IMG/VR virus record: IMGVR_UViG_2585427729_000009
Coordinates: 1-8,025 of that record
Reading direction: 5' to 3' (one strand)
Length of the DNA stretch: 8,025 nucleotides
DNA from: a virus
Taxonomy: Duplodnaviria > Heunggongvirae > Uroviricota > Caudoviricetes
A program made the position numbers and the translations under genes. How positions within the stretch are numbered: the first letter of the stretch is position 1; every line of letters begins with the position of its first letter. Positions 1 through 8,025 of this stretch are shown piece by piece. Below the pieces are notes generated by a model. It made no database searches and was not told where the DNA came from. It saw only the letters and a list, made by a program, of their open reading frames with translations.

Positions 1-110
1 CCTTTAAATGCCGTCTGGCGAAGAGTGGTGATCAGTTCCTGTGGGTCGACAGAATCCATGCCGACACGTTCAGCCAGCTTCCCTGCCAGCGTTGCGAGTG
101 CTGTACTCAT
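1..110 (-). CDS. bet: Bet (Red-beta) single-strand annealing recombinase, N-terminal 36 codons only; gene continues beyond window start
   Basis: Reverse complement of 1..110 translates MSTALATLAGKLAERVGMDSVDPQELITTLRQTAFKG from an ATG at rc(108..110), 5 nt after the gam stop, as in lambda. Absent from the ORF track because it is truncated. Confidence 0.85.
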   Translation of the reverse strand, partial: MSTALATLAGKLAERVGMDSVDPQELITTLRQTAFK

Positions 111-115
111 CCGTT

Positions 116-412
116 TTATACCTCTGAATCAATATCAACCTGATGGTGAGCAATGGTTTCAACCATGTACCGGATGTGTTCTGCCATGCGCTCCTGAAAC
201 TCAACATCGTCATCAAACGCACGGGTAATGGCTTTTTTGCTGGCCCCGTGGCGTTGCAAATGACCGATGCATAGCGATTCAAACAGGTGCTGGGGCAGGC
301 CTTTTTCCATGTCGTCTGCCAGTTCTGCCTCTTTCTCTTCACGGGCTATCTGCTGGTAGTGACGCGCCCAGCTCTGAGCCTCAAGACGATCCTGAATGTA
401 ATAAGCGTTCAT
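116..412 (-). CDS. gam: Gam (GamS form), RecBCD inhibitor
   Basis: 98-aa [24 protein letters not shown]...[10 protein letters not shown] matches lambda Gam from its internal Met onward, with a few substitutions relative to my memory of lambda. Position between bet and kil is as in lambda. Confidence 0.9.
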
Positions 413-487
413 GGCCGAACTCCTGAAAATGGCTGTGAAAATATCGCCCGCGAAATGCCGGGCTGATTAGGAAAACAGGAAAGGGGG

Positions 488-631
488 TTAGTGAATGCTT
501 TTGCTTGATCTCAGTTTCAGTATTAATATCCATTTTTTATAAGCGTCGACGGCCTCACGAAACATCTTTTCATCGCCAATAAAAGTGGCGATAGTGAATT
601 TAGTCTGGATAGCCATAATTGTTTGATCCAT
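488..631 (-). CDS. kil: Kil (host FtsZ-targeting killing protein), 47 aa
   Basis: C-terminal 47 codons of the 488..757 track ORF read [47 protein letters not shown], with ATG at rc(629..631). It overlaps the cIII 3' end by 32 nt in another frame, exactly as in lambda. Confidence 0.8.
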
Positions 632-764
632 TTTTTGGGACTCCTGGCTGATTAAGTATGTCGATAAGGCGTTTCCATCCGTCACGTAATTTACGGGTGA
701 TTCGTTCAAGTAAAGATTCGGAAGGGCAGCCAGCAACAGGCCACCCTGCAATGGCATATTGCAT
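600..764 (-). CDS. cIII: CIII, FtsH protease inhibitor (54 aa)
   Basis: rc(762..764)=ATG followed by CAA TAT GCC ATT GCA GGG TGG (MQYAIAGW), ending ...YGYPD with stop at rc(600..602). Below the ORF-track size cutoff; 72-nt gap to ea10 matches lambda. Confidence 0.88.
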   Translation of the reverse strand: MQYAIAGWPVAGCPSESLLERITRKLRDGWKRLIDILNQPGVPKNGSNNYGYPD

Positions 765-836
765 GGTGTGCTCCTTATTTATACATAACGAAAAACGCCT
801 CGAGTGAAGCGTAATTGGTATGCGGTAACGCCGCGC

Positions 837-1205
837 TCAGGCGGCCTTGATAGTCATATCATCTGAATCAAATATTTCTGATGTATCGATATCGGTAATT
901 CTTATTCCTTCACTACCATCCATTGGAGGCCATCCTTCCTGACCATTTCCATCATTCCAGTCGAACTCACACACAACACCATATGCATTTAAGTCGCTTG
1001 AAATTGCTATAAGCAGAGCATGTTGCGCCAGCATGATTAATACAGCATTTAATACAGAGCCGTGTTTATTGAGTCGGTATTCAGAGTCTGACCAGAAATT
1101 ATTAATCTGGTGAAGTTTTTCCTCTGTCATTACGTCATGGTCGATTTCAATTTCTATTGATGCTTTCCAGTCGTAATCAATGATGTATTTTTTGATGTTT
1201 GACAT
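837..1205 (-). CDS. ea10: Ea10 (lambda early protein, ssDNA-binding-like), 122 aa
   Basis: Track ORF of 122 aa, MSNIKKYIIDYDWKASIEIEIDHDVMTEEKL..., at the lambda ea10 position and length relative to cIII. Confidence 0.85.
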   Translation of the reverse strand: MSNIKKYIIDYDWKASIEIEIDHDVMTEEKLHQINNFWSDSEYRLNKHGSVLNAVLIMLAQHALLIAISSDLNAYGVVCEFDWNDGNGQEGWPPMDGSEGIRITDIDTSEIFDSDDMTIKAA

Positions 1206-1224
1206 CTGTTCATATCCTCACAGA

Positions 1225-1251
1225 TAAAAAATCGCCCTCATCTTGGAGGGC
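1225..1251 (-). terminator. Putative intrinsic terminator upstream of ea10 (hairpin plus T-tract on minus strand)
   Basis: Plus strand has AAAAAA (1225..1230) then stem GCCCTC (1234..1239), 6-nt loop, GAGGGC (1246..1251). On the minus strand this is a 6-bp GC-rich hairpin followed by a T6 tract. Confidence 0.4.
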
Positions 1252-1393
1252 AAAGAAGATTTCCAATAATCAGAACAAGTCGGCTCCTGTTTAGTTACGA
1301 GCGACATTGCTCCGTGTATTCACTCGTTGGAATGAATACACAGCGCTGTGTTTATTCTGTTGTTTGCGTGAAAATGAAATCCGCCTGAGCGGG

Positions 1394-2275
1394 TTATGAC
1401 CACTTTTTGTTTGGGTTTCGTTGGTGAGCGTGGTTTATAGGATTATTTGATATACCCCATAACTCTGACTCGCTTATCTCTACACGAGAGAAAGACCTGC
1501 TTTCTTTCAGTTCTTTTATAAACCTAGAACCTAAGATGACATCTATTGTACCAGAAAGTTCTTGTAAAAGATCTTTGTTTTTTCTGAGGAAGAAAATATC
1601 TTCTTTATATTTAATTTTTACATAGAATTTATTCTGTATTTTTAATATATCAAAGCATGGCAGATATCTATATCCCTCATATTTTCGCCACTGCTTAACA
1701 ATTATAACATCTTTTTCATTTACTGCATTAATCAGCCCAAGACCAAGTACAGGTATGAATATTCTATTGTCTGCCGAAAGCGTACAATTATCACCACCAG
1801 GCAAATATGTATAAATCATGTCGGAATTTTTATACGCATCAACGAATGCACGTAAGAAGCGTACATATTTTTGCCATCCGTTTATACCGAATTTACCATA
1901 TAAGTATTCTTTATTTGTTAGAAGAAAACTATTTGTATCAGGATCCTTATCTACAGACCTGTCGATAAGATCTCCAACTACGTTTACAAAGTCAAAGACA
2001 GAGTTTAATAAGAACAATTGTCTTTCAGTAGGGCGAATTTCAATTATGTAGCCAGGATGAAGACGATATTGCATCTGCTTACGAAGTATACCGAACGCTT
2101 GGGTCCGAGCATCTGAAAGCAACTTCTTGTCGCCATCGCCGTGAGCATTGTTTCTAATAAAACTGATATAATTTGCTAATTTTTCAGCCTCTTTTTTGTG
2201 TTTTTTTCGCTCTGATGCTGAGTCTATTGGTTTTGGTATGGACTTGTAATCAATCTTCTTCATTACGTACCTCAT
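1394..2275 (-). CDS. Hypothetical protein (293 aa), AT-rich accessory gene (moron) translationally coupled to N; function unknown, candidate exclusion/defence gene
   Basis: Long uninterrupted ORF (MRYVMKKIDYKSIPKPID...) with visibly low GC compared with flanking lambda-like genes. Its ATG rc(2273..2275) overlaps the N stop rc(2272..2274) as ATGA. An alternative start is Met5, rc(2261..2263), preceded by GAGG. I recognise no motif in it. Confidence 0.75.
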   Translation of the reverse strand: MRYVMKKIDYKSIPKPIDSASERKKHKKEAEKLANYISFIRNNAHGDGDKKLLSDARTQAFGILRKQMQYRLHPGYIIEIRPTERQLFLLNSVFDFVNVVGDLIDRSVDKDPDTNSFLLTNKEYLYGKFGINGWQKYVRFLRAFVDAYKNSDMIYTYLPGGDNCTLSADNRIFIPVLGLGLINAVNEKDVIIVKQWRKYEGYRYLPCFDILKIQNKFYVKIKYKEDIFFLRKNKDLLQELSGTIDVILGSRFIKELKESRSFSRVEISESELWGISNNPINHAHQRNPNKKWS

Positions 2276-2595
2276 GCCAATGGAATGGATTCCCCTTTAA
2301 CCTTTTGTCTTCCTTGACAAGTTATACCGAACTCACCTGGCTTGCTATACCAAACTCGATGATTCTTGCGCTCAATACGTTGCAGGTTGCTTTCAATCTG
2401 TTCGTGGTATTCAGCCAGCACCGTAAGGTCTATCGGATTCAGTGCGCTTTCTACTCGTGGTTTCGGTTTGCGATTCAGCGAGAGAATAGGGCGGTTAACT
2501 GGTTTTGCGCTTACCCCAACCAACAGGGGATTTGCTGCTTTCCATTGAGCCTGTTTCTCTGCGCGACGTTCGCGGCGGCGTGTTTGTGCATCCAT
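2272..2595 (-). CDS. N: N transcription antitermination protein (107 aa)
   Basis: MDAQTRRRERRAEKQAQWKAANPLLVGVSAKPVNRPILSLNRKPK... including the arginine-rich boxB-binding motif; start ATG at rc(2593..2595). The track ORF extends 44 codons upstream to 2727, but the lambda N start is the internal Met. Confidence 0.92.
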   Translation of the reverse strand: MDAQTRRRERRAEKQAQWKAANPLLVGVSAKPVNRPILSLNRKPKPRVESALNPIDLTVLAEYHEQIESNLQRIERKNHRVWYSKPGEFGITCQGRQKVKGESIPLA

Positions 2596-2752
2596 CTGGA
2601 TTCTCTTGTCAGTTAGCTTTGGTGGTGTGTGTGAGTCGTAGTCCTGAACGAAAACACCCCCGATTGGCTCATTTGCAGCTAATCCGGATTCGCACTTCCG
2701 GCCAATGCTTCGTTTCGTATCACACACCCCAAAGCCTTCTGCTTTGAATGCT

Positions 2753-2783
2753 GCCCTTCTTCAGGGCTTAATTTTTAAGAGCA
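2753..2783 (-). promoter_or_regulatory. nutL: nutL (boxA + boxB) N-utilisation site
   Basis: rc(2753..2767)=GCCCTGAAGAAGGGC, which is lambda nutL boxB. The boxA-like element rc(2774..2782) is TGCTCTTAA. Lies 158 nt upstream of the N start, as in lambda. Confidence 0.85.
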
Positions 2784-2822
2784 TCACCTTCATGGTGGTT
2801 AGTGCGTCCTGCTGATGGCTAA

Positions 2823-2851
2823 ATAGTACGATTTGTACTTTATTGAGTCAA
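2823..2851 (-). promoter_or_regulatory. pL early leftward promoter
   Basis: Minus strand reads TTGACT (rc 2846..2851), 17-nt spacer, TACTAT (rc 2823..2828), then TTAGCCATCAGCAGGACGCAC, which aligns with the lambda pL transcript start region. The hexamers and spacer differ from lambda. Confidence 0.65.
2825..2839. promoter_or_regulatory. Putative operator OL1 (perfect inverted repeat AGTAC-N5-GTACT)
   Basis: agtacgatttgtact overlaps the pL -10 and spacer; same 15-bp pattern as sites in the cI-cro intergenic region. Confidence 0.5.
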
Positions 2852-2864
2852 TACAAAATGTTCT
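2850..2864. promoter_or_regulatory. Putative operator OL2
   Basis: aatacaaaatgttct fits the a-TAC-N5-GT pattern and overlaps the pL -35. Confidence 0.35.
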
Positions 2865-2882
2865 AAATATAATTGGTTTTTT

Positions 2883-2897
2883 ATAACGCTTTGTATT
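2883..2897. promoter_or_regulatory. Putative operator OL3
   Basis: ataacgctttgtatt fits the AC-N5-GTA-tt pattern; its spacer gcttt resembles the gctct spacer of the OR3 candidate. Confidence 0.3.
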
Positions 2898-2916
2898 TAG
2901 TGGGTTTATATTTTGG

Positions 2917-2945
2917 AAAAAAAAAACCCCGACACTAAGGTCGGG
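2917..2945 (-). terminator. Intrinsic terminator immediately downstream of cI
   Basis: Plus strand has A10 (2917..2926), stem CCCGAC (2928..2933), loop actaag, GTCGGG (2940..2945). On the minus strand this is a GC hairpin followed by T10, about 33 nt after the cI stop (2978..2980). Confidence 0.7.
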
Positions 2946-2977
2946 TTATTGTTGTGTGCTTTAGAGTGGTGAGGCTG

Positions 2978-3637
2978 TTAACTAAATGTCTCTTCAGGCC
3001 ACTGGCTGGCGATAACTTTCCCTACTACGGAACAGCTATCATTGCATGGAATCATTGGATATTGCGGGTTTAGTGGCTGTAGGAACACCTGACCGCTATC
3101 CCTGATCAGTTTCTTGAAGGTAAACTCGTCACCACCAAGTCTGGCTATGCAGAAATCACCTGGCTCAACAGCCTGCTCAGGGTCAACGAGAATTAACATC
3201 CCGTCAGGAAAGCTTGGCTTGGATCCTGTTGGCGCGGTCATGGAATTACCTTCAACTTCAAGCCAGAACGCACAATCACTGGCTTTTTTGGTTGTGCTGA
3301 CCCATCTCTCCGCATCACCTTTGGTAAAGGTTCTAAGCTCAGGCGAGAACATCCCGGCCTGAACATGAGAAAAAACAGGGTACTCATATTGTTTTTTAAC
3401 GGGGGCAGATGAGTATTCGCCAACAGGTGAAAATGTACCGTCGTGGTTGAATGAGACGTTATCAATACCAAGGTATTTAAACACCACACCAATCTCGTCA
3501 AGAGATGGATGACGAGATCCGCGCAACCAGTGACCAATTCCACCCTGCGTCATACCAAGCTCTTCAGCTAACTTCTCTTGAGTTATGCCGAGCTCTTTCA
3601 TTCTGGATCTAGCCAGTTCATACCATTTCATTTTCAT
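2978..3637 (-). CDS. cI: CI-type immunity repressor; lambda-like C-terminal dimerisation/autocleavage (S24 peptidase) domain with a non-lambda N-terminal HTH (XRE-type) domain
   Basis: C-terminal part ...[39 protein letters not shown]...[12 protein letters not shown] matches lambda CI. N-terminal part [44 protein letters not shown]... does not. Start chosen at Met22 of the track ORF (rc 3635..3637) from HTH spacing; Met24 (3631) or the ORF start (3700) are alternatives. Confidence 0.85.
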
Positions 3638-3646
3638 ACCCTTATT

Positions 3647-3661
3647 ATTACGCTCTGTACT
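3647..3661. promoter_or_regulatory. Putative operator OR3
   Basis: attacgctctgtact (a-TAC-N5-GTACT), next to the cI start and overlapping the presumed pRM region. Confidence 0.4.
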
Positions 3662-3672
3662 AAAACCATCCA

Positions 3673-3687
3673 TGCACAAGATGTATT
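3673..3687. promoter_or_regulatory. Putative operator OR2
   Basis: tgcacaagatgtatt shares the AC-N5-GTA-tt core with the other candidate sites. Confidence 0.35.
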
Positions 3688-3694
3688 TTTTTGT

Positions 3695-3723
3695 TTGCAT
3701 TCTAAAAGTACATATCGTATTAT
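3695..3723 (+). promoter_or_regulatory. pR early rightward promoter (candidate)
   Basis: TTGCAT (3695..3700), 17-nt spacer, TATTAT (3718..3723), about 27 nt upstream of the cro ATG, which has a GGAGGG Shine-Dalgarno at 3741..3746. Confidence 0.5.
3707..3721. promoter_or_regulatory. Putative operator OR1
   Basis: agtacatatcgtatt matches the minus-strand reading of OL1 (AGTACAAATCGTACT) at 13 of 15 positions and overlaps the pR spacer and -10, as OL1 overlaps pL. Confidence 0.5.
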
Positions 3724-3749
3724 TGTTTCATGGTTACTATGGAGGGCAT

Positions 3750-3965
3750 ATGAGCAACCTACGAAAATATCGAGAGTCACTGAATATCTCTCAAACAACA
3801 CTTGCTAAGGCAGTTGGATGCACACAGGGAGCTATCGGACATTGGGAATCTGGTCGTCGCTTCCCAGACCTTAAAACATGCCGTGCTCTTGTTGAGTGCC
3901 TAAACAAGTTAGGCGCAAAAGTCAGTCTTGATGACGTGTTCCCGCCGGAACACAAAGCCGCTTAA
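3750..3965 (+). CDS. cro: Cro-like repressor (71 aa, HTH XRE-type; not lambda Cro)
   Basis: MSNLRKYRESLNISQTTLAKAVGCTQGAIGHWESGRRFPDLK..., with start ATG 3750..3752 after a strong SD. The track ORF from 3585 is an upstream extension. Divergent from cI and followed by nutR, as for lambda cro. Confidence 0.85.
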   Translation: MSNLRKYRESLNISQTTLAKAVGCTQGAIGHWESGRRFPDLKTCRALVECLNKLGAKVSLDDVFPPEHKAA

Positions 3966-3973
3966 GACATTCC

Positions 3974-4005
3974 CGCTCTTACACATCCCAGCCCTGAAAA
4001 AGGGC
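3974..4005 (+). promoter_or_regulatory. nutR: nutR (boxA CGCTCTTAC + boxB GCCCTGAAAAAGGGC); tR1 region follows
   Basis: Exact boxA at 3974..3982 and boxB hairpin at 3991..4005; the sequence on to the cII start matches my memory of the lambda tR1 region. Confidence 0.9.
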
Positions 4006-4084
4006 ATCAAATTAAACCACACCTATGGTGTATGCATTTATTTGCATACATTCAATCAATTGTTATCTAAGGAAATACTTACAT

Positions 4085-4378
4085 ATGGTTCGTGCAAACA
4101 AACGCAACGAGGCTCTACGAATCGAGAGTGCGTTGCTTAACAAAATCGCAATGCTTGGAACTGAGAAGACAGCGGAAGCTGTGGGAGTTGATAAGTCGCA
4201 GATCAGCAGGTGGAAGAGAGACTGGATTCCAAAGTTCTCAATGCTGCTTGCTGTTCTTGAATGGGGGGTCGTTGACGACGACATGGCTCGATTGGCGCGA
4301 CAAGTTGCTGCGATTCTCACCAATAAAAAACGCCCGGCGGCAACCGAGCGTTCTGAACAAATCCAGATGGAGTTCTGA
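4085..4378 (+). CDS. cII: CII transcriptional activator (97 aa)
   Basis: MVRANKRNEALRIESALLNKIAMLGTEKTAEAVGVDKSQISRWKRDWIPKFSMLLAVLEWGVVDDDMARLARQVAAILTNKKRPAATERSEQIQMEF. Start at 4085 after TAAGGAAATACTTACAT; the track ORF from 4025 is an upstream extension. Confidence 0.93.
   Translation: MVRANKRNEALRIESALLNKIAMLGTEKTAEAVGVDKSQISRWKRDWIPKFSMLLAVLEWGVVDDDMARLARQVAAILTNKKRPAATERSEQIQMEF
4094..4107 (-). promoter_or_regulatory. CII-binding site of pRE (TTGC-N6-TTGC) overlapping the cII 5' end
   Basis: rc(4094..4107)=TTGCGTTTGTTTGC, the direct-repeat CII recognition element; the pRE -10 would lie just downstream on the minus strand, around 4070..4080. Confidence 0.55.
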
Positions 4379-4398
4379 GGTCATTACTGGATCTATCA
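4322..4398 (-). ncRNA. oop: oop antisense RNA (approximate ends) with terminator hairpin inside the cII 3' end
   Basis: Minus strand reads CGCTCGGTTGCCGCCGGGCG followed by TTTTTT (plus 4326..4351), the oop terminator shape, complementary to the cII 3' end. The 5' end is placed by analogy to lambda, not seen directly. Confidence 0.45.
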
Positions 4399-4410
4399 AC
4401 AGGAGTCATT

Positions 4411-5310
4411 ATGACAAATACAGCAAAAATACTCAACTTCGGCAGAGGTAACTTTGCCGGACAGGAGCGTAATGTGGCAGATCTCGATGATGGTTACGCC
4501 AGACTATCAAATATGCTGCTTGAGGCTTATTCAGGCGCAGATCTGACCAAGCGACAGTTTAAAGTGCTGCTTGCCATTCTGCGTAAAACCTATGGGTGGA
4601 ATAAACCAATGGACAGAATCACCGATTCTCAACTTAGCGAGATTACAAAGTTACCTGTCAAACGGTGCAATGAAGCCAAGTTAGAACTCGTCAGAATGAA
4701 TATTATCAAGCAGCAAGGCGGCATGTTTGGACCAAATAAAAACATCTCAGAATGGTGTATCCCTCAAAACGAGGGAAAATCCCCTAAAACGAGGGATAAA
4801 ACATCCCTCAAATTGGGGGATTGCTATCCCTCAAAACAGGGGAACACAAAAGACACTAATACAAAAGAAAAAAGAAAAGATTATTCGTCCGAGAATTCTG
4901 GCGAATCCTCTGACCAGCCAGAAAACGATCTTTCTGTGGTTAAACCGGATGCTGCAATTCAGAGCGGCAGCAGGTGGGGGACAGCAGAAGACCTGACCGC
5001 CGCAGAGTGGATGTTTGACATGGTGAAGACTATCGCGCCATCAGCCAGAAAACCGAATTTTGCAGGGTGGGCTAACGATATCCGCCTGATGCGTGAACGT
5101 GACGGACGTAACCACCGCGATATGTGTGTGCTGTTCCGCTGGGCCTGCCAGGACAACTTCTGGTCCGGTAATGTGCTGAGCCCGGCCAAACTCCGCGACA
5201 AGTGGACCCAGCTCGAAATCAACCGTAACAAGCAACAGGCAGTAGTGACAGCCAGCAAACCAAAACTCGACTTGACAAACACAGACTGGATTTACGGGGT
5301 GGATTTATGA
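4411..5310 (+). CDS. O: O replication initiator protein (299 aa)
   Basis: MTNTAKILNFGRGNFAGQERNVADLDDGYARLSNMLLEAY... matches lambda O along its length; contains the ori iterons. Confidence 0.95.
   Translation: MTNTAKILNFGRGNFAGQERNVADLDDGYARLSNMLLEAYSGADLTKRQFKVLLAILRKTYGWNKPMDRITDSQLSEITKLPVKRCNEAKLELVRMNIIKQQGGMFGPNKNISEWCIPQNEGKSPKTRDKTSLKLGDCYPSKQGNTKDTNTKEKRKDYSSENSGESSDQPENDLSVVKPDAAIQSGSRWGTAEDLTAAEWMFDMVKTIAPSARKPNFAGWANDIRLMRERDGRNHRDMCVLFRWACQDNFWSGNVLSPAKLRDKWTQLEINRNKQQAVVTASKPKLDLTNTDWIYGVDL
4760..4890. other. Origin of replication (ori-lambda type): four about 18-bp iterons plus adjacent AT-rich tract, inside the O gene
   Basis: Iterons tccctcaaaacgaggga (4760..4776), tcccctaaaacgaggga (4780..4796), atccctcaaattggggga (4803..4820), atccctcaaaacagggga (4826..4843), followed by an A-rich stretch to about 4890. 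Confidence 0.85.
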
Positions 5311-6008
5311 AAAACATCGCCGCACAGATGGTTAACTTTGACCGTGAGCAGATGCGTCGGATCGCCAACAACATGCCGGAACAGTACGACGAAAAGCCTC
5401 AGGTACAGCAGGTAGCGCAGATCATCAACGGTGTGTTCAGCCAGTTACTGGCAACTTTCCCGGCGAGCCTGGCTAACCGTGACCAGAACGAACTGAACGA
5501 AATCCGCCGCCAGTGGGTTCTGGCTTTCCGGGAAAACGGGATCACCACAATGGAACAGGTTAACGCAGGAATGCGCGTAGCCCGTCGGCAGAATCGACCA
5601 TTTCTGCCATCACCCGGGCAGTTTGTTGCATGGTGCCGGGAAGAAGCATCCGTTATCGCCGGACTGCCAAACGCCAGCGAGCTGGTTGATATGGTTTACG
5701 AGTATTGCCGGAAGCGTGGCCTGTATCCAGATGCAGAGTCTTATCCGTGGAAATCAAACGCGCACTACTGGCTGGTTACCAACCTGTACCAGAACATGCG
5801 GGCCAATGCGCTGACTGACGCGGAATTACGGCGTAAGGCTGCCGATGAGCTGACCTGTATGACAGCGCGAATTAACTGTGGTGAGACTATACCTGAACCA
5901 GTAAAACAACTTCCTGTCATGGGCGGCAGACCTCTAAATCGAGCACAGGCTCTGGCGAAGATCGCAGAAATTAAAGCTAAGTTCGGACTGAAAGGAGCAA
6001 GTGTATGA
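5307..6008 (+). CDS. P: P replication protein (DnaB helicase loader), 233 aa
   Basis: MKNIAAQMVNFDREQMRRIANNMPEQYDEKPQVQQ... matches lambda P; its ATG overlaps the O stop (ATGA at 5307..5310). Confidence 0.95.
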   Translation: MKNIAAQMVNFDREQMRRIANNMPEQYDEKPQVQQVAQIINGVFSQLLATFPASLANRDQNELNEIRRQWVLAFRENGITTMEQVNAGMRVARRQNRPFLPSPGQFVAWCREEASVIAGLPNASELVDMVYEYCRKRGLYPDAESYPWKSNAHYWLVTNLYQNMRANALTDAELRRKAADELTCMTARINCGETIPEPVKQLPVMGGRPLNRAQALAKIAEIKAKFGLKGASV

Positions 6009-6295
6009 CGGGCAAAGAGGCAATTATTCATTACCTCGGAACGCATAAGAGCTTCTGTGCACAGGACGTTTCCGCGCTAACAGGCGCAACAGTAACCAGC
6101 ATAAATCAGGCCGCGGCTAAAATGGCACGGGCAGGTCTTCTGGTTATCGAAGGTAAGGTCTGGCGAACGGTGTATTACCGGTTCGCTACCAGAGAAGAAC
6201 GGGAAGGAAAGGTGAGCACGAACCTGATTTTTAAGGAGTGTCGCCAGAGTGCCGCGATGAAACGGGTATTGGCGGTATATGGAGTTAAAAGATGA
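6005..6295 (+). CDS. ren: Ren (Rex-exclusion escape protein), 96 aa
   Basis: MTGKEAIIHYLGTH...VLAVYGVKR matches lambda Ren; its ATG overlaps the P stop (ATGA). Confidence 0.9.
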   Translation: MTGKEAIIHYLGTHKSFCAQDVSALTGATVTSINQAAAKMARAGLLVIEGKVWRTVYYRFATREEREGKVSTNLIFKECRQSAAMKRVLAVYGVKR

Positions 6296-6320
6296 CCATC
6301 TACATCACTGAGCTAATAAC

Positions 6321-6352
6321 AGGCCTGCTGGTAATCGCAGGCCTTTTTATTT
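6321..6352 (+). terminator. tR2-like intrinsic terminator between ren and ninB
   Basis: Stem AGGCCTGC (6321..6328), loop tggtaatc, GCAGGCCT (6337..6344), then TTTTTATTT. Confidence 0.65.
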
Positions 6353-6368
6353 GGGGGAGAGGGAAGTC

Positions 6369-6809
6369 ATGAAAAAACTAACCTTTGAAATTCGATCTCC
6401 AGCACATCAGCAAAACGCTATTCACGCGGTACAGCAAATTCTTCCAGACCCAACCAAACCAATCGTAGTAACCATTCAGGAACGCAACCGCAGCTTAGAC
6501 CAGAATCGAAAGCTTTGGGCTTGCCTTGGTGACGTCTCTCGTCAGGTTGAATGGCATGGTCGCTGGCTGGATGCAGAAAGCTGGAAGTGCGTTTTTACAG
6601 CAGCATTAAAGCAGCAGGACGTTGTTCCTAACCTTGCCGGGAATGGCTTTGTGGTAATAGGCCAGTCAACCAGCAGGATGCGTGTAAGCGAATTTGCGGA
6701 GCTATTAGAGCTTATACAGGCATTCGGTACAGAGCGTGGCGTTAAGTGGTCAGACGAAGCGCGACTGGCTCTCGAATGGAAAGCGCGATGGGGAGATCGG
6801 GCTGCATGA
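6369..6809 (+). CDS. ninB: NinB (Orf-family recombination mediator), 146 aa
   Basis: MKKLTFEIRSPAHQQNAIHAVQQILPDPTKPIVVTIQERNRSLDQNRKLW... Start ATG 6369 after GGAGAGGGAAG; the track ORF from 6351 begins at a TTG and is an extension. Confidence 0.9.
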   Translation: MKKLTFEIRSPAHQQNAIHAVQQILPDPTKPIVVTIQERNRSLDQNRKLWACLGDVSRQVEWHGRWLDAESWKCVFTAALKQQDVVPNLAGNGFVVIGQSTSRMRVSEFAELLELIQAFGTERGVKWSDEARLALEWKARWGDRAA

Positions 6810-7333
6810 CTATCAAATCAAATACGCCATCACACGACAAGGACTGCTGGCAAACGCCGCTCTGGCTTTTTGATGCACTGGATATTGAGTTTGGATTCTG
6901 GCTGGATTCGGCAGCGAGCGACAAAAATGCTCTGTGCGCTCACTGGCTAACTGAGGCTGACGACGCGCTAAATTCTGAGTGGATAAGCCACGGTGCAATC
7001 TGGAATAACCCACCGTACAGCAATATCAGGCCGTGGGTGGAAAAAGCCGCTGAGCAGTGCATACAACAACGACAGACGGTAGTGATGCTTGTGCCAGAGG
7101 ATATGTCTGTCGGATGGTTCAGCAAGGCTCTGGAGAGTGTCGACGAAGTTCGCATTATCACTGATGGACGGATTAATTTTATCGAACCATCGACAGGGCT
7201 GGAGAAGAAGGGAAACAGCAAAGGCTCCATGCTGCTGATTTGGCGACCGTTCATCAGTCCTCGACGGATGTTTACTACCGTATCCAAAGCGGCATTGATG
7301 GCGATCGGGCAGGGCGTCAGGAGGGCGGCATGA
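6806..7333 (+). CDS. Phage Dam-like DNA N6-adenine methyltransferase (about 175 aa), orphan
   Basis: Begins [31 protein letters not shown]... and contains the catalytic tetrapeptide NPPY (IWNNPPYSN). ATG 6806..6808 overlaps the ninB stop (ATGA). No adjacent restriction endonuclease gene. Confidence 0.7.
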
Positions 7334-7506
7334 GGCGACAACGACGAAGTATCACCGACATCATCTGCGAAAACTGCAAATACCTTCCAACGAAACGCTC
7401 CAGAAATAAACGCAAGCCAATCCCAAAAGAATCTGACGTAAAAACCTTCAATTACACGGCTCACCTGTGGGATATCCGGTGGCTAAGACATCGTGCGAGG
7501 AAATGA
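7330..7506 (+). CDS. Small basic NinE/NinD-family nin-region protein (58 aa, CxxC)
   Basis: [61 protein letters not shown] 7330 overlaps the methyltransferase stop (ATGA); the track ORF from 7240 is an extension. Confidence 0.7.
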
Positions 7507-7853
7507 CAATGGATTATTCACAGTTAAGTGATTTTGAAATTAACAAGCGAGTATTTAAAGCGATAGTTGGGGCAAAACCATTAGGTTATCCGCACAACGC
7601 AGATGGACGGTCTGTTGGCAATGAAGCAAATGGTAATTATCGATGGTACGACTACTGCAATAACCCAGCAGACGCATGGCCGATTATCACTGAAAACAAC
7701 ATCAGCATAATTTTAGACAATCCCTCAATGCCGTGCGCCACAGACAACGCAAGGGACTTGTTTGATGATGCCGGACCGAATGTTGGTGTCGCATATGACA
7801 ATCCACTCCGTGCCGCCATGATTGTCTTTCTCATGATGCGGAGAATCCAATAA
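7503..7853 (+). CDS. Hypothetical nin-region protein (116 aa)
   Basis: [37 protein letters not shown]...; ATG 7503..7505 overlaps the preceding stop (ATGA). Start chosen by coupling; the track ORF starts 12 codons upstream at 7467. No motif recognised. Confidence 0.6.
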
Positions 7854-8025
7854 TGCTTAGCCCATCCCAAACCCTTCAATACCAGAAAGAAAGCGTCGAG
7901 CGAGCTTTAACGTGCGCTAACTGCGGTCAGAAGCTGCATGTGCTGGAAGTTCACGTGTGCTCCGATTGCTGCGCAGAGCTGATGAGCGATCCGAATAGCT
8001 CAATGTACGAGGAAGAAGACGATGA
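7853..8025 (+). CDS. ninF: NinF (Cys-rich small protein), about 57 codons present; 3' end runs off the window
   Basis: From ATG 7853 (TAATG overlap with the preceding stop): [57 protein letters not shown]... with no stop before the window end. Confidence 0.75.
   Translation, partial: MLSPSQTLQYQKESVERALTCANCGQKLHVLEVHVCSDCCAELMSDPNSSMYEEEDD

Follow-up and report, generated by a model that had tools for sequence, protein, structure and literature searches.

The stretch of viral DNA analyzed here (the window; 8,025 nucleotides) is a lambdoid early region that is mosaic relative to phage lambda. Homology to lambda extends over positions 1-1365 (the last part of bet through ea10), 2282-2817 (N, nutL and the DNA as far as the pL start), 2984-3388 (the C-terminal domain of cI) and 3972-6809 (nutR, cII, O, P, ren and ninB). 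The segments 2818-2983, which carries OL, pL and a terminator, and 3389-3971, which carries the N-terminal domain of cI, OR and cro, are not homologous to lambda. The repressor gene cI lies on the minus strand (2978..3637) and, according to Pfam, encodes an HTH_3 domain at the N-terminus and an S24 peptidase domain (Peptidase_S24) at the C-terminus. The divergent cro gene (3750..3965, plus strand) encodes a 71-aa protein that Pfam likewise assigns to HTH_3, with the recognition helix TQGAIGHW. An adjacent repressor gene with a divergent cro is the arrangement found at lambdoid left operators. The recognition-helix motif TQG-IGHW is common to CI and Cro, as would be expected of two proteins that read the same operators. 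Downstream of cI, a terminator scan identified an intrinsic terminator on the minus strand (2918..2945), in which a stem at 2945..2928 is followed by a T-run; VT2-Sakai carries an equivalent annotation, the 'terminator for pRM transcript'.

The cI reading frame probably starts at 3637 or 3631. Two other starts, at 3700 (the longest ORF) and at 3673 (PGAP), were set aside as unlikely because both lie inside OR; in related variants, the substitution C3698T destroys the ATG at 3700. We also observed that, with AATAAT (3649..3644) as the pRM -10, the mRNA would be nearly leaderless.

A sigma-70-type promoter on the minus strand at 2823..2851 was found by promoter scan, with the -35 hexamer TTGACT (2851..2846), a 17-bp spacer and the -10 hexamer TACTAT (2828..2823). 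It sits between the repressor gene and N, with homologues of N and nutL downstream and cI upstream, and it is the positional counterpart of the VT2-Sakai feature 'putative major leftward promoter' (record AP000422). How might its start point be placed? In a four-way alignment, GCGTCCTGCTGATG is invariant across lambda, 434, VT2-Sakai and the window, and in 434 the 'first nt of left transcript from pL' is annotated. Because of this invariance and the 434 annotation, which together with the lambda alignment served as the anchor, we placed the inferred pL +1 at 2816, an A on the minus strand, so that the transcript would begin AUCAGCAGGACGC. The first-pass annotation had called this region pL from the sequence alone, and both the hexamers and the aligned start agree with that identification.

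The same alignments define the left boundary of the immunity module. The 17-bp sequence GCGTCCTGCTGATGGCT (2804..2820) is near-identical in lambda, 434, VT2-Sakai and the window, with lambda having one additional base and VT2-Sakai carrying one substitution. Homology to lambda stops at 2817-2820, as judged from BLAST end points and alignments, and the four-way alignment puts the end of identity to both lambda and 434 at 2820/2821, a point 4-5 bp upstream of the pL +1. In loci that carry a different N module, the alignment starts at 2804 and proceeds rightward only. Because identity ends at 2820/2821 on one side and the loci with a different N module align from 2804 on the other, we deduced that 2804-2820 is a shared junction. 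It had been proposed that the DNA is lambda-like downstream of the pL start and non-lambda upstream of it, with a breakpoint of the immunity swap right at the pL +1; the first of these statements is borne out, and the second is right to within 5 bp.

Three 17-bp sites lie at and upstream of pL. The first, OL1 (2824..2840; TAGTACGATTTGTACTT), occupies -8 to -24 of pL and covers the -10 and the spacer. In its core, AGTACGATTTGTACT (2825-2839), two perfectly inverted 5-bp arms flank a spacer of 5 bp, and this palindrome overlaps 4 bp of the pL -10 and most of the promoter spacer. The second, OL2 (2849..2865; CAATACAAAATGTTCTA), occupies -33 to -49 and overlaps the -35 by 2-3 bp; its core, AATACAAAATGTTCT (2850-2864), has two arm mismatches. 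The third, OL3 (2882..2898; TATAACGCTTTGTATTT), occupies -66 to -82, and its core, ATAACGCTTTGTATT (2883-2897), has three arm mismatches. The sites are centred at -16, -41 and -74 relative to the pL start, with centre-to-centre distances of 25 bp for OL1-OL2 and 33 bp for OL2-OL3. Their homologues in VT2-Sakai are the putative operator at 9894-9910 for OL1 and the operators at 9919-9935 and 9952-9968 for OL2 and OL3, respectively. OL1 is identified by this homology, by conservation and by its being the top match of a matrix trained on the OR sites; OL2 by conservation, spacing and homology to VT2-Sakai; and OL3 by conservation and homology to VT2-Sakai.

Three further copies of the motif are found between cI and cro, with cores that start at 3647, 3673 and 3707. 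These are OR3 (3646..3662; TATTACGCTCTGTACTA), OR2 (3672..3688; ATGCACAAGATGTATTT) and OR1 (3706..3722; AAGTACATATCGTATTA). OR1 lies over the spacer and the -10 of pR, for which a promoter scan gave TTGCAT (3695-3700), a 17-bp spacer and TATTAT (3718-3723). All three sites are annotated, as themselves or as homologues, in the Stx1-converting phage and in VT2-Sakai; OR3 is identified in addition by motif and conservation, OR2 by conservation and OR1 by motif. The first-pass annotation had described a perfect inverted repeat over the -10 and spacer of pL and two weaker relatives upstream, and each of these was recovered where it had been placed, the repeat against a -10 that was located by the scan. 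It had also stated that the repeat and the pR-proximal site agree at 13 of 15 positions. This is correct when the repeat is compared with the reverse complement of that site, AATACGATATGTACT, that is, in promoter-relative orientation, but on the same strand the match falls to 10 of 15.

Over the six sites, the half-site consensus is (T/A)A(G/A)TAC(A/G)a, which gives a full site of about TAGTACAA-N-TTGTACTA, and A5 and C6 are present in 12 of 12 half-sites. We rejected the palindrome as evidence on its own, because the window contains 17 perfect 5-N5-5 inverted repeats, compared with about 7.8 expected. That such repeats are common, and that the region consists of AT-rich promoter DNA, would suit a palindrome that arose by chance, that belongs to the promoter only, or that serves a host factor such as LexA, in each case unrelated to a phage repressor. 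However, the recurrence of the motif is confined to OL and OR. When at most one arm mismatch is allowed, AGTAC-N5-GTACT has three matches in the 8 kb (2825, 3647 and 3707), whereas 0.08 would be expected; 0 of 200 shuffles reached three matches, and all three of these near-perfect matches fall in the two control regions that flank cI. Cross-validation between OR and OL also succeeds, in that 2825 is the best match in the window to a half-site matrix derived only from the three OR sites, with a score that 0 of 200 shuffled windows equalled. The motif statistics that had been proposed as a check thus favour the original observation, as far as 2825 is concerned. With the same matrix, 2883 ranks sixth and 2850 seventh (window-wide p about 0.25-0.3). 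Score alone does not make OL2 and OL3 significant; their support comes from position, spacing and conservation. Furthermore, a search of 2780-2960 for a LexA-box-like sequence (CTGT-N8-ACAG, with at most one mismatch) gave no match, and the half-sites are conserved while their centres vary. We therefore regard an origin of the palindrome unrelated to a phage repressor as extremely improbable. A site at 1039, TAATACAGCATTTAATA, was considered as a seventh operator and rejected, because the same sequence occurs in the shared ea10 of lambda and 434, whose immunities are different.

The pattern of conservation among relatives was obtained from a scan of viral contigs, which yielded 80 loci with an identical repressor N-terminal domain (99% identical in one locus). 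Together with phage loci, these gave 46 distinct sequences of OL and 28 of OR. Variation in OL affects 4 of the 30 half-site columns, compared with 27 of the 55 columns outside the half-sites (P = 8e-4, one-sided Fisher test); for OR, the corresponding figures are 0 of 30 and 25 of 82 (P = 1.3e-4). These P values are approximate, because the sequences are phylogenetically non-independent and OL1 and OL2 overlap promoter hexamers. For the same two sites, conservation is partly confounded with that of the pL hexamers; the pattern is nevertheless clear, and OL3, which overlaps no hexamer, has it too. Variation within the sites lies mostly in the central spacer, and the DNA between the sites varies heavily. 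The half-sites of OL1 are invariant in the 46 sequences but for one variant, and OL2 varies at only three columns, 2850, 2857 and 2858, each in 1 of 46, two of which are central and one of which belongs to a half-site. The 25-bp spacing of OL1 and OL2 is invariant in 81 loci, and the 26-bp spacing of OR3 and OR2 does not vary among about 80 loci; we attribute both of these fixed spacings to promoter geometry. The distance from OL2 to OL3 ranges from 32 to 34 bp among relatives, and that from OR2 to OR1 ranges from 32 to 35 bp by way of a T-tract, with 34 bp in the window. The variable OR2-OR1 spacing is not what strict lambda-like, phase-dependent cooperativity between OR1 and OR2 predicts.

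Is OL3 an operator? It might be supposed that only OL1, and perhaps OL2, is functional, so that the left operator would have two sites, as in 933W, and that 2883-2897 is conserved but non-functional or serves something other than the repressor. OL3 has the weakest arm match of the three sites, its matrix rank is sixth at a window-wide p of about 0.25, its left half and centre vary slightly, its distance from OL2 is not fixed, and 933W has been reported in the literature to lack an OL3. Against this, the right half-site, GTATTT, is invariant in all 46 variants, although the flanking DNA varies greatly on either side. VT2-Sakai also retains OL3, although its OL as a whole is only 80% identical; the site ranks within the first six matrix matches in that independent locus, and Sakai is stated to have an OL3 (Yin et al., PMC4587872). 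For these reasons we consider it unlikely that OL3 is non-functional, and we treat it below as a putative operator together with OL1 and OL2.

To which immunity does this module belong? The CI proteins of the window and of VT2-Sakai share 96% identity and have the same recognition helix and HTH; the N-terminal domains differ at three residues (D/S, E/D and V/I), all outside helices 2 and 3. Cro is identical to VT2-Sakai Cro at 70 of 71 residues (99%). An N-terminal repressor domain with 96% identity is found in VT2-Sakai (Sp5), in the Stx1-converting phage of record AP005153 and in Stx2 phage II, and also in 1717, YYZ-2008, 2851, Nil2 and the PA-series Stx2a phages. Several of these records already bear operator annotations. 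Record AP005153 annotates 17-bp 'putative operator' features, three at OR and three at OL; record AP000422 (VT2-Sakai) annotates three OL and three OR putative operators along with a 217-aa CI; and the six homologous 17-mers are again labelled 'putative operator' in Stx2 phage II (AP005154). The same pL is marked in all three records. In alignments, the annotated operators are positional homologues of the window sites with the same half-sites, and the differences are mainly central or between sites. Moreover, when a matrix built from the six window sites was run over the 5.3-kb VT2-Sakai locus, its top six matches were exactly the six annotated operators. According to Table S5 of Yin et al. 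2015 (PMC4587872), the six operator sequences are those of PST1 phages and are credited to Fattah et al. 2000; the operator sequences match those in the table.

We conclude that 2823-2898 is very probably the pL/OL control region of a lambdoid prophage with VT2-Sakai (Sp5) immunity, and that OL1, OL2 and OL3 are putative CI/Cro operators. The proposal that the palindrome and its two relatives are OL-like operators is upheld by the motif in common with OR, by the islands of conservation and by homology to the six annotated features. The operator set itself is already known; the observation was correct but ordinary, since these operators have been predicted and annotated since about 2000. We came across no footprint, EMSA or reporter assay of the cognate repressor in the searchable literature, outside which Fattah et al. 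2000 and Sato et al. 2003 lie.

Three other immunities were considered. The immunity of H-19B, with the operators of Shi and Friedman, was rejected, because the CI proteins are only weakly similar, in S24, and the H-19B OR is unrelated. For 434 immunity, we looked for 14-bp ACAAnnnnnnTTGT sites of the form ACAA-N6-TTGT together with a 434-type repressor, and neither describes the window; identity to 434 ends at ~2820-2823, the oL sites annotated in 434 fail to align with those of the window, and the window matrix has weak matches in the 434 locus (10.4 or below), the best of which lies in ea10. The third comparison is with lambda. The sites could be regarded as diverged lambda operators of lambda-type specificity, in a module that is functionally imm-lambda. 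The operator length of 17 bp and the half-site positions T1, A2, A5 and C6 are in common with the lambda half-site TATCAC, and the HTH of CI retains the counterparts of lambda Q33 and Q44. The C-terminal domain of CI is nearly identical to that of lambda CI. Measurable binding of lambda CI to oligonucleotides of the VT2-Sakai operators has been described (PMC10742460), and cross-immunity is attributed to Fattah et al. as cited in the same paper. However, the N-terminal domain of CI has only remote similarity to that of lambda (E about 1e-3) and is without the lambda N-terminal arm. On the window motif, lambda operators score -9.4 to 3.9, compared with 13.6 to 20.6 for the window sites; there is no DNA alignment to lambda OL past 2820, and 17-bp operators of the TATCACCGC type that could be aligned to lambda 35591-35651 were not found in the window. 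The apparent dissociation constants (KDapp) of lambda CI are 3.7-6.4 uM for the VT2-Sakai sites versus 0.2-0.35 uM for lambda OL1/OR1 (PMC10742460). The common positions 1, 2, 5 and 6 of TATCAC and the common Q33/Q44 residues fit this weak binding. We therefore hold it very improbable that the module has lambda specificity, in keeping with the earlier view that these sequences are not an ordinary lambda OL, and we retain the assignment to VT2-Sakai immunity.

How might the putative operators act? Dimers of the CI encoded next to them would bind the three OL sites, and CI bound at OL1 and OL2 would sterically block RNA polymerase at the -10 and -35, so that N and the leftward operon would be silent in the lysogen. 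Cro, which has a near-identical recognition helix, would occupy the same sites early in lytic growth. RecA-stimulated self-cleavage of CI at the conserved Ala-Gly site, in a region identical to that of lambda CI, would be expected to lift the block at pL. The role of OL3 would most likely be auxiliary, through higher-order, lambda-like contacts between CI bound there and CI bound at OR, about 0.9 kb away. We infer binding, repression, cooperativity and looping by the cognate CI from the recurrence of the motif, its overlap with the promoters, its conservation and its homology to annotated operators.

The repressor combines a lambda-type cooperativity domain with a different DNA-binding domain, and there is an outside chance that the switch is wired differently from that of lambda. 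OR2 and OR1 are about one helical turn further apart than in lambda, and their distance is length-polymorphic (32-35 bp). The pairs that are closely spaced and invariant are OL1-OL2 (25 bp) and OR3-OR2 (26 bp). The pattern of spacings would fit any one of the following: an absence of phase-dependent OR1-OR2 cooperativity, as in 933W; cooperativity with a tolerance of ~100 degrees of twist; or reliance on OL-OR looping over only ~0.9 kb. Mixed oligomers of lambda CI and VT2-Sakai CI could also form through the near-identical C-terminal domains, and these might explain the cross-immunity that is reported second-hand from Fattah et al.

Of 5,426 complete E. coli genomes, 776 contain at least 80% of a 946-bp query spanning OL, cI and OR, and this immunity type is very common among E. 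coli prophages. The operator set would govern prophage induction for the immunity type of the Sakai Stx2a prophage and of other Stx prophages. For the window, the result is mainly one of annotation: pL, OL1-3, OR1-3, the likely cI start and the boundary of the module, which lies 4-5 bp upstream of where pL starts. The operator set adds no new biology.

The closest known systems are VT2-Sakai and the phages of records AP005153 and AP005154, which have the same positions of the pL hexamers, the same OL1-OL2-OL3 spacing (25 + 33 bp) and, at homologous positions, six 17-bp sites whose half-sites are those of the window; these are the 'putative operators' of Makino, Fattah and Sato, which Yin et al. 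list under PST1. The window differs from this group in the central spacers of OL1 (GATTT versus GATAT) and OL2 (AAAAT versus AATTT), in one base of OL3 (T versus C) and in one outer base each of OR1 and OR3; the inter-operator DNA is only about 50% identical. OR2 and OR1 are 34 bp apart in the window and 32 bp apart in VT2-Sakai. In the window, OL1 and OR1 are separated by 882 bp, and cI is followed directly by the terminator and OL, whereas VT2-Sakai has two extra ORFs and a corresponding distance of about 2.3 kb. The flank that carries N and nutL is of the lambda type in the window, in contrast to the 933W/H-19B type.

The likeness to lambda is one of architecture. In both, the left operator is made up of three pseudo-symmetric sites of 17 bp, of which OL1 lies on the -10 and spacer and OL2 on the -35; a matching triplet forms OR, where OR2 abuts the -35 of pRM, and the domain for dimerisation and cleavage at the C-terminus of the repressor is almost identical. 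Relative to the pL start, OL2 occupies -33 to -49 in both, and OL1 is displaced by a single position (-9 to -25 in lambda). OL3 lies at -53 to -69 in lambda, so that the OL3 of the window is 13 bp further upstream. The half-sites, TAGTAC in the window and TATCAC in lambda, agree at positions 1, 2, 5 and 6 (T, A, A and C). The OR1-OR2 distance is 34 bp in the window versus 24 bp in lambda, and, unlike lambda, the window is without rexAB.

A more distant relative is the Salmonella phage epsilon34 (and also g341c, SPN9CC and the ST64T/L c2 type), in which the N-terminal domain of the repressor is 52-54% identical to that of the window (52% for epsilon34). Potential repressor-binding sites of the form ATAC-N5-GTAT are annotated at pL and pR of epsilon34, and these have the core TAC-N5-GTA in common with the window sites. 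However, only two sites are annotated per operator in epsilon34, the outer half-site bases differ (ATAC, compared with A/G-TAC flanked by TA in the window), the recognition helices differ (VTKGAVSHWLNG on one side), and the host and the surrounding modules of epsilon34 are not those of the window.

Where did the immunity module become joined to its neighbours? The first transcribed bases of the leftward early promoter pL form a 17-bp stretch, GCGTCCTGCTGATGGCT (window 2804-2820), that is common to lambda, 434, the Shiga-toxin phage VT2-Sakai and the window; the lambda copy carries a single additional base, and the VT2-Sakai copy differs by one substitution. Flanking sequence diverges on one side or the other, depending on the phage. 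The stretch resembles a recombination junction, with the N module on one side and the immunity module on the other. Compared with lambda, the repressor is itself a natural chimera. The DNA encoding its C-terminal domain (2984-3388) is 94% identical to that of lambda cI, and the protein there is almost identical, whereas the N-terminal domain (3389-3637) bears only a remote similarity to that of lambda and is without the N-terminal arm. A bidirectional terminator (2928-2945) directly follows cI, and both rexA and rexB are absent. Between ea10 and N, in place of the ral/sieB region of lambda, there is a 293-aa ORF on the minus strand (1394-2275), which has no Pfam match and whose homologue in 434 is annotated as a 'Nun C-terminal peptide-containing protein'. 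In the nin region, a plus-strand ORF encoding a phage Dam N6-adenine methyltransferase (PF05869; 6746-7333) lies where lambda carries ninC.

The start of cI is ambiguous, with several candidates within window 3631-3700. The longest ORF would place it at 3700, and the PGAP annotation of a near-identical genome at about 3673; both positions fall inside OR, the operator region between cI and cro. The ATG at 3700 is lost through C3698T in VT2-Sakai-type variants, and the VT2-Sakai record places the start at the equivalent of window 3631 (217 aa). From the sequence AATAAT (3649..3644), which resembles a -10 element of the cI promoter pRM, transcription would begin at about 3637, and the cI mRNA would then have almost no leader, as is the case in lambda. 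In the feature table of AP005153, a Stx1-converting phage of the same immunity type, pL is labelled 'putative maintenance promoter for CI', a labelling slip; similarly, Table S5 of Yin et al. 2015 (PMC4587872) labels the N-proximal sites 'OR' and the cro-proximal sites 'OL'.

The centre-to-centre distance between OR2 and OR1 (window 3672-3722) varies among the related prophage loci (L006-L086) and the window, being 32, 33, 34 and 35 bp in 3, 71 (three of them measured by eye from printed sequence), 8 (including the window) and 2 sequences, respectively. This polymorphism is due to a T-tract between OR2 and the pR -35 element (3686-3692 in the window). Such variation is not expected under phase-sensitive, lambda-type OR1-OR2 cooperativity. 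The OR3-OR2 (26 bp) and OL1-OL2 (25 bp) distances are constant in all related loci compared.

Apart from OL and OR, the best match to the operator motif is TAATACAGCATTTAATA (window 1038-1054). Lambda and 434, phages of other immunities, carry the identical sequence in their ea10 genes, so this is a chance match, and we rejected it as an operator. In Salmonella phage epsilon34, the annotated potential repressor-binding sites (1914-1926, 1973-1985, 3867-3879 and 3892-3904 of its locus, L087) are mostly ATAC-N5-GTAT, one being TTAC-N5-GTAT, and share the core TAC-N5-GTA with the window operators. Because the N-terminal domain of the epsilon34 repressor is 52% identical to that of the window CI, this sequence comparison suggests a wider repressor-operator family across E. 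coli and Salmonella phages.

Follow-up and report, generated by a model that had tools for sequence, protein, structure and literature searches.

The region between positions 2978 and 3965 of the 8,025-nucleotide stretch of phage DNA analyzed here (the window) contains the cI and cro genes of a lambdoid immunity region. Given the anatomy of these genes and their surroundings, it is very probable that they form part of the imm cassette of a lambda/434-like lambdoid prophage, that this cassette belongs to the VT2-Sakai type (cI2c/cro4) and operates as a lambda-style switch, and that the chimeric structure of its repressor is an ancestral feature of the type.

The leftward open reading frame that contains cI has a mechanical extent of 2978–3700 and could encode 240 amino acids. 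However, the cI gene likely begins at the ATG at position 3637 or at the ATG at position 3631, and the CI protein would then have 219 or 217 amino acids rather than 240. The gene thus delimited occupies 2978–3637 on the minus strand, with its stop codon at 2978–2980. The extra codons of the longer frame, which reach to 3700, sit over oR3, oR2, and the −35 element of pR. Moreover, CI homologues from other genera start at the position of an MK..W motif, and the annotated start of VT2-Sakai cI is the equivalent of 3631. Pfam matches place an HTH_3 domain at residues 32–79 of the 240-amino acid frame (E = 8.5e-11) and a Peptidase_S24 domain on its C-terminal side (E = 1.1e-28). The VQAGMF, GNSM, and FKKL motifs of the latter part align with, and are identical to, those that carry the Ala–Gly cleavage site and the Ser/Lys dyad of lambda CI, which correspond to Ala94–Gly95, Ser132, and Lys175 in the 219-residue numbering. 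By these features, namely an N-terminal HTH_3 domain followed by a Peptidase_S24 domain with its Ala–Gly site and Ser/Lys dyad, CI can be classified as a lambdoid repressor of the LexA/S24 family.

Comparison with lambda divides this repressor into two parts. From the sequence YEYPVF to the C terminus, 133 of 136 residues (98%) are identical to lambda CI, and the three differences are S to C, E to D, and the terminal G to S. The corresponding DNA (2984–3388, minus strand) encodes the hinge with the Ala–Gly site and the S24 dimerization and cleavage domain, and matches lambda positions 37233–37637 at 93.8% by blastn. Lambda DNA homology within the module is confined to this segment and ends sharply at 3388/3389, which is the first Tyr codon of YEYPVF and lies in the linker. 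The remainder of the gene (3389–3637, minus strand) encodes the N-terminal DNA-binding domain that Pfam assigns to HTH_3, and blastn found no DNA similarity to lambda in this 83-residue region. A first-pass annotation of the window had described CI as chimeric, with a lambda-like C-terminal domain behind a DNA-binding domain of another type, and the alignment bears this out. The same annotation called the head unrelated to that of lambda, which is true of the DNA but goes too far for the protein. The two HTH regions are 46% identical over 26 residues (pairwise E = 1e-7), and PDB matches to the N-terminal domain include pieces of the lambda repressor head (E = 7e-4). The CI head is a divergent HTH_3 domain that is distantly homologous to its lambda counterpart.

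The cro gene (3750–3965, plus strand) is preceded by a GGAGGG ribosome-binding site at 3741–3746 and encodes a protein of 71 amino acids in which HTH_3 is the sole domain (Pfam E = 1.4e-12). Its nearest solved structure is chain 28tn_A, described as a "lambda repressor-like protein" (E = 2.4e-16), and no alignment to lambda Cro is obtained at E ≤ 100. Both the description of Cro as a 71-residue non-lambda protein and the resemblance of its HTH region to that of CI, as recorded in the first-pass annotation, are upheld. The CI N-terminal domain and Cro are identical at 22 of 62 aligned residues (35%; E = 5e-13), which is well above chance, and a TQGxIGHW recognition region is common to the two. 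We take the folds of both proteins to be settled by the Pfam and solved-structure matches.

Putative operators were recovered by homology to annotated operators of the Stx1 phage and VT2-Sakai, and by a position-weight-matrix scan in which each site in turn was left out of the matrix and 8009 positions of the window were ranked. Six related 17-mers occur only in two clusters, at 2824–2898 and 3646–3722, and each ranks seventh or better among the 8009 positions, whereas the best position outside the operators has a far lower score. In the right cluster, oR1 (3706–3722; AAGTACATATCGTATTA; rank 2 of 8009) overlaps the spacer and −10 element of pR, oR2 (3672–3688; ATGCACAAGATGTATTT; rank 7 of 8009) adjoins the −35 element of a proposed pRM promoter, and oR3 (3646–3662; TATTACGCTCTGTACTA; rank 6 of 8009) overlaps the −10 element of the same proposed promoter. 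In the left cluster, oL1 (2824–2840; TAGTACGATTTGTACTT; rank 1) overlaps the −10 element and spacer of pL, oL2 (2849–2865; CAATACAAAATGTTCTA; rank 6) overlaps its −35 element, and oL3 (2882–2898; TATAACGCTTTGTATTT; rank 6) completes the set. The twelve half-sites have the consensus TAGTACAA, wherein A2, A5, and C6 are invariant or almost so and T4 is present in most. Center-to-center spacings are 25 and 33 bp in oL and 26 and 34 bp in oR. An inverted-repeat finder with 6-nucleotide seeds did not pick up these operators because their arms match exactly over only 3–5 nucleotides.

A promoter scan identified pR at 3695–3723 on the plus strand (TTGCAT, 17 nucleotides, TATTAT), the equivalent of which is annotated in VT2-Sakai, and pL at 2823–2851 on the minus strand (TTGACT, 17 nucleotides, TACTAT). 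Transcription from pL is predicted to start near 2816/2817, and the corresponding position in phage 434 is annotated as the +1 nucleotide of pL. The proposed pRM (3644–3672, minus strand) was read from the sequence as a weak −35 element (TGGATG) and a −10 element (AATAAT) separated by 17 nucleotides. It is not listed by the consensus promoter scan, and its position is the equivalent of the "maintenance promoter" annotated in VT2-Sakai. Transcription from pRM is predicted to start near 3637, on the A of the cI start codon, which would make the cI mRNA leaderless like that of lambda. Directly after cI, a terminator scan and an inverted repeat indicate an intrinsic terminator (2919–2945, minus strand), and neither rexAB nor other cargo is found between cI and oL. 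Beyond cro, in the lambda-like right flank, a pattern search located a candidate CII box for pRE at 4094–4107 on the minus strand (TTGCGTTTGTTTGC). A single match to this pattern would turn up at random in roughly half of cases, and the assignment is made because the box lies at the start of a lambda-type cII gene and its equivalent is annotated in phage 434. The module thus has a tripartite oR between divergent cI and cro genes and a second tripartite operator at pL, which is the arrangement by which a lambdoid switch is recognized.

Four blocks of the window are homologous to lambda by blastn (300–1365, 2282–2817, 2984–3388, and 3972–6809), and lambda-type gam, kil, cIII, and ea10 are found in the surroundings of cI and cro. 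The left flank, which carries N and nutL, is lambda-like up to the pL start (≤2817), and the right flank is lambda-like from position 3972 onward, where nutR, cII, O, P, ren, and ninB are located. This agrees with the earlier observation that the flanks return to lambda-like sequence. Mapping of the breakpoints against lambda places them at 2817/2818, 3388/3389, and 3971/3972. Relative to both lambda and phage 434, the left break coincides with pL +1, and the right break lies six bases past the cro stop codon. The segment to the left of cI (2818–2983), which contains the oL operators, the pL hexamers, and the terminator, is also non-lambda, and therefore the lambda-like stretch of cI is enclosed by the cassette on both sides instead of forming its edge.

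These boundaries support the view that the module is a classical imm substitution, bounded by pL +1 and the end of cro, in a lambda/434-like backbone. The immunity is not that of lambda, as the CI head, operators, and Cro that define it are absent and no lambda DNA homology exists in 2818–2983 or 3389–3971. Outside the imm cassette, the closest relative of the backbone is wild-type phage 434, with 98.3% identity across 81% of the window. Of the immunity-region swap proposed in the first-pass annotation, the substitution itself therefore stands, but its junctions in this phage do not include the break within cI, given that 2818–2983 is non-lambda as well. In no complete E. coli genome does the 8-kb mosaic occur undivided, and the best of these genomes cover 92% of it at 97.8% identity or 88% at 99.2%. 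Each of its segments is common.

The first-pass annotation had named identity of the module to an already characterized immunity type as grounds for refuting its reading, and this is essentially what we find: the module belongs to the type named cI2c/cro4 by Smith 2012 (PMC3430580), in which cro4 is the accompanying allele in 1717, II, and VT2-Sa. The region 2978–3965 matches at 92.9% the Stx1 converting phage, Stx2 phage II, Nil2, 2851, 1717, YYZ-2008, and the PA-series Stx2 phages, and the portion spanning the CI head, oR, and cro (3389–3971) also matches the Stx2 phage VT2-Sakai (Sp5) at ~93.9% nucleotide identity. In five sequenced phages (vB_EcoP-720R6, 683R2, Dewey, Louie, and phi458), the cassette recurs at 97.5–99% and is accompanied by the compact left arm seen here. 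Among 5426 complete E. coli genomes, 776 (approximately one in seven) contain 80% or more of the cassette. Stx1-phage CI likewise switches to a lambda-like tail at this junction, and its HTH is identical to that of the present CI. The two heads differ at three residues, all outside the HTH, and the two Cro proteins are identical at 70 of 71 residues, with the difference again outside the HTH. Each of the six operators aligns with a single annotated counterpart in the Stx1 phage and in VT2-Sakai, with one or two substitutions and the half-site core kept, and oL overall is 82% identical to that of VT2-Sakai-type phages. On the basis of its CI head, its Cro, and the sequences and arrangement of its operators, we assign the module to the VT2-Sakai type.

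The combination of a chimeric CI with a matched Cro is in fact already known from VT2-Sakai genome annotations and from comparative papers. According to the account of Fattah 2000 given in PMC10742460, homology between the VT2-Sakai and lambda CI proteins is high in the C-terminal part and low in the N-terminal part, and cross-immunity occurs between the phages. Lambda CI binds VT2-Sakai operators weakly, with apparent KD values of 3.7–6.4 µM compared to 0.2–3 µM for its own sites (PMC10742460). No discussion of the present repressor type is found in the papers by Koudelka on hair-trigger induction and PA2/PA8.

Flanking annotation was inspected for two members of the type, the Stx1 phage and VT2-Sakai, and in both the cassette has different neighbors from those in the window. 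Their interval between cI and oL is ~1.5 kb long and contains open reading frames, whereas the interval here is gene-free. Their N is annotated as HK97-like or 933W/H-19B-like and their cII, O, and P as HK022-like, unlike the lambda-type N, cII, O, and P of the present backbone.

The present allele likely shares the immunity specificity of the Stx-phage allele, even though the two have diverged by 7% at the nucleotide level and the operators have accumulated nine substitutions and a 2-bp change in the spacing between oR1 and oR2. One might instead read these operator differences, along with the three substitutions in the CI head and a drop in identity to 85% within 3678–3777, as signs of a separate specificity that makes this phage heteroimmune to VT2-Sakai-type phages. 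Matches in E. coli genomes likewise fall into a band at ≥99% identity (66 records) and a band at 90–95% (959 records), although the latter takes in matches to the C-terminal part only, such that these bands represent two allele groups only loosely. We consider a separate specificity quite unlikely. The HTH of CI is unaltered, the single Cro difference lies outside its HTH, and the conserved half-site positions (A2, A5, and C6, and T4 in most sites) are unchanged, with most of the differences being central or at the outer edge of the operators.

A second alternative concerns the origin of the chimera. If a recent swap had occurred through a crossover inside the cI linker, the tail would derive from the lambda backbone, and the head, oR, and cro would have been imported. 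The sharp break from lambda homology at 3388/3389 has the appearance of such an event, and the part of the tail nearest to the junction (3278–3388) is closer to lambda (97.3%) than to the Stx1 phage (93.7%). However, had the crossover fallen in cI, lambda oL and rexAB would still be in place, whereas the sequence at 2818–2983 is non-lambda and its operators have the imported specificity. In addition, the last 100 nucleotides of cI are only 85% identical to lambda compared to 90% for the Stx1 phage, and the same joint is found in the cI of every member of the type, including the Stx1 phage and VT2-Sakai with their different neighbors. Over the entire C-terminal part, the pairwise identities among the present, lambda, and Stx1-phage alleles are 93.2, 91.5, and 92.9%, which corresponds to a star-like relationship, and the CI tail carries no sign of recent exchange with lambda itself. 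We therefore regard a recent swap as very improbable. Because the joint recurs in other members and the tail alleles are about equidistant, the lambda-like C terminus is best interpreted as an ancestral shared trait of the immunity type that was not made in this phage.

Chimeras of this kind extend beyond the VT2-Sakai type. In a search of a large protein collection, lambda-type tails (at least 80% identity) were found joined to at least four classes of head: lambda-like heads, heads of the present type, a group 52–59% identical to the present type, and an unrelated HTH_19 domain. Conversely, heads that are 77–82% identical to the present CI head occur with tails that are just 58% identical. 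In the E. coli repressor P0106, near-identity to the lambda-type tail begins part-way into the C-terminal domain, which therefore marks a second junction position. From these comparisons, reassortment of heads and tails is general among enterobacterial CI repressors, and the present chimera is best explained as a product of such repeated exchanges.

Based on the anatomy of the module and on the lambda, 434, and P22 paradigms, an ancestral chimera of the VT2-Sakai type would be expected to function as follows. CI dimers would bind the six 17-bp operators (half-site approximately TAGTACAA) through the non-lambda HTH head. Occupancy of oR1 would shut off pR, and occupancy of oL1 and oL2 would shut off pL. 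CI bound at oR2, adjoining the weak −35 element of pRM, would sustain its own synthesis, which would be limited by binding to oR3 over the pRM −10 element. The lambda-type tail would provide dimerization, pairwise cooperativity, and probably looping between oL and oR over ~0.88 kb. This tail would also carry out RecA-stimulated self-cleavage through Ala94–Gly95, Ser132, and Lys175, such that DNA damage leads to prophage induction. Cro would bind these operators as well and lower transcription from pRM and, at a later stage, from pR, a scheme that follows 434 and P22 and not lambda. Establishment would depend on CII and pRE from the lambda-like right flank, with transcription from pRE reading back through cro into cI.

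That the module is instead a decaying remnant of a cryptic prophage with no working switch is highly unlikely, since, even though the cI of this type in Nissle 1917 is annotated as split in two pieces and one VT2-Sakai record has a stop codon (Smith et al., PMC3430580), both frames here are intact, the cleavage and catalytic residues, operators, promoters, and terminator are in place, and cassettes of 99% identity have been deposited as phage records.

A prophage of E. coli Nissle 1917 carries this immunity type, and Bury et al. 2018 (PMC5987069) described a Nissle prophage gene, "pr", as protective against both lambda and stx phages. We rejected pr as evidence on the present CI, as three of the four primers from that study found in the locus (a cloning primer at 5084 and qPCR primers at 5327 and 5367) map to the neighboring cII or immediately upstream of it, rather than to cI.

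Sharing of one repressor tail by heteroimmune phages raises another possibility. Because the tail is 98% identical to that of lambda CI and near-identical to that of a third E. coli repressor class, represented by P0106, heteroimmune repressors in a polylysogen could conceivably form mixed dimers or cooperative contacts through it and thereby couple their prophages. Partial cross-immunity between VT2-Sakai and lambda, reportedly observed by Fattah et al. 2000 as related in PMC10742460, would be an example. We consider such coupling a speculative and rather unlikely prospect. If it did occur, it might take the form of partial cross-immunity, dominant-negative destabilization, or co-induction, and the shared tail would then have functional relevance instead of being just a by-product of mosaicism. 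Many Stx2a, Stx2c, and Stx1 prophages of E. coli O157:H7 are under the control of the cI2c/cro4 type, which may therefore have practical relevance, and the induction of toxin phages would be affected by any cross-talk through the shared tail. The module also offers a textbook-clean case of modular phage evolution, in that the limits of the imm cassette are exact at the pL start and the cro stop. As a discovery, however, it matters little: the feature is real and functional-looking, but represents a common and well-known immunity type.

Among well-studied systems, lambda shares with the present module the divergent arrangement of cI and cro, tripartite 17-bp operators on both sides, and cassette limits at pL +1 and the end of cro. 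A leaderless cI mRNA may also be common to both. The two differ in that the operator half-sites here are of a TAGTAC type that is distinct from the operator sequences of lambda, and the operator spacings deviate from those of the annotated lambda operators. Furthermore, the distance between oL and oR is ~0.88 kb compared to ~2.4 kb in lambda, and rexAB is absent. In the relationship between its two regulators, the module more closely resembles phages 434 and P22, in which a small HTH_3 Cro is homologous to the repressor head and the same operators are read by related recognition helices. Identity to the 434 repressor is only 32% for the present CI, and 434 Cro aligns with the present Cro over 33 residues at 39% identity. 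The operators here are 17 bp long and unrelated in sequence to the 14-bp operators of 434.

The repressor P0106 (E. coli, 214 aa), recovered in the protein-collection search, represents a third class, in which the N-terminal DNA-binding domain is unrelated and of the HTH_19 type. Within its C-terminal part, the first ~40 residues are divergent and the remainder is near-identical to the lambda-type sequence. Because this near-identity begins only part-way in, the protein shows a second recombination joint that lies inside the C-terminal domain.

The lambdoid prophage of E. coli Nissle 1917 (NZ_CP007799.1; locus L003, positions 3995-4988) carries the same immunity type as the window. The annotation at this location divides the cI gene in two: one piece is an S24 fragment, and the other is a separate HTH protein of 65 aa. 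Of the four “phage repressor pr” primers of Bury et al. (2018; PMC5987069), three map in Nissle not to cI but to the neighbouring cII gene and the sequence immediately upstream of cII.

The predicted operators of the window have centre-to-centre spacings of 25 and 33 bp at oL (2824-2898) and 26 and 34 bp at oR (3646-3722), which are greater than those between the annotated lambda operators. The wide gap separates oR1 from oR2 on the right, whereas on the left it separates oL2 from oL3. Therefore, the oL and oR triplets are not mirror images.

Between cI and oL (2899-2977), a terminator is located directly 3′ of cI and is followed by oL3. This interval is without the rexAB genes present in lambda, and also without any of the ORFs that occur in the ~1.5 kb cI-oL interval of Stx1 phage and VT2-Sakai. 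Given that oL and oR are ~0.88 kb apart in the window compared to ~2.4 kb in lambda, the geometry of any CI-mediated loop would be altered.

A 293-aa ORF is encoded on the minus strand between ea10 and N (1394-2275), in a low-GC stretch (~30-35% GC), where lambda instead carries ral, orf28, and sieB. A Pfam search with this ORF yielded no match; phrog_12139 (unknown function) matches it over its full length. Its final 19 residues (...NHAHQRNPNKKWS) match the profile of the Nun-like transcription-termination-factor family at the C-terminal end of that profile, and the same gene in phage 434 is annotated as “Nun C-terminal peptide-containing protein.”

On the plus strand, 3′ of ninB, the window carries a DNA N6-adenine methyltransferase gene (6746-7333). 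Comparison with lambda revealed no homology across 6810 to 7336, and lambda has ninC in place of this gene. In contrast, both phage 434 and the Nissle prophage carry a DNA N6-adenine methyltransferase gene after ninB, as in the window.

Follow-up and report, generated by a model that had tools for sequence, protein, structure and literature searches.

Three palindromes between cI and cro of a lambdoid prophage correspond to the annotated operators of the VT2-Sakai immunity type

Three palindromic sites lie between the divergent cI and cro genes in the 8,025-nucleotide stretch of DNA analyzed here (hereafter, the window). Judging from sequence, they are very likely (probability about 0.9) OR3, OR2, and OR1 of a lambdoid immunity module of the VT2-Sakai (Sp5) type, i.e., operators for cI and Cro. 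The sites are not new, having been annotated or predicted before as operators of this immunity type, which is very common in E. coli prophages: the module was matched in 1266 of 5426 complete E. coli genomes (768 carry at least 80% of it). In the first-pass annotation, three 15-mers had been picked out by eye and likened to an OR1-OR2-OR3 array, with centers 26 and 34 bp apart in a 112-bp divergent region. The 15-mers were read directly at the positions given for them and form the cores of 17-bp sites (Table 1). Their centers fall at 3654, 3680, and 3714, which agrees with both spacings, and the gap is 112 nt long (3638-3749), from the cI ATG at 3637 on the minus strand to the cro ATG at 3750. 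The tripartite reading is supported by the gene setting, by overlap with the predicted pR and pL, by a second trio of sites at pL, and by prior annotation.

All six sites are 17-bp imperfect palindromes of the common form (T/A)A(G/T)TAC-N5-GTA(C/T)T(T/A). The center of OR3 is 17 nt from the cI ATG, and its cI-proximal arm overlaps a hexamer resembling the -10 element of pRM. OR2 is centered 43 nt from the same ATG and has a weak cI-proximal arm, with GCAC in place of xTAC. OR1 overlaps the spacer and the -10 element of pR. The trio at pL was recovered by a motif search in the interval 2800..2900, which the earlier annotation had suggested as a place to look. Its centers are at 2832, 2857, and 2890, and the 15-bp core of OL1 is a perfect palindrome. 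A further candidate site at 3697-3711 was dismissed as an overlap artifact of OR1.

Table 1. Operators, promoter elements, and genes of the immunity region, with orthologous operators of AP005153 and VT2-Sakai (PMC10742460); positions are those of the window unless stated otherwise
Feature	Position	Strand	Sequence or elements	Position in AP005153	VT2-Sakai sequence
OR3	3646..3662	.	TATTACGCTCTGTACTA; core attacgctctgtact at 3647-3661	43457-43473	TATTACGCTCTGTACTG
OR2	3672..3688	.	ATGCACAAGATGTATTT; core tgcacaagatgtatt at 3673-3687	43483-43499	ATGCACAATGTGTATTT
OR1	3706..3722	.	AAGTACATATCGTATTA; core agtacatatcgtatt at 3707-3721	43515-43531	AAGTACATATTGTATTT
OL1	2824..2840	.	TAGTACGATTTGTACTT; overlaps pL -10 and spacer		TAGTACGATATGTACTT
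OL2	2849..2865	.	CAATACAAAATGTTCTA; overlaps pL -35 by 3 bp		CAATACAATTTGTTCTA
OL3	2882..2898	.	TATAACGCTTTGTATTT; motif and matrix match		TACAACGCTTTGTATTT
pR (predicted)	3694..3723	+	TTTGCA-18-TATTAT (or TTGCAT-17-TATTAT); consensus scan		
pL (predicted)	2823..2851	-	TTGACT-17-TACTAT, toward N; consensus scan		
pRM -10 (putative)	3642..3650	-	overlapping TAATAA hexamers, 6-7 nt upstream of cI ATG		
Terminator after cI (intrinsic)	2919..2945	-	hairpin CCCGACCTTAGTGTCGGG (2928-2945), then T-run		
T7 tract	3686..3692	.	between OR2 and pR -35		
cI repressor	2978..3637	-	219 aa; Peptidase_S24 and N-terminal HTH_3; recognition helix TQGGIGHW		
Cro	3750..3965	+	71 aa; HTH_3; recognition helix TQGAIGHW		

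The window covers a lambdoid early region, in which N (minus strand, lambda-type, N36), cI, cro, cII, O, and P were assigned by Pfam in the lambda order. Three related palindromes thus occupy the gap between a divergent LexA/S24-type cI and cro in an N-cI-cro-cII-O-P region, and a second set is found at pL. The DNA-binding domains of cI and Cro are 35% identical, and their recognition helices are nearly the same, as expected if the two compete for the same sites. The repressor matches the C-terminal domain of lambda cI (PDB 3bdn, 8gmu) at ~98% identity from residue 84 on, and it keeps the Ala94-Gly95 cleavage site, Ser132, and Lys175.

The identity of the module was established by comparison with phage genomes. 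Positions 2720-4100 of the window are 99% identical to E. coli phage isolates (vB_EcoP-720R6, Louie, and Dewey among others). The segment from cI to cro (2978-3965) is 93% identical to the Stx1-converting phage AP005153, to Stx2 phage II (AP005154), to Nil2 and 2851, and to the PA phages, a series that Yin et al. equate with the Sakai Stx2a prophage. In AP005153, the corresponding gap carries three 17-bp features labeled “putative operator” as well as one “putative major rightward promoter” and one “putative maintenance promoter for CI,” and three more operators are annotated at pL. All six are orthologous to the window sites, and the two promoter features coincide with the window pR and pRM elements. 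The window sites likewise match OR1-3 and OL1-3 of VT2-Sakai as tabulated in Table S1 of PMC10742460. The repressor is identical to the Stx1-phage protein at 212 of 219 residues (seven differ) and Cro at 70 of 71, with no change in the helix-turn-helix of either, so that near-identical proteins with identical reading helices are found together with six orthologous sites.

The six 17-bp sites stand at the same relative positions in phages of the VT2-Sakai type, and all arms of the 15-bp cores but one are identical. The base changes that separate the window from this type (ATATC vs. ATATT in OR1, AAGAT vs. AATGT in OR2, GATTT vs. GATAT in OL1, AAAAT vs. AATTT in OL2, and TATAAC vs. TACAAC in OL3) are confined to the site centers and to edge or degenerate arm positions. 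The OR3-OR2 spacing of 26 bp and the OL spacings of 25 and 33 bp are shared, whereas OR2 and OR1 are 34 bp apart in the window and 32 bp apart in the VT2-Sakai type. The distance from OL to OR also differs, being 0.9 kb in the window and ~2.3 kb in the VT2-Sakai type, because in the window no genes lie between cI and OL. The backbone of the window is lambda/434-like, with a lambda-type N and nut sites, and no stx is found within the window. Given the identical recognition helices and operator arms, we infer that the window prophage and phages of the VT2-Sakai type are homoimmune. A literature search for binding, footprint, or transcription-start data on the cognate VT2-Sakai/Sp5 cI or Cro found none, and the sole experiment found on these operator sequences used lambda CI at micromolar concentrations.

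Since the 15-mers were chosen by eye in an AT-rich gap, they could be functionless chance resemblances in AT-rich intergenic DNA, a worry that the first-pass annotation itself had raised. The motif was therefore counted against shuffled sequence, as had been proposed there. The bare core TAC-N5-GTA occurs four times in the 8025 bp of the window where 0.83 occurrences are expected, and three of the four are inside the two regulatory gaps. The longer form AKTAC-N5-GTAYT, with at most one mismatch, gave 10 strand-hits against 1.18 expected, and none of 200 shuffles reached this count. Five sites in the OL and OR gaps (2825-2897 and 3647-3721) account for eight of these strand-hits; the other two are single-mismatch matches in coding DNA, at 1039 and 1306, and speak for chance. 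A symmetrized 17-bp matrix was built from the six published VT2-Sakai operators, not from the window, and its top six among ~8000 window positions are exactly the six sites (2824, 3706, 2849, 3646, 2882, and 3672), with scores from 20.2, for OL1, to 10.85. When AT-rich sequence was simulated with the composition of the two gaps, at least three hits at the OR2 threshold came up with a probability of 0.0005. OR2 is the weakest of the six, with two mismatches to the degenerate motif and a score of 10.85 against 9.6 for the best background position. This score is barely above background, and the case for OR2 is made by its position and conservation, not by the in-window statistics.

Conservation was measured among close relatives in 84 loci, which comprise 31 distinct sequences of OR and 36 of OL. 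A Cro-based scan of viral contigs had returned relatives with 99-100% identical Cro only, a set suited to footprinting and not to depth. Among the close loci, 6 of 60 arm columns (ten positions per site) are variable, compared with 11 of 30 columns in the centers (five per site) and 61 of the 129 remaining columns. The arms differ significantly from the other columns (P = 2×10−7, Fisher’s exact test) and from the centers (P = 0.004). The former test is conservative, because the other class contains conserved start codons and ribosome-binding sites.

Depth was provided by a diverged set of 18 lineages, namely g341c, ST64T, Erwinia Midgardsormr38, Vibrio H8, Klebsiella phi10.1, Enterobacter ENT1, mEp021, two Pseudomonas phages, and nine enterobacterial prophages of other genera. 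Their cI N-terminal domains are ~40-55% identical to that of the window, and their cI-cro gaps cannot be aligned with it. Nevertheless, 17 of the 18 carry xTAC-N5-GTAx sites at 16-18, 42-44, and 74-77 nt from the cI start, when alternative ATGs are allowed. The exception, mEp021, has a 43% identical N-terminal domain and lacks both an adjacent cro and the three-site layout, and it was set aside as support. In the same 17 lineages, the middle site combines a good cro-proximal arm with a degenerate cI-proximal arm (xCAC, xGAC, or worse). With the arms selectively conserved in 84 loci, the same three positions filled in 17 of 18 diverged lineages, the observed count reached in none of 200 shuffles, and three or more hits rare in simulated AT-rich sequence, the worry about chance is dispelled to the extent that sequence analysis allows, and we consider such an origin of the three sites extremely unlikely.

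The positions of the promoters bear on how the sites may be used. The claim that the last site overlaps the -10 element and spacer of pR agrees with the pR found by consensus scan, whose predicted start is near 3730; for pL, a start near 2816 is predicted. The edge of OR2 is 6 bp upstream of the pR -35 element, and OR2 therefore has no overlap with pR. The same scan of the window did not detect pRM, as expected of a weak promoter that depends on an activator. The minus-strand context of the putative pRM -10 element is CGTAATAATAAGGGTATG, with TAATAA inside the cI-proximal arm of OR3, and the candidate -35 element, TGGATG around 3667-3672, is poor and adjoins OR2. Counted from the A of the cI ATG as +1, OR3 would extend from about -9 to -25 and OR2 from about -35 to -51. 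This placement of OR2 and OR3 relative to pRM is close to the geometry of lambda. Several diverged relatives share with the window a -10-like hexamer at this offset from the cI ATG; in phage g341c it is a perfect TATAAT with the A of the ATG at +1. From these offsets we infer that pRM starts no more than ~2 nt away from the first base of the cI ATG (3637), which would make the cI mRNA leaderless or nearly so. The TAATAA hexamer that the first-pass annotation pointed to beside the cI ATG is present, and the leaderless start proposed there has gained support short of proof. Downstream of cI, a strong terminator separates the pRM transcript from OL and pL.

The spacing between sites is rigid in some intervals and free in others. 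OR3 and OR2 are 26 bp apart in 84 of 84 close loci, and OL1 and OL2 are 25 bp apart in 78 of 78, since each pair straddles the -10 and -35 elements of a leftward promoter (pRM and pL, respectively). OL2 and OL3 are separated by 33 or 34 bp. The OR2-OR1 interval is 33 bp in 57 close loci, 32 bp in 16, 34 bp in 10 (the window included), and 35 bp in one, and this drift is due to a T5-T8 tract of variable length at 3686-3692. The variable distance simply separates pR from pRM. The OL sites are laid out as a direct copy of OR, with no mirror image.

Many of these features are familiar from lambda, where cI and cro, again divergent, flank three imperfect palindromes of 17 bp and a further three lie at pL; there OR1 is on pR, OR3 on the pRM -10 element, and OR2 near -42/-43 of pRM, as is predicted for the window. 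In lambda the cI mRNA has no leader, and that of the window probably has none either. The near identity of the repressors in the C-terminal domain does not extend to DNA binding: the N-terminal domain of the window cI is HTH_3/434-like, shorter than and unrelated in sequence to that of lambda, and the window Cro is an HTH_3 protein without the lambda-Cro fold. The operator consensus differs in the two phages, being TATCACCGC in lambda and (T/A)A(G/T)TAC in the window. OR1 and OR2 are 24 bp apart in lambda and 34 bp apart in the window, where OR2 is free of the pR -35 element, and the lambda OL is a mirror image of its OR, unlike the direct copy described above.

A switch of the following kind would be consistent with this arrangement. 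Dimers of cI and Cro would read each site through their nearly identical helix-turn-helix recognition helices. Repressor at OR1 would occlude the -10 element and spacer and thereby block pR. At OR2, ~43 bp upstream of the cI ATG and next to the weak pRM -35 element, it would most likely activate pRM as in lambda, and would also aid the occupancy of OR1. At OR3, it would cover the pRM -10 element, so that cI synthesis would be shut off at high repressor levels. Cro, at the same sites, would shut pRM and later turn down pR, and OL1-OL3 (2824-2898) would control pL likewise. Cooperativity is likely, given how closely the C-terminal domain resembles that of lambda cI. As this domain is essentially that of lambda, the repressor is expected to dimerize, to cooperate in pairs, to loop the ~0.9 kb between OL and OR, and to cleave itself at Ala94-Gly95 when stimulated by RecA, all as in lambda. 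Binding itself and the order of affinities among the sites are likewise predicted.

This scheme gives OR2 a role, which could be disputed. OR2 could be an unoccupied degenerate remnant, with OR1 and OR3 the only functional sites and no OR2-dependent activation of pRM. Its two mismatches and lowest score of the six could be explained in this way, as could its lack of overlap with the pR -35 element, and the annotators of g341c marked just two repressor-binding sites in the homologous gap. A remnant would not be expected, however, to persist as a half-strong site (a good GTAxx arm and a degenerate xCAC-like arm) whose distance from OR3 is exactly 26 bp in every one of the 84 close loci and in 17 of the 18 diverged lineages, nor to keep its arms conserved and its center variable. 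Moreover, at about -43 from the cI ATG it occupies the place that OR2 has with respect to pRM in lambda. The design in lambda is a weak site that cooperativity fills, and the cooperativity domain here is lambda’s. Built-in weakness at just this position argues that OR2 is functional and filled with help, and its being a mere remnant is very unlikely.

The sites could also be true operators wired by another logic. Here the cooperative pairs would be OR2-OR3 (26 bp) and OL1-OL2 (25 bp), not OR1-OR2, and pRM would be activated and autorepressed at nearly equal repressor levels, which would leave repressor low and induction easy, as reported for the Stx phages 933W and BAA2326. This alternative bears on nothing but the circuit logic, and under it the sites would still be cI and Cro operators. 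It could account for the fixed OR3-OR2 and OL1-OL2 spacings beside an OR2-OR1 interval that drifts from 32 to 35 bp via the T tract, and for the direct-copy layout of OL. Near-equal occupancy of OR2 and OR3 has been described in two Stx phages (PMC5977221), and the present immunity type is carried by Sakai-type Stx2a phages. The drift amounts to ~100 degrees of helical phase and is not phase-locked, so lambda-style cooperativity between OR1 and OR2 is not assured. On the other hand, promoter geometry is the simpler explanation of the fixed 25-26 bp spacings, and 34 bp is the 24 bp of lambda plus about one helical turn, which makes same-face cooperativity through a lambda-type C-terminal domain still plausible. 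We therefore regard the OR2-OR3 pairing as unlikely and favor the lambda-like use of OR1 and OR2 described above.

Related operators have been proposed in more distant phages. The Salmonella phages epsilon34 and g341c, with the predicted operator WTACRAWWTGTAT, and the phages L and ST64T have repressors of the same N-terminal domain family as the window cI, at ~54% identity; their predicted operators share the TAC-N5-GTA core, and the three sites lie as far from the cI start as in the window. The epsilon34 operator was proposed by Villafane et al., who also noted that its repressor is related to those of L, VT2-Sa, and Nil2. In g341c, two “putative repressor-binding site” features are annotated, at the outer two positions; like those of the window, the published sites of epsilon34 and g341c are predictions. 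The base before TAC differs with the recognition helix: it gives ATAC in phages with the helix TKGAVSHW, and GTAC or TTAC in the window, with TQGGIGHW. Phages with the former helix are therefore probably of another immunity specificity than the window. A scan of genomes for the family with a three-sequence alignment retrieved only lineages with TKGAV(S/N)HW helices, and the link between helix residue and operator base is thus drawn from few independent events.

In a broader and more speculative reading, the window would be one member of a large repressor/operator family, undescribed as a family, that extends over Escherichia, Salmonella, Erwinia, Klebsiella, Vibrio, Pseudomonas, and others. 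Its layout would be rigid, with one OR2 arm degenerate throughout, OL as a direct copy of OR, and operator centers ~17, 43, and 75 nt from a cI start that is probably leaderless; only the OR2-OR1 distance (32-35 bp) would be free to drift. We hold this reading tentatively and think it rather unlikely in this full form. If it is true, then either a lambda-type C-terminal domain cooperates over an extra helical turn without strict phasing, or the switch uses OR2-OR3 pairing, unlike lambda. Since a lambda C-terminal domain is here joined to an unusual OR1-OR2 spacing of 32-35 bp, the spacing tolerance of lambda-type cooperativity could be probed cheaply on these natural variants.

The VT2-Sakai immunity type controls the induction of Sakai-type Stx2a prophages, and matches to it turn up in roughly one complete E. 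coli genome in four. Annotation, and the prediction of which prophages are homoimmune, therefore benefit from a correct operator map. That map is already in GenBank annotation and in published tables, and the window adds nothing conceptually new to it.

The pairing of two HTH_3 regulators on shared operators also has precedents. In 434 and P22, as in the window, both regulators are of the HTH_3 type, and their recognition helices are related; repressor and Cro share the same palindromic operators. Those operators are 14 bp long in 434 and 18 bp in P22, with consensus sequences other than that of the window, and P22 c2 is the nearest characterized solved relative of the window Cro.

The base that precedes TAC in the operator arms tracks residue 2 of the repressor's recognition helix, as judged by comparing diverged relatives with the window operators (3646-3722). 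Arms reading GTAC or TTAC accompany repressors with the helix T-Q-G-x-(I/V/L)-x-H-W, which are found in the window, ST64T, a Klebsiella phage and two Pseudomonas phages; the Vibrio repressor, with the helix SQSAIAHW, is grouped with this set. ATAC arms accompany T-K-G-A-V-(S/N)-H-W repressors in g341c, Erwinia, Enterobacter and nine enterobacterial prophages, and since these Lys-type lineages are mutually related, the correlation represents few independent events.

The two operator groups were compared in their layout. From left to right, the spacings are 25 and 33 bp in OL (2824-2898) and 26 and 34 bp in OR (3646-3722). The OL arrangement is a direct copy of that of OR, with pL sitting where the cI maintenance promoter pRM sits in OR, whereas in lambda OL is a mirror image of OR. 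Such a direct copy hints at an origin of OL by duplication of OR. Neither rexA/rexB nor any other gene was observed between cI and OL (2898-2978), and because this interval holds a terminator alone, the OL-OR distance is just ~0.9 kb, compared with 1.6-2.4 kb in the Stx-phage relatives. Among the 84 near-identical relatives, a homopolymer T tract varies from T5 to T8, and the OR2-OR1 spacing changes with it, ranging between 32 and 35 bp, whereas the OR3-OR2 spacing is constant at 26 bp despite these changes. Part of the variation in tract length could be homopolymer assembly error.

The C-terminal domain of cI (residues 84-218; gene at 2978-3637, minus strand) shares ~98% identity with its lambda cI counterpart (3bdn, 8gmu). 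The window cI is a domain mosaic, which points to recombination inside the linker region of repressor genes. For Cro (3750-3965), the nearest solved structure is PDB 28tn (E 2e-16, ~50% identical over 69 residues), an 82-aa protein whose entry is named “lambda repressor-like protein.”

The nut sites of the window are of the lambda type, and they agree with the lambda-type N. The boxB of nutL was also picked up by the terminator scan, as a hairpin on the plus strand. The flanking lambda-type nut sites and N place the borders of the swapped immunity module at ~2780 and ~3970, and the module is thus bounded in the same way as in the classical imm substitution.

Coordinates of features in and around the immunity module
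Feature	Position	Strand	Remark
293-aa ORF	1394-2275	minus	directly downstream of N
nutL boxB GCCCTGAAGAAGGGC	2753-2767	minus	lambda-type
Terminator	2919-2945	minus	sole element between cI and OL
Homopolymer T tract	3686-3692		T7 in the window
nutR boxA CGCTCTTAC	3974-3982	plus	read from sequence; lambda-type
nutR boxB GCCCTGAAAAAGGGC	3991-4005	plus	read from sequence; lambda-type

A Pfam search with the 293-aa ORF returned no domain, and the ORF matches phrog_12139 (unknown function) over its full length. A match to Nun-like transcription termination factors (phrog_5632; E 1.6e-4) covers the final 19 residues of the ORF product and the C-terminus of those factors, and a “Nun C-terminal peptide-containing protein” is one of the features of the phage 434 record beneath its match to the window. 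HK022 Nun is much smaller than the ORF product, which may act in exclusion or in termination.

Follow-up and report, generated by a model that had tools for sequence, protein, structure and literature searches.

Gene content of the early region

The stretch of DNA analysed here (the window; 8,025 nt) is the early region of a lambdoid prophage, as judged from its list of open reading frames and from profile searches. The genes and features on which the analysis draws are listed below by window position.

116-412, minus strand: gam
837-1205, minus strand: DUF2528/Ea10-like gene
1394-2275, minus strand: open reading frame of 293 aa
2272-2595, minus strand: N
2978-3700, minus strand: LexA/S24-type repressor
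3747-3965: Cro-like helix-turn-helix (HTH) protein
4085-4378: cII
4411-5310: O
5307-6008: P
6005-6295: ren
6321-6353, plus strand: intrinsic terminator between ren and ninB (terminator scan)
6369-6809, plus strand: ninB (Orf recombination mediator; PF05772, E 1e-54; phrog_72)
6790-6795, plus strand: Shine-Dalgarno (SD)-like GGGGAG in the 3' end of ninB, 10 nt before the methyltransferase ATG
6806-7333, plus strand: phage N6-adenine DNA methyltransferase, orphan, 175 aa (PF05869/TIGR01712)
6848-6859, plus strand: W15-Q-T17-P18, N-terminal W-x-T-P motif of the methyltransferase
6902-6919, plus strand: L33-D34-S-A-A-S, motif I-like segment with a putative AdoMet-binding role
7007-7018, plus strand: N68-P69-P70-Y71, catalytic motif IV (NPPY)
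7330-7506, plus strand: ninE (PF05322, E 7e-44)
7503 or 7509 to 7853, plus strand: ninX (PF10765, E 3e-16)
7853-8025, plus strand: ninF, continuing past the window end (PF05810, phrog_672)

Two short sites were also counted across the window. CTGCAG (PstI/EcoGIII) occurs 0 times in the 8 kb, where about two sites would be expected by length (8025/4096), a difference that is not significant. GATC occurs 24 times against an expectation of 31-35, a count that is mildly low, not significant and uninformative at such a length.

Start codon and conserved motifs of the methyltransferase

The open reading frame that follows ninB ends at 7333, and translation from the ATG at 6806 gives a product of 175 aa with the C-terminus GVRRAA. 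The initial annotation had described an open reading frame of about this size carrying an NPPY motif, and both were found as described, with IWNNPPYSN at residues 65-73 and NPPY itself at residues 68-71. The start at 6806 is correctly placed, because homologues are approximately 175-183 aa long and share the N-terminal residues of this product, and because GGGGAG precedes it by 10 nt. The phage 434 record has an annotated ribosome-binding site at the corresponding position. A longer form starting at GTG 6746 was considered and rejected on homologue length and on the position of the SD sequence.

Conservation was assessed in an alignment of 28 homologues with 59-98% identity and in a broader alignment of 12 sequences, extending down to 31% identity and including the Dam proteins of phages HP1 and T1. 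NPPY, T17-P18 and D34 are invariant among the 28 homologues; across the 12 sequences N68-P69-P70, T17-P18 and D34 remain invariant, with Y71 common to HP1 and T1 Dam. W15 is nearly invariant in both alignments, and segments of the form VVML-P-D and DE-R..GR..F are invariant or nearly so in the first. On the strength of a fold match to M.TaqI-type enzymes, W-x-T-P would correspond to motif X, the cofactor contact of gamma-type amino-methyltransferases.

Family membership and predicted fold

Profile searches place the product firmly in the Dam family of phage methyltransferases, as had been proposed, and the absence of a methyltransferase profile match that had been named as a refutation is clearly not the case. 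The match to PF05869 ('Dam') has an E-value of 7e-65 and a score of 218.2 bits against a cut-off of 28.1, spanning profile positions 1-167 of 169, while the equivalog model TIGR01712 ('phage N-6-adenine-methyltransferase') scores 263.6 bits against a cut-off of 97.05 over its full length (1-165 of 165). The protein also matches phrog_111 ('DNA methyltransferase', E 6.5e-88), and its best PADLOC matches are models for an 'orphan methyltransferase'. The description 'Dam-like' stands as a functional label but not as a statement of kinship with the Dam family of E. coli and T4. The protein lies outside that alpha class, which is marked by PF02086 and the order FxGxG, recognition domain, DPPY; the Pfam search with the methyltransferase returned no match to PF02086. 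What the E. coli and T4 enzymes have in common with the protein encoded in the window is (D/N)PPY chemistry and probably the product, G-m6A-TC.

The predicted structure is a single Rossmann-type domain without a separate target-recognition domain. In a fold search with this model, the catalytic core alone aligned to the larger methyltransferases M.TaqI, CamA and HsdM; M.TaqI (17% identity) differs in possessing a large C-terminal recognition domain. The top match was the mRNA cap m6Am methyltransferase PCIF1, and the other top matches were DNA N6-adenine methyltransferases. Confidence in the model is low for the AdoMet-loop residues 34-36. Structure searches found no sequence-level PDB match for the methyltransferase and no solved structure of the family. 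As modelled, the protein would be an N6-adenine amino-methyltransferase core with a layout closest to the gamma class, lacking the recognition domain.

Several candidate relatives were examined and set aside. The non-specific phage adenine methyltransferases (M.EcoGII, PhiOS31_p25 and L24 of phiP27) belong to a different family and have no similarity to the window protein: BLASTP against the phiP27 protein NP_543076.1 returned only a 12-residue match around PPY (E 0.14), and the Pfam search gave no match to PF01555. This phiP27 homologue of PhiOS31_p25 is probably M.EcoGII-like, judging by size and position. The prophage 'Dam homolog' M.EcoMIV of ST131 falls in PF02086 and is likewise of a different family. 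The oomycete DAMT enzymes surfaced through a text match to PF05869; their source paper describes N6-adenineMlase-domain proteins, by name another Pfam family. For M.EcoGV, listed as GATC-specific by PacBio, identity with the window methyltransferase is not stated in the related papers or their supplements.

Characterised relatives

The PF05869 family is very large, yet we found only two members characterised in the literature, and these are the closest characterised relatives of the window protein: HP1 Dam (38% identity) and T1 Dam (33%). HP1 Dam (orf13, NP_043482.1) is of the same size (173 aa), matches PF05869 with an E-value of 7e-75 and aligns to the window protein with an E-value of 1e-32. 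It reportedly methylates GATC. The gene is the last in the early operon of a temperate phage; HP1 differs from the phage in the window in being P2-like, with a different host and different neighbouring genes. PMC7556043 cites HP1 Dam as a Dam-like gene that was cloned (Piekarowicz and Bujnicki 1999).

T1 Dam (YP_003925.1, 237 aa) is also an orphan phage enzyme. It aligns over 158 aa (E 1e-26) and shares W-x-T-P, LD-x-AA and NPPY with the window protein, from which it differs by an N-terminal extension of about 45 aa and a 14-aa insertion; T1 itself is virulent. DNA of T1 grown in a dam- host is sensitive to DpnI, from which it follows that T1 Dam methylates GATC (PMC10470545). Without T1 dam, phage DNA is only partly methylated in a dam+ host, and the burst falls to about 60% even when the cells are dam+ (PMC10470545). 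This 40% loss suggests a real role in fitness. The DNA of lambda and P22 virions is reported to be under-methylated by host Dam (PMC8022706).

Gene context, overlaps and transcription

The genes around the methyltransferase are O, P, ren, ninB, ninE, ninX and ninF. Neither the window nor 18.5 kb around the methyltransferase gene of an E. coli prophage with a 100% identical copy contains a restriction endonuclease gene, or any nuclease other than Holliday-junction resolvases; in the prophage the sole nuclease is the junction resolvase RusA. A type II restriction-modification system, with its adjacent cognate endonuclease, is thus not present at the locus, and the earlier view of the gene as a probable orphan gains support from this context and from the PADLOC models. 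The initial annotation was also right to separate it from the longer ninC product of lambda. Lambda NinC (290 aa; lambda locus L002, 2482-3354) occupies the same slot directly after ninB and is also joined to it by a 4-nt overlap, but it contains a PAPS-reductase domain (PF01507; 36.4 bits, cut-off 22.5) and is unrelated in fold and chemistry.

The methyltransferase start does overlap the ninB stop, as had been noted, through an ATGA at 6806-6809 in which the TGA ends ninB and the ATG begins the methyltransferase. A second ATGA at 7330-7333 joins the methyltransferase stop to the ninE start, with AGGAGG at 7319-7324, and in TAATG at 7851-7855 the ninX TAA and the ninF ATG have one base in common. 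ATGA is also present at 7503-7506; however, the RefSeq homologue of ninX starts at the next ATG (window 7509), which is better spaced from GAGGAA at 7497-7502 than is 7503, so the ninE/ninX junction may be a 2-nt gap and not an overlap. The proposal of a four-gene chain led by the methyltransferase therefore holds for the junctions at 6806, 7330 and TAATG, is doubtful at 7503, and fails as to its starting point: O/P (5307) and P/ren (6005) are likewise joined by ATGA, and the first gene after the terminator is ninB. With overlaps at 6806, 7330, 7853, 5307 and 6005 and an SD sequence within the upstream gene, the locus has the organization of a nin gene string. As a tetranucleotide ATGA shows no enrichment across the window (37 occurrences against 37.7 expected), and the non-random feature is its placement at successive gene junctions, not its count. 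[quoted passage not shown] 1995).

The terminator between ren and ninB consists of an 8-bp GC-rich stem (6321-6344) with an 8-nt loop, followed by the tail TTTTTATTT, and the phage 434 record likewise marks this element as a terminator. The ren-ninB spacer (window 6290-6372) is identical to lambda 40565-40647 at 82 of 83 positions. The terminator occupies the position of lambda tR2, which N antitermination overrides. The promoter scan returned no promoter-like site between the terminator and the methyltransferase gene; three weak matches further downstream were at chance level. Because the gene lies downstream of a tR2-type terminator, it would most likely be a delayed-early lytic gene that depends on N and is silent in the lysogen. 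As a separate observation, the immunity region of the window differs from those of both lambda and 434, yet the ren-ninB spacer is nearly identical to that of lambda.

Distribution and mobility

The methyltransferase gene is already known, ordinary and routinely annotated. The 528-bp gene was found at 95-100% identity in 1574 records, corresponding to 1566 of 5426 complete E. coli genomes (~29%); four complete E. coli chromosomes carry it with 100% nucleotide identity, and ~1550 more at 95-99%. The E. coli matches listed carry the annotation 'phage N-6-adenine-methyltransferase', and the product of the identical gene appears under that name in RefSeq (WP_000153306.1). Among phages, the 1.7-kb ninB-ninF segment has matches in 433 records, including HK544, HF4s, Sf101, SfI, Sf6, mEp043, HK140, IME10, 434 and more than 100 Stx-converting phages, and most of the phage matches listed carry a methyltransferase annotation. 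A tblastn search detected a methyltransferase homologue in 1903 phage records, and an exhaustive HMMER scan recovered 8805 cluster representatives (50% identity) at E <= 1e-3. The large clusters at 95-98% identity are of full length (175-176 aa) and contain thousands of member sequences, which, like the frequency in E. coli, speaks for maintenance of the gene and so for an active enzyme.

Phage 434 has the same order as the window, with ren, the terminator, ninB, a 'DNA adenine methyltransferase' (CPT_434_59) and ninE. The lambdoid copies (434, HK544, Sf6, Sf101, SfI, mEp043, HK140 and the Stx phages) represent the same gene, situated between ninB and ninE or ninD, and share the ATGA overlaps and the upstream terminator; they differ only in the flanking mosaic, ninX being present or absent and the immunity region variable. 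More distant copies are placed otherwise. Yersinia prophages carry a 68%-identical homologue at the int end of the left operon, near int/xis (loci L007-L009, 3001-3543), and in Edwardsiella a 72%-identical homologue precedes rusA (locus L010, 3001-3528). Since these homologues keep 4-nt overlaps with unrelated upstream genes despite their varied positions and different neighbours, the gene appears to move as a cassette within early operons.

Members of the family also occur as parts of larger proteins. A PAPS-reductase domain is fused to a Dam-family member in one protein (P0195) and in Vibrio phage p0018. Separately, relatives with ~50% identity to the Dam domain were found as C-terminal fusions to a C5-cytosine methylase (PF00145) in proteins of 253-691 aa (P0139, P0140, P0147, P0240 and P0135). 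From their domain content, these fusions would be dual-modification enzymes.

Proposed function and alternative explanations

The explanation that we favour, with a probability of about 0.75, is that the gene encodes an active phage Dam-family N6-adenine methyltransferase which, as far as sequence comparison can indicate, would act during lytic growth by methylating replicating phage DNA at GATC. AdoMet-dependent N6-adenine methylation of DNA would be performed by the bare Rossmann-fold core, with no partner endonuclease. [quoted passage not shown] GATC sites on newly replicated phage DNA would then be methylated, as T1 Dam does, and a fast-replicating genome would thus be kept from under-methylation by host Dam. 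The benefit would be phage yield, with possible protection in hosts that restrict unmethylated GATC. A role in restriction evasion is plausible; within the species GATC methylation would have little anti-restriction value, because E. coli hosts are Dam+.

The least certain part of this proposal is the target sequence. Pairwise identities among the window protein, HP1 Dam and T1 Dam are similar (31-36%), 36 positions are identical in all three, including several in the 121-146 hairpin, and this rough equidistance makes a common GATC specificity the most parsimonious assumption. Methyltransferase specificity often changes at 31-38% identity. By analogy with these relatives, we regard GATC specificity of the window clade as somewhat better than an even bet, and a different or relaxed specificity as a minority prospect.

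A wider alternative, which we consider unlikely, holds that the enzyme belongs to the same family but has another or a relaxed adenine specificity, its main role being broad protection against type I, II or III restriction or against other defences. The 175-aa protein lacks a target-recognition domain, only its catalytic core can be aligned to M.TaqI, CamA and HsdM, and its identity to the GATC-specific T1 enzyme and HP1 Dam is only 31-38%, all of which would suit such an enzyme, as would the existence of non-specific phage adenine methyltransferases (M.EcoGII, PMC5778455). Those known non-specific enzymes belong to other families, however, and the phiP27 homologue is dissimilar, while within the present family T1 Dam is GATC-specific and HP1 Dam was cloned as a Dam. 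The fusions of the Dam domain to C5-cytosine methylases and PAPS-reductase domains, and the presence of the PAPS-reductase-domain protein NinC in the lambda slot after ninB, also fit a protective role, and the PAPS-Dam fusion, singled out as one of two genes specific to Vibrio phages able to defeat a Dnd/retron-armed host, is a candidate for counter-defence (bioRxiv 10.1101/2021.05.05.442762). The exchange of lambda NinC for Dam at this position, taken with the Dam-PAPS_reduct fusions elsewhere, hints that the slot is swappable. A more speculative extension, to which we give slightly less weight again, is that the slot after ninB is an interchangeable site for DNA-modification or counter-defence genes, in which the methyltransferase would act against host defence through a non-GATC specificity or substrate; a relaxed sequence context or replication intermediates as substrate, beyond topping up Dam, would be examples.

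Epigenetic control had been suggested as another possible role, and in its strongest form the methyltransferase would be expressed in the lysogen and regulate host or prophage genes, as a case of lysogenic conversion. Host Dam influences how stable the lysogeny of Stx phages is (Murphy et al. 2008, cited in PMC3342100), and a putative Dam gene of Phi24B may supplement host Dam in lysogens according to its expression pattern (PMC3342100). In the window, by contrast, the gene is in the repressor-controlled pR operon behind a strong tR2-type terminator and has no promoter-like element between the two, which makes a role in the lysogen very improbable. Methylome studies of E. coli lysogens, moreover, could assign no motif to silent methyltransferases of prophages (PMC4659465, PMC6602927); this fits a silent gene, although host Dam would mask GATC activity. 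Slightly less probable still is a protein that is catalytically inactive or acts on RNA instead of DNA. PCIF1 as best structural match would point to RNA, but the other leading fold matches are DNA N6-adenine methyltransferases, the family member T1 Dam methylates DNA, and hundreds of intact homologues retain the catalytic and cofactor motifs without change.

An open reading frame beside N

Outside the nin region, the 293-aa open reading frame at 1394-2275 (minus strand) lies directly downstream of N and has a low GC content (34.6%). It has no Pfam or PADLOC match, and among 50,697 phage records it was found only in two records of phage 434, where it is annotated as 'Nun C-terminal peptide-containing protein'. 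The C-terminal 14 residues of the product (INHAHQRNPNKKWS) match those of HK022 Nun (VNHAHQRNPNKKWS) at 13 of 14 positions, and it is this end of Nun that arrests RNA polymerase. The open reading frame may encode an exclusion factor whose N-terminal targeting part is different.
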